Source of the DNA: an uncultured Chthonomonadaceae bacterium
GTDB taxonomy: Bacteria > Armatimonadota > Chthonomonadetes > Chthonomonadales > Chthonomonadaceae
DNA: 64,000 bases
Direction: 5' to 3'
NCBI GenBank assembly: GCA_963835065.1
Contig: CAWIEK010000043.1
Location: 10,693 to 74,692, forward strand
Positions within the stretch are counted from its first letter, which is position 1. Each line of letters opens with the position of its first letter. Positions 1 to 64,000 of the stretch are shown here, piece after piece. The position numbers and the translations under genes are program-made. The notes beneath the pieces are model-generated. The model worked only from the letters and a program-made list of their open reading frames with translations, was not told where the DNA came from and ran no database searches.

Positions 1-13
1 GAGGCAACACACG

Positions 14-3000
14 ATGACGCTGCAAACAAAGTGCCGTATCACGCTGCTGGGCAATGTGTGCGTATGCCTGCCCGACCGCGAAATCACGCGCTTTCGTACG
101 CATAAAACCGGCGTATTGCTCGGCTGCCTCGCGCTGCGCCTGCCGGCCCAACTCAACCGCGATACTCTTTTGGAACTGTTCTGGCCCGAACTGGAAACGG
201 AAGCGGCCCGCAACAATCTCAGTACCGCGCTTAGTTCGCTGCGCGCCCAGTTGGAACCGCCGGATGCCAAAGGCCGCTTACTGCTGGCAGACCGGCTGCA
301 GGTCGGGCTGAACCCGGAAGCCGTCGTTACCGATGTCATGGAGTTCGAGCGGTTTCTGGATGCCGCGCGCCTCGCGGCAGCGGAAGAAACGGGCGCCGGC
401 CTGCTGGAACAAGCCCTCGCCCTGTATCATAACGGCCTCATGCCGGGCTGCTATGACGACTGGATTTTACCGGAACAAACGCGCCTGCGCGAGCGCTGCG
501 CCAATGCGCTGCGCCAACTGGCACAGGTCTACGGAACGCGAGGCCAGAACGAGGCCGCTCTGAACACCGCGAACCGCCTGATCGCCCTTGATACGCTTGA
601 CGAGGAGAGTTATCAAATTAAAATGCGGCTGCTGCTGCAAGAGGGGCGCGCGGCTGCCGCGCAGGAAACCTTTGAAGCCCTGAAAACCCTGCTGCAGCGG
701 GAACTGGGGGTCGAGCCGGAAGAAACCACGCGCCGTCTTCTAACCTCGCGGGAGCCGGGACAGGAACAAGCCATGCCTGCGCGGGTATCAACCCTGCGCA
801 GCCTTGCCATTCCTGAACCGCCTTCCGCCCCGCCTCCATCCCCCGTCTTGCCGGACGAAAAAGAAGCGTCCGAAGCAAAGAAGTTGGGGGAATGGAAGGC
901 AGGGCAAGGCGGTTCCTCCGCTCTGGAAACACAAGCCGCGTCCGAAGAAGCGCAAACCTTCCGACCGGAACAGGCCGGAGCGCGGGAAATGGAGACAGCC
1001 GCGCCCTTGCCTCTGCAATTGACGCGCTTTTTCGGACGCCGCGAAGAACTCGACAGGCTGCTGGCCTGGCTGCAGCCGGATAGCGCCTTCGCGAACCCGG
1101 AAGAAGCAGGCGCGGCTGCGCCGCGCCTGGTCACGCTCACCGGGCCGGGCGGCGCGGGCAAAACGCGGCTCGCCCTGGAAGCGGCGGCGCGGCTGTCCCA
1201 TGCCTACCGGGGGCGTATACGTTTTGTCGCGCTGGCGGATGTTCCGCATCCCCGCCTGCTTTCCTTCGCGCTGACCCATGCGCTGCGCCTGCCCCCTGCC
1301 GCCGATCCCCTGGAAGGCGCGCTGGAATGGCTGCAAAACGGCCCCTCCCTGCTTGTGCTGGATAATTTCGAGCATCTGCTGGATAGCGAGGAGAAATCCG
1401 GCAAGATGGAACACCGCATTGCTTCTCCCTCCGCAGCCTGGGCGCGGCTGCTGTTGGAACGCGCCCCCGGGCTGACCTGCCTGGTGACTTCGCGGCGCGT
1501 ATTGGGATTGCAGGGTGAACAGGAACTTGCTTTGTCCTCGCTGGCCCTGCCGCGCGGTCCCGCCGATCCCGTCGCGCCGGGAGAATGTGCCAGTGTGGCG
1601 CTGTATGTGGATCGGGCGCAGCAGGCAAAGCCGGATTTCGCGTTGACAGCCGCTAATGCCGAAACCATCGGCGACCTGTGCCGCCGACTGGAAGGGATGC
1701 CGCTTGCGATTGAAATGGCCGCCGCCTGGACCAAAATCATTACGCCGCATAAAATGCTCGAGCGTATGGAGCATCAACTGGATGTGCTGGTAAGTCGGCG
1801 CCGCGACCTGCCCGCCCGCCATCGCAGTCTGCGGGCCACATGCGAATGGAGTTACGCGCTGCTGTCGGAGGACTTGCAGCGATTTTTCGCGCGCCTGTCG
1901 GTGTTTCCGGGCGGCTGTACCCTGGAATCCGCGGAAGCCGTATGCGGAGGTGACGCGCTGGAACATCTGGCGCGATTGCAGGAACACTCTCTCCTTGTCG
2001 TGGAAACGCCCCGGCAGCCGGAAGAAAGCGCGCGCTATCGCCTGCTGGAACCCCTGCGCGCGTTTGCCGCCGAAAAACTGCGCCAGGGTGAAGATGGACG
2101 CGAAACACAGGCGCGGTTTGTGGATTATTTCCTTGAGTTCATCATGGCTCTTGCGCCCAAAATGGAAGAAGCGGGTTCCGGCGCGTCGGTAGAGCGGCTT
2201 GACGCCGAGCATCGCAACATCATGGCGGCCTTACGCGGCAGCCTCATTACGGAAAGCAGGATACAAAATCAAGCGGAAGGTGAGCAGATTCAGGCGGGTA
2301 TGCTGGTATCCCGCGCCTTACGCGCCGCGCTGGAACTGCGCCTGTTCTTTACCCACAGGGGCTATCACGAAGAGGCTCTGGATTTTTTTCAAATGGCGCT
2401 TGCGCTTCCCGAACTGCAGCAAAATCAGGAAGCGTATTCCGATCTTCTCAGCGCGGTCGGCAATTGCTTCAAGGACATGGCGCGTTTTGCGGAGGCGTAT
2501 GCCTTTCATACGCGCTGCCTGGCGATCCGGCAGGAATTAGGCGATTCGAAACGAACCGCTGCCACGCTGCATAATATGGGCAACGCGCTGTATGGATTCG
2601 GCAAAGACAGCGGCAATCGCAAATTGTGCCTGGATGCGATGGCGTATTTGCTTGACGCGCTGCAAATCAATCGTCAAATGGGCAATACGGTATGGGAAGC
2701 GTATAATCTGAATTCGCTCGGCTCGGCGGCAAAAGAATGGGGCGATCTGGAACTCGCCCGGCGTTACTACGAACAGAGTCTGCAATTACGCCGCGAACAT
2801 AAAAACATTCCCGGCATCTCCCATGTATTATTCAATCTGGGCAACCTCGACAGAATACAGGAGGATTACGACCATTCTTTGACGTACTTCCGCGATGCGC
2901 TGACAACAAGCCTGGAATCCGGCGACCGAGCCACGCTGCTCAGGACGCTGGACTGCATGGCCCTGATTGCTTGCCGCCAACAACAATGGCCGCGCGCCAC

Positions 3001-3202
3001 GATATTAATTGGCGCAAGCAGCGCAGCCTTGAACCGCTTTGCGATGCAGCGCATCCCGGAGGAGCAAAGCGGCATCGAAGCCACTGTCCATACCCTTTGC
3101 CGACAAATGGACGCGGACGCCTATTCCCGCGCGCAGCAGCAGGGAAGCGCTATGAGTTTGGAAGAAATAGCGAATTTCGCTTCTTCTCACGCGATTGTTT
3201 AG
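14..3202 (+). CDS. SARP/BTAD-domain transcriptional regulator with NB-ARC-type ATPase and C-terminal TPRs
   Basis: N-terminal wHTH/BTAD-like region (LLELFWPE...ARNNLS, YDDWI), Walker A GPGGAGKT, LLVLDNFEHL, GMPLAIE, TPR-like C-terminus. Confidence 0.9.
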   Translation: MTLQTKCRITLLGNVCVCLPDREITRFRTHKTGVLLGCLALRLPAQLNRDTLLELFWPELETEAARNNLSTALSSLRAQLEPPDAKGRLLLADRLQVGLNPEAVVTDVMEFERFLDAARLAAAEETGAGLLEQALALYHNGLMPGCYDDWILPEQTRLRERCANALRQLAQVYGTRGQNEAALNTANRLIALDTLDEESYQIKMRLLLQEGRAAAAQETFEALKTLLQRELGVEPEETTRRLLTSREPGQEQAMPARVSTLRSLAIPEPPSAPPPSPVLPDEKEASEAKKLGEWKAGQGGSSALETQAASEEAQTFRPEQAGAREMETAAPLPLQLTRFFGRREELDRLLAWLQPDSAFANPEEAGAAAPRLVTLTGPGGAGKTRLALEAAARLSHAYRGRIRFVALADVPHPRLLSFALTHALRLPPAADPLEGALEWLQNGPSLLVLDNFEHLLDSEEKSGKMEHRIASPSAAWARLLLERAPGLTCLVTSRRVLGLQGEQELALSSLALPRGPADPVAPGECASVALYVDRAQQAKPDFALTAANAETIGDLCRRLEGMPLAIEMAAAWTKIITPHKMLERMEHQLDVLVSRRRDLPARHRSLRATCEWSYALLSEDLQRFFARLSVFPGGCTLESAEAVCGGDALEHLARLQEHSLLVVETPRQPEESARYRLLEPLRAFAAEKLRQGEDGRETQARFVDYFLEFIMALAPKMEEAGSGASVERLDAEHRNIMAALRGSLITESRIQNQAEGEQIQAGMLVSRALRAALELRLFFTHRGYHEEALDFFQMALALPELQQNQEAYSDLLSAVGNCFKDMARFAEAYAFHTRCLAIRQELGDSKRTAATLHNMGNALYGFGKDSGNRKLCLDAMAYLLDALQINRQMGNTVWEAYNLNSLGSAAKEWGDLELARRYYEQSLQLRREHKNIPGISHVLFNLGNLDRIQEDYDHSLTYFRDALTTSLESGDRATLLRTLDCMALIACRQQQWPRATILIGASSAALNRFAMQRIPEEQSGIEATVHTLCRQMDADAYSRAQQQGSAMSLEEIANFASSHAIV

Positions 3203-3372
3203 CATCTGTCCGGCTTGATACGAAAAGGGTTCAAGCTAATCTTGATGGCTGTTTTCGTCATGTTCTCAGCATTGTCCTCACCTCAATGGTTTGTTGGCGC
3301 AGTTCGGCGTCTGGCCGCTCGTGAGAATTCTCGCAGCGCGCCCGCGTCGCAGTGCGGAAGGAGTGATGTAAT

Positions 3373-3459
3373 ATGTCTAAACTTGTTACCAATCGCACTG
3401 TTTCCCCCACACATCACGCGCCGACTGCCGGCTTTGCAATCGCGCTGTGCCGTCGCTAA
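3373..3459 (+). CDS. Putative 28-aa leader peptide (MSKLVTNRTVSPTHHAPTAGFAIALCRR)
   Basis: AAGGAG SD upstream, ATG 3373, TAA 3457-3459, followed by a terminator-like hairpin ahead of the RIO kinase. Confidence 0.4.
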   Translation: MSKLVTNRTVSPTHHAPTAGFAIALCRR

Positions 3460-3568
3460 CTCTCGCATGACAGTTTAGCGAACGTGTCGCCTGACGCCCG
3501 CGCCTGAAATTACAGGCGTGGTTGTCGCGCGCCGCCACGCGCAGCGAATTTTCCTGCAAACCTATCCG

Positions 3569-3600
3569 AGTCGCGGGCCGATGTGCCTGCGGCTTTTTTT
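3569..3600 (+). terminator. Intrinsic terminator/attenuator hairpin
   Basis: agtcgcgggc-cgatgt-gcctgcggct followed by a T run. Confidence 0.65.
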
Positions 3601-3728
3601 GTTGAGGGATAAGCCAGTGATAAGTGCTGAATGATGAATGATGAGTAAACTGCATCGTGTTATTCATCACTCATCATTCATCATTCAGCATTGTTTGTCC
3701 CTCAACTCTCAATCCTCAACTCTCAACC
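3601..3728. repeat. Heptamer repeat hairpin (ATGATGA/TCATCAT) plus CTCAACT array
   Basis: tgctgaatgatgaatgatga...tcatcattcatcattcagca, then (ctcaact)x~4. Confidence 0.85.
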
Positions 3729-3746
3729 TTTTGGAGTGCCCAACCG

Positions 3747-4709
3747 TTGACGAACCCATACCACACGGATTTTACAAGCGATTTTGAAGACGTGACCGAA
3801 CCTGATAGCAGCGTGGAACAACTGCTGCAAGCCGAACGCTGGAGCCATTACGAGGAAGAAGAGGGCGCGGCGCGGCAGAAAACGCCTGCCGGTCCTAAAG
3901 CCGCTGCCAAGTCTGCCAAAACAAAAGTGTCCGGCACGCGCATCGTGGAACAAAACGAGGAAGGAGAGTACGCGGGGCCGTTTGCCAGTTTCTATGCCGA
4001 CGAACTGATTGTCGGAACGCCCACGCTGGTGAAAAGCGGCAAGGAAGCGACGGTTTACTGCTGTCAGGCGCACCCCCGTATGAAGGCCGCGACGGGACAC
4101 GACTGGCTTGCCGCCAAACTCTATCGTTCCCGCGAAAACCGGAGTTTCAAGAACTACAGTGTGTACCAGCAGGGGCGCAGCACGCTGAACACCCGAATGG
4201 ACAAAGCCATCGCCCAGAAATCGGCCAAAGGGCTGGCCGCGCAGTTCGGGCTATGGATTGCGGCGGAATACGAAACTCTGTCGCGCTTGTACGCGGCAGG
4301 CGCGGACGTGCCGCGTCCGTATGCGCAGGCAGAAAGCGCCATTCTCTTTGACTATTACGGCAGGCCGGGAATGGCCGCGCCACAATTGCAGCACATCCGC
4401 TTGCGCCCGGACGAAGTGGCTCCCTTGTTCGCGCAAATGAAGCGCAATCTCGCCCTGTGCATGGAGTGTGACCGCGTACACGGCGACCTATCTCCCTACA
4501 ACATCCTGTATTGGGAAGGCGAACTCAAAATCATTGACTTGCCGCAGGCCGTAGACCCGATGGACAACCCGGACGCCTACGACTTGTTCGTGCGCGATGT
4601 GGCAAACGTGTGTGATTACTTCGCCCTGCACGGCCTTGTCACGGACGCCAAGCATCTAGCCCTGTCACTGTGGCTCGATTCGGGACGCCCGCATCCGAGG
4701 AAGGGGTAG
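3747..4709 (+). CDS. RIO1-family atypical protein kinase/ATPase
   Basis: KSGKEATVY, AAKLY, HGDLSPYNIL, IIDLPQAVD motifs; GGAG SD before TTG 3747. Confidence 0.9.
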   Translation: MTNPYHTDFTSDFEDVTEPDSSVEQLLQAERWSHYEEEEGAARQKTPAGPKAAAKSAKTKVSGTRIVEQNEEGEYAGPFASFYADELIVGTPTLVKSGKEATVYCCQAHPRMKAATGHDWLAAKLYRSRENRSFKNYSVYQQGRSTLNTRMDKAIAQKSAKGLAAQFGLWIAAEYETLSRLYAAGADVPRPYAQAESAILFDYYGRPGMAAPQLQHIRLRPDEVAPLFAQMKRNLALCMECDRVHGDLSPYNILYWEGELKIIDLPQAVDPMDNPDAYDLFVRDVANVCDYFALHGLVTDAKHLALSLWLDSGRPHPRKG

Positions 4710-4711
4710 GA

Positions 4712-4786
4712 AGATAAGAGATAAGAGATAAGAGATATGAGTACAAGTCTGTACTACTCATATCTCTTATCTCTTATCTCTTATCT
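4712..4786. repeat. Heptamer repeat hairpin (AGATAAG/CTTATCT) between convergent genes
   Basis: (agataag)x3...(cttatct)x3; contains the stop codon of the anti-sigma gene. Confidence 0.9.
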
Positions 4787-6539
4787 CCAACCGGATGGTA
4801 ACGCGAACGCGGGCTTCGGGCGTTTTATCGTTGGCGGAAGGCTTTGGCTTCGCAACGGCAGGCGCAGAAGGCAGAGGCGCGGCTTCCGATTTCATGCGGG
4901 AGTGTTGGGTGGAAGGCGCGACATTCTGCGATTGAGAAGGGTGTCCATTGTTGTCCGTGTCAGTGGTATCCCCTTTCGTGACAGAGTTGACGCCGTTGAC
5001 GGGAGCGCCGGCTGCAATGTGGGACTGTGTTCTCCAGGAAGCAGAGGCAAGGGGCTTGCGTTCACCAAGCGCGTCGAGCCGGGACAGCAGGGCAGGCAGG
5101 CGACTTGCAGGAACATCCAACGTCAGCGTAGTCGCCTGCTCGCTATCCCCGGAAGGAATCTCCTTGACGCTTGTAACCACGCCGCCGCTGCTTGTAACCG
5201 CCTGATTGACGGCAGCGCGGCTTTGCTCCACATTGCCGACAAGCAATAGAATATCGTTATCCGCCTGCTTACGGTAGCGAGATTTCTGCGCAATGGCATG
5301 GGAGTTCCGCGCAAGGGAATGGGACATTTTACCGGATACCGATGCCTTCGCAACTTTGGCAGGGGGAACAGGAGGCCGCATGCCCGCCGCGCTTTTCGAA
5401 GCGACAGCGCCCTTGCTTTGTGGCGTAGTGGTTGCGCCTGACAGCAAATTGGCAGGCGTCTCCATTTTATTTTGATGCGAGCTTGTACTGGCGGCGTCCT
5501 CTGCCGGGCCGTTGACGCCTGATGGCGCGGCAATGCGCGCGGCAGGCGGCACAGGCCGACTTTCACGACGGTTCTGCGCGAGGGCTGCGGGGTTGGAAGC
5601 CCTGTTCTTCTGGGTTTCCGACGTACTCAGGGTGGCAGGGTCAGAGACATTATCCGCAGGCGCATCCTTGTCCGTGGCAAGCGGCGCGGGCGATGCTGTT
5701 TTACCGGCATACCGCCCCGCAGCGTCGGCAATGAGAGGGGGCGGGATGGACGGCGAAGAAGGGGAAGTCGGCGCAGAATAGAAAGACTTTGCCTTATCTT
5801 CACGCGCTCCGGCAGATTTTGCCGCGCTTGTCTCCTGCGCCGCCACTTCCCCCGCCGCGCTTGCGCTTCCTGTTGTGCCGCTTTCTGCGCTTGCGCTTCC
5901 CCCTGTGCTGCCCCCCGCGTTTGCGCTGCTGCCCGGAGCAATACCCGCGTTTATCTGTGCGGATGCTTTTGGCGCTTCCGGCGTTGCCGCCGAAGAAGCG
6001 ATAGATGCCGCCCGCATCGCGGAATTGTCATTCTTCATAAACAGGGGCGACAGCACCACGCATAACAGCAGCGCGGACGCCACCGCTCCCCAAGCCAACA
6101 CGAGACGCGGCTTACGGCGCGGACGCGAAACCGCTCTTTCCGCCACAGGCATGGCATGGGGAACGGCAGCCAGAATCCGGGCGCGCAGTTGCGGCGAAAG
6201 GGCGTCTTCCTCCCCCTCCTGTAACCGTTGGCTGAATTCCCGCATAGCCTGCATCTCCTCGCGGCAATGCGCGCAATTGTCCATATGCCTGCGAACGCTT
6301 TGCCGCGCCCACCATCCCAACTGCCCATCCTGATACGCCTTTAATTCCGGCGCAAACGGATCACAGGCGGGGGTTGAGGGGGCAGGAAGTGATGAGTGCT
6401 GAGTGATGAGTGATGAATGGGATTCTGCATTGTGTTCATCATTCATCATTCCGCGTTCAGCATTTCCCACTGTTCCCTGTTCCCTGTTCCCTGTTCCCTG
6501 TGTCTCCTCTTCTTCTTTTCTTCTTTTCTCTTCACTCAC
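4767..6539 (-). CDS. Zinc-finger (zf-HC2) anti-sigma factor with TM segment and long Ala/Pro-rich extracytoplasmic region
   Basis: HMDNCAHC (HxxxCxxC), TM helix, GTG start overlapping the sigma TGA (GTGA). Confidence 0.8.
   Translation of the reverse strand: MSEEKRRKEEEETQGTGNREQGTVGNAERGMMNDEHNAESHSSLITQHSSLPAPSTPACDPFAPELKAYQDGQLGWWARQSVRRHMDNCAHCREEMQAMREFSQRLQEGEEDALSPQLRARILAAVPHAMPVAERAVSRPRRKPRLVLAWGAVASALLLCVVLSPLFMKNDNSAMRAASIASSAATPEAPKASAQINAGIAPGSSANAGGSTGGSASAESGTTGSASAAGEVAAQETSAAKSAGAREDKAKSFYSAPTSPSSPSIPPPLIADAAGRYAGKTASPAPLATDKDAPADNVSDPATLSTSETQKNRASNPAALAQNRRESRPVPPAARIAAPSGVNGPAEDAASTSSHQNKMETPANLLSGATTTPQSKGAVASKSAAGMRPPVPPAKVAKASVSGKMSHSLARNSHAIAQKSRYRKQADNDILLLVGNVEQSRAAVNQAVTSSGGVVTSVKEIPSGDSEQATTLTLDVPASRLPALLSRLDALGERKPLASASWRTQSHIAAGAPVNGVNSVTKGDTTDTDNNGHPSQSQNVAPSTQHSRMKSEAAPLPSAPAVAKPKPSANDKTPEARVRVTIRLEIRDKR
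6387..6500 (-). repeat. In-frame heptamer repeat cassette in anti-sigma N-terminus
   Basis: Encodes QGTGNREQGTVGNAERGMMNDEHNAESHSSLITQHSSL. Confidence 0.85.
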
Positions 6540-7183
6540 CGGCGTTTCTCCCCGCCCGCCCTGGATGGCTGCGCCTGTGTCGTGCCTGTTGGCAGGGTGG
6601 TACCGGTCACGGCTTTGTTGGTTTCGCCGGGTTCGGGATTGCCTTCCACGTAGCCGCTCAGTAAATCGCGCAAGCGCCGAAAGGCCGTGAACATGCGTGA
6701 CTTTACGGTTCCTACCGGTATTTGTAAAATTTGGGCGCACTCCTGGTACGACAATCCCTGTAATTCGCACAAGACCACGACATTGGCATGGCCGGGCGAT
6801 AATTGGTGCAGCGCGTGTTGTATCTGTTCCGAAAGTTCGCGTTTGGCCGTGTGCTGAGAAGGGTCGGCATGCCAGTCGGAGTCGGGCAACACCTGTTCAT
6901 CCAGCGGCAAATTGTCGCCGCGCTTGCGCTGGCAATGGCGCAGGCAATGGTTCACGGTGACGCGGTAAACCCAGGTTGAAAGCGAGGAGCGTCCGCGAAA
7001 ACTGCCGATGCTGCGGTGCAGGTCGCAAAACACTTCCTGCGTCACGTCCTCGGCGTCGGTCGGATTGGTGACGTAGCGGCGCACAAGCCGATGGACGCGC
7101 CCGCCATAGGCATCTACGAACTCCTCGAATGCCTGTCGCTCGCCCTGCTGCCAGCGCCGGACCAGTTGTTTTTCGTCCTGCAT
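6536..7183 (-). CDS. ECF RNA polymerase sigma-70 factor
   Basis: DAEDVTQEVF, STWVYRVTVN, GLSYQECAQILQIPVGTVKSR. Confidence 0.95.
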   Translation of the reverse strand: MQDEKQLVRRWQQGERQAFEEFVDAYGGRVHRLVRRYVTNPTDAEDVTQEVFCDLHRSIGSFRGRSSLSTWVYRVTVNHCLRHCQRKRGDNLPLDEQVLPDSDWHADPSQHTAKRELSEQIQHALHQLSPGHANVVVLCELQGLSYQECAQILQIPVGTVKSRMFTAFRRLRDLLSGYVEGNPEPGETNKAVTGTTLPTGTTQAQPSRAGGEKRR

Positions 7184-7253
7184 GTAGGTTCGTTCCCGAC
7201 AATACGCGCCCCGGCGGATTGCGCCTATCCGTACTTTCGCTTCCTCCAACCCG

Positions 7254-7281
7254 TTAGGTACATCCCACGCCCAAAAAGTTC
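7254..7281 (-). promoter_or_regulatory. Putative ECF autoregulatory promoter GAACT-N16-TACCTAA
   Basis: Lies ~70 nt upstream of the ECF sigma start; same spacing as the promoters at 14925-14952 and 48070-48097. Confidence 0.5.
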
Positions 7282-7401
7282 ACGCGCCGTCATTTATACT
7301 ACCGGCGTGTGAGAAGTTCGTCTTGTAGGGGCTTGATTCATCACGCCGATTTTGGTGCATCTTGAATTTTCGACACGCCGGTAGTACAAGAGTAACAACA
7401 C

Positions 7402-7436
7402 AAAAAGCAGCATCTGCCGAGAAGCGATGCTGCTTT
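7402..7436 (-). terminator. Intrinsic terminator
   Basis: aaagcagcatc...gatgctgcttt hairpin downstream of the 7465-7815 gene. Confidence 0.65.
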
Positions 7437-7464
7437 CTGAAGCGTTTTGCGCAGGCGAAGCCTG

Positions 7465-7815
7465 TTACTTGTCGCTGTCGCCCTTCGGCTTGCCCTGTGC
7501 CGTATGGTTTATGTCTTTGGACGTCTGGTTAGCCATGCGATTCGTGTGCTTGGAAGCGCGATTGGTGTCGCGGTTGGCGCTTTTGGAGGCCCGGTTCAGA
7601 TCGCGGTTCGCGCTCTTAGAAGCGCGGTTAGTATCCCGATTTGCGCTCTTGGACGCTTTGTTCAAATTTCGATTGGCGCTTTTGGACGATTTATTCAGGG
7701 AGCGGTTCAAGTGCGCGGTCGCGTGTTTCAGGTCGTTCTTATCGTCGGCGCGAACCGGCAGCGTATACAAGCCTGCCAGCGCGCAAGCCAGGAACGGAAG
7801 TAGTCGTAATTTCAT
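7465..7815 (-). CDS. Secreted protein with 11-aa tandem repeats
   Basis: Signal peptide, then ~5 x (L/T)NRASKSANRD; AGGA SD. Confidence 0.75.
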   Translation of the reverse strand: MKLRLLPFLACALAGLYTLPVRADDKNDLKHATAHLNRSLNKSSKSANRNLNKASKSANRDTNRASKSANRDLNRASKSANRDTNRASKHTNRMANQTSKDINHTAQGKPKGDSDK

Positions 7816-8168
7816 GATTGCTATGTATCCTCACGATGTTAGTTTCATTGGCAACAAACAAAAAGCGCAGACAGGCGGCGTCGCCCATGCTTTTATCTGC
7901 TTACTTTTAGATGGCATCCGTCCTGTTGCGGCGTCCGGCGGATTGCGCGGAAGTCTGACGGTAAGCATAGCGGTTTTGTTCCCGTTAATTCTTCCAGTCT
8001 GATGCGCTTTCTGCGGCACATTTTGAAAGATTTTCTATTTTTATGTCGGGCTGTATTGACGGCGAACAAAGATAACGAGTATCATAGCGGTGTTATTCTT
8101 TCCAATACACTTCGGCAGTACCTCTCAACGCTCGTAGTAATTCTTCTCACGCAGGAGCAGTCACGATC

Positions 8169-9041
8169 ATGTTGCTTGCCGTAAAATTCCGCCTGTTGCT
8201 GGCGGTATTCCTTCTGTGTAGTATGGTTCCTGCTGCAAACGCGCAGCTTTATGGCCTGTCCTCCAGCACCCCCGGCAGCCTGTACGCGCTGGATAGCGCC
8301 ACAGGAGCCGCCACCTTTATCACCAATATCTTCGGAGCGCAGCAGACAACCCTGGTCGGCCTGGCCTTTCTGGACAGCAGGCTGTATGTCAGCGATGTAC
8401 TGAATCTGGCCGGCACGGACTATACGTTCGGCGTTCTGAACCCGCTTACAGGCGCGTATGCGCCCCTCAACAATCAGGGCGGCTCTGCAAACTGGCAGGC
8501 ACTGACGCGCAATCCCAATGCCGACGTGCTGTACACCGTTGACAATGACGCGGCAGGCGAGCCACTATTAACCGTCACCGCATCGGGCGCGATTGCCACT
8601 GTGGGAAACACAGGGCTTGGCGATGATGTGGGTGGGCTGGCGTATGTCAATGGCATCTTGTATGCCGTTACGTCCGACGGCGTGGGAAGCAATGCCCTGT
8701 ATACGCTGGACACAAGCACGGGAACCGCGACTCTGATCGGCGCTCTGGGCATCTTCAGCACCCGCTATGACCTTGCCTACGATTCTGACAGCGGAATGCT
8801 GTGTTTGAATACTGGCACGGACAACACTGCTGCCGACAATCAGTTGTATACCATTGACACGGCGTCCGGCGCGGCTGCGGCAGTCGGGGCCAACGGCGCA
8901 ACGGCAGGATTCGGCATAGACGGCCTGGCCTACCGCCCAACGGACATTACATTCGTCCCGGAACCCGGCGCATGGAGTTTGTGCGGCGCAGGCCTGGCCT
9001 TGCTTGCCATGAACGCGACTCGCAAGCGGCTGATCAGATAA
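8169..9041 (+). CDS. PEP-CTERM sorting-domain protein
   Basis: Signal peptide, LY(T/A)LDxxTG repeats, VPEPG + TM + basic tail. Confidence 0.9.
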   Translation: MLLAVKFRLLLAVFLLCSMVPAANAQLYGLSSSTPGSLYALDSATGAATFITNIFGAQQTTLVGLAFLDSRLYVSDVLNLAGTDYTFGVLNPLTGAYAPLNNQGGSANWQALTRNPNADVLYTVDNDAAGEPLLTVTASGAIATVGNTGLGDDVGGLAYVNGILYAVTSDGVGSNALYTLDTSTGTATLIGALGIFSTRYDLAYDSDSGMLCLNTGTDNTAADNQLYTIDTASGAAAAVGANGATAGFGIDGLAYRPTDITFVPEPGAWSLCGAGLALLAMNATRKRLIR

Positions 9042-9056
9042 GGATGAAGGAAGTTA

Positions 9057-9150
9057 TGAGTGCTGAGTGCTGAGTGATGAATGAGGATTCTGTTCATCAT
9101 TCATCACTCAGCACTCAGCATTTCCTCCTATTCCCTGTTTCCTGTTCCCT
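9057..9150. repeat. Heptamer repeat hairpin (TGCTGAG/CTCAGCA) plus CTGTTCC remnant
   Basis: tgctgagtgctgagtgatgaatga...tcattcatcactcagcactcagca. Confidence 0.85.
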
Positions 9151-9172
9151 TCCTCATCATAGGAGCGACACG

Positions 9173-10510
9173 GTGGCTTTTCCTACAATGCTTTCTGCGC
9201 GACTGGCGTGTCTTATCGGATTGTTGCTGTTCCTACGTTTGCCGTGCCACGCGGGAACGGCAACCGGCGATGTTACAGGGCTTGTGCTTGATAAAGTAAC
9301 CAAAGCGGCCATCATCGGCGCGCAGGTTTCATGCAGTACCCGAACTGCCGTCACGGATAGAACCGGGCGGTACACGCTGACCGGGCTGGCAACCGGCAAT
9401 CGCTTGCTGGCTGTTGCCATGTCCGATTATCAGCCTGCCACTGTTCCGGTTGTGATTGCGGCTCGCGTCCAGATCACCGCGCCGAACGCGCTGCTCAATA
9501 GCGCGTCCACACAATCGCGCGGGCCAAACACCACTATTGCGTGGAACGGCGGGAACTGGTACTTGGCGGGCAACAACTACGCCTGGTGGAACTACGGCAC
9601 GGACTTCGGCACAGGCGGCTTCGGCAAGTACACCAACTTCACTCAGATCAACTCCGACTTCGCCACCATGCACAGCCAGCATGTGACGACAAGCCGCTGG
9701 TTCGTCTTTGCCGATGGGCGCTACTCCCCGGAGTTCGACGGCAGCGGCAACGTGACCGGCTTGGACAGCCAGTTCTTCTCGGACATAGACACCGCCTTGC
9801 AGATCGCCCACAACAACAATGTCTACCTCATCCTCAACCTCGCCGACTTCCTGATGTGGACAGGGCCGCGCACAAGCGGCACGGTCAGCGGCGGCGGACA
9901 CGCTTCGATGGTGACAAACGCGGCGGTGCAGCAAAGTTACCTGGAGAATGCCGTCAAGCCCCTGCTCCAGCATATCGCTGCCAGTCCCTACAAGAACAAC
10001 GTTCTGGCGTATGACATCATCAACGAACCCGAATACACCATCTCCGAGATCACCGGCGGCGGCTTACCCTTAGCGCAGGTGCAGACGTTTGTGAAGAACT
10101 GCGCCACCTACATCCATCAGTACAGTGGCGGCGCGTATGCCACACTTGGCTCAGGAACGCCTCAGTGGGTGGGCTACTGGAAAGGGTTGGGGCTGGACTT
10201 CTACCAACTGCACTACTACCCCAACTTCGACGGCAACGGACCGGGCAGTGGCTTGCCGCCCTATGCCTCTTTGAACCTGGACAAGCCCTGCATTGTGGGC
10301 GAGTTCGCCACCAACGACAACTCCTACACTCTTGGTGACACCACGCCTCTCAGCGCGCAGTGGCACTTGGACACCATCTTCAAGTACGGCTACGCGGGCG
10401 CGTTAGGCTGGAGCTACAACTACCACGACTATGAGGGCAACTGGAACGCCTTTGTCTCTGTCTTCTCCCCCTGGGTCAACGCGCATAGTACGGCTGTGGG
10501 ACCGCAGTAG
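9173..10510 (+). CDS. Secreted clan GH-A (GH5-like) glycoside hydrolase with N-terminal carboxypeptidase-regulatory-like domain
   Basis: AGGAG SD, signal peptide, YDIINEPE and KPCIVGEF catalytic motifs. Confidence 0.8.
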   Translation: MAFPTMLSARLACLIGLLLFLRLPCHAGTATGDVTGLVLDKVTKAAIIGAQVSCSTRTAVTDRTGRYTLTGLATGNRLLAVAMSDYQPATVPVVIAARVQITAPNALLNSASTQSRGPNTTIAWNGGNWYLAGNNYAWWNYGTDFGTGGFGKYTNFTQINSDFATMHSQHVTTSRWFVFADGRYSPEFDGSGNVTGLDSQFFSDIDTALQIAHNNNVYLILNLADFLMWTGPRTSGTVSGGGHASMVTNAAVQQSYLENAVKPLLQHIAASPYKNNVLAYDIINEPEYTISEITGGGLPLAQVQTFVKNCATYIHQYSGGAYATLGSGTPQWVGYWKGLGLDFYQLHYYPNFDGNGPGSGLPPYASLNLDKPCIVGEFATNDNSYTLGDTTPLSAQWHLDTIFKYGYAGALGWSYNYHDYEGNWNAFVSVFSPWVNAHSTAVGPQ

Positions 10511-10523
10511 ACAAGGAGAAATT

Positions 10524-10688
10524 GGGAACCGCGAAACACACGAACTAAACGAAAAGAGGACAAAAAGGAAAGAGAAAAGCATTGAAAGAACCTGATGGGC
10601 GGGCTTCTTAGCTTTGCCTCCTTTTGCCTCTTTGCGGTTCTTTTCGCCTTTCCTTTTTTCGTCTTGGTTCGTGTGTTTCGCGGTTCCC
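10524..10688. repeat. Nested palindromic element with ~9-nt periodicity (AACCGCGAAACACACGAA family)
   Basis: gggaaccgcgaaacacacgaac...gttcgtgtgtttcgcggttccc; internal ctttgcctc...tttgcggtt arm. Confidence 0.85.
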
Positions 10689-10727
10689 TATCTCTCCCCT
10701 CTGCTCCTTACCTTTGGTTGTCATAAC

Positions 10728-11912
10728 TTACGTGTAGATGCGGCCTTTCCAGGCGACATGCGATTTACGCAACGTTTTCCAGAAGGATGCCCATTGAATA
10801 ACAACAAGAGCGGCAATGGAAAGCGGGTGCAGCCAGATGCTATCGCTATGCCCGAACCGCCGCGCCTGCATGATGCGGATCAGCAAAATCAGCGCGATTT
10901 GTACGGCGCAGAGCCAGAGGAAGGGAAAAGGGAAAAGGAAAAAGGAAAAAGAAGCAAACCGAATACCGAATATCGAATACCAAACACCCAATAACAGCCA
11001 CACGAACGGCAGCAGAAACAAAATGGTTTGCAGACCGCTCATTACAATCAGGGGCGCGACGCCGCCCAATCCTTCGTAGGCGTTGCGCGTGAAGCCGTTC
11101 CAGACGGCTTTCCCGCCCGCGTACATGCGGCACGAAATCAACGCGCTGGCATCGCATAATCTTACGGTTCGCCCCGATGCTTTCACGCGCCGCGCTAACT
11201 GTAGGCCGTCGTGAAACGAATGGGGAATGCTGCCGTGCCCGCCCACCGCTTCATACGCTTCGGCGGAAAACAACTCGAATTGCCCACACGCGGCCACCAG
11301 CTGCGGAAACTTGCTTTCCCAAACCATGCGAATCGGCAGAAACGTGATAATCAGAAAATGCAGCATGGGCAGCACGACCCGCTCCGCAAACGTGCCCGTC
11401 ACCTGATAGGGAAACGTGCTGACCATGCCCGCCTGCGTCTGCTGCGCATGGGCAAGGGACGCGCTTAACAGTTCCGGCTTGGCCCGCGTGTCGGCGTCCA
11501 AAAACAGCAGCCAATTCGCGCCCCGCTTCAACGCCTCTTCTCCTAATTGACTGCAAGCCCACACTTTGCCTGCCCATCCCGTTTCAATCGGCTTGCCGCG
11601 CAATAAATGAACGCGATTGTCCCGCGCAGCAATTTCTTCGACAATCGCATCCGTGCCATCGTCCGAACCGTCGTCCAAAACGAGCAGCGTAAACGGCAGG
11701 GCAACTCCTTGCGTCGGCTGCGCCAGCAGTCCGTTCAAACACTCCCCGATGTTTGCCGCCTCATTCCGCGCCGGAATCAGCACAAACAACTTTTCATCGG
11801 GACGCGCCGGGGATAAATCGGGCGGCAAAACGGCATAATCGCGCAGGTTCCGCGCCACTAAAAAGACAAAGTTCAGCAGCAGCAGCGTAACGATGATCTG
11901 GTAAGTAAGCAT
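10728..11912 (-). CDS. Family 2 glycosyltransferase (CrtQ-like, membrane-anchored)
   Basis: LIPARNEA, DDGSDDGT, GWAGK, FLDAD, ACGQF. Confidence 0.9.
   Translation of the reverse strand: MLTYQIIVTLLLLNFVFLVARNLRDYAVLPPDLSPARPDEKLFVLIPARNEAANIGECLNGLLAQPTQGVALPFTLLVLDDGSDDGTDAIVEEIAARDNRVHLLRGKPIETGWAGKVWACSQLGEEALKRGANWLLFLDADTRAKPELLSASLAHAQQTQAGMVSTFPYQVTGTFAERVVLPMLHFLIITFLPIRMVWESKFPQLVAACGQFELFSAEAYEAVGGHGSIPHSFHDGLQLARRVKASGRTVRLCDASALISCRMYAGGKAVWNGFTRNAYEGLGGVAPLIVMSGLQTILFLLPFVWLLLGVWYSIFGIRFASFSFFLFPFPFLWLCAVQIALILLIRIMQARRFGHSDSIWLHPLSIAALVVIQWASFWKTLRKSHVAWKGRIYT
10921..10985 (-). repeat. In-frame heptamer repeats (GGTATTC, TTTTCCC) in GT2 C-terminal membrane region
   Basis: Encodes VWYSIFGIRFASFSFFLFPFPF. 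Confidence 0.7.
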
Positions 11913-11915
11913 CTT

Positions 11916-12027
11916 TAGATATTAGATATTAGATATTAGATATTAGTAAATTTCTCATTCTTTAACCTCTTTAGCGAAGAGTAAAGGTTATGGAGCAGTT
12001 TCCACTAATATCTAATATCTAATATCT
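11916..12027. repeat. Heptamer repeat hairpin (TATTAGA/TCTAATA)
   Basis: (tagatat)x4...(ctaatat)x3, filling most of the intergenic gap. Confidence 0.9.
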
Positions 12028-12039
12028 TCCTGACCCTCC

Positions 12040-13089
12040 CTAAATGGATTTCAGATACTGCAGCAGCAGGCGGGCGAGTTCGTGGGGGGCATCGCGGTGC
12101 ATGATTTCGTAGCCGTGCGAGTTTTCCACCGGCAGGCCGAGGGTGACGGGGCGGGCGCACAAGCCTTTGGCCGCCGCGCAGCTTGCGTCGCTGCCGCCCC
12201 GCGATAGATATTGCCAGTGCGGGGTTTGGCCCAACTCGCGGCAGCAGTCGGCCAGCAGGTCGCCGTCCTGCGCCTGCATCGCCGCATAACCGTCACGTAC
12301 CCAGAGGGTCGGCTGCGCGTCAATGGGAAAATCCGCGTCCGTCGTTTTCGGGCCGATTTCCAGCGCAATGCAGATGTCGGGCGGCTTTTGGTTCATAATC
12401 CACAACGCGCCCTCGCCGCCCACTTCTTCGGATGCGGTGGCGGCAAAGGTAAGCTGCCCGTAACTCGCGTTTGGGTTTCCCGCCTGCGCTTGCAGCATTT
12501 CCAGCGCGAGCAGCATCACGGCAATGTCCGCCCGGTCATCCAGAAAATACCCGGATACAAACGCGCCGAACTCCGTCAGGCCACGCCGGGAGGGAGACAG
12601 CACAACGCGCAGGCCGACGCGAACGCCCTTTGCTTCCAGTTCCGTCCGGTTCATTCCCGTAAAAATGTAAGCGCGATCCCACGTCAGGGGATTGTGGCGG
12701 GCGTGTTCGGCAACGCTTTTTTCGTTGTTGGTGTGGATGCCGCCGAAGGATAGAATTCCCGGTACAGCGCCCTCCCGCGTTAAAATGTCCATCGGCCCCT
12801 CGCCCCACTTCCACGGGTACGAGCCGCCATACGCCGCCACCCGGATTTTGCCGTCCTCTTCGATGTTGGTAATCATCAGGGCGATCTCGTCCATGTGCGC
12901 GGTGACAAGCACATTCGGACCATCGGCGCGGCCTTGCAGACGAACGACGACATTGCCTTTAACATCCGTTTCGGGCGCGTACCCAACTGTGGTAAGCCGC
13001 TGCATCACCCACGCGGCAACGGCTTTTTCCTCACCGGGCGGGCCAATCAAAGCAATCAGTTGACGTATCAATTCGGTGCTGTCAGTCAT
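12040..13089 (-). CDS. M42/M20/M28-family metallo-aminopeptidase
   Basis: AHMDEI, LDDRA, SEEVG, GGSDA, NSHGYE. Confidence 0.9.
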   Translation of the reverse strand: MTDSTELIRQLIALIGPPGEEKAVAAWVMQRLTTVGYAPETDVKGNVVVRLQGRADGPNVLVTAHMDEIALMITNIEEDGKIRVAAYGGSYPWKWGEGPMDILTREGAVPGILSFGGIHTNNEKSVAEHARHNPLTWDRAYIFTGMNRTELEAKGVRVGLRVVLSPSRRGLTEFGAFVSGYFLDDRADIAVMLLALEMLQAQAGNPNASYGQLTFAATASEEVGGEGALWIMNQKPPDICIALEIGPKTTDADFPIDAQPTLWVRDGYAAMQAQDGDLLADCCRELGQTPHWQYLSRGGSDASCAAAKGLCARPVTLGLPVENSHGYEIMHRDAPHELARLLLQYLKSI

Positions 13090-13215
13090 AAGTAGGGACA
13101 GAACTCCTTTGGAACAGTGCGTATCAACTGTGCATACGTACAAGTCCGCGCAGGAAGCGTCAGGGGCAATGGCGAAACTGAATCCAACGCGAGAAATTCA
13201 GGAGGGAAGAAACGG

Positions 13216-14530
13216 ATGCTGACACGCCGCAAACTGCTGCAAGCCACTGCGCTGACTACATTGGGAATGAACGCTATGACCGAGACTGCCGAAGCGTCCC
13301 TTCGCGCCGAGGCTTTGCCTGTCTGCCGATGCTCTGCCTTCCACCGGAACTTTCAATCCTGACCTGCAAAGTTTCGACGACACCATGACGGAATTTATGC
13401 AGAAGCGCAATGTTCCGGGCGGGGCGCTTGCGGTCGTGAAGGACGGGAAGTTGGTGTATGCGCGGGGGTATGGGTACGCGGACAAGGACGCGGGGCAGCG
13501 CGTTCAGCCCGGTTCGCTGTTTCGTATCGCCAGCATTTCCAAGCCGATTACCGCTGTGGCGATTATGACGCTGGTACAAAACCCGCGTACCAAACTGACG
13601 CTGGATACCCGCGTGTTTCCCCTGCTCGGCCTCGCGCCGCATCTGGAACCCGGCGCGAAATTCGACCCGCGCCTCGACGCTATCACCGTCCGCAACCTGC
13701 TTCAGCATACGGGCGGCTGGGACCGGGACAAGTCCGGCGACCCGATGTTCATGCCGCTTGAAATCGCCCATGCTGTCGGTACGCCCGCGCCCGCCGACCC
13801 TCACGCGATTATCCGCTACATGCTCGGAAAACTTCTGGACACCGATCCCGGTACGCGCTACGCTTACTCCAACTTCGGCTATTGCGTGTTGGGGCGCGTG
13901 ATCGAAAAGGTGACGGGCCTGCCTTATGGAACTTATGTGCAGCAAAATGTTCTCGCGCCCCTGCACATCCACAACATGGCTTTGGGACGTTCGCTGCGCA
14001 AGTACCGGCACCCAAACGAGGTTTGCTACTATCAGCCCGGCGCAACCACCACGTCGGTTTTCCCGGAGTCAAAGGGCGAAGAAGTTTCCTGGTGCTACGG
14101 CGGCTTCAACCTTGAAGCGCTGGACGCGCACGGCGGCTGGCTGTCGTCAGCGGTTGATCTGGTTCGTTTTGCGAGTGGATTGGACGCGCCGCAGGGCAAG
14201 CCGCTGCTGACGCCCGAAAGCGCTCGCGCCATGTACGCCCGTCCCGAATCCCTGACGAGCAAGGAGGACAAAACCAGCCCGGTATACTATGGCTTTGGGT
14301 GGCAGGTGCGCGAAGTGGGAACTGAAGCGCAGAATCGGCGCAACATCTGGCACACGGGCAGCCTGCCGGGTACAAGCACCTGGCTGATTCGCCGCTGGGA
14401 CGGCCTGACCTGGGCCGCGCTGTTCAATCAGCGTTCGGAGTCGGACGGCGAAATTGACAGCGCCCTGCATGTTGCCGCCGACAAAGTAAAAATCTGGCCC
14501 GCAGGCGATCTGTTCAACAGGAACGGGTGA
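13216..14530 (+). CDS. Tat-exported serine hydrolase, beta-lactamase family (one apparent frameshift near 13330)
   Basis: LTRRKLL Tat signal in an upstream frame; FRIASISK, YSNFGY, WHTGS. Confidence 0.85.
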
Positions 14531-14588
14531 TGAATGATGAATGATGAGTGATGAATGGAATTCTGATTCATCGTTCAGCACTCAGCAT
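14528..14588. repeat. Heptamer repeat hairpin (TGATGAA/TTCAGCA type)
   Basis: tgatgaatgatgaatgatgagtgatgaat...attcatcgttcagcactcagca. Confidence 0.8.
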
Positions 14589-14654
14589 TATCGCGCTAAT
14601 CAGGAGTTTACTTGAAATTCTCAGTCACGGTGACGGAGTACGTGGGCAGCAGGG

Positions 14655-14920
14655 GCGATGCCTCTAAAGGGGAAGGGAATATATAGAGGCATCGTCGAAA
14701 TCTTGGCAATACAGCGCTTCCAGCCCGATGTCTCGTTGTGTCAGATTGTAGGAGAGAGGCGTCGTGACCTCGTAAGCGTCAGGGCGAACGGGGAGAGGGT
14801 ACAGGCATCTTCTTTGCACCTCCCTTCCGGGTTAGATTGTTGCGAGTTGCGAGTTCCTCATTGCGAGGAACTCCGAACTTTCAACGGCTCGCCACCTGGC
14901 TGATTAGTAGACGTGTGTAA
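14655..14920 (-). ncRNA. Candidate structured ncRNA / micro-ORF transcript, copy 1
   Basis: Block-wise identity to 48104-48360 (52 nt identical at 14693-14744), ECF-type promoter, terminal hairpin 14656-14694. Confidence 0.65.
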
Positions 14921-14924
14921 GTGT

Positions 14925-14952
14925 TTAGACGAGATGGAGGCCAAAAAGGTTC
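14925..14952 (-). promoter_or_regulatory. ECF-type promoter GAACC-N16-CGTCTAA
   Basis: Boxes and spacing identical to 48070-48097 while the spacer differs. Confidence 0.65.
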
Positions 14953-15092
14953 GTTGTTTCTGTGATTTCTGCCAATATTTTTCTACATATTTTTCTACTT
15001 TTTGGCGTGTTCTTTGTGGCTGTGGCAACCTGCTCTGTTTCGGTATAGGCAATTGTTTGCCGCGCGTCCAAGTGGAAGTCTGGAACATCGTT

Positions 15093-16322
15093 ATGCTGGA
15101 AGCCTTTCCGCAACAAAGCAATTCCTACACCCGACGCGAACACTGGTTCGCTCTCCTCCTTGCCGCCTCGCTCACAGGAGTCGTTTTGTGCAGGACGCAT
15201 TTGCTGACAGATGCTCATCCCGCGTTCGCCCTATCAATTGACCACCACAAATACCTCTACATGGCGCAAGAGCCGTTGACCTTTCATGTCGCGCCTTTTT
15301 GCTGGCGCATACTGGTTCCGCTGCTGGCGCGGGCGCTGCCGTTCCCGCTTGCCACAAACTTCCTGCTGATTAGTGTGGTCGCCGTTTGTCTGATGGGAAG
15401 CGGGATGGTGCGCCTCGCCAGGAATTTAGGACACACGGACACGCTGGCTTTTAGCGCGGCGAGCCTGCTGTTTACGGTGGGATGGGCCACGAAGTTTGTG
15501 CTGCAAGATTTCTGGCTGCCCGATGCGCTGGCGTTTTGCCTGACGGTCTGGGCTATGGTTTGCCTCGTAGAGAGGAGAACACTTGCGTTTGTCGTTCTGC
15601 TCACGGTCGGCGTGTGCGTGAAAGAGAGTGTCTTCTTCGTCGGCCCGCTTTGCTTTCATTTTCTGCCGGAGGAGCTACGCGGGTGGCGGCGCTGGAAACG
15701 GACACTACAAATGCTGCTGCCTGCCGTGCTGACAATCGCCGCCCTGCATGGAGCCATTCCTGCCCGCAACAGCGACGCCGCCTATATGGCTTCGCTACCC
15801 CAACAATTGCGGGACGTTCAGCCCGGACTGCATTCTTATGCGCCCGGTGAGTTGTTCGCCTTGAATGGAGCGCCGCGCCTTCAACACGTTACCCTGCATG
15901 ATCTCTCTCGCTATACACTCGGCACTTTCGGCGTCCTGATGGTTGCTTTGCCTTGTCTGGCCGCGCGAAATCGGCATGTGTTATGGCAGTTCGCCCCGTT
16001 TCTGCTGTTGGTGTACGCCCAGATATTATTTGCTTCCAATGTCGAGCGTCTGGCGGCAGCCGGATTTCCGGTGTTTATTCTAATGGCTATGAACGGCTTG
16101 GAAAGCGTCCAAAAACACTTTGCGCTTCCCGAATGGTTGCTGGTTCTTTTGCCCCTGCCCTTTGTGGCACTCATTCTGATTGACATAGACCGGAAGCAGG
16201 CTCCCTTAGCTGTACAGGGTGGGCTGTTTTGCGGCCTTGTCGTCACCCTTATAGGCTGGCATCTGCTGGCTCGAAAATTTCCCCTCAATTCAAAGGCTGC
16301 ACGTTCTGATACGTCAAAATGA
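15093..16322 (+). CDS. Polytopic membrane protein, possibly GT-C-like
   Basis: ~10 hydrophobic segments; PFCWRILVP, PDAL, VKES motifs. Confidence 0.65.
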   Translation: MLEAFPQQSNSYTRREHWFALLLAASLTGVVLCRTHLLTDAHPAFALSIDHHKYLYMAQEPLTFHVAPFCWRILVPLLARALPFPLATNFLLISVVAVCLMGSGMVRLARNLGHTDTLAFSAASLLFTVGWATKFVLQDFWLPDALAFCLTVWAMVCLVERRTLAFVVLLTVGVCVKESVFFVGPLCFHFLPEELRGWRRWKRTLQMLLPAVLTIAALHGAIPARNSDAAYMASLPQQLRDVQPGLHSYAPGELFALNGAPRLQHVTLHDLSRYTLGTFGVLMVALPCLAARNRHVLWQFAPFLLLVYAQILFASNVERLAAAGFPVFILMAMNGLESVQKHFALPEWLLVLLPLPFVALILIDIDRKQAPLAVQGGLFCGLVVTLIGWHLLARKFPLNSKAARSDTSK

Positions 16323-16341
16323 ATTCGGCGTTACGGCGCTT

Positions 16342-16470
16342 ATGCGGAGCGCCGAAAGAAGCAACGCGGAACTAACCAAGTTTCTTCTTGAAAGCGGAGC
16401 GGAAGTCAACGCCCGAACGAGACACGGGGAAATGGCTTTTATTGAGGCGGCTAAGACGGATCAAACGGCT
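16342..16470 (+). pseudogene. Ankyrin-repeat fragment
   Basis: LTKFLLESGAEVNAR...G..A. Confidence 0.45.
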
Positions 16471-16531
16471 ACGATAGAGAAGCCCCGGCGTTTATGCCTG
16501 AGGAGCAGTCACCTTCCCGTAATGTTGACAG

Positions 16532-16559
16532 TTTAGGCAGGGGCGGCGTATACCGATAA
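16532..16559 (+). promoter_or_regulatory. Putative sigma28 promoter TTTA-N16-ACCGATAA
   Basis: Close to GCCGATAA -10; same spacing as the flgM and DGC promoters. Confidence 0.45.
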
Positions 16560-16603
16560 CCTGGGTGCGTGTCGGAGCCTTTCACAGGGAAAGGAGTTCA
16601 CCA

Positions 16604-16792
16604 ATGAACATCAATACGACACCAAATCGCATCGAGTATAAGCCCATTGCCAATCGCGTCGAACCCAACAAGCCGGTTCTCAACCGCGTTTTGCCGAACA
16701 AGCCTGTAGAAAACCGCATACAGCATCAGGAAGTCGCCAACCGCGTCCTTCCGAACAAGGCGGTCGAGAACCGGGTAGACCTTTCGGCGTGA
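16604..16792 (+). CDS. 62-aa protein built of ~10-aa repeats (NRVxPNKPVx), ending NRVDLSA
   Basis: AAGGAG SD, ATG 16604, six NR(I/V) repeat units. Confidence 0.75.
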   Translation: MNINTTPNRIEYKPIANRVEPNKPVLNRVLPNKPVENRIQHQEVANRVLPNKAVENRVDLSA

Positions 16793-16930
16793 ACAGCAAC
16801 GGGATAAATCAAAAAGAAGACGTGGGCGCTGTCGCATAAAAACGGCAGTGCCTGCGTCTTCTTTTGGCTTCATTAGCATCAGGCGAAAACCAGCCCATAC
16901 GACGTAATCACTCATACCAAATTCGCGGAA

Positions 16931-17380
16931 CTACAATTCGAGAATTTCTCGTTTTAGTTGCTGGCGTTCCTGCTCGGTAGATGTTCGCAGCGTGATACTG
17001 CATGTGGAAGTTTCATCCAGTGTCTCTCTTTGCTCTAAAGAAACCGCGTCCCGTATCCAGTTGAAGTAGATGGTAGTGGCCTTTACATCTATCACAAGGA
17101 TTAAGACAGGGATGTTCATACTCAACAGTCTTTTCGCTTGAGAAGAAGGGAAGGAGAAACGATCTTTTATCTCCCGCTCTGTGGCTTTAACCTCAACCGC
17201 AGTAACGACAATGGTTCCATCCGATTTCTGAAAGAAAGCCATGTAATCAATGCCCAAGTCTAAATCCTGCATTGGCGATAGATTGCACGGTTCAAGTTCC
17301 AAAAGGAATTCCTGTGCCAGTAACTCGCCACGACGCGCTACGTACCATGCTTTGTTTTTCTGTTCTATCATGTCTATCAT
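16931..17380 (-). CDS. DUF4365-like PD-(D/E)xK-fold protein
   Basis: RGELLA, DLGID, VEVKAT, IPVLILVIDV. Confidence 0.6.
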   Translation of the reverse strand: MIDMIEQKNKAWYVARRGELLAQEFLLELEPCNLSPMQDLDLGIDYMAFFQKSDGTIVVTAVEVKATEREIKDRFSFPSSQAKRLLSMNIPVLILVIDVKATTIYFNWIRDAVSLEQRETLDETSTCSITLRTSTEQERQQLKREILEL

Positions 17381-17417
17381 TTGAAAGACGCCTCTTGCCA
17401 TATCGAAAGCAAATTAC

Positions 17418-18406
17418 TCACTCCCACGCGCCGATGTACATCACTTCTTCTTCCAATAACACGCCGAATTTTTCCTGAACTCGCGCTTTCACATGCTCTG
17501 CGACGTGCCGTACATCGCTTGCCGTCGCGTTGCCTAAATTGACCAGAAAATTGCCGTGCTGCCGCGAAATGGCCGCGCCGCCGACCCGGTAGCCCTTGCA
17601 GCCACACGCTTCCGATAAATACCCGGCGGGAACCACGCCTTTTTGCTTCATCGGTTCGGGCAAGTTGGGCAGTTTTTGCGCCAGTTCCAGATCGTTGACG
17701 TTTTTGAAGAAACTGCCGGCTGAGGGTTCCCAGGGCTGTTTCAAAATGCGCTGCATTTGCAGGTCTTTGGCTTTCAGGCGGATTTGTGTTTTGGGCGCGG
17801 GCGTCAGGCGCAGGCGGGCGGCGAGCAGAGTGGCGGGACGCAGGTTGTCGCGGCGCAGGCGACTGTCGCGGTACGAAAACTCCATCCACTCCGGCCCGAC
17901 CCATTTGCGCTCGCCCCGCTCCACCACTTCGACGGCTTCCACCAGATCGCAGATGTTGGCGCGGTAGGCTCCCGCATTGGACACCAGCGCGCCCCCGACC
18001 GTGCCCGGTATGCCTACCGCGAATTCCAGTCCCGGACAGTTCCGCCCGCATGGTTTTTACAAACAAGCGCATGAAGTTGTGTCCCGCATCCACGCGGGTT
18101 TCCGTTCCGATTTCCGCTTCCTGACAGGCGTTGCGCAGCACCATGCCGCGTATGCCCGCATCGCTGACGCACACATTACTGCCCTCGCCGAGTACGAAAT
18201 GCGGCAGTCGGTACGCCTGCGCCACTTCCGCCACTTCCGCCAGCGCGTCTACTTGCGTGGCGTTCAAAAAGTAATCGGCAGGCCCGCCCACGCGCAAACT
18301 GGTATGCCGGCGCATCGGCTCCTCCCGCCGTCACTAGAGCGCGCGTTTCTTCCGAAAGACACGCCAGCGCGTCCTCCCATGTTCCCATTCGAGTCATCGT
18401 TGTCAT
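17418..18406 (-). CDS. murB: UDP-N-acetylmuramate dehydrogenase (two apparent frameshifts)
   Basis: HTSLRVGGPAD, LGEGSN, NAGAY, FSYRDS, SAGSFFKN, HGNFLVN spread over three frames. Confidence 0.9.
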
Positions 18407-18438
18407 AGCAGCATTTTAACACAAACCGCAGAGGAATT

Positions 18439-18713
18439 GAACCACGGGGAACACGGGAGAACACGGAGAGAAGAAGGGGAAAGACATTAGAGAGTGGAAA
18501 CCGCGAAACACGCTAAATAAACGAAAAGAATCCAAAAACAAAAGGAACCGCAAAGAGGCAAAGAAGGCAAAGAAGAGAAAATCGTTTACAAAGATTTTTT
18601 CAACGCTTTTCTTTTGTCCTTTTGTTCTTTTTTCGTTTATTTCGTGTGTTTCGCGGTTCCTCTCTCCTATCTCCTTCCTCTTCTCTCTGTGTTCTCCGTG
18701 TTCTCCGTGGTTC
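18439..18713. repeat. Triple-nested palindromic element with ~9-nt periodicity
   Basis: Outer aaccacgg..aacacgg/ccgtgttctccgtggtt, middle aaccgcgaaacac/gtgtttcgcggtt (18499-18658), inner aaccgcaaagaggcaaag arm (18546). Confidence 0.9.
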
Positions 18714-18716
18714 GTT

Positions 18717-20049
18717 TTATTCTGTATTGAGCAGCGTTTGAACGGCGTTGCGGATTTGGGCTTCGCAGCCGGGGGCGAAGTTGAGTGTACCGTAGTATTT
18801 ATAGGCTTCTTCGATTTCGTAGCCGCCGCGTTTGTGTTCCGCGTCCGTCGCCAGATAGCCGTAGCAGCCGTTCGTGTAGCCCAGGCAGAACAACGGCGCG
18901 GAAGATTGGGCGGTAAAATCCAGTTGGTACTGCGCGAACATTTCGGCGGGGAAACCGAGGAATGTTGCGCCGCCGAGTGTGAGTTTTTGAATCGTGAACG
19001 GCTGGAGAAAATCGAAGTCCGGCAGGCAATGGATTAATTGCGCCGCCTGCGCCCATTCCATGCGTCCCTGCGCCTGCATCCCGCGAAGGTCTTCAGGGTC
19101 AAGGGGAAAGGTCTGCTGCATCACTGTGGAGTTATGGTCAAGAACTTGCTGACATTCCTCCCACGCGGGCGGCGGGGAAAGCGGCAGTTGCACGGTCACT
19201 TCCGCAAAGTCCAGCGTGTCGTCCATGCGTCCGTGCGCGTTCCAGCGGGCGGTGTGCGCGGCGTCCGCGATGATAGTGTCCGTTGTGCTGCACATCGGCC
19301 CAGGTTCCGCGCCGCAGGGGGTTGATGTCGCCGCAGCAGCCTTGCAGAAAAAACGGCAGGGCGTCGGCGGCAATACCGGTGTCGGCGGACTCGGCGCGAA
19401 ACCGTTCCTTCAAGCGCGAAACCGCCGCGCCGGGCCAATCCGCCGTCAGCAGCCGATTGTCCCTCCCCATCGTCGTCGGGTGACACGCATGGCTGAACAG
19501 CAACGCGAAAGTGCGCCCATCCGCCCCGTTCACGCACAAGACCTGCACAAGCGGCGTAACCGCCCCGCCGTAGTTGTGCCCGATCACAACGCTGCCATCC
19601 GGTTTGGTTTCGCGCCGGTTGACGCCGATTTGCGTGGAAGATTCGCCATACGTCAGATGCGCGGGCTGCAAGTTCGATGCCGCCTGCCGCGCCGCGCCCG
19701 CCAGTTTGCGCAGCAGCAAAGAATTATACGCCTCATCCGGTTCCCCCATGCCGCGATACGGATACACATACGGCCCGCCATGCGTGTGCGTACAGTGCAG
19801 CATGACGGCTTCGGGAACTGTGCCGATTTCTGCAGCAATGGTTGCCCGCGCTTCCGCCAGCCATTCGGGGATAGCGGCAAGGTCGGCGGCAATCAGCGCA
19901 AGGCGCGTTCGTCCATTGTCCAGCACCAGGACGCGGGCGTACAGTTCGTCGTGGACGCCAATTGCCCGCCCCCGTCCCGCATAGCCGCCCATCCACACAT
20001 CCGGCGGCGGCGTAATGTTCGTTTCGCACACTCCCGCATACAACGGCAT
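18717..20049 (-). CDS. Neutral/alkaline ceramidase-like hydrolase (apparent frameshift near 19290)
   Basis: ITPP..WMGGY, HDELYAR, CTHTHGGP, ACHPT, FLQGCCGDINP, GGYE. Confidence 0.85.
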
Positions 20050-20069
20050 AGACAGCTCCAATCGAAATG

Positions 20070-20264
20070 AACCACCCGCTTCGCTAGAGACACAGAGACA
20101 CAGAGGAAAAGCCAATACGAGAAAGGACAAAGAAAGAGAGGAAAGGGAACCGCAAAGAGGCAAAGACAGCAAAGTGGTTTATTCTCTTCTTTTTTCCTCT
20201 TCTTCTTTTCTTCCCCTCTGTGTTCCCTCTCTGTGCCTCTGTGTCTCTAGCGAAGCGGGTGGTT
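20070..20264. repeat. Palindromic element AACCACCCGCTTCGCTAGAGACACAGAG family with nested AACCGCAAAGAGGCAAAG arm
   Basis: ~35-nt terminal inverted repeats; supplies the stop codon of the deacetylase gene. Confidence 0.9.
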
Positions 20265-21071
20265 AGTAATCTCTTCGCCTTTAATCGGCAGCAGTTCCGG
20301 GATGGTGACGCAGTGGTAGCCGCGCCTTGTTAAACCTTCCAGAACGAGGGGCAGGGCGGCAACGGTGAGTTCGCGGGGCGCGCTGCCGCCGTCGTGCAGC
20401 AGGAGGATACCGCCCGGACGGAGCAGGCGCAGGGCGCGGGTCGCCATCTGTTGCGGCGTGGGCGCGTCCTGGTGTTCCAGCGCGACGCTCCATAAAATGA
20501 TATGATCGTGGCGCTGCTGCGCGGCATTATAAATAGTCGGGTTCCACAGGCCGCGCGGCGGGCGAAACAAATGGGTACGCAGGCCAAGCGCGGCTTGCAG
20601 AGTGTGGTCGCAGGCCGTAATTTCCGCTTGCACCTGGGATGCGGACAGAAGGTTGAGGTAGGGGTGCGTGTCCGTGTGGTTGCCGATGGCGTGTCCCTGC
20701 GCCAGAATCGCGCGGGCGAGTTCGGGATGGGCGCGGACGTATCGCCCTTCCACAAAAAACGTCGCTTTGGCGTGATAGCGCTGTAGAATGGCGAGTATCT
20801 GCGGGGTATAGCGGGGGTCGGGGCCGTCGTCAATGGTCAGGGCAATGCACGGCGAACCGTCGGAAGACTGCGTTTGCGTCCCCTGCCACACGACCACGCC
20901 GGAATGACAATCGCGCCACCATTCCGAAAGCGTAAACCCGTCCACGCGCCCGAAGCAGGCGAACAGAGCCAGAACGAGCAGGACAACGCCTGCACGTTTG
21001 ACGATTTTCCAAAACCGGGATATTGTCGGCTGCCTGTATCCGCGTTTACGCATACAGGGATTATATCGCAT
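20247..21071 (-). CDS. Polysaccharide deacetylase (NodB/CE4)
   Basis: ALTIDDGP, GNHTDTH, FRPPRG, LLLHD. Confidence 0.95.
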   Translation of the reverse strand: MRYNPCMRKRGYRQPTISRFWKIVKRAGVVLLVLALFACFGRVDGFTLSEWWRDCHSGVVVWQGTQTQSSDGSPCIALTIDDGPDPRYTPQILAILQRYHAKATFFVEGRYVRAHPELARAILAQGHAIGNHTDTHPYLNLLSASQVQAEITACDHTLQAALGLRTHLFRPPRGLWNPTIYNAAQQRHDHIILWSVALEHQDAPTPQQMATRALRLLRPGGILLLHDGGSAPRELTVAALPLVLEGLTRRGYHCVTIPELLPIKGEEITNHPLR

Positions 21072-21098
21072 TTAGGGTGAAGATACAATCAACAACTG

Positions 21099-23102
21099 TC
21101 ACTTCGTCTTGCGCTTGCGGCGGTTCTTGAAGCCACCTGTCAGGGCGGCAAACTTGGACGCCAGCATTGCCGCCTGAATCCGCTGTTTCAGAATGGGAAT
21201 GTTGCGGTTATCTGGGGCGACTTGTTCCATTAAGTTGAGCCATGTCTGTGCGCCGTCGGGTTCTTCCCTTGCGATCAGCAGTTCTATTTGCGCGCTCGCC
21301 AAAGCCGATGCCTCGCTGACGTGCAGGCGTTTTTGCTTGGTCAACGGTTCCAGCAGAGCGGACGCTTCTTCTATTTTGCCTTCCCATATCAAAATATGCG
21401 CCATGTTCACGCAACCGAAGAAATAATCAGGGTGACCCGCATGGACATAGCGAATCATCTCCTTGAAGTCTTCATCGCGCTCTTGTACCTGATAAGTTGC
21501 TGCCAGATTGTTCAGGATCGTCGGGTCGTCCGGCTCTTCTTCTAATGCCTGCGTGAAAATCGCTTCCGCTTCCTGCAAATTGCCCACGCTCAGGTTTTCC
21601 ATGCCTTTTTCAATCTTATCCTGAATATGGGGTGCATGGCGAACCATCGGCTCGGAATAGATTTCATAGTTCATGGAAATGGTTTCCTGCCATTCCCCTT
21701 TGAGCCACATCCGAACCGTCGCGCCTACTTCCACCAGGCCCGCTTCCGAAGCCGCTTGCAGCGCCTGCAAGCGCAGTTCGTCCGGCCCATGCGAACTCAA
21801 GGCAAAATCGCGCAGGGCGGTCAGCAGTTCGGGGCTGTCAGCATTGCGCGCCAGAAGCAGCGCCAGAGTACGCGCCTCCGGTTCGCCTTTTTCCAGCAGA
21901 ATGGGCACAATGGAAATGAGTTCCGGGTGTTGGCTCACCAGAGCGCGCGCTACCTTGGGCAGCGCTTCCCCGCCATGATGTATGGCGGCAGGCAATTGGA
22001 GTTTCAAAGTACGCAGCACCGTTGACAGCATCCAGTTGCTTGCAGAATACGGCCAGGGCGCGTGTCGCTGTTCAACGGGAAGGCTTAAATCGGCAAGATT
22101 TTTGCGCGCCAGGTCGAATGTCGGCTGTAAGGCAAGCGCCTGCTTCCAGTGAGCGCGCGCTTCTTCCGGCTTGCCCTGCCGCAGCGCGGCAACGCCTGCC
22201 AGATGGTGCAGCAGCGGATGCTCGAAAGAACTGTCATCTTCCGGTTTGGCTTCGGCGCGCTTCCAGGCGGCAAGCACCCCGGCGTCATCTCCTACATACG
22301 TCAGCGACTCCGCGATTTTTAATTGCTTTTGATAGGCATAGGCCTGGCTGGCTTTAAGCGAGGCGGCAAACTCCCGCGCTTCATCGGGAAAGCCCGTCAG
22401 CACCGCGTAATGCGTCAGATTGCCGAGCGCGTGAACATTGTCCGGCTCGAAGTCCAGCACACTCCGTGCCGTAATGATCGCGTTGTCAATATCGCCTTCG
22501 GCGTAATAGGACTGGCTGACGTTGTTCAGCGTGGGCGCGTAATTCGGACGCCGATCCAGCAATTGTTTGGCGGCCTGCCGCATTTCCCGGTACTGGCCGC
22601 TTTCCAGTAGGCTTTGCGTTCGTTCATGCAGGGCGGCGAGTTCCAAGCCATCGGGTCCGGTCAGGCGCGAACCCTCCAGATACTCCGGCAGAATCTTCTC
22701 CAGGTTGGCGATCATCTTTTTGGCGTCTTCTGTAAGCGCATGGTGCGGCCAGCGGGTCGGAAAGTCGCGCACAGCCAGCATCGCCAGCGCAATGCGCGTG
22801 TTGTTCAGGTGCGCGCTCGCCAGCGCCAGCGTCAGGTCGGGCATATTGGGCGTGAGTTTGAGCAATCCTTCCGCCGCCCGCGCATACAGGGGCATATTTT
22901 TGGTTTCATAGGCGGCGTTTACCAGATCGGTCAGCACTTCCGCGCGGTTCGGATAGCGCCGGTTGAGGTCTTCCAGCAGACTGATCGCTTCCGGCGCGCG
23001 TTTCTGCGTCAACAGCGCGTCCGCATTTCTCAACTCCGTAAGCAGCGCGGACGGTAGGGGAGCCGTCGGCTTTCGCAGTATATTCGCTTTCTTTTTCGGC
23101 AT
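21099..23102 (-). CDS. Tetratricopeptide-repeat protein
   Basis: Multiple TPR-like units (NVHALGNL, PTILNNLA). Confidence 0.85.
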   Translation of the reverse strand: MPKKKANILRKPTAPLPSALLTELRNADALLTQKRAPEAISLLEDLNRRYPNRAEVLTDLVNAAYETKNMPLYARAAEGLLKLTPNMPDLTLALASAHLNNTRIALAMLAVRDFPTRWPHHALTEDAKKMIANLEKILPEYLEGSRLTGPDGLELAALHERTQSLLESGQYREMRQAAKQLLDRRPNYAPTLNNVSQSYYAEGDIDNAIITARSVLDFEPDNVHALGNLTHYAVLTGFPDEAREFAASLKASQAYAYQKQLKIAESLTYVGDDAGVLAAWKRAEAKPEDDSSFEHPLLHHLAGVAALRQGKPEEARAHWKQALALQPTFDLARKNLADLSLPVEQRHAPWPYSASNWMLSTVLRTLKLQLPAAIHHGGEALPKVARALVSQHPELISIVPILLEKGEPEARTLALLLARNADSPELLTALRDFALSSHGPDELRLQALQAASEAGLVEVGATVRMWLKGEWQETISMNYEIYSEPMVRHAPHIQDKIEKGMENLSVGNLQEAEAIFTQALEEEPDDPTILNNLAATYQVQERDEDFKEMIRYVHAGHPDYFFGCVNMAHILIWEGKIEEASALLEPLTKQKRLHVSEASALASAQIELLIAREEPDGAQTWLNLMEQVAPDNRNIPILKQRIQAAMLASKFAALTGGFKNRRKRKTK

Positions 23103-23309
23103 CGTGAACTCTCCCAACAAGGCATAATTTGTTTCCTGCTAAAAGGATGGAGATATTACAAGCAAATCCGACATCGGAGTTGTTCCATGGCAGAGTTAAA
23201 TCGCCACACACAACTCACTGAAAGAGCGAACTCAGATGTCTTCTTTAGTCTACCGCATCTATGCCTTGTTGACGCAAGCGCTAACCGACGTGCCGAAGGG
23301 AACAATCTT

Positions 23310-24563
23310 CTATTGAAAAACGGCGCTTATGCCGGGCTTCAAGTTGCTATTCGCGTCCCAGATTCCCCAGGAAGGGAAATCATTATACTTGGACTTGTAA
23401 AATTCGTCGAACGCTTCAAAGTAGAACATAGGGACGTTCGCGCCGCGTGCCCATGTCTCGACAGCGTTGAAATACGTTGTGGCATTGGCGGCGGAGGGGA
23501 TCGCAGCCGGACTAAAGGAGACCGGCGAACCGGAACTGGGCCAGCCTGTTTCTGTGATGATTACCTGCTTGCCGTTGGCAGCTTGCACAGTCTGCATGTA
23601 ATCTGCCTGGAGCTTGGAAAGCGCCTGATCAATGGCAGCATTTTCGTAAAATGGATAAATATTCACCGCGACCACATCAACGGCAGCAATCACCTGCGGA
23701 TGCGCCACAATCGTGTTCCAGGTATCGGCGTACGTGACTTGCACACCGGCTGGAACCTGTGATTTGACCGACTTGATGTAGGCGATCAGTTGATCCTCGG
23801 ATGCCGTATTGTTGAGCAGCGTCTCATTGCCTACGATAGCAATATCCACATTGCCGGCTTTGGCTGCTGCAATCAGATTGGCGATTTGGGCATTGTTCAC
23901 CGTTGTATCGGAACCGATATAGGCTCCGATAGCGGTTTTGAAACCCTGTTGACGCGCCTTGGCGGGTATGTTTTCCAGGCCGTTTTGGGTGCCAAAAGTG
24001 CGAATCCATTGGGTATAACCCTTCATTGTCTGCAGCAGCGAGTTGATCTGAGCAGAAGAAACCTGTGCGCTGCTTTGAATGTTGGGATCCTGGTTCTGGT
24101 TGACGTAGGGGCTGAAGTTAAGCCCATAGACGGGATTGAGAGTCGGCATGGAGGGGGCAGTCGGCGTGGCTTTGACTTCATTGGACTTGCCGCTTTCTCC
24201 CGCGCTGTTGACGGCAGTAACCTGGTAGTAATAGGCCGTGCTGTTGGTAAGTCCGGGATCTGTGAAAGCAGTCGTGGCGGCGGTGGCCGCAAAACTTTCC
24301 GCGCCGGAGCTTGTGCTTCGGTACACGCGGTATCCCGTCGCGCGATCACTCGCGCTCCAGGACAGCGCTACCTGACCGTTGCCGGCAGATGCGCTCAATC
24401 CCGATGGAGCCGATGGAATTGTGAGCGTGGAGGTATTATGCCCTCCACAGGCGCATAAACAATTCAGCATCGCCAGCATCAATCCAAGGCGCGCGCTCAA
24501 GACAAGGTTCAGCCGCAGGTGGGTACGATGCGCCCCGGGGCTTGCGCAGTAAAATCGGTACAT
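23310..24563 (-). CDS. Lipoprotein with FN3 domain and GH17 beta-1,3-glucanase domain
   Basis: LCAC lipobox, FN3 (VALSW...YYYQVTAVN), IVGNE, ITETGWPS, YFEAFDE. Confidence 0.9.
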   Translation of the reverse strand: MYRFYCASPGAHRTHLRLNLVLSARLGLMLAMLNCLCACGGHNTSTLTIPSAPSGLSASAGNGQVALSWSASDRATGYRVYRSTSSGAESFAATAATTAFTDPGLTNSTAYYYQVTAVNSAGESGKSNEVKATPTAPSMPTLNPVYGLNFSPYVNQNQDPNIQSSAQVSSAQINSLLQTMKGYTQWIRTFGTQNGLENIPAKARQQGFKTAIGAYIGSDTTVNNAQIANLIAAAKAGNVDIAIVGNETLLNNTASEDQLIAYIKSVKSQVPAGVQVTYADTWNTIVAHPQVIAAVDVVAVNIYPFYENAAIDQALSKLQADYMQTVQAANGKQVIITETGWPSSGSPVSFSPAAIPSAANATTYFNAVETWARGANVPMFYFEAFDEFYKSKYNDFPSWGIWDANSNLKPGISAVFQ

Positions 24564-24634
24564 AATCTCTCCTTCTCCGTTGAAGTCATGTTCCTCTCAC
24601 AAACATTACCGGCCAAAGGGTAACTGCCCGCGCG

Positions 24635-25102
24635 CTATTGCGCAAGCGCCGTCTTCACCGCATTGGTCAAGGCTGTGGCAATCTCAATCTCAACCATTTG
24701 CCCCGCATCAGTGGTTCCATCGCCAATTTGACCTGTCTGCGCCCAGGTTGGGTCTTCGGGCTGCGCAAAGTTTGTCAATACTTGCTGCTGTTTCGTCGTT
24801 GAGAGAGTTTTTAGAGCGGCAACGCCACTGGTAAATGTGGAACTCCTGGTAACGTCGCTAACGATCTGCTGGAGCCGGTTCGAACTATCAAACTGAGACT
24901 GATCGGCTGCCGAGAAGCGGGGATTGTATACGTCTCCTCCAGGTTTTACCACGTCGCGTTGTTTTTGCGCGATAAGGCGTCCGAGGTTATTCACGGCGAC
25001 AGGCAACGTTGGGTCGGGGGTATAAGCGACGCTATCGTTTCCACACCCAACGATTAGAATAAGCGCGTACAAGAACGCTGCTTGCCAAATTCTTCTGAGC
25101 AT
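24635..25102 (-). CDS. Hypothetical lipoprotein
   Basis: IVGC lipobox, AAGGAAGG SD. Confidence 0.7.
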   Translation of the reverse strand: MLRRIWQAAFLYALILIVGCGNDSVAYTPDPTLPVAVNNLGRLIAQKQRDVVKPGGDVYNPRFSAADQSQFDSSNRLQQIVSDVTRSSTFTSGVAALKTLSTTKQQQVLTNFAQPEDPTWAQTGQIGDGTTDAGQMVEIEIATALTNAVKTALAQ

Positions 25103-25192
25103 AGTTCCTTCCTTTCTTTTGAGTCTTTCGAGCCGCTCTTGAAAGCGGCACGACGCTTTTCCTCCGAGTGTGTTTGTGAAACGTTCGAGAGA

Positions 25193-26665
25193 TCAATAGC
25201 CTGAGAACGAAAACTGGTATCCGTAGTTGGCATCCTTATCCGCTGCGACAAATGGCATAACGCCTATCAAATTCAATTCGGGAGTGCTGTACACCTGAAT
25301 TTGTTCGCCACCCATGAGTATGATCTTCTTCCCCGGCGTGTAGGGCGGATAGGACTGGATGTAATCGTGTGATGGGAAACCTTTTTTCTCCAATTGATCG
25401 TTGTCGAGGTTGTAGCGGTACAATGCCGGCAGTCCAATGGCCGGGTTGCCGGCTGCCCAGACGATGCCGATGCGTCCATTGTAGTTGGCATTGCTGACAA
25501 AATCCTCTAGTCCGTCCTGCATGATCGGGTCTGCGCCTATGCGGACGTGAGTAATCGCTCCAATTGCGTAAGAATAGGAAAGCACAAGCACGTCACCCTG
25601 ATCAGAAATCGTCGCCTTTTGCAGAACCTCCCGAACTGGAGCTTCATGGGCAAGAAGCACCTCCTCGCCGGTTTGTAAGTCGCGCCGCCGGACATCACAG
25701 GTGCGCCCGGTCTGACCAAGCAGGGTCCATGCGACATAACGCCCGTTCTCGCTGACATCGAACTGCCCATCGTGATAGCCGGAATCCCCACTATAGTCGA
25801 AGACCACCTCGCCAGTATCGGAGCGCAGCAGTACGGACTCACTGGATGTTTTGGCTGCCAGCAACAGCGAACCATCGGCATAGGTTCGGATGGGCGTGAG
25901 GCTGGAACCTAATTCCGTTCCTTGCTGCAGAGTCGTCGCGTCGAATTTCCAAAGCTTCGCGTTACCAGGATTGGAGAAGGCAAAGGAGCGGTGTGGGTCG
26001 CTTCCCAGCACATAGGATATGTTGGTTTGCTTCGGCAGAACGGCAACTGGAGTATACGTGAAGAGGTCCACCAGAACAGCGCCAGCTTGAACAGCGGAAG
26101 CCATCATCAGTGGGCGTCCATTGATGTCCAGATTGGCATCGTAGGTAATGGTTACAGTTTGCCGCCCGACCTCTTGGCCGTTCTGGGTACAGATAACCAC
26201 CACATTATTGGCGCCGGGCATCAGACCGGAAACGAAGCGGGTGTAGCGGTGATACGTTGTGCCTGCCCGTGTCTGCACCCCGCGCGTTGTGGGATGCGCG
26301 TGGGCGCGGCGTGATCCGGCGAGGTCTACATCGTATCCATCCTGGTAGTACCCCATGACTACGGCGTCGGACGTCTTGATGGTATAGACAGCATGATCAA
26401 CCGTAAAGGAGCCGCTGGGAGCAGGGATTGGCATGGCAGGGCCAGAAGGAGACTGAGGCTGTCCGCTGTTACTGGCAGCAGAGCTTCCAGATGTGCTGCC
26501 GGAGGTGGCTGCCGACGTTCCGCTTCCTCCTGAAGCAGGACTGTTATTGGAGGAAGACGTTGAAGGGCCTGAACCGCCGCCGCAACCGATAAGCAACAAC
26601 GCGACAGACGACAGACAGAAGGAGAAAAACCATGTTCGCTTCATCATTGTTGAATGCTCCTTCAT
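25193..26665 (-). CDS. Hypothetical lipoprotein, Ser/Gly linker plus beta-rich domain
   Basis: LIGC lipobox, long ORF. Confidence 0.7.
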   Translation of the reverse strand: MKEHSTMMKRTWFFSFCLSSVALLLIGCGGGSGPSTSSSNNSPASGGSGTSAATSGSTSGSSAASNSGQPQSPSGPAMPIPAPSGSFTVDHAVYTIKTSDAVVMGYYQDGYDVDLAGSRRAHAHPTTRGVQTRAGTTYHRYTRFVSGLMPGANNVVVICTQNGQEVGRQTVTITYDANLDINGRPLMMASAVQAGAVLVDLFTYTPVAVLPKQTNISYVLGSDPHRSFAFSNPGNAKLWKFDATTLQQGTELGSSLTPIRTYADGSLLLAAKTSSESVLLRSDTGEVVFDYSGDSGYHDGQFDVSENGRYVAWTLLGQTGRTCDVRRRDLQTGEEVLLAHEAPVREVLQKATISDQGDVLVLSYSYAIGAITHVRIGADPIMQDGLEDFVSNANYNGRIGIVWAAGNPAIGLPALYRYNLDNDQLEKKGFPSHDYIQSYPPYTPGKKIILMGGEQIQVYSTPELNLIGVMPFVAADKDANYGYQFSFSGY

Positions 26666-26990
26666 CGCAGCAACACATGACTGTTATAGTGACAAAATAG
26701 GGCGCGTGAAAGCGATGGCAACATCAAGGCGAATCGCCGCGCGCTGGTAAGCATTGTCAATGAGCAGGCAGACTATTTTAGTTCCTATTCCAAAATTCGG
26801 GTTAGAATGTGGAAGAGGATGAGAGTATAGGCTTCATTATAATGAAAAATAAATATAATGTCAAGTATTCGTACCCTCTAGGCTTACCTATTTTATGTCC
26901 AATTTTACATTGTCACAAGATAGAGATTGAAGAAGGTGATGACGGAAGCAAATAGAAACGACAATACGTTCAACGCTGAGTACCTCCGCT

Positions 26991-29136
26991 CTACGCCGCA
27001 TCAAACCCCGCGTAGCCGTCGCGCTGTAGGCGGGCTTGCAGGCGGCGGAGGCGGCGGGCGGTTTGTTCCAGTCCATGTTTCTCCGCGTAGCGCAGGAGTT
27101 CGGCAAGCGGGGTTTCCAGTTGTTCTAAGGTTCCGGTCAGGCGTGGCAGCACTTTTTGCAGCAATTGCAGGTCGAGGGCGATTTGCAGGTTGCGCGGCTT
27201 GTTGCCGGGCGCGTCGGGAACAAGCAAGCCTTCTCCGTCGGCGTCGAAACTGTTGGCACAATAGCGCAACACTTCATCGCGGACGCGGTAAGCGAAGTGC
27301 AGGCCATGCGGTTCCAGCAGGGCATTGACATCCGCCAGCGTATTCACGATCTGCGCGGCGAAATCACTTCCGCCGGGGCTGACCTGCCGCAGTTTCGCCC
27401 GCGCCGCGCCCACATCCGCTGCCCGCGCCTGTAAAAACAACGCCTGCCGCACAGAAGGAGTATACCGGGCTGCATTGCCGTTACTTTCGTGTTTGCTCAC
27501 GCTTTCACTTACGGGGTTATCGCCTGCATCTTTGCCGTTGCCTGCGTCTTTGCTATCGCTTCCCTCGTTACTGCCGCTTTGATTGTTGCTGTTGCCCTTG
27601 TTTCCGGCAGCCGTTCCTTGCGTTTCGCATGGGTTCTTCGCGCAGGCGAACGTCCTGAAAGGCAATGGTGTTGGCGCGATCCAGAACCTTGCGCGACAGG
27701 CCGTGCGTGGCCTCGTCCAGATTCAGGGTTCCGGTCACGAACCAGTTGGCGGGCAGGCGGGCGGTTCTTCCATCCGGCAGGAGCAGTTCGCGCCCCGACG
27801 TTTCCATTGCGGACAGAATTTCGGCAAAGTAGTGTTCCACGCGGGCCAGGTTCATCTCGTCGAGGCACAGGAAGAAAGCGCGCTGCGCGTTTTCAGGGCG
27901 GGACGCGCGCAGCAGAAACTCCAGAAACGGCGTAGAAACAAAGCTGCCCCGGCCTTGTGGACCGGGCGCAAGCAGATTGACGTAACCAAGCAGGGGCGTG
28001 GAATCGTTCCAATCGGGGCGCGCGGCAAGCAGGCGATACTGAGTATTGGCTTCCCCGCAAAGCGCGTATGCGAACAGCGAAGTCAGGCGCGTTTTGCCCG
28101 TTCCCGACAATCCCGACAGCAGCACGAACGGCTTGGATTGCAGGCAAAGATAATAGTCGCGTATGGTCAGCGCGGGATACGTAAACCCCTGCGCGGCAAT
28201 TTCCTCTTCCAGCAGGCGCAGCAATTCCCCCTGCGTACACCCGGTAACATCTACAGGTAGCGCAGGCTGGGGCGTTTCCGCCTCGTATTCCGAGTGTGGT
28301 TCGCGCAGAGTTGATAGTTGATAGTTGATAGTTGATAGGGCATCCTCTTCTGTTCCCTCTTCTCCTCTTCTCCCCCTCTCCCCCTCTCCCCCTCTTCCTA
28401 TCGCCCACTGACCACTCCGCCCCCGTCCCGCCTTGAGCGCCATGCCCCTTGTCAGCAGGCGATGCACGGCGAGGTAGTCGGACGCTTGCAGGGTTTGGAG
28501 CGCGGCTTGGTAAACAACAACATCCGACAGCAGGCGCAAAATCGGGTCGGTGTCGGGGATGCCGACATGAACGGGGCGGTTGCTGTAGGATTCGATGCCT
28601 TGAATTTCGAGGGGCAGATCAAAGCGTTCGCGGGCTGTTTCCAGAGCGGCCTGCTGCTGTTCGGGGGAGAGTTCCAGAGCGCGCAAGCCCATGCGGGTGA
28701 CAAGCGGCCACGTGTCGGGCTGATGGGCGCACAAAAACTGCATGGCCGTTTGCCCGCCCGCGTGACGCCGCGATAGGAAACCGCGCAGACGCAGGGGAAC
28801 CGAGGCCTTGCCGAACAGCAGGTCGCGCAGATCGTGGTTGATGTGTTCCGGTTCGCCCGGTCTTCGCAGCAGGCGGGCGTCCAAATTGGGATTGGGCGCA
28901 AGGGCGCGAACCAGGCCGAGCAGAGCGGCGGTTTGCGCATAAGTTAAATTCGCGCCTTCGGCAAAGCCCGCCGTATCCAGCAAATGCGCAAACGCGCGAA
29001 CCGTTTCCGCGTCCTCTTCGCGCAGGCGCAGGCGTTCCAGGCGTTCCTCGTCCTCGCCTTCGTCCCAGGCCGCGCGCAGGGCAAGCAGCCGCTCCGTCTG
29101 CAAACTATTCAACTCAAACCCGGAACTCGCGGACAT
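26991..29136 (-). CDS. McrB-family AAA+ NTPase (apparent frameshift near 27635)
   Basis: KPFVLLSGLSGTGKT, RPDWND, LDEMNLARVEHYFAE, GTLNLDE, KVLDRA; C-terminal FAYRVRDE/QKVLPRL in a second frame. Confidence 0.9.
28308..28398 (-). repeat. In-frame repeat cassette in McrB-like linker
   Basis: Encodes GRGGEGERGRRGEEGTEEDALSTINYQLST. Confidence 0.9.
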
Positions 29137-29361
29137 AATTCGCTATCAACCCTGCGGCACAACATAACACAAAATAGCAGACGCAGGATACCATCAAGCG
29201 GTATCGCGCTGCGCGTACATTCGACGCCTGATACTCTGTTTCCTGCTGCCTGTTTGTCCCTGCGCCTGGCAGCGGCAACTCCTAATTCTAACCAAAAAGG
29301 CGATGCTATCCCCTTTTTCACTCAAAATCGCTAAGAATATACCGGAAAATCAGCCATTCAA

Positions 29362-29390
29362 TTGACAGGAACGCGGAAACCTGCTATAAT
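29362..29390 (+). promoter_or_regulatory. Consensus sigma70 promoter TTGACA-N17-TATAAT
   Basis: Exact consensus 65 nt upstream of the ANTAR regulator. Confidence 0.85.
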
Positions 29391-29454
29391 CTGCGCCACT
29401 AGCAATGCTGCTGTAGATGTTTCAAAAACCGGAAAGCGCTGAAAAGTAAGAACC

Positions 29455-30063
29455 ATGCACCAGGGACGTATACTGATTGCGGACGATGAAGCCGTGCAGC
29501 GTCTGGACCTGCGGGCCATGCTGGAATGTCTGGGACACGTCGTAGTCGGCGAAGCGGGGAACGGCGAAGTCGCTGTCGCCCTGGCCCGCCGCCTGCGCCC
29601 CGACTTGACCATTTTGGACGTGATGATGCCCGAGACCAACGGCCTGCAAGCCGCTGAAATCATCAATCAGGAGCGGCTCGGCCCCGTGATTTTGCTGACG
29701 GCGTACAGCGACGTGCCGCTTATCGAGCAGGCAAGCCGCGCGGGCGTTCTGGCCTACCTGGTCAAGCCCTACCGCCAGCAGGAAATCCAGCCCGCCGTAG
29801 AAATCGCCATTGCCCGCTATCGGGAAATGCGCGCGCTGGAAGGCGCGCGCGAGGATGCGCAGGATCAAATCGAAACCACGCGCCTCGTCGGACGCGCCAA
29901 GCGCGTTCTGATGGAGCGGCACAACATCAGTGATCAGGAAGCGTACCGCCGCCTGAACGCGCAGGCGCTGTCCACCGAACGCCCCCTGCGCGAAATCGCC
30001 GAGTGTATCCTGCTCACGTCCAACATCTGCGAAGACATCCCTCTTTCGCAGCGCAGTCGTTAG
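29455..30063 (+). CDS. Response regulator with ANTAR RNA-binding output domain (NasT/PdtaR-like)
   Basis: Receiver ADDE...LDVMMP...LTAYS...KP; RAKRVLMERHNISDQEAYRRL. Confidence 0.95.
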   Translation: MHQGRILIADDEAVQRLDLRAMLECLGHVVVGEAGNGEVAVALARRLRPDLTILDVMMPETNGLQAAEIINQERLGPVILLTAYSDVPLIEQASRAGVLAYLVKPYRQQEIQPAVEIAIARYREMRALEGAREDAQDQIETTRLVGRAKRVLMERHNISDQEAYRRLNAQALSTERPLREIAECILLTSNICEDIPLSQRSR

Positions 30064-30147
30064 GGTTTTAGGTTTTTAGGGTTGTATGGTTTTAGGTGAG
30101 CGGTCTGTTGTATGCTCCTAATATCTAATGCCTGATGCCTATAATGC
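30062..30147. repeat. Degenerate short tandem repeats (TAGGGTTT, TAATGCC)
   Basis: tagggttttaggtttttagggtt...ctaatgcctgatgcct. Confidence 0.6.
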
Positions 30148-30261
30148 CTTACCACCCGCTTGCAGGCACACCTGGCCTGCAAAGCGCATGGACAAATACA
30201 GCCGGACATCCTTCCGCGCTTGTCCGTTTGCACCGGGCGTATCTACCCCACCGCGCCCGTT

Positions 30262-30388
30262 GCGGCATGAAGCCGCGTTTGTCAACCACATACGCACTTA
30301 CAGTCTTCGGCATTGACGCCCGGACTGATGTGGCGCTGTTGCCACGCTCCACCTCCTAATTCCAAATCGCACACCGACAACGACGCCG
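30262..30388 (+). promoter_or_regulatory. Candidate ANTAR target hairpins
   Basis: ggc-ATTGAC-gcc (30309-30320) and gtggc-GCTGTT-gccac (30330-30345) tandem hexaloops with G4; cgac-AACGAC-gccg (30375-30388). Confidence 0.45.
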
Positions 30389-30451
30389 TTGCCCCTGCCT
30401 TCTTTCGTCCGATCTCGCCAGCGACCGGAAGCCTTTCCGAACGCCTGCTAA

Positions 30452-30497
30452 ATAGTTGATAGTTGATAGTTGGTAGTTGATACGGATGCAGAAACTA
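30452..30497. repeat. Heptamer repeat TAGTTGA
   Basis: (tagttga)x4 with a short aactat counter-arm. Confidence 0.8.
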
Positions 30498-30726
30498 TGA
30501 ACTTTCAGCCCTCTGCCGCTTAGTCAGCATCCTTTTTGTAGCTGTTGGCGCTCTCTTTTCTGGTTGGCATCATCCTTTCCGTCCGTGAAATGCCTGTTCG
30601 TTCTTAGCTTTGGTAAGGCCGTTCACACTCAATAGAGCCTGACCGCTCTTTCATCAATCCAAGGCTGCGCAAGTTATTCGGCGCTTTCGCGCCATCAGCC
30701 GCTCACTTTTTGGAGGACAACCCCAC

Positions 30727-32346
30727 GTGAATCAGTTCACCTGGCAGTACCGTTTGCACACGCGCGCTTCGCGGCGTTCCATCTCCCGCCGCTTGCTTTC
30801 CACTTTGCAGGCTCCCGCCGCCGGCTTTGCCGCGCTGCGCCCCCTGCTCACGCTTTCGCTGTTGTCCTGCGCCCTGCTGTCCGGCGCGGCCCTGACCGTC
30901 CGCGCCGAAGATGCGCCCAAATCAGACAAGGCGGAGGAGGGAACAGGGAACAGGGAACAGGGAACAGGGAAGAAGGAGAAAGGGATAAGTGATAAGGGAA
31001 AAGGGGTAAGTGACACCTCAACACTCGACACCCAACACCCAACACCCAACACCCTGATTGCCCGCGCGCAGGACGCTCCGGCTCCCACCGCGCCGCAGAA
31101 CAACCCGCCACAGACGAGTACGCCGCCGCAGAAACCCGCCGAAGGCCAGCCTGCCGCGCCCGCGCCGGCCACGCCTGCTTCGCCTGCGCCGGGAACCGTC
31201 ACGTACTCCGGGCTGATTGACGTGTACTTCGGCATCAATGCCCGCGCCCCCTACAGCAACGGTCCTTCGCCCTTCGGCGGCCATGCCTTTACCGGGCTGA
31301 TCTTCCCCAACGGCGAACGCTTCGGCATTGACAACGTGGGACGCTCCTTCGATGTCAATGACCGCGATCCCAGTTTCAGCCTGGGCGAGTTCAACATCAG
31401 CCGCACGGAAGGCAAGGGCTTTCCGCTCGGCGTCACGGCCACGCTCACGACGGGCGACACGGCTCGCCTCGTGCATGCGACGGAACCCGGCGGCACGAGC
31501 AGTTGGCAGAACTTGCAGCAGTTGTACCTGACCAAGACCATCCACGCGGGAGGGCGCGACATTGCCCTAGACGGCGGCATCTTCGTGACGCCGCTGGGCC
31601 TGGAAGTGATCGAAAGCACCAGCAACGACAACTACTCGCGCAGCTTCGGCTTCCAGTACGCGGTTCCGTTCTACCATGCGGGCTTTCGCGCCACTCTGCC
31701 CCTGTCGTCCAAATTGACGCTGTTGGGCGCGATTGTCAATGGCTGGAACAACATCGCCGATGATGGGGACGGCAAAACCGGCATTGGACAACTGACGTGG
31801 AAGCCGACAGGCACGTTCACGGGCATCCTGGGCTTCATCGGCGGCACGGAAGGCACAGGCGCGTATGGTCCCATCCTCGCTCCCAAGAACCAGGCGGGCA
31901 TCAACACCTACGTGTACGAGGCGCAGGGCATTTATCAGGCCACTCCCGCCCTCAAACTCTCCGGCATCGTGGATTATGGAACCGGGTCCGGGCACACGCT
32001 CGTGACTCTTCAAACGGGGGGAACCGCAAGCGGTACGGTACAGCAGCATGTTTCCGGGACATGGCTCGGTTTGGGCGGTTATGCGCGCTACCAGATCAAC
32101 TCGAAACTGGCGCTTGCCGGACGCATCGAGCAGTTTGAGGACAACGGGGGGCTGCGTACAGGACTCGCGGGCTACAACCGCCTGCGCGAAGGAACCGTGA
32201 CGCTGGAGTACGCTTTCCTGCGCGGGCATCTCATCTCGCGCCTGGAATACCGCCACGACGCTTCCAACCAATCGTTCTTCGGGGCGGGCTTCGGCACGGC
32301 CCGCGACCAAGACACCATCTACGGCAGCGCGGCTTACAAATTCTGA
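30727..32346 (+). CDS. Outer-membrane beta-barrel protein (putative porin)
   Basis: Signal peptide, GLEVIES..NDNYSRS, PFYHAG, VNGWNN, RLEYRHD, terminal YKF. Confidence 0.85.
   Translation: MNQFTWQYRLHTRASRRSISRRLLSTLQAPAAGFAALRPLLTLSLLSCALLSGAALTVRAEDAPKSDKAEEGTGNREQGTGKKEKGISDKGKGVSDTSTLDTQHPTPNTLIARAQDAPAPTAPQNNPPQTSTPPQKPAEGQPAAPAPATPASPAPGTVTYSGLIDVYFGINARAPYSNGPSPFGGHAFTGLIFPNGERFGIDNVGRSFDVNDRDPSFSLGEFNISRTEGKGFPLGVTATLTTGDTARLVHATEPGGTSSWQNLQQLYLTKTIHAGGRDIALDGGIFVTPLGLEVIESTSNDNYSRSFGFQYAVPFYHAGFRATLPLSSKLTLLGAIVNGWNNIADDGDGKTGIGQLTWKPTGTFTGILGFIGGTEGTGAYGPILAPKNQAGINTYVYEAQGIYQATPALKLSGIVDYGTGSGHTLVTLQTGGTASGTVQQHVSGTWLGLGGYARYQINSKLALAGRIEQFEDNGGLRTGLAGYNRLREGTVTLEYAFLRGHLISRLEYRHDASNQSFFGAGFGTARDQDTIYGSAAYKF
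30939..31053 (+). repeat. In-frame heptamer cassette in porin N-terminus
   Basis: Encodes GTGNREQGTG...ISDKGKG...TQHPTPNT. Confidence 0.9.
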
Positions 32347-32348
32347 GG

Positions 32349-32438
32349 AGGCATTAGGCATCAGGCATTAGGCATTAGGACAATGCCGATGTTTAGCAAG
32401 ACATTCCCTAATATCTAATGCCTAATGCCTAATGCCTC
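32349..32438. repeat. Heptamer repeat hairpin (GGCATTA/TAATGCC)
   Basis: (ggcatta)x4...(taatgcc)x3. Confidence 0.9.
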
Positions 32439-32481
32439 CCCTGCTCTTCGCTTCGGCACTTTTGAAGGGAGAAACGCAATC

Positions 32482-34144
32482 GTGAGATTTATGAGAAAAT
32501 CAACCGCAGCCTCGGCAGACGGTTCGGAAAAATTGTCGCGCGGGCGCAAGTTTGCAAGACTTGGCGAGCGTATGCGCCAGCCCGAATGGCGGCGCTACGC
32601 TTATCTGGTGATGCTGGGCAAAGTGACCTCCATCGCCATTCTGTTCGCGTGTTTCGCGCTGTTCACCGCTTTCCGGGGCGGCGCAGCCCATGCCGACGAC
32701 CCGGTTCTCAAGGGCAACGACATCGTTAGCCCCATCAATACGGTCTGGGTGCTGCTGGCCGCGTTCCTGGTCTTCGGGATGCAGGTCGGGTTTACGATGC
32801 TGGAAGCCGGGTTCTGCCGTTCGCGCGAAACCGTCAACGTGCTGATGGAATGTATCGTTGACACCTGTTTATGCGGCATTTTGTTCTGGGCGTTCGGCTT
32901 CGCGTTCATGTTCGGGCACGGCAACGGCTGGATCGGCAGCGGCGACGGCACGGCTCACACCTGGTTCTTCCTGAATAACGCGCCCGCAACCTACGAAACC
33001 TCGCAGGTCTCGTTCCTGGCGTTCTGGCTGTTCCAGTTCGCGTTTGCCGACACCTGCTCCACAATCACTTCGGGAGCCATGATCGGGCGTACCGGCTGGA
33101 TCGGCGACCTGCTGTACAGCGTGGGCGTGTCCGGTTTCATCTATCCGATCATCGGCCACTGGGCGTGGGGGCCGGACGGCTGGCTGAACACGATGGGCAG
33201 TGAAGGCAAAATGCTGCCCTGGGTCGGCACCAGTTTCCACGATTTCGCCGGTTCTACGGTTGTGCATACCATTGGCGGCTTTATCGCCCTGGCGGGTTCC
33301 ATTGTGCTTGGCCCGCGCCTGGGACGGCGCTTCAAGCGCGACGGCGGCGGCCCGATGCTGCCGCATGACCTGGTTATCGCGGCAGTGGGCGGTTTGATCC
33401 TGTGGTTCGGCTGGTACGGCTTTAATCCGGGCAGTACCCTTTCGGCAATGGACTTTCAGGGTATCGGGCGGGTTGCCACGAACACCACGCTGGCCGCGTG
33501 TTCCGCCGGGCTTGCGGCGATGTTCTACGCTTATCCCCAAACCAAGAAGTGGGATTTGGGCTTTACCGTCAACGGCTTCCTGGCCGGCCTTGTCGCTATC
33601 ACCTGCCCCTGCTACTGGGTCACGCCCACCGGCGCGGTCATTTTGGGAGCGGTCGCGGGCGTGATCGTGGTCATGGGCGTCAATCTGCTGGAATATCTGC
33701 GCATTGATGATCCCATCGGCGCGGTTCCCGTGCATGGCTTTGCGGGTATCTGGGGAACGCTTTCGCTTGGCCTGTTCGCCAGCGGGTCAGTTCGGCGCGT
33801 CCGGCGCGACCGGCCCGGACAACACCGCCCCCTCGGTACTCACAGGGCTGTTCTATCACGGCGGCACAACCGTGTTGAAAGCGCAGTTCATCGGCAGCGC
33901 GACCATTACCATCTGCACCTTTGTCGTAGCGATGATCCTGATGCTGGCGGTAAAAGCGACCGGGCTGCTGCGCGTGTCCCGCGAGGGCGAACTGGAAGGA
34001 CTGGATATCCACGAACATGGCATCCCGGCCTATCCTGAGTTTGCGATTGTGGACGCCGCAACCGCGCACGGAGCCGTCCCGCATGATGGCGGGTTGTCTT
34101 CCGTCAGCGCCTCGCAAACCGGTCCCCGCGTGGACTCATTGTAA
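32482..34144 (+). CDS. amtB: Ammonium transporter (apparent frameshift near 33788)
   Basis: MQVGFTMLEAG, FQFAFA, DFAGSTVVH, LWFGWYGFN, DDPIGAVPVH, EGLDIHEHG. Confidence 0.95.
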
Positions 34145-34147
34145 GGC

Positions 34148-34188
34148 ACTCACCCCAACCCCTCTCCCAAAAAGCCTGGGAGAGGGGC
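34148..34188. repeat. REP-like palindrome CCCCTCTCCC...GGGAGAGGGG
   Basis: cccctctccca-aaaagcc-tgggagagggg. Confidence 0.7.
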
Positions 34189-34291
34189 TAATCCTAAATA
34201 ACGTTGGAAGCCCCGGCCAAAGATCAATCGAACGATCCACAGCGGTCCACGCCGGGCGCTAACGACTGCGGATAGGGCCGCGTACTGGTAA

Positions 34292-34663
<372 letters not shown>

Positions 34664-34992
34664 CGCGCAACGCGCTTGCATCCCGTTTTGCGCTGAAGTT
34701 GCCGCATTGCAGTCCCGCCTTTTGAGGAACTCTCAAAGGGCGGGACTTGTATTTGTTATAGGCGTTGAGGAACAATGCGTCGGCTGCTCGGGGGACGAAA
34801 AGATACCGTCGTAAAGCGTCTACAGCGCAAGGCTGGCAATTTTATTGCAAATCTGGAACTCTTTTGCCACTATTTTCTGATATAAGCCGAATTCGCTTGC
34901 ATTGCGCCTGCGACAAGGTATGATATTCTATCTAAGTGCCATTTTCTTCCATTTTTAGGGCGTATTCGTCTTAACGCAGGAGTTGATGAATC

Positions 34993-37403
34993 ATGCTTGA
35001 AACGCCTCCCTCACAATCAGAACCAACACGAGCGTCCCTTCGGGAACAGGAGCTTTCCCCCCTGGCTCCCGCCCCGCTGCAAACGACTTCGCTGGGCAAA
35101 TCCGTGCGCAAAATGCTGTTCGGCAACCCGATTTCCAGCGAACATGCCGAACACACATTGCTGTCGAAACTTATCGCTTTGCCCGTTTTCGCGTCCGACG
35201 CTATTTCCTCTACGGCGTATGCCACGCAGGAGATTATCTTAGCGCTGGGCGCGGCAGGATTGTGGCTCCACGCGCATGAAGGAGCCTACACCAACTTCAC
35301 GATGCTGATCGCAAGCCTGATTGTCGGCTTGCTCGTGATCGTTGTCACCTCCTACTGGCAGACCATCCACGCTTACCCCAGTGGCGGCGGCTCCTACATT
35401 GTTTCCAAAGAAAATCTGGGCGCGAATTACGGTCTGATTGCAGCGGGCGCATTCTCATAGATTACGTGCTGACCGTATCGGTGTCCATTGCCGCCGGGGT
35501 ACAGAACCTGGCAGGTATTCCGTTTGTGGAACACTATCTTATGCCGGACAGGCATCTCGTTCTGTACTGCATCCTCTTTATTGCGCTGCTGACATTGGCA
35601 AACCTGCGCGGGCTGAAAGAATCGGGGTCGCTGTTCGCCATTCCCACGTATTTGTTTGTCGCCATGTGCTACATTATGATTGGCGTCGGCGCGTTTCAGG
35701 TGTTCGGTTGGTTCGGGATGCATGCGCATACGGAAGAGATACAGCGGATTTACAACAATCACTTGCAGGAGACGGGGGCAGCGGCAGCGAAAGCCGCGCA
35801 GACGTTCGGCGGGCTGGTGCTGCTGAAAGCCTTTGCCAACGGCTGCGCCGCCATGACCGGAACCGAAGCGGTCAGCAACGGCATTCCCGCCTTTCAGGAA
35901 CCCAAGTCCCGCAACGCGCAAATGACCCTGCTGGCGATGGGCGTGATTTTGGGAAGCCTGTTCATCGGTATTTCCTGGCTGGCGACGCAATTGCACGTCG
36001 TCTACTGAACCGATGGCGCAAACCCCGCGCCCGCCGTTATTGACCAGATTTCCGGCGCGGTTTTCGGCAAAGACCGGAAGTGGGCAGCATGTTACTACCT
36101 GCTGACGCAGTTTTTCACCGCCGCCATTCTGGTGCTTGCCGCCAACACAAGCTACGCGGACTTTCCGCGCCTGGCCTCCATTCTGGCGCGTGACCGCTAC
36201 ATGCCCAAGCAGTTTTCCAACCTGGGCGACAAACTGGTGTTCAACAACGGCATCATGCTGCTTGGCGTGTTTGCCGCCGTGCTGATTGTCGTGAAAAAAG
36301 GCGAAGTGGACGCGCTGATCCCGCTGTACGCGACCGGCGTTTTCACCGCCTTTACGCTGTCGCAGAGCGGGCATGGTCGAGCACTGGCTGGATTGCGGCA
36401 CCGGGGCTGGCAGACAAAGGCGGTTATCAACGGCGTCGGCGCGACGGCAACCCTGATCGTGCTGATGACCATTGTGTACGAAAAGTTTACGGACGGCGCG
36501 TGGATCATCGTTTTCCTGATTGCGCTGCTGTTTATGATGTTCAAGCAAAATCCACAGCCACTACCTGGATGTGGCGCAGCAGCTCAAACTCGCCAACTAT
36601 GAAGCGCCGGTCACGCCGCTCAAAAACACGGTTCTGGTGCTGATTCCCACGCTGCACCGGGGCGTGATGCCCGCGCTGGAGTACGCGCGTTCGCTGTCTT
36701 CGGACTGCCGCGCCGTCCACATCTGCACCGACCCGGAGCGCATCCCGCAACTGCGCGAACGCTGGGAGCAGTGGGGGCATGACGTGCCGCTCGTCATTCT
36801 AAATTCGCCGTACCGTTCGCTGCTCGGCCCGATCATGCGCTATTTGGACGCGGTTCAGCACGAGCGGCGCAACCATACGGTTACGGTTGTCGTGCCGGAA
36901 TTCGTGCCGTTCCGGTGGTGGCATCAACTGCTGCACGGACAATCCGGCCTGCGGCTGAAATTGGCCTTGCTCAGTCGGCGCGATGTGGTGGTGGCAAACG
37001 TGCGCTACTATCTGCAACATTCGGGAACGCCGCCGCCCTCCGACGCGCTTGCCGAAGAGGACGCGGGGCTGCTTGGCGCAGGCGGGCAGCACGGACACCA
37101 CGCGCCCGGCAGACCTTGCCGACTCCATTGCGCAGCATCGCGATGGAAACGCCGAACCTGGGCAGCGCGCAGGAGTTGGCGCTTGCCGGCGACAGCGGGA
37201 TGGATGCGCCGAACGCCCAAAACAGCGAAGAAGCCGCCGCTTACAACGGCCAAACCGCGCCCCCATCCGGCACATTGGAAGAACAAAGCGCGTACCTGCA
37301 GGGCTTGAACAATCCGCCCGTGCAGCGCTGGAATAGCCATTCGAGTAACAACGATGGCGGCAAAACCGACGACAACAAAACCGATGGCAATGGAACCATG
37401 TGA
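34993..37403 (+). CDS. APC-family permease (YdaO/KimA-like), broken by frameshifts and an in-frame TGA at 36006
   Basis: ASDAISSTAY, YPSGGGSY, NLRGLKES, TGTEAVSN, DFPRL, SPYRS, WWHQLLH. Confidence 0.85.
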
Positions 37404-37470
37404 ACCGCCAAAGCCACCGGCAAGAATGGAACTGGAAAATGAAACGTAGACTAATTGCAGGAGTTTGTGG

Positions 37471-38271
37471 ATGATTATCGAAACGCGCGGGGATGTGGTG
37501 CGGCTGTCGGGTTCGCTGCATAAAAATCAGTGGATGTCCATTCGCGCCGCCGTCAACCTGCTGCTGCACGATTTTCCACAGGGCATCATTGTGGACTGCT
37601 CCGGCTTGCAGGACATTTCCGAAGACGGCGCGAAAACGTTTTTGGAAGCCATACGCGATATCGAATCGGCCCATGCCCGCATCATCGTTGTCAGCCTGCC
37701 GCAGAAGGTGTTGAGCGTCATCAAAACCGTGCCGGGGGTGCGTTCCCAACTGCCCATTGCGGCTTCGATAGAGGAAGCGCGTTCGTCCCTGCAAATACAC
37801 AAGCGCCCCACTGCCGCCACAGCCGCCGGGGATATGGTGAAGGGCGGGCAGATCATCGTTGTGCCTTTAATGGCGGATGTAGACCTGAGTTACGGCGCGG
37901 ATTTGGCCGCCCGCATTGCCCGCGTCTCACGCGGCGAAGTGCGCCTCGTGTATCTATTGGAAGTGACGCGCACCCTGCCTCTGAACGCGCCGCTTATGGA
38001 GCAGGAGCAGGCGGCGGAAACCGCGCTTGGCGTGGCAGCGCAGCTTTCGCAGCGCAATGGCACCATCGCGCAGCAGCACGTCGAGCGCGTCCGGGACGCC
38101 GTAGATGGAGCCATTGCCGCCATCAAAACTTACGGAGCCAGCATGATCGTCGTGGGCGCGTCCAAACACGCCATGGATCACGGCGACCATGACCGCTTCG
38201 ACGCCCTCGTCGAAACCCTGCTCCACCGCGCGCCCTGCGAAGTGATTGTGGGACGATTAAGTCGAGAGTAG
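37471..38271 (+). CDS. STAS-domain / universal stress protein fusion
   Basis: IIVDCSGL..IS..G (STAS), C-terminal LLHRAPCEVIV (USP). Confidence 0.8.
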   Translation: MIIETRGDVVRLSGSLHKNQWMSIRAAVNLLLHDFPQGIIVDCSGLQDISEDGAKTFLEAIRDIESAHARIIVVSLPQKVLSVIKTVPGVRSQLPIAASIEEARSSLQIHKRPTAATAAGDMVKGGQIIVVPLMADVDLSYGADLAARIARVSRGEVRLVYLLEVTRTLPLNAPLMEQEQAAETALGVAAQLSQRNGTIAQQHVERVRDAVDGAIAAIKTYGASMIVVGASKHAMDHGDHDRFDALVETLLHRAPCEVIVGRLSRE

Positions 38272-38391
38272 GGGTCAGGATTCAGGGGTCAGGGGTCAGG
38301 AACGCCCTCTCTTAACCTAATGATTTGTGCAGGAGCCAGCACAAAAGAAATGAGCCTTTCCTGACCCCTGACCCCTGAATCCTGACCCCTA
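38269..38391. repeat. Heptamer repeat hairpin (GGGGTCA/TGACCCC)
   Basis: taggggtcaggattcaggggtcaggggtcaggaa...ttcctgacccctgacccctgaatcctgaccccta. Confidence 0.95.
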
Positions 38392-38402
38392 TGGAGTGTG
38401 CT

Positions 38403-39248
38403 ATGTCCTATTTCCCCCCCGATTGTGAAGAAACGGTACGCGCCGCGCTGCGGGAAGATATCGGCACGGGTGACGTGACCACGCTGTTTACCGTTCCTGC
38501 CGACGCGCAGGCGCAGGCGCGCATGATCGCCAAAGCGCCGGGTATTATTGCCGGCCTGCCGGTTGTCGAGGCCGTATTGCGTCAGGTTGATCCGACTTTA
38601 CGCGGCGTTCGGAGCGTAGAGGAAGGGGCGCGCGTTCTGGCCGGGGAAACTGTTTTTACCATTGAAGGGGCGGCACAAAGCATTTTGACTGCGGAGCGGG
38701 TCGCTCTCAATTTCGCGCAGCGCTTGTCCGGCATTGCGACCAAAACGGCGCGGTTTGTGGAACTTGTCATTGGCACGCGGGCGCGGATTGTGGATACGCG
38801 CAAAACGACGCCCGGACTGCGCGCGCTGGAAAAATACGCTGTGCGCGTGGGCGGCGGCTACAACCATCGCTTCGGCCTGTACGACGCCATTCTTATCAAA
38901 GACAACCATATCGCGGCCAGTGGCGGCATTGCGCAGGCTGTGCAGAACGCTTATGCCAGCGCCCCGCATACCATGACCGTCACGGTCGAATGTGACACGC
39001 TTGCGCAGGTGCAGGAAGCCCTGGAAGCGGAAGCCGACATTCTGCTGCTCGACAACATGAGCCTGGAACAACTGCGACAGGCCATCGAACTCATCGGCGA
39101 GCAGGCGGCTACGGAAGCCAGTGGCGGCGTGAACGAGGATACGGTTGCCGCCATCGCTCAAACAGGCGTAGACATCATCTCCGTCGGCGCGCTCACCCAT
39201 TCGGCGGTGGCGCTGGATATTAGTTTGGAAGTAGTCAGTAGTCAGTAG
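38403..39248 (+). CDS. nadC: Nicotinate-nucleotide diphosphorylase (carboxylating)
   Basis: DTRKTTPGLR, NHRFGL, LIKDNH, LLLDNM, EASGGV, SVGALTH. Confidence 0.97.
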   Translation: MSYFPPDCEETVRAALREDIGTGDVTTLFTVPADAQAQARMIAKAPGIIAGLPVVEAVLRQVDPTLRGVRSVEEGARVLAGETVFTIEGAAQSILTAERVALNFAQRLSGIATKTARFVELVIGTRARIVDTRKTTPGLRALEKYAVRVGGGYNHRFGLYDAILIKDNHIAASGGIAQAVQNAYASAPHTMTVTVECDTLAQVQEALEAEADILLLDNMSLEQLRQAIELIGEQAATEASGGVNEDTVAAIAQTGVDIISVGALTHSAVALDISLEVVSSQ

Positions 39249-39364
39249 TCAGTAGTCAGTAGAAATGCCCGTTTACTCAAAGCTTTGCGTCACGACAAAG
39301 GCTTGCAAGAGCGGGTTCTTCTACTGACTACTGACTACTGACTACTGACTACTGACTACTGACT
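39231..39364. repeat. Heptamer repeat hairpin (GTAGTCA/TGACTAC)
   Basis: (gtagtca)x4...(ctactga)x6; contains the nadC stop and abuts the birA ATG. Confidence 0.95.
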
Positions 39365-39365
39365 T

Positions 39366-40340
<975 letters not shown>

Positions 40341-40474
40341 TGTTCGGAATAAATTTTACATACAAAGATATTATCAAATAGACATAATTTCTTATAGTCG
40401 TGACAAGAATACTTGACAATGCGGGGTTTGTTGTGATATTGTTGTTGGAACAAGAAAAATTTCAGAATTCGCCC

Positions 40475-40502
40475 TACAGAACGTGTTGGATTCTGCCGAT
40501 GA
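40475..40502 (+). promoter_or_regulatory. Sigma28-type promoter TACA-N16-GCCGATGA
   Basis: Near-consensus FliA/SigD boxes upstream of flgM. Confidence 0.7.
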
Positions 40503-40516
40503 TACTTGTGTGTGAT

Positions 40517-40645
40517 GAGGTACAGGTAAATCCATAGAAATGTGGAGACACAAAGCCATGGGCCTAAGAGGAGATTATGCAGCGACGCGCTTTAGCGCCC
40601 GCTGCGATGCCGCAGACTCCAGATGGTCGCCAGGTTGCCGTACTC
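40517..40645 (+). ncRNA. c-di-GMP-I (GEMM) riboswitch with extended P3
   Basis: GGTAAA-TCCATA-GAAA-TGTGGA-GACACAAAGCCATGGGCCTAAG...ATGGTCGCCAGGTTGCC, flanked by gaggtac/gtactc. Confidence 0.85.
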
Positions 40646-40694
40646 GACGTAAACCAATACCTTTGTATTGTTTTTATGACCGGGAGGCAAAACA

Positions 40695-41006
40695 ATGAAA
40701 ATCTCGAATGAAGAAGTAAGCCGTTTGTTTTCCGTTTCTGCGCGTGAGCGCTCCGCTGCAAATCTGGCGGCTTCCACCGGGTCGGGTCGGGACATTCAGG
40801 GTCGTCAGGCGGCTCAGGTGAATGTTTCGGCAACGGCGCAGGAAATCGTGAAAGTCAAGAAGCTGATCAGCGAACTCCCGGATGTGCGCGAATCGCGCGT
40901 CCAAGCGCTGAAAGCCCAGGTTGAGAGCGGCACGTATAATGTAAGCGGCGAGGACATTGCGGACTTAATCATCCGCCGCACTCTCGCAGACAACACCGCG
41001 CTGTAA
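40695..41006 (+). CDS. flgM: Flagellar anti-sigma-28 factor
   Basis: PDVRESRVQALKAQVESGTYNVSGEDIADLI; GGGAGG SD. Confidence 0.93.
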   Translation: MKISNEEVSRLFSVSARERSAANLAASTGSGRDIQGRQAAQVNVSATAQEIVKVKKLISELPDVRESRVQALKAQVESGTYNVSGEDIADLIIRRTLADNTAL

Positions 41007-41007
41007 A

Positions 41008-41063
41008 GCGTTGAGCGTTGAGCATAGCGTTGAGCATTCAGACCAATTCTGATGCTCAACGCT
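41008..41063. repeat. Heptamer repeat hairpin (GCGTTGA) after flgM
   Basis: gcgttgagcgttgagc...agcgttgagcat...atgctcaacgct. Confidence 0.7.
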
Positions 41064-41194
41064 TTGTGCTTCATATCTTTCGCTCTGCTTCGCCTATTCC
41101 ACAAGTTGTTCCCTAGTTGTTTCACCTATGGATGCTGAAAATGCAATTTTGCATTTTCAGCATTTTCCGTTTGGTATCGTGTATACTTTATCCT

Positions 41195-41884
41195 ATGAGA
41201 ATCGTTACTTACAACACGCGCGGCAGTTTGGGCATGGACGGCCTGCGCTCCACGCGCCGTATCGCCCATGTTGTTCGCGGCCTGTCCCCGGACATTGTAT
41301 GCTTTCAGGAAATCCATCAGCGCACGCCGCAAAGCGGGGGCGAAGATCAGCCCGGCGCGTTGTCGCGCGGCTTGATGCGCCCGGTGCTGTTTCAGCGCAA
41401 CCTTCGTATCGGCATGGGCGCGTATGGCATTGCCATCGCCGCGCGTGGCACGATTATAAACGCAAAGGAACACGTGCTGCCGAGCCTGCGCGAACAGCGC
41501 GGCGCGTTGGAAGTGCAATTGCGCGACCTGCCGGGTATCGGGCGCTTGACGGTATTCTGTACCCACTGGGGCTTGGACGGCGAGGAGCGGCAAAAGCAGG
41601 CTGAGGCGCTGGTTCCTCTCATTCAGGAAGCGCGGCGTCCGATTGTCTTTTGCGGCGACTTGAACGAGGGACCGGAGGCGGCGGGCATCAAACTGCTTTT
41701 AGAGCAAACCGGTTTGCAGGATGCGGATGCGCAACAAAACAGGGCGACATTTGTATCCGACAATCCGCAACACCGCATTGACTACATCCTCTTTTCGCCG
41801 GATTTAACCTTGCGCTACTTTGAAGTTGTAAACAGCCTTGCTTCCGATCATTGCCCACTCGCCGCCGACCTTGAACGCGCTTAA
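41195..41884 (+). CDS. Endonuclease/exonuclease/phosphatase family protein
   Basis: IVTYN, FQEI, THWG, GDLNE, RIDYI, SDHCPL. Confidence 0.93.
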   Translation: MRIVTYNTRGSLGMDGLRSTRRIAHVVRGLSPDIVCFQEIHQRTPQSGGEDQPGALSRGLMRPVLFQRNLRIGMGAYGIAIAARGTIINAKEHVLPSLREQRGALEVQLRDLPGIGRLTVFCTHWGLDGEERQKQAEALVPLIQEARRPIVFCGDLNEGPEAAGIKLLLEQTGLQDADAQQNRATFVSDNPQHRIDYILFSPDLTLRYFEVVNSLASDHCPLAADLERA

Positions 41885-41928
41885 ACGCGCCAAATTGTTC
41901 TACGGTCAACAATTTGGCGCGAAACGCG

Positions 41929-42430
41929 CTACCGGATGAAAGCGGCTTCCTGAAACTTCCAGGCGTCCAGCGCGTTCATGCGGCTGTCGGGGATCAGGTT
42001 GATGGTGTCCAGTTCGTTCTCGCCAACCCACCGAAACCCTTCCGACTCTGCGCTTGGCTTCAACGCGCCCCCTGTTACTCTTGCCTCGAAACAGATCACG
42101 AAGCTGCGGTGTACGTTGCCATCCGGGATAATGAACTACGCTGCGCGGATTGGTGTTTATGGAGACAAGGCGTACAATCTCCGTTTCAAATCCCGTTTCT
42201 TCCAGCGTTTCGCGGATGCAGCACTCCTGCGCCAATTCGTGCATTTCCATGCGGCCACCCGGCAGACACCAATGATCGCTGCGCGAACGCTTCATAAATA
42301 AAACGCGATCCGCACTGTCGAAAATCACGGCGGAAACGCCCGGATGCAGGGGTTTGTTGGGAGCGGGGCAGTCGGCATCGTCGTAGTAGAAACGCTCTAC
42401 AGGGGGAAATACGCGAATTTCGTCAGGCAT
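41929..42430 (-). CDS. NUDIX hydrolase (apparent frameshift near 42120)
   Basis: LPGGRME...RETLEETG Nudix box. Confidence 0.85.
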
Positions 42431-42432
42431 GG

Positions 42433-43362
42433 TTATCTCCCCCGTCTTGATTGCAGCAGCAGGTCGAACACGCGCTCCAGATCTTCTTCCGTGTAAAACT
42501 CAATCTCAATGCGGCCTTTACCCTTGCCGTCCCGGCGCACGTACACTTTGGTTCCCAAGCGCTCCTGGAGTTCCCCGGCAAGCGCGGCCTCATGCGGGTC
42601 GGAACCGGAAAACGCCGCAACGCCATTGGAACCGGCAGAAGTGGAAGCCGGATTGGAAGTTGTGTCGGAACCGGAACCGGCAGCGGGGCGAACAGGCGTG
42701 AGCAGCAGTTCAATGACCTGCTCCGTAGCGCGTACCGATAATTGTTCCGTTGCCGCCCGATGCCAGGCGCGTTCCAGCAGGTCGGGATGGTCTCGAAGTT
42801 TGAGTAACGCCTTGCCATGTCCCTCGGTAAGTTCGCTGCGCTCCAGGCTGTCCTGTACCACTTCCGGCAGGTCGAGCAGGCGAACGAGATTGGCAATGGA
42901 CGAACGGCTCTTGCCGACCCGGTGGCTTACCGTTTCCTGCGTCAAGCCAAACTCATCCATCATGCGGCGATAGGCGCGGGCGGCTTCCATCGGGCCAATG
43001 TCTTCGCGCTGCACGTTCTCGACAACCGCCATTTCCAGCAGTTCTTTTTCGGAACACTCCTTGACAATTGCCGGAACCTGCAACAGTCCCGCTTCCTGCG
43101 CCGCCCGGAAACGCCGTTCGCCCGCCACGATCTGAAAACGCTCATGCCCTACTTCGCGCAGCAAAATAGGCTGCAAAATGCCGTGTTCCTTGATGGAAGT
43201 CACCAACTCCGACATTTTGATGGGGTCAAACAGGGTACGCGGCTGATAGGGGTTCGCCGTGACGTGCGCAAGGGGCACTTCCCGCACCCGCGCTTCGCCG
43301 TCCCCGCCCGCATTTTCCGAAATCAGCGCGGCCAAGCCGCGCCCTAATCCACGCTTACCCAT
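42433..43362 (-). CDS. parB: Chromosome partitioning protein ParB/Spo0J
   Basis: GLGRGLAAL, NPYQPR, IVAGERRFRAA, ENVQRED. Confidence 0.97.
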   Translation of the reverse strand: MGKRGLGRGLAALISENAGGDGEARVREVPLAHVTANPYQPRTLFDPIKMSELVTSIKEHGILQPILLREVGHERFQIVAGERRFRAAQEAGLLQVPAIVKECSEKELLEMAVVENVQREDIGPMEAARAYRRMMDEFGLTQETVSHRVGKSRSSIANLVRLLDLPEVVQDSLERSELTEGHGKALLKLRDHPDLLERAWHRAATEQLSVRATEQVIELLLTPVRPAAGSGSDTTSNPASTSAGSNGVAAFSGSDPHEAALAGELQERLGTKVYVRRDGKGKGRIEIEFYTEEDLERVFDLLLQSRRGR

Positions 43363-44116
43363 TTTTCAGTACCTCCATTGCGATTTTTTGATACGCCAGA
43401 GCGCCCCGCGACTTGGGATCGTACAAGGCAACCGGAAGACCGTGACTTGGCGCTTCCGACAAACGCACGTTGCGCGGTATAATGGTGGGAGAAACCTTGT
43501 CGCGGAAAAACTGCTTCACATCCGCTTCCACCTGCTGCGCCAGCCGCGTCCGGTTGTCGTACATGGTCAAAATCACTTTCGCCACATACAGGGAAGGGTT
43601 TAGCTGCCGCTTGACAACATCAATCGTCTTGAGCAACTGGCTGATGCCTTCCAGCGCGTAGAATTCCGCCTGTATCGGCAGGATCACGCCATCGGACGCG
43701 ACAAGCGCGTTTAGCGTCAACAGGCCAAGCGAGGGAGGCGCGTCAATCAGGATAATGTCGAAGTAAGCGCGGGCAGGTTCCAGCGCCTGCCGCAGAAACG
43801 TTTCGCGCGAGATTTTGCCCATGAGTTCCATATCGGCCCCGGCTAAATCCAATGTTGCCGGCAGCATCGTCAAATTTTCCACTTTGGTACGCACGACGGC
43901 TTCAATTACGGGCAGGTTGTCGAGAAGCACGTCATACGTGGAGAGTTTCAGGGAATTGCGATCAATGCCCATGCCGCTTGTCGCATTGCCCTGCGGGTCT
44001 AAGTCTATGAGCAGCACTTTCGACCCGGCCATTGCCATGTAGGTTGCCAGATTCACAGCGGTAGTTGTCTTTCCCACGCCGCCCTTCTGGTTGACAACCG
44101 AATACACGATACCCAT
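43355..44116 (-). CDS. parA: Chromosome partitioning ATPase ParA/Soj
   Basis: NQKGGVGKTT, DLDPQGN, DAPPSLG, IPRNVRLSEAPSHG. Confidence 0.97.
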   Translation of the reverse strand: MGIVYSVVNQKGGVGKTTTAVNLATYMAMAGSKVLLIDLDPQGNATSGMGIDRNSLKLSTYDVLLDNLPVIEAVVRTKVENLTMLPATLDLAGADMELMGKISRETFLRQALEPARAYFDIILIDAPPSLGLLTLNALVASDGVILPIQAEFYALEGISQLLKTIDVVKRQLNPSLYVAKVILTMYDNRTRLAQQVEADVKQFFRDKVSPTIIPRNVRLSEAPSHGLPVALYDPKSRGALAYQKIAMEVLKNG

Positions 44117-44215
44117 AACCCTCTTCACCTTCCGGGCCGGCTGTGGCCTCTGTACAAATAAAACAATTATTTCCTTCCTTCATTCTGACACGAAACAGGA
44201 GCAACGCGACACATC

Positions 44216-47092
44216 GTGAGTGGAAAGTTTACAGAAAATCAGCGGCAGGCCATCGAAACCAACGGCAGCGACATTTGCGTGGCGGCGGGAGCGGGGTCAG
44301 GCAAAACGGGCGTACTCGTGGAGCGCTTTGTCCGCCTGATAACCGACAGCAAACAACAACGCCTTCCCCCGGAGCAATGCGCCCGCGTGGATCAGATTCT
44401 GGTCATTACCTTCACGGAAAAAGCCACCAAAGAGATGAAGACGCGGATTGTGCAAGCCTTGACGCGCCTAAATCTTGTGGAAGAGCGGCGACAGGTGGAA
44501 ACCGCGTACATCAGCACCATTCACGGCTTTTGTTCGCGGCTCTTACAGGAAAACCCTTTTGAAGCGGGCGTTGACCCGCAATTCCGTGTCCTTGATGAAA
44601 CCCAATCCCGGCGCATGATGCGGCAGGCGTTTGAAGCCGTTGTTGCGGACGCTTACAATCACAACCACGAGGAAATCACCGAACTTGTCGCCGCCTTACA
44701 GGGTGAGCGCACTTATAACGATACCGGCAATGATTCGCTTGGTGTGCTTGCGGGTGCGACGGACACGCTGATTGGGCGGATGCGGGGCGCGGGAAAAAGC
44801 CTGCGCACAGTGGAAAAACACTATCAGGACGGACTGGAACTCACATCAGCCCGCTCACTGGAACCCGTCTGGTCCCTGCTGACGCCCGCGCTCACGGAAA
44901 TCAGCGTTGCGGTACAAACCCTTGCCGGCTTGCGCGACAATCTAATGGGAACAGCGCGGCTTGCCTGTGACGCTCTGATGGAACACGCCGAGTGTTTGGA
45001 CCCCGCCGCCAACTCCCTGTTTGCCACGCTTGCCGGACTGGAGGCCGTTTACAAGACGGTCAGCCGGGGGATGCCGCGCCAGGTGTCAACGCCCGCCGAT
45101 ATGGAAATTACGCGCCTGCTGCAGCGCGTCCGTATCCAATGCGAGGAAGCGCGCGACCTATTCGGCGCATTGGCGGACAACGAGGAGACTGCCGCGCTGC
45201 AAACGCATCGGCTGTGGGGATTGGCTGTCGCTGTCTGGAAACAATACGAAAAAGCCAAGCAATTGCGCGGCAGTCTGGATACCGAAGACTTGCAGGAGGA
45301 GGGCGTTCGTCTGCTGACCAAATCCCCGATTGTGCGGGCGCGTTACCAGAAGCAATTTCGGCATCTCATGGTAGATGAATTTCAGGACACGAACCCCCTG
45401 CAAATGCGGCTCATCAACCTGCTGCGCGTCAAAGCGGGGGAGGGAACGCAAACGCCGCCAAACCATCTTTTTGTTGTCGGAGATGTGCAGCAAAGTATTT
45501 ATGGCTTTCGCCATGCCGACGCCCGCTTATTCCGTGATCTGGAGCGGCAATTTCGGGAAGCGGGAGCGGGTGTTCACGTATCCCTTGCCGTTAATTTTCG
45601 GTCACGCCCTGAAATTCTGCAAGCCGTCGAAATGGTGTTCCGGCAAATCTGGCGCGATGAGCCGACGCCGTTTGTGCCCTTAACGCAGGGCGCGAACTTC
45701 GACGCCAAGCCGCATCCGGGCGTGGAAGTGCTGACCACGCAGGATTTAGGGCGGCGCGAGTACGTCAGTCTGGAAGCCGAAGCCCTGGCGGGGCGCATAC
45801 AGCGCATGGTAGAAGGGGAGGAATTTCGCATTACGCGGCAGGACGATCCGCGCCGGGGCGAACCGGTCGCCTATCGGGACATTGCCATTTTACTGCGCGG
45901 CCTGACGGACGTGCAAAAGTACGAGGAAGCATTGGCGCGGCGCGGCGTACCCTATTTTGTGGTCGGCGGCGGAAGGGGATATTACGCCCGGCACGAGATA
46001 CGCGATTTGATTAACGTGCTGACCGTTCTGGACACGCCCTTAGAGGATGTCGCGCTGGCGGCAACCCTGCGCTCCCCGCTCGTGGGCGCGGACACGGACA
46101 CGCTGTACCAACTCAGTCTGACGGCACAGCAGGAAGCGGAGCAGGCGCAGGTGGAACACAACAAAGCGGGACAGAATAAACCTGCGCGGCGGGGTGAGCG
46201 TTCTGCGCCCCTGTATCCTGCCATTGCCGCCCTGCTGGAAGCAAGGACGCTGCCACCAGCCGAACACGAAAAACTGCAAGAGTTTGTCGAAGTGATGGAC
46301 GAACTGCGGGCGCAGGAAGATCGTCTGCCTGTCGGCCATCTGCTGGAACGCCTGATTTCCCGCACCCACTACGACGCGCGCCTGCTGTGTCGTCCGGGCG
46401 GGCGCAGGCGGCTGGCAAATGTGCGCAAGCTGCTGCAAATCGCCAACGCCGACCCCTCCATAGACGTGCGCAGCTTTATACGGCAATTGCGCAGCATGGA
46501 CAAGCTATCCGAGCGCGAAGGCGATGCGCCGACCGAAGAGGAAGCGGCGGATGTAGTGCGTATACTGACAATTCATGGCGCTAAAGGGCTGGAGTTCCCT
46601 GTTGTTATTCTTGCGGACATGGCGCGTGGCCTGCTGATGCCGGAGCGCAACTTATTTGCCTGCGACCCGCAGCATTTCGCGCTTGGCACAAAAATCAATG
46701 GTACGGCCAATGTCGTTTATAAAACCATTGACCGGCAGCGGCAGGAAGCCGACAAAAAAGAATCCGCCCGCCTGCTGTACGTCGCCATGACGCGGGCGCG
46801 CGAACATCTGGTCTTGTGCGGCAACATCGGGCGCAACCGCTCCTTCAACTGGGCCGACCAGGTCTTCCCGCTCATGGGCATTTTGGACACGCCCCCTGAA
46901 CCCGATGTTCAGACGCTTGCCGGCGGCTTGAAAGCGCACGTTTGCGCGCTCGCCTACTACCGTCAACTGCCCAACACGCTCGCGCCCACGCCCACCCGCG
47001 CCGCCCAACTGCGCCAAAACGCCCTCCGCGACCAAATCGCGCAAGCCATCGTCAACAATCAGCCGTTGAACTTCGTTCTTGAAAAGGAATAG
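44216..47092 (+). CDS. UvrD/AddA-like ATP-dependent helicase
   Basis: AGAGSGKT, ITFTEKA, VDEFQDT, VGDVQQSIYGFR, TIHGAKGLEF, LLYVAMTRAR. Confidence 0.93.
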   Translation: MSGKFTENQRQAIETNGSDICVAAGAGSGKTGVLVERFVRLITDSKQQRLPPEQCARVDQILVITFTEKATKEMKTRIVQALTRLNLVEERRQVETAYISTIHGFCSRLLQENPFEAGVDPQFRVLDETQSRRMMRQAFEAVVADAYNHNHEEITELVAALQGERTYNDTGNDSLGVLAGATDTLIGRMRGAGKSLRTVEKHYQDGLELTSARSLEPVWSLLTPALTEISVAVQTLAGLRDNLMGTARLACDALMEHAECLDPAANSLFATLAGLEAVYKTVSRGMPRQVSTPADMEITRLLQRVRIQCEEARDLFGALADNEETAALQTHRLWGLAVAVWKQYEKAKQLRGSLDTEDLQEEGVRLLTKSPIVRARYQKQFRHLMVDEFQDTNPLQMRLINLLRVKAGEGTQTPPNHLFVVGDVQQSIYGFRHADARLFRDLERQFREAGAGVHVSLAVNFRSRPEILQAVEMVFRQIWRDEPTPFVPLTQGANFDAKPHPGVEVLTTQDLGRREYVSLEAEALAGRIQRMVEGEEFRITRQDDPRRGEPVAYRDIAILLRGLTDVQKYEEALARRGVPYFVVGGGRGYYARHEIRDLINVLTVLDTPLEDVALAATLRSPLVGADTDTLYQLSLTAQQEAEQAQVEHNKAGQNKPARRGERSAPLYPAIAALLEARTLPPAEHEKLQEFVEVMDELRAQEDRLPVGHLLERLISRTHYDARLLCRPGGRRRLANVRKLLQIANADPSIDVRSFIRQLRSMDKLSEREGDAPTEEEAADVVRILTIHGAKGLEFPVVILADMARGLLMPERNLFACDPQHFALGTKINGTANVVYKTIDRQRQEADKKESARLLYVAMTRAREHLVLCGNIGRNRSFNWADQVFPLMGILDTPPEPDVQTLAGGLKAHVCALAYYRQLPNTLAPTPTRAAQLRQNALRDQIAQAIVNNQPLNFVLEKE

Positions 47093-47096
47093 CGTC

Positions 47097-47645
47097 ATGC
47101 GAAAGCAACTCGAAGGATTGGCAGGCTACATAGGCACAGATCAGATTGTCCGTATCAACAGACAAACCATTGACGAACACGAACTAGATGGCTTTGTCGT
47201 TGGGATCAGCGCGAAACTTCTGCTCTTGCAAGTTATAGACGGCAATACGCTTTATCTGAATGGATATTCGGCGTTGCGTATATCGGATGTGCGTTCTTAC
47301 CGTGTAGACCCAACATTCACGCCGCGCGCAATGCGCCTGATGGAGCGAAAACCAACAGTTCCCGAATATGTTGACCTTACCAGTTGGCAGACGCTATTGC
47401 GCAGCGTACAGCCCAGGTATCCATTATTGCAGATCGAAACCGAGAAAAAGAAGTCGGGCGTCTGCTATATAGGGCGCGTGGCAAACCTTACAGCACAGCA
47501 AGTGGACTTGATTGAGGTCAATTCCGAGGGATATTGGGCGGAGACAGAAACCTTTGCCTTCAAGGACATAACACAGGTTGGGTTTAACAATGGCTACGTT
47601 GACGCTCTGGCGCGGCTCGTAGAACACGAAGCAGCAACAAAATAA
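47097..47645 (+). CDS. Hypothetical protein
   Basis: 183-codon ORF with AAGGA SD and lower GC. Confidence 0.7.
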   Translation: MRKQLEGLAGYIGTDQIVRINRQTIDEHELDGFVVGISAKLLLLQVIDGNTLYLNGYSALRISDVRSYRVDPTFTPRAMRLMERKPTVPEYVDLTSWQTLLRSVQPRYPLLQIETEKKKSGVCYIGRVANLTAQQVDLIEVNSEGYWAETETFAFKDITQVGFNNGYVDALARLVEHEAATK

Positions 47646-47659
47646 TGACGCGGTACTCC

Positions 47660-47953
47660 TCATCCATTGGAAATACCATGCTTGGCGCGGAACTCGGCAA
47701 ACACTTCATCGGCAGGACGCCCTTCGCCCCGCTCCATTTGCTCCAGACCGCGTCTGATACCTTCCAGTGCGTCTGCCTGCCCCACACGCTCCAGCATAGC
47801 CTGATAGCTTTCGGCGTCCTGTACCACAAGCGTGGCTTTGCCGTTGACGGTCAGCACAACAGGCGCTTTCGTCTCCTGCATCTGCTTCACAAAGTCGTTG
47901 GTATTGCGCTTGAAGTCCGTGAGCGATTGGATGTCGCGGCTTATATTGATCAT
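47660..47953 (-). CDS. Phd/YefM-family antitoxin
   Basis: DIQSLTDFKRNT, PVVLTVNGKA.LVVQDAESYQ. Confidence 0.92.
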   Translation of the reverse strand: MINISRDIQSLTDFKRNTNDFVKQMQETKAPVVLTVNGKATLVVQDAESYQAMLERVGQADALEGIRRGLEQMERGEGRPADEVFAEFRAKHGISNG

Positions 47954-48069
47954 AGCATTGTCTCCCTGCGCACCCAATAAGATGTTGAAAAGATGTTATC
48001 AGATTGTACTCTGAATATCAAAATTTCGCAAAATAGTAGAAAAATATCTGGTTAAACAGCAGAAATAAC

Positions 48070-48097
48070 GAACCTTTTCTGCCTCTTCCTCGTCTAA
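48070..48097 (+). promoter_or_regulatory. ECF-type promoter GAACC-N16-CGTCTAA
   Basis: Same boxes and spacing as 14925-14952. Confidence 0.65.
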
Positions 48098-48103
48098 ATA
48101 CAC

Positions 48104-48360
48104 ATGCACGTCTACTAAATAGATGTGCTAACGAGCCAGGTGGCGGGCCGTTGGAAGTTCGGAGTTCTTCTCCACTCTCAACAATCTAACCTGGAAGGGA
48201 GGTGCTGGAAGATGCCTGTACACTCTCCCCGTTCGCCCTGACGCTGCGGAGGCCAAGATGCCTCATCTTAATACAACCTGACACAACGAGACATCGGGCT
48301 GGAAGCGCTGTATTGCCAAGATTTCGACGCTGTCTCTACATACTCTTTTTCTTTTTCCGT
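48104..48360 (+). ncRNA. Candidate structured ncRNA / micro-ORF transcript, copy 2
   Basis: Block-wise identity to copy 1; 52-nt identical core 48278-48329; T-rich 3' end. Confidence 0.65.
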
Positions 48361-48404
48361 TTCAAGGTTCCTGCCCTGAGCGCCCCTACACTTTCACGCT
48401 GGTT

Positions 48405-50132
48405 TCAGTAATCTCCACCACCGCCGCCACCGAAGTCACTGCCACCACTGCTGAAGTCTGCGCCGCCACCGCCGAAATCGGAACCGGAACTCCCGAAGTC
48501 AACGCTCCCACTGCTGCCGAAGTCTGCCGCGCCGCCCGCATCGGCATTGCCGCTGAAATCTATGCCGCCCACGCCCACGTCATTACTGCTGTTGTCATTG
48601 CCATTCGTGTTCGCGTCGAACGCGCTCATGTCGCCGCCGTTGAAACCGTTGTCGGCGACTACGGGCGGGCCGGATTGCGCGAAATCGGTTGTCGGGACGC
48701 CGGACGGGCCGACGAAAACGGGATACGGCATCGCATACGGCTGCGCCATCAATGCCCCGAACAGAAAGCCGTCCGCCATGCCGCCGCCATACCCGTAGCC
48801 CGGCACGAACATCACATCGGAGCGGTAATAATCGCGATAGGGATCGTAGCCCCGGCTGGCGTACCAGGGAACGCTTTGCCCGTTCCCGCTCGACACGCTG
48901 CGCACTTTCGGGGTTGCGCCCTGCTGAATGATCTGTACGTCGTCCGCGCAGGCAAGGACTTTGCGCCGCTGTCCATTAATGGCAACCGTAATCGGCGTCA
49001 GGTCGGTGATGCGGGCGGGGCGCGAACAGAAGAAGCAGGCCGCGCGCTCGTTTACGGGAATGTCTTGCGCGCGCAGGTTGGGGAGGATGGGCGCGGATTG
49101 GTCGGGTGGCGTGTTGTCGTGGATGGCCGGTGTCGCCCGCCACTCTGTGCCGTCTACCGCAACCGCCAGTCCCGTGCCGCCCGTCGCCGTGTCTATCGCG
49201 CTGTGGCACGATTGCGTAAGCTGCTTTGCCTGTTCCAGCAGGGCTTCAATGCGCGCGTAATCTTCGGCGTTGCGAGCGGTTTGGGTCAGCGCGTTGGCCT
49301 GATCCAGCAATCCCGCCGCCTGCTGCCGCGCGCCCCTTGCCTGTTCCACCTCGGAAGTAGAGGGCAGTAAATCCAAATAGGTGTCCGCATACGCGATGCC
49401 GTTCACCACTTCGCCATGCAGCCGCGCAAGGGGCTGCCGCGCCTGCCGCATAGCCTGCCCGCGATCCATCGCCCGCTTGCCTGCCCACAACCCCAGCCCG
49501 CCAATCCCCACAACCGGAACCAGCCACAAAAAGCCGGGAACGCCACCAGAATTTGCCGCAGTTCCATTGAAATCGCGTCCCGCAGGCATGTCGGCAGACG
49601 CGCCGTTACTCGGCGCGACGGGAGAATTTGCAGCGGGAGAATTGGGATTGGAGGGAACGCCGTTAGGCTGCGTGGCGGCTGCCGCGTCCAAATCAGCAAC
49701 CGTGTGCCGGATGCCGTTCACCAAATCGCCGCGCAGTTCAAAAGTGTGCTGCTGCAAAATCTGTGTAATCCGCGTTGCAGGAACCGCGTCCGTCGCCGCC
49801 GACACGCCGCCGTCTGTGCGGATAATCAGCGTCCCGCGTCCCAAACCGAGCCAATCGTGCAGGGCTTTGGCATACCCGTTGCGCGTGCCGAACTGCCGTC
49901 CACTGGCCGGCAACTCGCTGACAACCGCAATTTTAAGCGGGCGTGACGGCGCGGCATTTTGCGCCAACCGCTCCAGCGCGCCCTGATCTACCTGATCGCG
50001 CAGGGTTTTGCCGACAAACACATTGCTTTGCTGCAAGGCTTTCGCCAACGGGTCGTCGGCAGCGCCGTTATTCTGCGCCCGCGCCCACATCGGCAAAATC
50101 AGCAACATTCCAACCATCCAGTGTCGTCGCAT
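48405..50132 (-). CDS. Membrane-anchored hypothetical protein with signal peptide, CxxC motif and Gly-rich tail
   Basis: Signal peptide, TM (FLWLVPVVGIGGLGLW), CFFC, GGGDFGG-type tail. Confidence 0.8.
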   Translation of the reverse strand: MRRHWMVGMLLILPMWARAQNNGAADDPLAKALQQSNVFVGKTLRDQVDQGALERLAQNAAPSRPLKIAVVSELPASGRQFGTRNGYAKALHDWLGLGRGTLIIRTDGGVSAATDAVPATRITQILQQHTFELRGDLVNGIRHTVADLDAAAATQPNGVPSNPNSPAANSPVAPSNGASADMPAGRDFNGTAANSGGVPGFLWLVPVVGIGGLGLWAGKRAMDRGQAMRQARQPLARLHGEVVNGIAYADTYLDLLPSTSEVEQARGARQQAAGLLDQANALTQTARNAEDYARIEALLEQAKQLTQSCHSAIDTATGGTGLAVAVDGTEWRATPAIHDNTPPDQSAPILPNLRAQDIPVNERAACFFCSRPARITDLTPITVAINGQRRKVLACADDVQIIQQGATPKVRSVSSGNGQSVPWYASRGYDPYRDYYRSDVMFVPGYGYGGGMADGFLFGALMAQPYAMPYPVFVGPSGVPTTDFAQSGPPVVADNGFNGGDMSAFDANTNGNDNSSNDVGVGGIDFSGNADAGGAADFGSSGSVDFGSSGSDFGGGGADFSSGGSDFGGGGGGDY

Positions 50133-50364
50133 AGCAGTCTCCTTTACCGTTCCTCATGCCAAACCGCTGGCAGTGTTAAGAGCGCTAAAATCAAGCGCGG
50201 CCAAAACAAGAAATTCGACCTGCGCCACTTCCAACGCCTGTAGGAAAGAAGTTTCGTCACAGCGTCGCTATCTAAAGAACGGCGAAACACGTCCTTCGCT
50301 ACCATACGCATTGTGACTGCATACCGGCAGCAAGCAAGCCTGCAAGCGGGCGGGGAAATAACCC

Positions 50365-50392
50365 TGAAGAAACTCACAAAAGATGCCGATAA
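50365..50392 (+). promoter_or_regulatory. Sigma28-type promoter TGAA-N16-GCCGATAA
   Basis: Consensus -10 box ~90 nt upstream of the diguanylate cyclase. Confidence 0.6.
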
Positions 50393-50484
50393 TTAAAAGA
50401 CCACCGTTGTAACACCTACCGTTTTGTGCATCAGCGCGACCATACAAACAGAAGATAATGTGGCGTTGCGCGGGAATAACAAAC

Positions 50485-51810
50485 ATGAACATTCTCGCCA
50501 CCCTGTTTACGGGCCGCAAGTCTTTGCGCCGACTGCCCGATTCCGAATACCCTTCTTTTGCCCGGCCTCCTTCCCGATTTGGCTTGCTGGCGGCGCTTGT
50601 CGGCCTGTCCATCCTGCTGTTTGCCCCGATGCTGGCCCGTTACCACGCGGCGCGATACCGCGCTCACATTGAAGACGATATCGAGCCGGCACGCGAACAG
50701 ATCAATGGGATGCTGGCAGGCGCGTATAAGGCGCGCGGCGATGTTCTCCTGGCGCTTGCCACGCGGCCAAAACACGCTTCCCGGCACAATCCAGCCTCGT
50801 ACGCTTCGAAAACCGGCATTGCAGGACGCGGCAACAATGCGCTGCAAGATGACCGCGCCATTCTTGCCTGCAGCAGCCGAACCTACGCGCATTGGCAGCA
50901 AGGCAAAAGCCTGCTCTTTGCCGCCGCGCAGGTGTACAAACATTCCGCGAAAACGTCGCCGCAACTCAAAGCCGAAGGATTAAATGAGGCAAACGGACTG
51001 TTTCAGCAGGGAATTATCGCCCTGCGGAACGCGCAGACCAGCGCATTGCGAGAGCAGATCGGAGCGCGCGAACGCTTGAAAACGATTGGACAAATCGAGA
51101 TCGCCGTAACCGTGCCCGTCGCGCTGACATGCCTGCTTCTGGCGGCAAGCACCTGGCAGGCGCAGGCGCGTTTACGCCGCTTCTGGCTGCGGGAATATAA
51201 AACCAATCGTCGCCTGAAAGAGGCCAATGCGCGATTGGAAGCGCTTGCCACCATAGACGGCCTGACCGGGCTGAAAAACCATCGGGCGTTTCAGGAATGG
51301 CTGGCAGACGCCTTCGAGATTGCCACCTACCGTAACAATCCCATTTCGCTGCTGCTGCTGGATGTAGACCGCTTCAAACAGGTCAACGATACGCATGGGC
51401 ATCCGGCGGGCGATGAAATCTTGAAGCAGGTCGCCGGGATTTTGCAGCAAACCTGCCGCGCCACCGACTGCGCGGCGCGCTATGGCGGCGAGGAGTTTGT
51501 CATCGTCCTGCCGGATACGGATCGTGTGGGAGCCTTACGCCTGGCTGAACGGTTCCGCCTCAAAATCGCGTCCGCGCCCTGGGCGCTTTCGCCGATCACC
51601 GCCAGCTTCGGCGTGGCGACATGGAGCGGGCAGGCAACCAATCAGGCGCAATTGATTGCCGACGCGGACGCCGCCTTGTACGCCTCCAAGCATAACGGGC
51701 GCAATCGCGTCACCCATGCCGTCGAACTGTTGCCGCAAATAGATCAAAGCTATGCAATTACCCACTGGCAGCCGGACGCGTCCCTCGATATACCCGCCTA
51801 CAAATCCTGA
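50485..51810 (+). CDS. Membrane diguanylate cyclase (GGEEF)
   Basis: DGLTGL, DVDRFKQVND, RATD I-site, RYGGEEF; two TM segments. Confidence 0.95.
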   Translation: MNILATLFTGRKSLRRLPDSEYPSFARPPSRFGLLAALVGLSILLFAPMLARYHAARYRAHIEDDIEPAREQINGMLAGAYKARGDVLLALATRPKHASRHNPASYASKTGIAGRGNNALQDDRAILACSSRTYAHWQQGKSLLFAAAQVYKHSAKTSPQLKAEGLNEANGLFQQGIIALRNAQTSALREQIGARERLKTIGQIEIAVTVPVALTCLLLAASTWQAQARLRRFWLREYKTNRRLKEANARLEALATIDGLTGLKNHRAFQEWLADAFEIATYRNNPISLLLLDVDRFKQVNDTHGHPAGDEILKQVAGILQQTCRATDCAARYGGEEFVIVLPDTDRVGALRLAERFRLKIASAPWALSPITASFGVATWSGQATNQAQLIADADAALYASKHNGRNRVTHAVELLPQIDQSYAITHWQPDASLDIPAYKS

Positions 51811-51890
51811 CGGACAGGAACGTTCCCTCCCATATTTCCAAAGCAACGCGCCCGGAAACATAAGTTTCCGGGCGCGATTGTTCTTCATGC

Positions 51891-51980
51891 CGGTGTTCAG
51901 GTATTCGGTAAGCGGTATTGGGCTTCTGTCTTCTGTCTTCTGTCTTCTGCCCTCTTCCCTAATGCCTGATGCCTAATGCC
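51891..51980. repeat. Intergenic three-module heptamer array (GGTATTC, TTCTGTC, TAATGCC)
   Basis: Between convergent genes; same modules as the in-frame cassettes. Confidence 0.85.
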
Positions 51981-51990
51981 TGCTTCTCCC

Positions 51991-53034
51991 TTACACCGGC
52001 ATCGGCCTGTTCGGATCCGCGATGATGCCGTCGAAAATGGCGGCGTTGGTTTGCACCTGAACGTTTTTGCCGACAATGCAGCGTTCCAGATGCGTACCCG
52101 CGCCAATTGTCGCGCCTTCCCACAAAATGGTTTCCTGCAAAGTCGCGCCCGCCCCGATGTGGCAGTTGTCGCCGATTACCGTGTTGTCGCCAATCGTAGC
52201 GTCTGCCTCAATCGTGACGTTGCTGCCGATGGCGACCGGGGAGCCGACCGTGACGCTCGCGTCCATCTGAACGTTGTCGCCCTTCCACACGTTTTTCCCG
52301 GCCTGGTGCAGCGGCAGAAGCGCATTGACCTGCCCTTCCAGCACATCCCGCTGCGTCTGCTTATACACCTTGATGTTGCCCACGTCTTTCCAATACGCTT
52401 CCGTCACATGCCCGTACATCGGCAGTTCTTTTTCCATCATCAGGGGAAACAATTGCTTGCCGAACAGGAAAAACGTGTGCGCAGGGATCAATTCAAACAC
52501 GCTCGGCTCGAACACGTAAACGCCCGTATTGGCCGTGTTGGAAAACACTTCCCCTTTGGGTTTTTCCAAAAAGCGCGTGATGCGGCTGTTGTCATCTAAT
52601 TGCACAATGCCGTACTCGCTCGGATCGTCCACAACGGAAAGCGCGAGCGTGGCCGTCGCATTTTTGTGCTTGTGCGTCTGCACCACAGCCGTCAAGTCCA
52701 TATCCGTCAGGTCGTCGCCGCCGATAACAAGAAATGTCTCGTTTTGAAAAAAATCCTGTACGCGCTTCACGCTGCCCGCGTCGCCCCAGAGTTCATCCTC
52801 ATGCGACCAGTGGATGTTGACGCCCCACTTCGCGCCGTCGCCAAAATAGGCGGCAATGGTATCGCCCAGATAGTGAACGTTGACCATGATGTCGTGGAAG
52901 CCATGCTGTTTGAGCAGCAGGATAAGGTACTCCATCACGGGACGGTTGATAATCGGCACCAGCGGCTTGGGCACATTGCGGGTCAGCGGATCCAACCGCG
53001 ACCCGACCCCCGCCGCCAAAATCATAGCTCTCAT
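51991..53034 (-). CDS. NDP-sugar synthase / mannose-1-phosphate guanylyltransferase family
   Basis: ILAAGVGSRLDPLT..PKPL, FLEKP, YWKDVG, hexapeptide repeats. Confidence 0.93.
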   Translation of the reverse strand: MRAMILAAGVGSRLDPLTRNVPKPLVPIINRPVMEYLILLLKQHGFHDIMVNVHYLGDTIAAYFGDGAKWGVNIHWSHEDELWGDAGSVKRVQDFFQNETFLVIGGDDLTDMDLTAVVQTHKHKNATATLALSVVDDPSEYGIVQLDDNSRITRFLEKPKGEVFSNTANTGVYVFEPSVFELIPAHTFFLFGKQLFPLMMEKELPMYGHVTEAYWKDVGNIKVYKQTQRDVLEGQVNALLPLHQAGKNVWKGDNVQMDASVTVGSPVAIGSNVTIEADATIGDNTVIGDNCHIGAGATLQETILWEGATIGAGTHLERCIVGKNVQVQTNAAIFDGIIADPNRPMPV

Positions 53035-53160
53035 AAGATAAATTCTCCCAAAGCGTTTACGTCAACCTCCATTGTCGGCAGCAAACGCCATGCTTTTCCT
53101 GTGTTTTCCTACGCCACAAAGCAAAAAAAGTGCCATTCTTTACAAGAAATGGCTGTTTGC

Positions 53161-54100
53161 TTATACTATTGCGCTTGAGAAACAATCCTGCTCCTCGTCT
53201 TGGTCCAGCCATTGCATCGGGATTTGCGCGACCTTTTCGCGTCCGGTCGGCTTGTGAACGGGTTTACCCAAGGGCCTTACTTTCAAAGCCCCATTATGAA
53301 GAGCAACCAGATCGTTCCTTTGCAATCCGGCAGTAGTCGGCGTCACGGTCAATACCGACGGCTTTGCGCCCTTGCTTGGCGGCGGCAATCAGCGAACTGC
53401 CAACACCCGCGAACGGATCCAATATCCAGTCGCCGGGGTTGGTAAAAGCGAGTACGTAGCGTTCGGCCAACTCAACGGGAAATTGGCACGGATGAATGGT
53501 TTTCTCGCAGTGGTTGGACTTGACGTTGGGTATGTCCCATACGCCGCTTTCCCACTCCTGCGCCAACAACTCCCAAAAATCAGACGGGTTTTTGCCCAAT
53601 GGATTGCCGCTCGGCTGTCCTTTTTTATCTCCTTTAAAATGTAGCTTACCGGGATATTTGGAAGGAACGCGAACGGCATCAAGATTAAAAGTGTAAGCAT
53701 CGGAGCGCGTAAACCAGAGCAACGTTTCATATCTGCCGGAAAAGCGGTGCGAGGCATGAAGCCCATGATCGAAGCGCCAAACCACCCGATTGCGCAACTT
53801 CAACCCCAACTCTTTGAAAACAGGATAAAAGTAGACGTCGAGCGGAAACACTTCGCCGTTTTCCACATAGTTACCGACTTGCCAGCACAAACTGCCTGTC
53901 GGCGCAAGTAAGGGTATAAGCTGCCGAATGATTTGCGTCTGCGCGTCGAGGTATTGTGTAAGCGTGGTCTGCTGTTCGTACTGCTTGCCGATGTTATAGG
54001 GCGGTGAGGTGAGAATCAGGGAAAAGAATTCGCGCGGCAATTGGCGACATGCTTCCCGCGCGTCCGCGTTCAGCATAGCAAAGGACTGCTCCGGCGACAA
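53161..54100 (-). CDS. Site-specific DNA methyltransferase, M.BglII-like N4-C/N6-A family (apparent frameshift near 53310)
   Basis: TSPPYN, HPCQFP, DPFAGVGS; C-terminal LKVRPLGKPVH in another frame. Confidence 0.88.
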
Positions 54101-54182
54101 AGCGTCTTGAACCTGTATGGACGTGTCTTCAAGTAAGTTTATTGGTGTTGAGTTTACCTGAAAACGACAAAGCCCTGCATCG

Positions 54183-55025
54183 GTGACTGCTCCCCACAGG
54201 TAAACCTGGGGGCTTCTCTCCTGTCAAGCAGGAACGGTGTGCAGTCCCACACCGATTTTGAGAATGTTCCGAGCGGCGTTCACATCGCGCTGCAGCACAA
54301 GCCCACAGCATGAACAGACGTGAACGCGCTCGGACAATTTCTTAGGCGCACGGTGTCCACAGGCCGAGCAGTCTTGACTGGTGTATGCGGGATAGACGGC
54401 TATCACTGTTCTCGCAGCTCTTTCAGCCTTCGAGGTCAGGACAGCGCGAAACATACTCCAGGCGGCATCGGCGATGGACTTGGCAAGGCAGTGGTTCTGG
54501 ACCATGCCGGTGATGTGGAGGGCTTCGACGGCAATCACGCCGAAGCAGTTGACCAGCTTACGAGCGGCCTGATGAACAAAGTCATGTCTGCGATTTCGGA
54601 TGCGTTCATGGATGCGCGACACGACCTTGTTGGCCTTGCGCCGCGCTGCCTTTTGTTCCTTTGTGCGGGCGTGTTTGAACTTGTCGGCTTTGCGCTGCGC
54701 TTTTGCAAGCGCCTTTTCGTCCTTACGAAACTTGAAAAGCAAGGTCAACGCGCTTGACGACATCTTGCAACACCTGCGAATAGAGTTCGCACAGTTCAGG
54801 ATGCGCTTTTTTCCACAGCGGTAAAATGTTCTGCTGTTGCCGGTAAGTAGGACTTGTGCCGTGTACTTCAAAGTCGTGCTTGCGCCAGGCTGCCATGCTG
54901 TTGTAGACATCACGGGCAAGCGAAAGCATGTGCCGCAATTTCGTTTCCTGCGCGGCAGTCGGGTAGAGACGGTACTTAATCGCAAGTCTGGTCATACCCT
55001 GTTATACCAGACGGACGTACAATTC
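54183..55025 (-). mobile_element. tnpB: IS200/IS605-family solo-tnpB element with internally deleted tnpB
   Basis: KYRLYPT N-terminus (54995) joined out of frame to IAVE/TSQDCSACG/RDVNAARNI; right-end hairpin ending TCAC at 54183; TTGAC at 55026-55030. Confidence 0.88.
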
Positions 55026-55189
55026 GTCAAGTCTAAGATTGCAAAGCCTTTTGCTCAGACAAAAGTTTCGTAACAGGAAATCGCTGTATCCGGGCGTCCA
55101 CCCGTAGGGAAGGACATTGATAAATCAAGGGGAATTAGCGATTTGAACCCCGTTAAAATGCAGGGCAAACCACAAAATACAAAGCGAAA

Positions 55190-56329
55190 TTAGGCGGGAA
55201 AGCGGCGGATGAGATCGGCGACGTAGACTATTTGTTCGTCGCTGAGTTCCGGCACGATGGGAATAGACAGCACTTCCCGCGTGGCCTGCTCCGCAATGGG
55301 AAAATCGCCCGCATGGTAGCCCAAATACGCATAGGCGGGCTGCAAGTGCATGGGGTGCGGATAAAACACCTTGCTGTCCACGCCATGCGCTTTCAAATAC
55401 GCCTGCAATTCATCGCGCCGGGTGTGGCGAAGCGTATACTGATGATAAATGTGGTAGTTGCCTTTTTCGGAATTGGGCAGCATCAGTTCCGTGCCGCTCA
55501 GGTCGCCCAACAATTCGTTGTAGCGCATGGCGTTGCGTCTTCGCGCCTCGTTCCAATCATTTAGATAGGGCAGCTTTACGCTCAAAATCGCGGCCTGCAG
55601 CGCGTCGAGACGGCTGCAATAGCCGATGCGCTCGTGGTAGCCATAACCTTTTTGCCCGTGCCCGTGCAGGCTGCGGATGCTTTGCGCAAGATCGGCGTCA
55701 TTGGTCAGCGCCATGCCCGCATCGCCCGCCGCGCCCAGATTTTTGGTCGGATAAAACGAAAGCGTGGTCACATCCGCGGAACTGGCAACCGGCTGGCCGT
55801 TTTGCAGCGATCCAATGGCCTGCGCCGCGTCGGCAATCAAAAACAGCTTGTGCCGATGGCAGATGTCGGCAAGCGCGGCCCGGTCCGCCATTTGCCCGAA
55901 CAAGTCCACCGGAAGTATAGCTTTGGCGCGCGACGTAATCACGGCTTCGATCTGGCTGGTGTCCAGATTGAACGTGCAAATATCAATGTCCGCGTAAACG
56001 GCTGTGGCTCCGACAAGCGCAATGGCTTCCGTGGTCGCGCCAAACGTGAACGGCGTGGTAATCACCTCATCGCCCGCGCCGACGCCGCAGGCAACTAGGG
56101 CTAACACCAGCGCATCCGTGCCGGAAGCGACGCCAATGCCATAGCGCGCGCCGCACAACGCCGCAATATCATCTTCAAGCCGATGCACTCGGTCGCCGTC
56201 AATATAACCGCCGCTTGCCAGCACGTCAGCAACCGCCGCGTCAATGTCGGTTTTCAAGCGCGCATACTGTGCCCGCAAGTCCGCAAGGGGAACTTTCAAC
56301 CCTTCCTCCTGACCAGATGTTTTCCGCAT
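55190..56329 (-). CDS. DegT/DnrJ/EryC1/StrS PLP-dependent aminotransferase
   Basis: SGTDAL, DAAQAIG, SFYPTKNLGAAGDAG, SRLDALQAA. Confidence 0.95.
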   Translation of the reverse strand: MRKTSGQEEGLKVPLADLRAQYARLKTDIDAAVADVLASGGYIDGDRVHRLEDDIAALCGARYGIGVASGTDALVLALVACGVGAGDEVITTPFTFGATTEAIALVGATAVYADIDICTFNLDTSQIEAVITSRAKAILPVDLFGQMADRAALADICHRHKLFLIADAAQAIGSLQNGQPVASSADVTTLSFYPTKNLGAAGDAGMALTNDADLAQSIRSLHGHGQKGYGYHERIGYCSRLDALQAAILSVKLPYLNDWNEARRRNAMRYNELLGDLSGTELMLPNSEKGNYHIYHQYTLRHTRRDELQAYLKAHGVDSKVFYPHPMHLQPAYAYLGYHAGDFPIAEQATREVLSIPIVPELSDEQIVYVADLIRRFPA

Positions 56330-56502
56330 ATTTCCGCTTCTGGTTCTGTCGTTTATTGGTTATTTAGGATAGGAAACGTGCCGAAGGAACCGGTGTGACA
56401 AACAAAAGGGGAGGACGGCACGAATTCAAGTTGCTACTATCATACCAGAAGCAATGCCCTTTCTGTCGTTTTGCGCGTTCATTCTCACGAATTAGAGGAT
56501 GA

Positions 56503-57501
56503 TTACTCTTCTCGGTTCAGTTCTTCCCGCGCCACCTGACGGGCTGCATTGCCAAATTCCGCATCTTGCAAAGCCGCCCGCACGAACTGCGCGAAAAAAC
56601 TTTCAAAGTTGCCGATGTCGCGCCGCGCTTCGCCGGGACGCAGGGGCACGGCCCACAACGGCTTTCCCAACTGCCCAAGCGCGCGTACCGCATCCGTGAT
56701 GTTGCGCTCGCCCCGCGCATCCAACGTGGTTTCCCGCAGCAAAACAAATACCGAAGGGTTCAGCGCCCAGCGCGCCGCAATCACCAGATCGCTCGGCGCG
56801 TCCTGCACACGAGGTTTTTCCACAATGTCGGCTAAGGCAAACGGCTCAGTAGGAACTTCCGTCAACACCATACGGGGCGCAACCACGCCATACCGCGATA
56901 CCTTCGCCCGCTCCACCCGCTCCACCAGCACCGTCGCTTCGGATTGCTGTTCGCGGTGCGTGGCGATGAGGCGCTGTAAGGGAACAGAGAACAGGGAACA
57001 GGGAACAGTTCTCCCATAGGTAAGTGTTGCTTCTGTCTTCTGTCTTCTGTCTTCTGCTGCCTCTTCTGTTCCCTTTTCCCTGTTCCCTGTTCCCTCAATA
57101 ATGCAGTCCCCAAACGCCACAACAAAGGGCGCGTCCGCAACCCATTCCTGCGCGTACAGCAGGGCGTCGCCGGAACCGCGCTGTTCGCGCTGCGTGACAT
57201 ACTCGCAATTCAGGGGCGGCAGGTCGGGACGCTCGCCTTCATAAACGTTGCCGAAAAAATCCCGTATTTGCGGCTTGCTGTCGGAAACGATGAAGAGAAC
57301 TTCCGTAATGCCCGATTCGCGCAGTTCCGTTGCGATATACGACAACACAGGTTCGCGTCCGACCGGCAGCAGTTCTTTAGGAAAGGCGCGCGTCAGCGGG
57401 CGCAGGCGCGTTCCCAACCCGGCGGCGGGAACAACGGCTTTGGTAATAGCGCGCGCTGTGATTGGCGGCGCGGCGTTTGGCGTGACAGAGGCGGCAGACA
57501 T
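56503..57501 (-). CDS. UTP--glucose-1-phosphate uridylyltransferase-like nucleotidyltransferase
   Basis: KAVVPAAGLGTRLRPLT..PKELLP, IVEKP, ITDA, DIGN. Confidence 0.9.
   Translation of the reverse strand: MSAASVTPNAAPPITARAITKAVVPAAGLGTRLRPLTRAFPKELLPVGREPVLSYIATELRESGITEVLFIVSDSKPQIRDFFGNVYEGERPDLPPLNCEYVTQREQRGSGDALLYAQEWVADAPFVVAFGDCIIEGTGNREKGTEEAAEDRRQKTEATLTYGRTVPCSLFSVPLQRLIATHREQQSEATVLVERVERAKVSRYGVVAPRMVLTEVPTEPFALADIVEKPRVQDAPSDLVIAARWALNPSVFVLLRETTLDARGERNITDAVRALGQLGKPLWAVPLRPGEARRDIGNFESFFAQFVRAALQDAEFGNAARQVAREELNREE
56980..57095 (-). repeat. In-frame palindromic heptamer cassette in galU-like gene
   Basis: Encodes GTGNREKGTEEAAEDRRQKTE...TVPCSLFSVP; GGAACAG and CTGTTCC arms. 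Confidence 0.93.
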
Positions 57502-57675
57502 GATAAAGAACCTTCCTACGAAACAATTGCGCGAATTGTAGCAGAAACGTGAAGGAGCGTCAAGGGGTGAGAGTCAAGCCGGCATGGACAAGCAACGCCG
57601 AAAGATGATATAATTGCCTGACGATGAAGCGCGGACGCTTCAGGCGCAAGGGAAATCGGGGAGGATGGAAGCGCA

Positions 57676-59058
57676 TTGAGGATCGTGGAAATCAGTGAGC
57701 GTGAGGCTCTGAATACGCTGGAGCGGCAGTGGCGCGCGCTTCAAGCGCAATGCCCGCAGGCAACGCCGTTCCAGACGTGGGAATGGAACGCGGCCTGGTG
57801 GCGGCATTTTGGAGCGCGTAAGCGCCCCCGTATCCTGTTGTTTTGGGCGTCTGCGGCGGAGGCGGCAACACGCGGCACAGATGGCGAAGCGGCCTTTCTT
57901 GTTGAGCCGGCGGTATCCACGCCATTTCAGCAAAATAGTGGTTCCCGTGCCGAAGTCCTTGTCGGGATCGCGCCCTTTTACACCAGTTTTCATTTAGGAA
58001 CGCCCCTGCGACGCCTCGCCTGGATCGGAACCGGGCAAAGCGATTATCTCGGCCCGCTTGTCCTGCCCGAATGGGAAGACGCCGCCGCCCACGCCCTCTG
58101 CCATTACATCCGGGAAGAATTGCGCGGCTGGGACATGGCCGACTTGCAGCAATTACGCGCCGATTGTCCGCTGCTGACGCAGCAGAGGGGTCAGGGGTCA
58201 GGGGTCAGGGGTCAAGAGATAGAACAGGGAACAGGGAACAGGGAACAGGGAACAGCAGGAAATGCTGAACGCGGAATGATGAATGATGAATTAGAATCCC
58301 ATTCATCACTCATCACTCATCACTCATCACTTTCTTCCCCCTCAACCTCCTTGCCGATGGAGCCTTGTCCGTATCTGACGTTGCCTGCGGATTGGAAGAC
58401 GCTGACGGCGCGGCTGAGTAAAAAAATGCGCTCCAATCTGGGCTACTATGAACGCCTGCTGGATAAAACGTTTGAAAATGTACGCTTTCATTGCGCCGAT
58501 GAGCAGACATTGGAAGCGGGAATGACGGCGTTGTTTGATTTGCACCAGAAACGCTGGAACGCGCGCTGGCTGCCGGGGGTGTTGGGAAGCAAGCGCGTAC
58601 AGGCGTTTCACCGCGATGTCGCCCGCGCGTTTTTGGCAAGCGATTGGCTGCGCCTGCATCTGCTCACTGTAGACGGAACCATTCGCGCCGCCTTGTACTG
58701 CTTTATGTGGGGCGGGCGCGCATTCTATTATTTGGGTGGGTTCGCGCCGGAACTCAGCAAATACAGTTTGGGCACGCTGCTGACCGGCAAAGCAATTCGG
58801 CAGGCCATCGAAGAAGGCTGTACGGAGTTCGACTTTTTGCGCGGCAACGAGGGTTACAAATATCGCTGGCTGCCCGAAGAGCGCGTCAATCACCGCCTGC
58901 TGCTGCTGCGTTCGCATGAAAAGTTGGGCGGTTTGGGAGAATTGCCGGGGCGGGCAGGATTCGCCCTCAACCGCGTGGAACGTTATGTCGAACTGCGCGC
59001 CAAAGCCTTTGCCGAACATCAGGGGCGAAGTAAGCAGTTGATAGTTGATAGTTCGTAG
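57676..59058 (+). CDS. GNAT-family acetyltransferase (CelD/BcsL-like)
   Basis: TPFQTWEW..AWW, SDY, FDFLRGNEGYK. Confidence 0.88.
   Translation: MRIVEISEREALNTLERQWRALQAQCPQATPFQTWEWNAAWWRHFGARKRPRILLFWASAAEAATRGTDGEAAFLVEPAVSTPFQQNSGSRAEVLVGIAPFYTSFHLGTPLRRLAWIGTGQSDYLGPLVLPEWEDAAAHALCHYIREELRGWDMADLQQLRADCPLLTQQRGQGSGVRGQEIEQGTGNREQGTAGNAERGMMNDELESHSSLITHHSSLSSPSTSLPMEPCPYLTLPADWKTLTARLSKKMRSNLGYYERLLDKTFENVRFHCADEQTLEAGMTALFDLHQKRWNARWLPGVLGSKRVQAFHRDVARAFLASDWLRLHLLTVDGTIRAALYCFMWGGRAFYYLGGFAPELSKYSLGTLLTGKAIRQAIEEGCTEFDFLRGNEGYKYRWLPEERVNHRLLLLRSHEKLGGLGELPGRAGFALNRVERYVELRAKAFAEHQGRSKQLIVDSS
58186..58331 (+). repeat. In-frame four-module heptamer cassette in GNAT gene
   Basis: Encodes RGQGSGVRGQ..EQGTGNREQGTAGNAERGMMNDELESHSSLITHHSSL. 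Confidence 0.95.
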
Positions 59059-59064
59059 TTGATA
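59035..59064. repeat. TAGTTGA heptamer array forming the GNAT stop
   Basis: agttgatagttgatagttcgtagttgatag; C-terminus LIVDSS*. Confidence 0.8.
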
Positions 59065-59187
59065 GAAATTGGTGGCTGGTGGTTGGTTATATTGTTGATG
59101 CCTCGAACATAATTTCGGCGTGATTTCTTGCAGGCGCTTTTGTTTGATCGTTTTTCCCGCATTGCTGAAAGTGAGGTTTGGCCTTTC

Positions 59188-60033
59188 ATGCGTGTTTCTT
59201 TCTCATTTCTGCGCAAGACCCTCCCCGCTTGCAATCCTTTTGGCGCGTTGTTCCCCGCAGCGCCTGTCAATACTTCTGCCACGTGTTGCGTTCGTTCCTC
59301 CCGATGGACGCGCCTGATCCCGGCATGTATTACCCTTGCTGCTTTGAGCGGCTTGACCGGCTGCCGCACCAAGAGTTTCCTTTCCACCAAGCAGGAAATC
59401 AATTTGGGCAAGGAAGCGTCCCGCGAAGTGGAGCAGCAGTTTCGCGTGGATACCAAATCCCCGGATGCGGACCGGGTTCGCGCCATCGGGCAACGCCTGT
59501 TGCCGCACCTGGATCGCCCCGGCATCAATTACACGTTCAAAGTGCTGGACGTGAAAGATATCAACGCCTTTTCCCTGCCCGGCGGCCCCGTTTATGTGTT
59601 TCGCGGCCTGCTCGACATGATGGGGGATGATGACGACGCGCTGGCCTGCGTCCTGGGGCATGAGTGCGGGCATGTGGCCGCGCGCCATGCCGCCCGCCAA
59701 TTGTCTTCCAGCATCACCACCAGCCTGCTCATCAATATCTTCATTCCCAACCCGACGTACAATCAGCTTGCCGGATTGGGCGCGGGCGTCGTGGGCTTGA
59801 AATACAGCCGCGACGACGAATACGAGGCGGATCGGCGCGGGCTTTCCTATGCGGCGGAAGCGGGCTACGACCCCAACGGCATGGTGCATTTCTTCGACAA
59901 ACTGGCGCGGCTGGAACACCGGCAGGGCGGCGGCGACCCCGAATGGCTGCGTGACCACCCCGTTACCCAGGCCCGCATTGACAAAGCGCAAGCCATCATT
60001 GACAACAAAGATTATCGGTACGGTGTCAAGTAA
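59188..60033 (+). CDS. M48-family metalloprotease lipoprotein (start uncertain)
   Basis: LTGC lipobox, INAFSLPGG, HECGH, EYEAD, DHP. Confidence 0.9.
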   Translation: MRVSFSFLRKTLPACNPFGALFPAAPVNTSATCCVRSSRWTRLIPACITLAALSGLTGCRTKSFLSTKQEINLGKEASREVEQQFRVDTKSPDADRVRAIGQRLLPHLDRPGINYTFKVLDVKDINAFSLPGGPVYVFRGLLDMMGDDDDALACVLGHECGHVAARHAARQLSSSITTSLLINIFIPNPTYNQLAGLGAGVVGLKYSRDDEYEADRRGLSYAAEAGYDPNGMVHFFDKLARLEHRQGGGDPEWLRDHPVTQARIDKAQAIIDNKDYRYGVK

Positions 60034-60035
60034 AA

Positions 60036-60129
60036 AGTTGATAGTTGATAGTTCCCTGATAGTTGATGCTTGTGGCAATTGCAAGCATATAGGACGAAGC
60101 AGGAACTATCAACTATCAACTATCAACCC

Positions 60130-60133
<4 letters not shown>
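60036..60133. repeat. Heptamer repeat hairpin (TAGTTGA/TCAACTA) between convergent genes
   Basis: agttgatagttgatagttcc...ggaactatcaactatcaact. Confidence 0.9.
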
Positions 60134-63120
<2,987 letters not shown>

Positions 63121-63160
63121 GGTTTTCTCCGGTGCGTATCTAAGTGGAAGGGCGCTAAAA

Positions 63161-63208
63161 GTTCGTAGTTCCTGCCTTGCTGTCGACTGCGACTATCAAC
63201 TATCAACT
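63161..63208. repeat. Degenerate TAGTTGA/CTATCAA repeat in valS leader
   Basis: gttcgtagtt...actatcaactatcaact. Confidence 0.65.
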
Positions 63209-63230
63209 GTTTAGTGCCGAAGGGAAAGCG

Positions 63231-63490
63231 AAACGCAAAGCGCCCGCGCCCCCGGCCAGAGATAGCCGGAAGGACGCGGGCGCTGATGTAAAATCAGGCG
63301 CGGCGCGCGGTACCACCTTCCTTTCCGCAGACCGGCACCACCGCGGGCGGCTTGCGGACACTCGAACGCGCGATAACGGGCGCACCCGGCGCGACTCCAG
63401 AGCGACGTTCAGCGCCGATGGGTCAGGAGGTTCCCACCAACCCCTCCCTCTCTGGAAACCGGACCGCGCTTACTCTTCTCCTTCATTGCC
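63231..63490 (-). promoter_or_regulatory. T-box leader (Val) with terminator
   Basis: GCAATGAAGGAGAAGAGTA...CAGAGAG...GGTGGGAA stem I, specifier GAAC-GTC (63404-63406, Val), T-box AGGTGGTACCGCG (~63307-63319), terminator 63240-63283. Confidence 0.88.
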
Positions 63491-64000
63491 ACTGCAAAAC
63501 AAAAATCCTTCTCTTATTATGGGCTATGTTCGCCGCTTTGTCAAACAATCTTCAGATCCAAATCGCCGTCACATTAGTTTAGACATTTGCCAGTTGTTCT
63601 TGCAGCGCTTTGTCTTTGTAACTTCATTCTGCTCCGGCATCCCCATAGAAACTGCGGAACGACTGCAATAAGGAAGAAGCAGGCTCGTCTTTCCCAAGCG
63701 TGTAATCGCTGACTAATTGGCCTGCCTCATTCCAAATTTTGGCATAGACAGGAACGGAATATTCGTAATAAGTTTCGCTTTTCAGTCGTCCGTTCTCGAA
63801 CCACTCGCGGCTGCAGCCATGCGCTACACCATGTTGGTAGGTTGTTTATTCATGCAACTGCCCGGATGGAAAGAAAGCGCAGGCTTCCCACCGATGGGAG
63901 CGCCTGCGCTATTATTTTTGCCGAAAACACAGCGGACAAACCGCCGATTGTGCCACAATTAAGGTTGAATATGTGATACAACATTCTGTTGGAACAGAAT

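Follow-up and report, generated by a model that had tools for sequence, protein, structure and literature searches.

The window analysed here, a 64,000-nt stretch of an uncultured Chthonomonadaceae genome, carries two copies of a short, promoter-bearing intergenic element that occurs 162 times in the source genome (G000; 8.0 Mb, 92% complete), a count returned both by blastn with the element core and by an nhmmer profile. The original prediction had described a two-copy paralog pair, which falls far short of this number. The element family is real and fits under no known family; its constituent parts are already known, from MITE shells and REP2, from Pro-stop arrest and from CreT. Downstream of the promoter and leader, the order of parts is a Shine-Dalgarno (SD) block, a micro-ORF with its stop codon, 7 nt, hairpin 1, an A/C-rich linker, hairpin 2, the trinucleotide ATA and a pyrimidine tail.

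The two window copies

All of the sequence blocks reported as shared between two intergenic regions of the window are present in both, and the 52-nt identical block is exact (14693-14744 = 48278-48329); sharing of this extent far exceeds chance. The GTAGAAAAATAT box is tandem at 14975-14998 in copy 1 and single at 48036 in copy 2, the GAACC-N16-CGTCTAA motif lies at 14948-14952/14925-14931 and 48070-48074/48091-48097, and the 30-nt ORF at 14779-14808 and 48212-48241, respectively. The features of both copies are as follows.

14650-14668, minus strand: copy 1 right-hand ISAs1-type terminal inverted repeat, without a surviving left end (matches ends of ISAs1 transposase elements in G002)
14669-14685, minus strand: copy 1 conserved ATA end and pyrimidine-rich tail, the likely RNA 3' end (from sequence)
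14686-14734, minus strand: copy 1 hairpin 2, a long irregular stem with near-invariant apical sequence at 14704-14717 (alignment, pair counts)
14735-14755, minus strand: copy 1 A/C-rich single-stranded linker (alignment)
14756-14771, minus strand: copy 1 hairpin 1, 7 nt past the stop codon (spacing count; compensatory pair in G001 subfamily)
14779-14808, minus strand: copy 1 micro-ORF MPVPSPRSP-stop (synonymous variation over three species)
14816-14828, minus strand: copy 1 Shine-Dalgarno block (sequence)
14829-14918, minus strand: copy 1 optional 5' leader, subfamily A, with TGGCGR block (leader block in 32/162 copies; start site predicted)
14925-14952, minus strand: copy 1 putative ECF-type promoter, -35 GAACC at 14948-14952 and -10 CGTCTAA at 14925-14931 (motif in 150/162 copies)
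14953-15030, minus strand: copy 1 A-tract upstream region and MITE body remnant (outer limit approximate)
48036-48097, plus strand: copy 2 A-rich box and putative ECF-type promoter, -35 at 48070-48074 and -10 at 48091-48097
48104-48205, plus strand: copy 2 leader (start predicted) and Shine-Dalgarno block at 48193-48205
48212-48241, plus strand: copy 2 micro-ORF MPVHSPRSP-stop
48249-48264, plus strand: copy 2 hairpin 1
48288-48342, plus strand: copy 2 hairpin 2 with invariant loop at 48305-48318, and conserved end
48360-48378, plus strand: copy 2 degenerate right ISAs1-type terminal repeat (compared with known ISAs1 ends)

Several other features of the window were noted. A heptamer-repeat hairpin 3' of a serine hydrolase gene (14527-14590) is like the short tandem repeats in many element leaders and tails; a 2-kb segment (14523-16554) holding copy 1 and a 469-aa ORF with no Pfam match is missing at the matching G002 site; and a Phd/YefM antitoxin gene (47660-47977, minus strand) adjoins copy 2 with no evident toxin partner beside it and has a homolog in G002. 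The sole Rfam match in the window is a c-di-GMP-I riboswitch (40515-40642, plus strand) with a 44-nt insertion in its second stem, of which a relative's contig is present in the metatranscriptome. At 53294-54985 (minus strand) a short TnpB/Cas12f-like ORF (253 aa) lies directly upstream of an N6/N4 DNA methylase gene, and at 60130-62548 (minus strand) valyl-tRNA synthetase domains are split over two overlapping ORFs in different frames, reflecting a frameshift or an assembly error.

Distribution of the family

A covariance model built from 40 copies matched 3 of 42 family genomes, namely G000 and two members of the same Chthonomonadaceae genus, G002 with at least 47 copies and G001 with at least 13 (89 candidates scored per genome), and did not find the element in the other 39. 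Across 151 phylum genomes G000 alone was matched, besides one E=0.02 match within coding-like sequence that we judge to be chance. A pattern scan covering 34 of 64 parts placed 29 of the 35 matches listed in Chthonomonadaceae loci and six elsewhere, and the four of these six that were inspected are without the element core; named records with the pattern carry a Chthonomonadaceae label. Pattern scans of metagenomes returned no matches and later three chance matches, and a scan of viral contigs returned none. Rfam searches at gathering and at E-value thresholds gave no match to the element. In a metatranscriptome, one 197-nt contig of a relative (<90% alike; share of words 0.08) lies wholly within the predicted RNA, corresponding to window 14694-14895 and 48140-48328; it is left out as expression evidence because contigs cannot demonstrate transcription. 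A search of the open-access literature, with subscription journals largely outside it, returned no comparable multicopy element and no multicopy, selected, self-spacing mini-ORF RNA family.

Promoter, leader and folding

A GAACC/GAAAC-type -35, a spacer of 16-18 nt and a GTCT-type -10, with A-tracts upstream, precede 150 of the 162 copies; the boxes are conserved and the spacer between them drifts. The promoter is putatively assigned to the ECF class by its likeness to sigma-E motifs. A candidate ECF sigma gene of G000 (G000:C44:302719-303339) has the same motif upstream, which supports that assignment. Part of the relatives' copies instead carry a promoter of sigma-70-like type. The term 'stress-induced' in the original prediction would follow from the promoter motif alone.

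Leader length ranges from 14 to 171 nt, and the predicted window transcripts fold at shuffle level (z -1.0 and -0.3). The proposed closing stem between 5' and 3' blocks is not a family-wide feature: the TGGCGR leader occurs in 32/162 copies and the A-rich box in 25/162, and pairing of long leaders with the TTGCCA loop (-9.3 kcal/mol) is no stronger than that of a reversed-leader control (-10.3 kcal/mol; 83 copies). Pairing of the leader with the ORF end or loop, and of the SD with the ORF, was rejected, reversed controls being equally good, as was pairing of the SD with the 3' tail, just 0.2 kcal/mol better than mismatched pairs.

The micro-ORF and its peptide end

ATG-started ORFs in G000 end in [S/P/A]-Pro-stop in 155 of 160 copies, the other five being frameshifted, and 152 of the 160 are 8 or 9 codons long. 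The C-termini are RSP (115), RPP (25), HPP (6), LPP (5) and RAP (4), such that Arg precedes in 144 of the 155 and the remaining 11 are HPP or LPP; all 11 non-Arg variants keep Pro-Pro, though these copies are related rather than independent. Pro-Pro-stop thus accounts for 36/160 copies vs 115 for Ser-Pro-stop. Two further G000 copies have an ATT start and an RPP end, and a few copies have a CTG, TTG, GTG or ATT start or an internal stop. A Pro-stop end is found in 42 of 44 scored G002 copies and a Pro-Pro-stop end in 13/13 G001 copies. Arg, Pro and stop codons differ among copies and species, with synonymous change and the peptide end kept; the ORF is selected as a peptide. Some of the peptides may resemble the insect proline-rich peptides that trap release factors.

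Host proteins avoid the element's C-terminal motifs. Among 5,270 predicted G000 proteins of at least 150 aa, taken from simple gene calls, R[SPA]P-stop occurs 0 times vs 4.0 expected and xPP-stop 6 times vs 26.4 expected; no such shortage affects non-Arg [SA]P-stop (53 times vs 48.3 expected).

Hairpins and constraint on the core

In 150 of 160 copies, 7 nt separate the stop codon from hairpin 1, and the apical sequence of hairpin 2, 14 nt long, is near-invariant. In a set of 196 distinct cores, with five divergent G001 copies outside it, 42 of 111 core columns are invariant. In a structure drawn by hand from the same sequences used to score it, 93.5% of cells are paired and 13 change on both sides (0/500 shuffles); few of these are independent compensatory events, because most stem from a single five-copy G001 subfamily, which includes a compensatory pair in hairpin 1. 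G-U variants in the stems fit the promoter strand. Differences between nearest-neighbour copies (106 pairs from 128 copies) reach 23% of sites in the promoter spacer and 28% in the post-stop spacer vs ~5% in the hairpins, and many sites show no difference at all; the -35 (7%) and -10 (2.5%) are similarly low, a conservation that is partly circular, copies having been chosen allowing 2 mismatches. Just one pair is identical, so the expansion is old. The original prediction is supported in its description of a promoter-bearing, structured small RNA unit outside Rfam with a real micro-ORF.

The core linker is not coding because its length varies by 1-3 nt, and a coding core or programmed read-through was rejected since this variation breaks the frame. 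A minus-strand REP/RAYT reading with a GTAG foot was also rejected, the tetranucleotide not being conserved in G001. Likenesses to hammerhead, HDV-like, tmRNA and T-box/T-loop RNAs, judged by eye against consensus sequences, were dropped; a normal tmRNA is present elsewhere in the genome.

Mobility and concerted evolution

Twelve of the 162 copies lie within 419-476-bp ISAs1 shells with both ends, six of them flanked by 10-bp target duplications (≤1 mismatch), and 16 more have a single ISAs1 end. Copy 1 and copy 2 themselves retain right ISAs1-type ends (14650-14668 and, degenerate, ~48360-48378), contrary to the earlier report of no terminal inverted repeats. ISAs1 transposase elements of G002 have ends identical to those of the shells; a search for an ISAs1 transposase in G000 (92% complete) and G001 came back empty. 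ISAzo13 ends occur on the right in 33 copies and on the left in 7, and a matching autonomous ISAzo13 element is present in G000.

For 10 of the 30 G002 copies with an alignable downstream flank, a G000 copy sits at the same junction, and the other 20 sites are empty in G000. One additional G002 copy shares its upstream flank with G000, and one G001 site is also shared; both window copies are absent from the matching G002 junctions. The core resembles an own-genome paralog more than its positional ortholog at every one of the 12 shared sites tested; that ortholog ranks anywhere from 2 to 159 among the 162 G000 copies, with the caveat that best-of-many paralog comparisons are biased. A simpler marker is the dinucleotide after the loop, which is AG in 153/162 G000 copies and 3/44 G002 copies, and at shared sites in 11/11 G000 copies and 1/11 of their G002 partners. 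Leaders, peptides and even promoter type (ECF vs sigma-70-like) are swapped at shared sites. Species-wise homogenisation of copies at shared sites is evident; DNA-level recombination between copies is its simplest reading, and parallel selection could mimic conversion.

Related loci were observed outside the window. A tandem pair at G000:C30:36969-38087 is divergent and G002-like, with an ATT start and no ECF promoter; of a truncated G002 copy (L172, G002:C14:637833-637943), hairpin 2 alone is left, and just its 3' part. MITEs of 80-95 bp that stand alone, with REP-like hairpins between ISAzo13 ends, occur genome-wide in G000 (e.g. C1:156877-156958). The first spacer of a CRISPR mini-array (G000:C44:542926-543080) contains a 14-nt word like the ISAs1 terminal repeat, which may be chance. 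Reverse transcriptases (RTs) were noted at L123, L124, L125 and L122: an RT of ~480-500 aa, putatively retron-type by its VTG motif, is encoded in all three carrier genomes, in G000 behind a SWIM/BRCT gene, and a second RT in G000 adjoins cas1.

Spacing and gene neighbourhood

The copies avoid one another. Within contigs, 1 of 105 gaps is shorter than 8 kb, and that one is a local tandem duplication, vs 22 expected (18 if the number of copies on each contig is kept constant, with at least 7 in every one of 2,000 simulations); nine gaps fall below 15 kb vs 39 expected, or 32 with per-contig counts fixed. Close gaps are depleted in both orientations, and a 139-copy control repeat is without the deficit (28 gaps <10 kb vs 20.7 expected). 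Copies within 2 kb of contig ends number 12 vs 5.7 expected, a mild excess that may conceal a few close pairs. Stretches of up to 217 kb are free of the element. Either an unrecognised exclusion mechanism or a role that depends on position may underlie this spacing.

Essentially every copy is intergenic and adjoins unrelated genes, with no downstream or neighbouring gene family exceeding 5 members around them. Of 161 copies, 99 face a convergent gene on their downstream side; where a copy lies within a run of co-directional genes, it is antisense 59 times vs sense 25 times.

Proposed mechanism and rival explanations

Tentatively, and with a confidence that stops a little short of even, we read the element as a sigma-switched ribosome-trapping RNA that would act in bulk and has been amplified to high dose. 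Switching on of an ECF sigma factor would lead to transcription of the dispersed copies from their promoters, and a ribosome initiating at the Shine-Dalgarno block would be captured on the 8-9 codon frame. It might then be held at Pro-stop, stalled at termination by the peptide together with hairpin 1 at the mRNA entry site; in ribosome geometry, a hairpin 7 nt past a stop codon in the A site would sit at that position. Hairpin 2 may be a stabiliser or a binding site for a partner molecule. The outcome would be a cell-wide brake on translation, as with the proline-codon toxin CreT, a growth-arrest benefit would keep most copies intact, and recombination between copies would be the homogenising process. 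Several points count against a trap acting in bulk: a diffusible RNA offers no reason for the mutual avoidance of copies, the prevailing end, RSP-stop (115/160), is not the Pro-Pro that CreT requires, and we identified no antitoxin or repressor for the element.

The deficit of close gaps, with none in the control repeat, is better explained if each copy acts locally, as a portable sigma-controlled promoter at which a ribosome, once stalled, would control termination (tnaC-like) and let antisense or read-through transcripts enter neighbouring genes or would mark chromosome domains, so that one copy per neighbourhood is enough. The excess of convergent downstream genes and of antisense placement, and the 10 of 30 alignable G002 copies with a G000 counterpart at the same junction, fit as well. 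Such a local switch accounts for spacing and orientation better than a bulk trap does, but not for the unrelated and often empty sites: no neighbouring gene family exceeds 5 members, G000 lacks the element at 20 of the 30 sites, neither window copy occurs at its matching G002 junction, element-free stretches extend to 217 kb, and part of the deficit may be close pairs hidden at contig ends. We regard it as unlikely, though worth keeping in view. The empty and filled sites are as for MITEs, and the family could be a passive passenger whose founder was spread by ISAs1 and ISAzo13 transposases, with similarity maintained by gene conversion and function in few or no copies. The shells, target duplications and single ends, the autonomous elements matching in G002 (ISAs1) and G000 (ISAzo13) and the homogenisation all agree with this, and the original prediction had named dozens of copies with target duplications as the mark of a MITE. 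This is borne out in part, in that the element has travelled in MITE shells; the interior, which in a passive MITE is expected to evolve without constraint, is under selection. Neutral spread or unbiased conversion would affect sites equally, yet invariant and near-saturated sites alternate in the core, the peptide end is kept through synonymous change, promoter and core persist while the ends erode, and no ISAs1 transposase was found in G000 or G001. A passive MITE is already disfavoured, and we consider it improbable.

Closest affinity to own-genome paralogs at 12/12 shared sites and the species-specific AG would also be expected of a self-promoting RNA, a bacterial SINE analogue whose stalled-ribosome RNA would draw in a reverse transcriptase or a recombination factor and overwrite or seed other copies; all three carrier genomes encode an RT, and the two non-carriers tested lack one. 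Against it, the element carries along its promoter, which precedes any transcript and is itself swapped at shared site L144, pointing to DNA-level exchange; the paralog comparisons carry the best-of-many bias, and parallel selection could produce the same pattern. Of the carrier RTs, one belongs to a SWIM/BRCT operon and the other is linked to Cas1; neither has an element copy beside it in the loci read, and a fitting RT partner is not supported. We find self-promotion very doubtful. The RNA polymerase decoy of 6S/Ms1 type suggested originally could fill a vacant role, canonical 6S (RF00013) having been found in none of the four genomes searched (G000, G001, G002 and G005). It is nonetheless extremely improbable for an RNA with shuffle-level folding and no stable rod, no Rfam match, 162 copies, a translated Pro-stop ORF as its most constrained part, and an optional closing stem that occurs in 32/162 copies and pairs no better than its control.

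The sigma-switched trap can be combined with the spacing in a more ambitious model, possible but on balance less probable than not by a clear measure: a chromosome-wide RNA device of ~160 sigma-switched ribosome traps with ~10-kb self-exclusion, kept uniform by concerted evolution, whose invariant-loop RNA domain would act on a ribosome stalled at Arg-x-Pro-stop (at the A site, release factor or rescue machinery), shutting down translation or organising it along the chromosome.

Comparison with known systems

The closest system is CreT, of Pseudomonas aeruginosa CreTA and of haloarchaea (PMC8501985), which shares the SD, mini-ORF and downstream hairpin, Pro directly before the stop and its own promoter. 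In CreT, SD, Pro-Pro-stop mini-ORF and hairpin are each required and translation and growth are halted reversibly; replacing either Pro abolishes toxicity, and of the hairpin the structure alone matters, a 15-nt shift being tolerated (bioRxiv 10.64898/2026.06.02.729485). Spacing and loop sequence are fixed in our element; therefore hairpin 2 would do something that CreT lacks. CreT is a single-locus gene beside cas genes, silenced by CreA-guided Cas, and needs Pro-Pro with hairpin position and sequence free, whereas the element occurs in 13-162 dispersed copies, ends mostly in R-S-P-stop, keeps its 7-nt spacing fixed, and has an ECF-type promoter and a second hairpin whose sequence is invariant. 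Among 87 array and 4 mini-array spacers no CreA-like guide was found; the matches are short and scattered, none recurring at the promoter. Without cas linkage or a CreA-like spacer, mostly Ser-Pro-stop and with a fixed second domain, the element is not a member of CreTA (type VIII toxin-antitoxin).

For peptides ending NSP-stop and NAP-stop, the stalled ribosome has the stop codon in its A site, and the same motif set includes RSPP, RPPP, RAP-stop and LPPP (PMC10987492). In RAPP arrest, RAP occupies the P site, and RxPP and R/HxPP are described as strong stallers under-represented in proteomes (PMC10951233); TnaC overexpression is reported to deplete tRNA-Pro (PMC11890864). The element resembles these arrest peptides in its C-terminal R-[S/A/P]-P, H-P-P or L-P-P, in a stop at the A-site position and in the rarity of the motifs in the host proteome. 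The RAPP-like and Pro-stop peptides are single uORFs serving a specific downstream gene, and most Sec/YidC ones are long and membrane-targeted; the element's peptide has 8-9 residues, no consistent downstream gene and high copy number.

Promoter-carrying MITEs and Neisseria REP2 (PMC3184786) are likewise intergenic and of high copy number, some family members having terminal inverted repeats with target duplications, and REP2 holds a promoter, ribosome-binding site and ATG within the repeat. The element differs from both in having two ends in just 12/162 copies, two unrelated IS vehicles and codon- and pair-level selection, and from REP2 in that its ORF stops internally rather than leading a host gene (PMC3184786). 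With 6S RNA and Ms1 it shares an intergenic position, a length of about 170-260 nt and its own promoter; unlike them it has no model match, no long rod with central bubble, a translated ORF and 162 copies. Known arrest peptides and CreT toxins are single-locus devices. If the trap reading is true, a ribosome-stalling RNA gene in 13-162 copies, borne by two unrelated transposon families, made uniform within each species and with its copies kept apart, would be a new route from mobile DNA to global regulator, and the family supplies over 200 naturally occurring versions of a minimal motif for arrest at termination, each followed by a hairpin at a fixed position.
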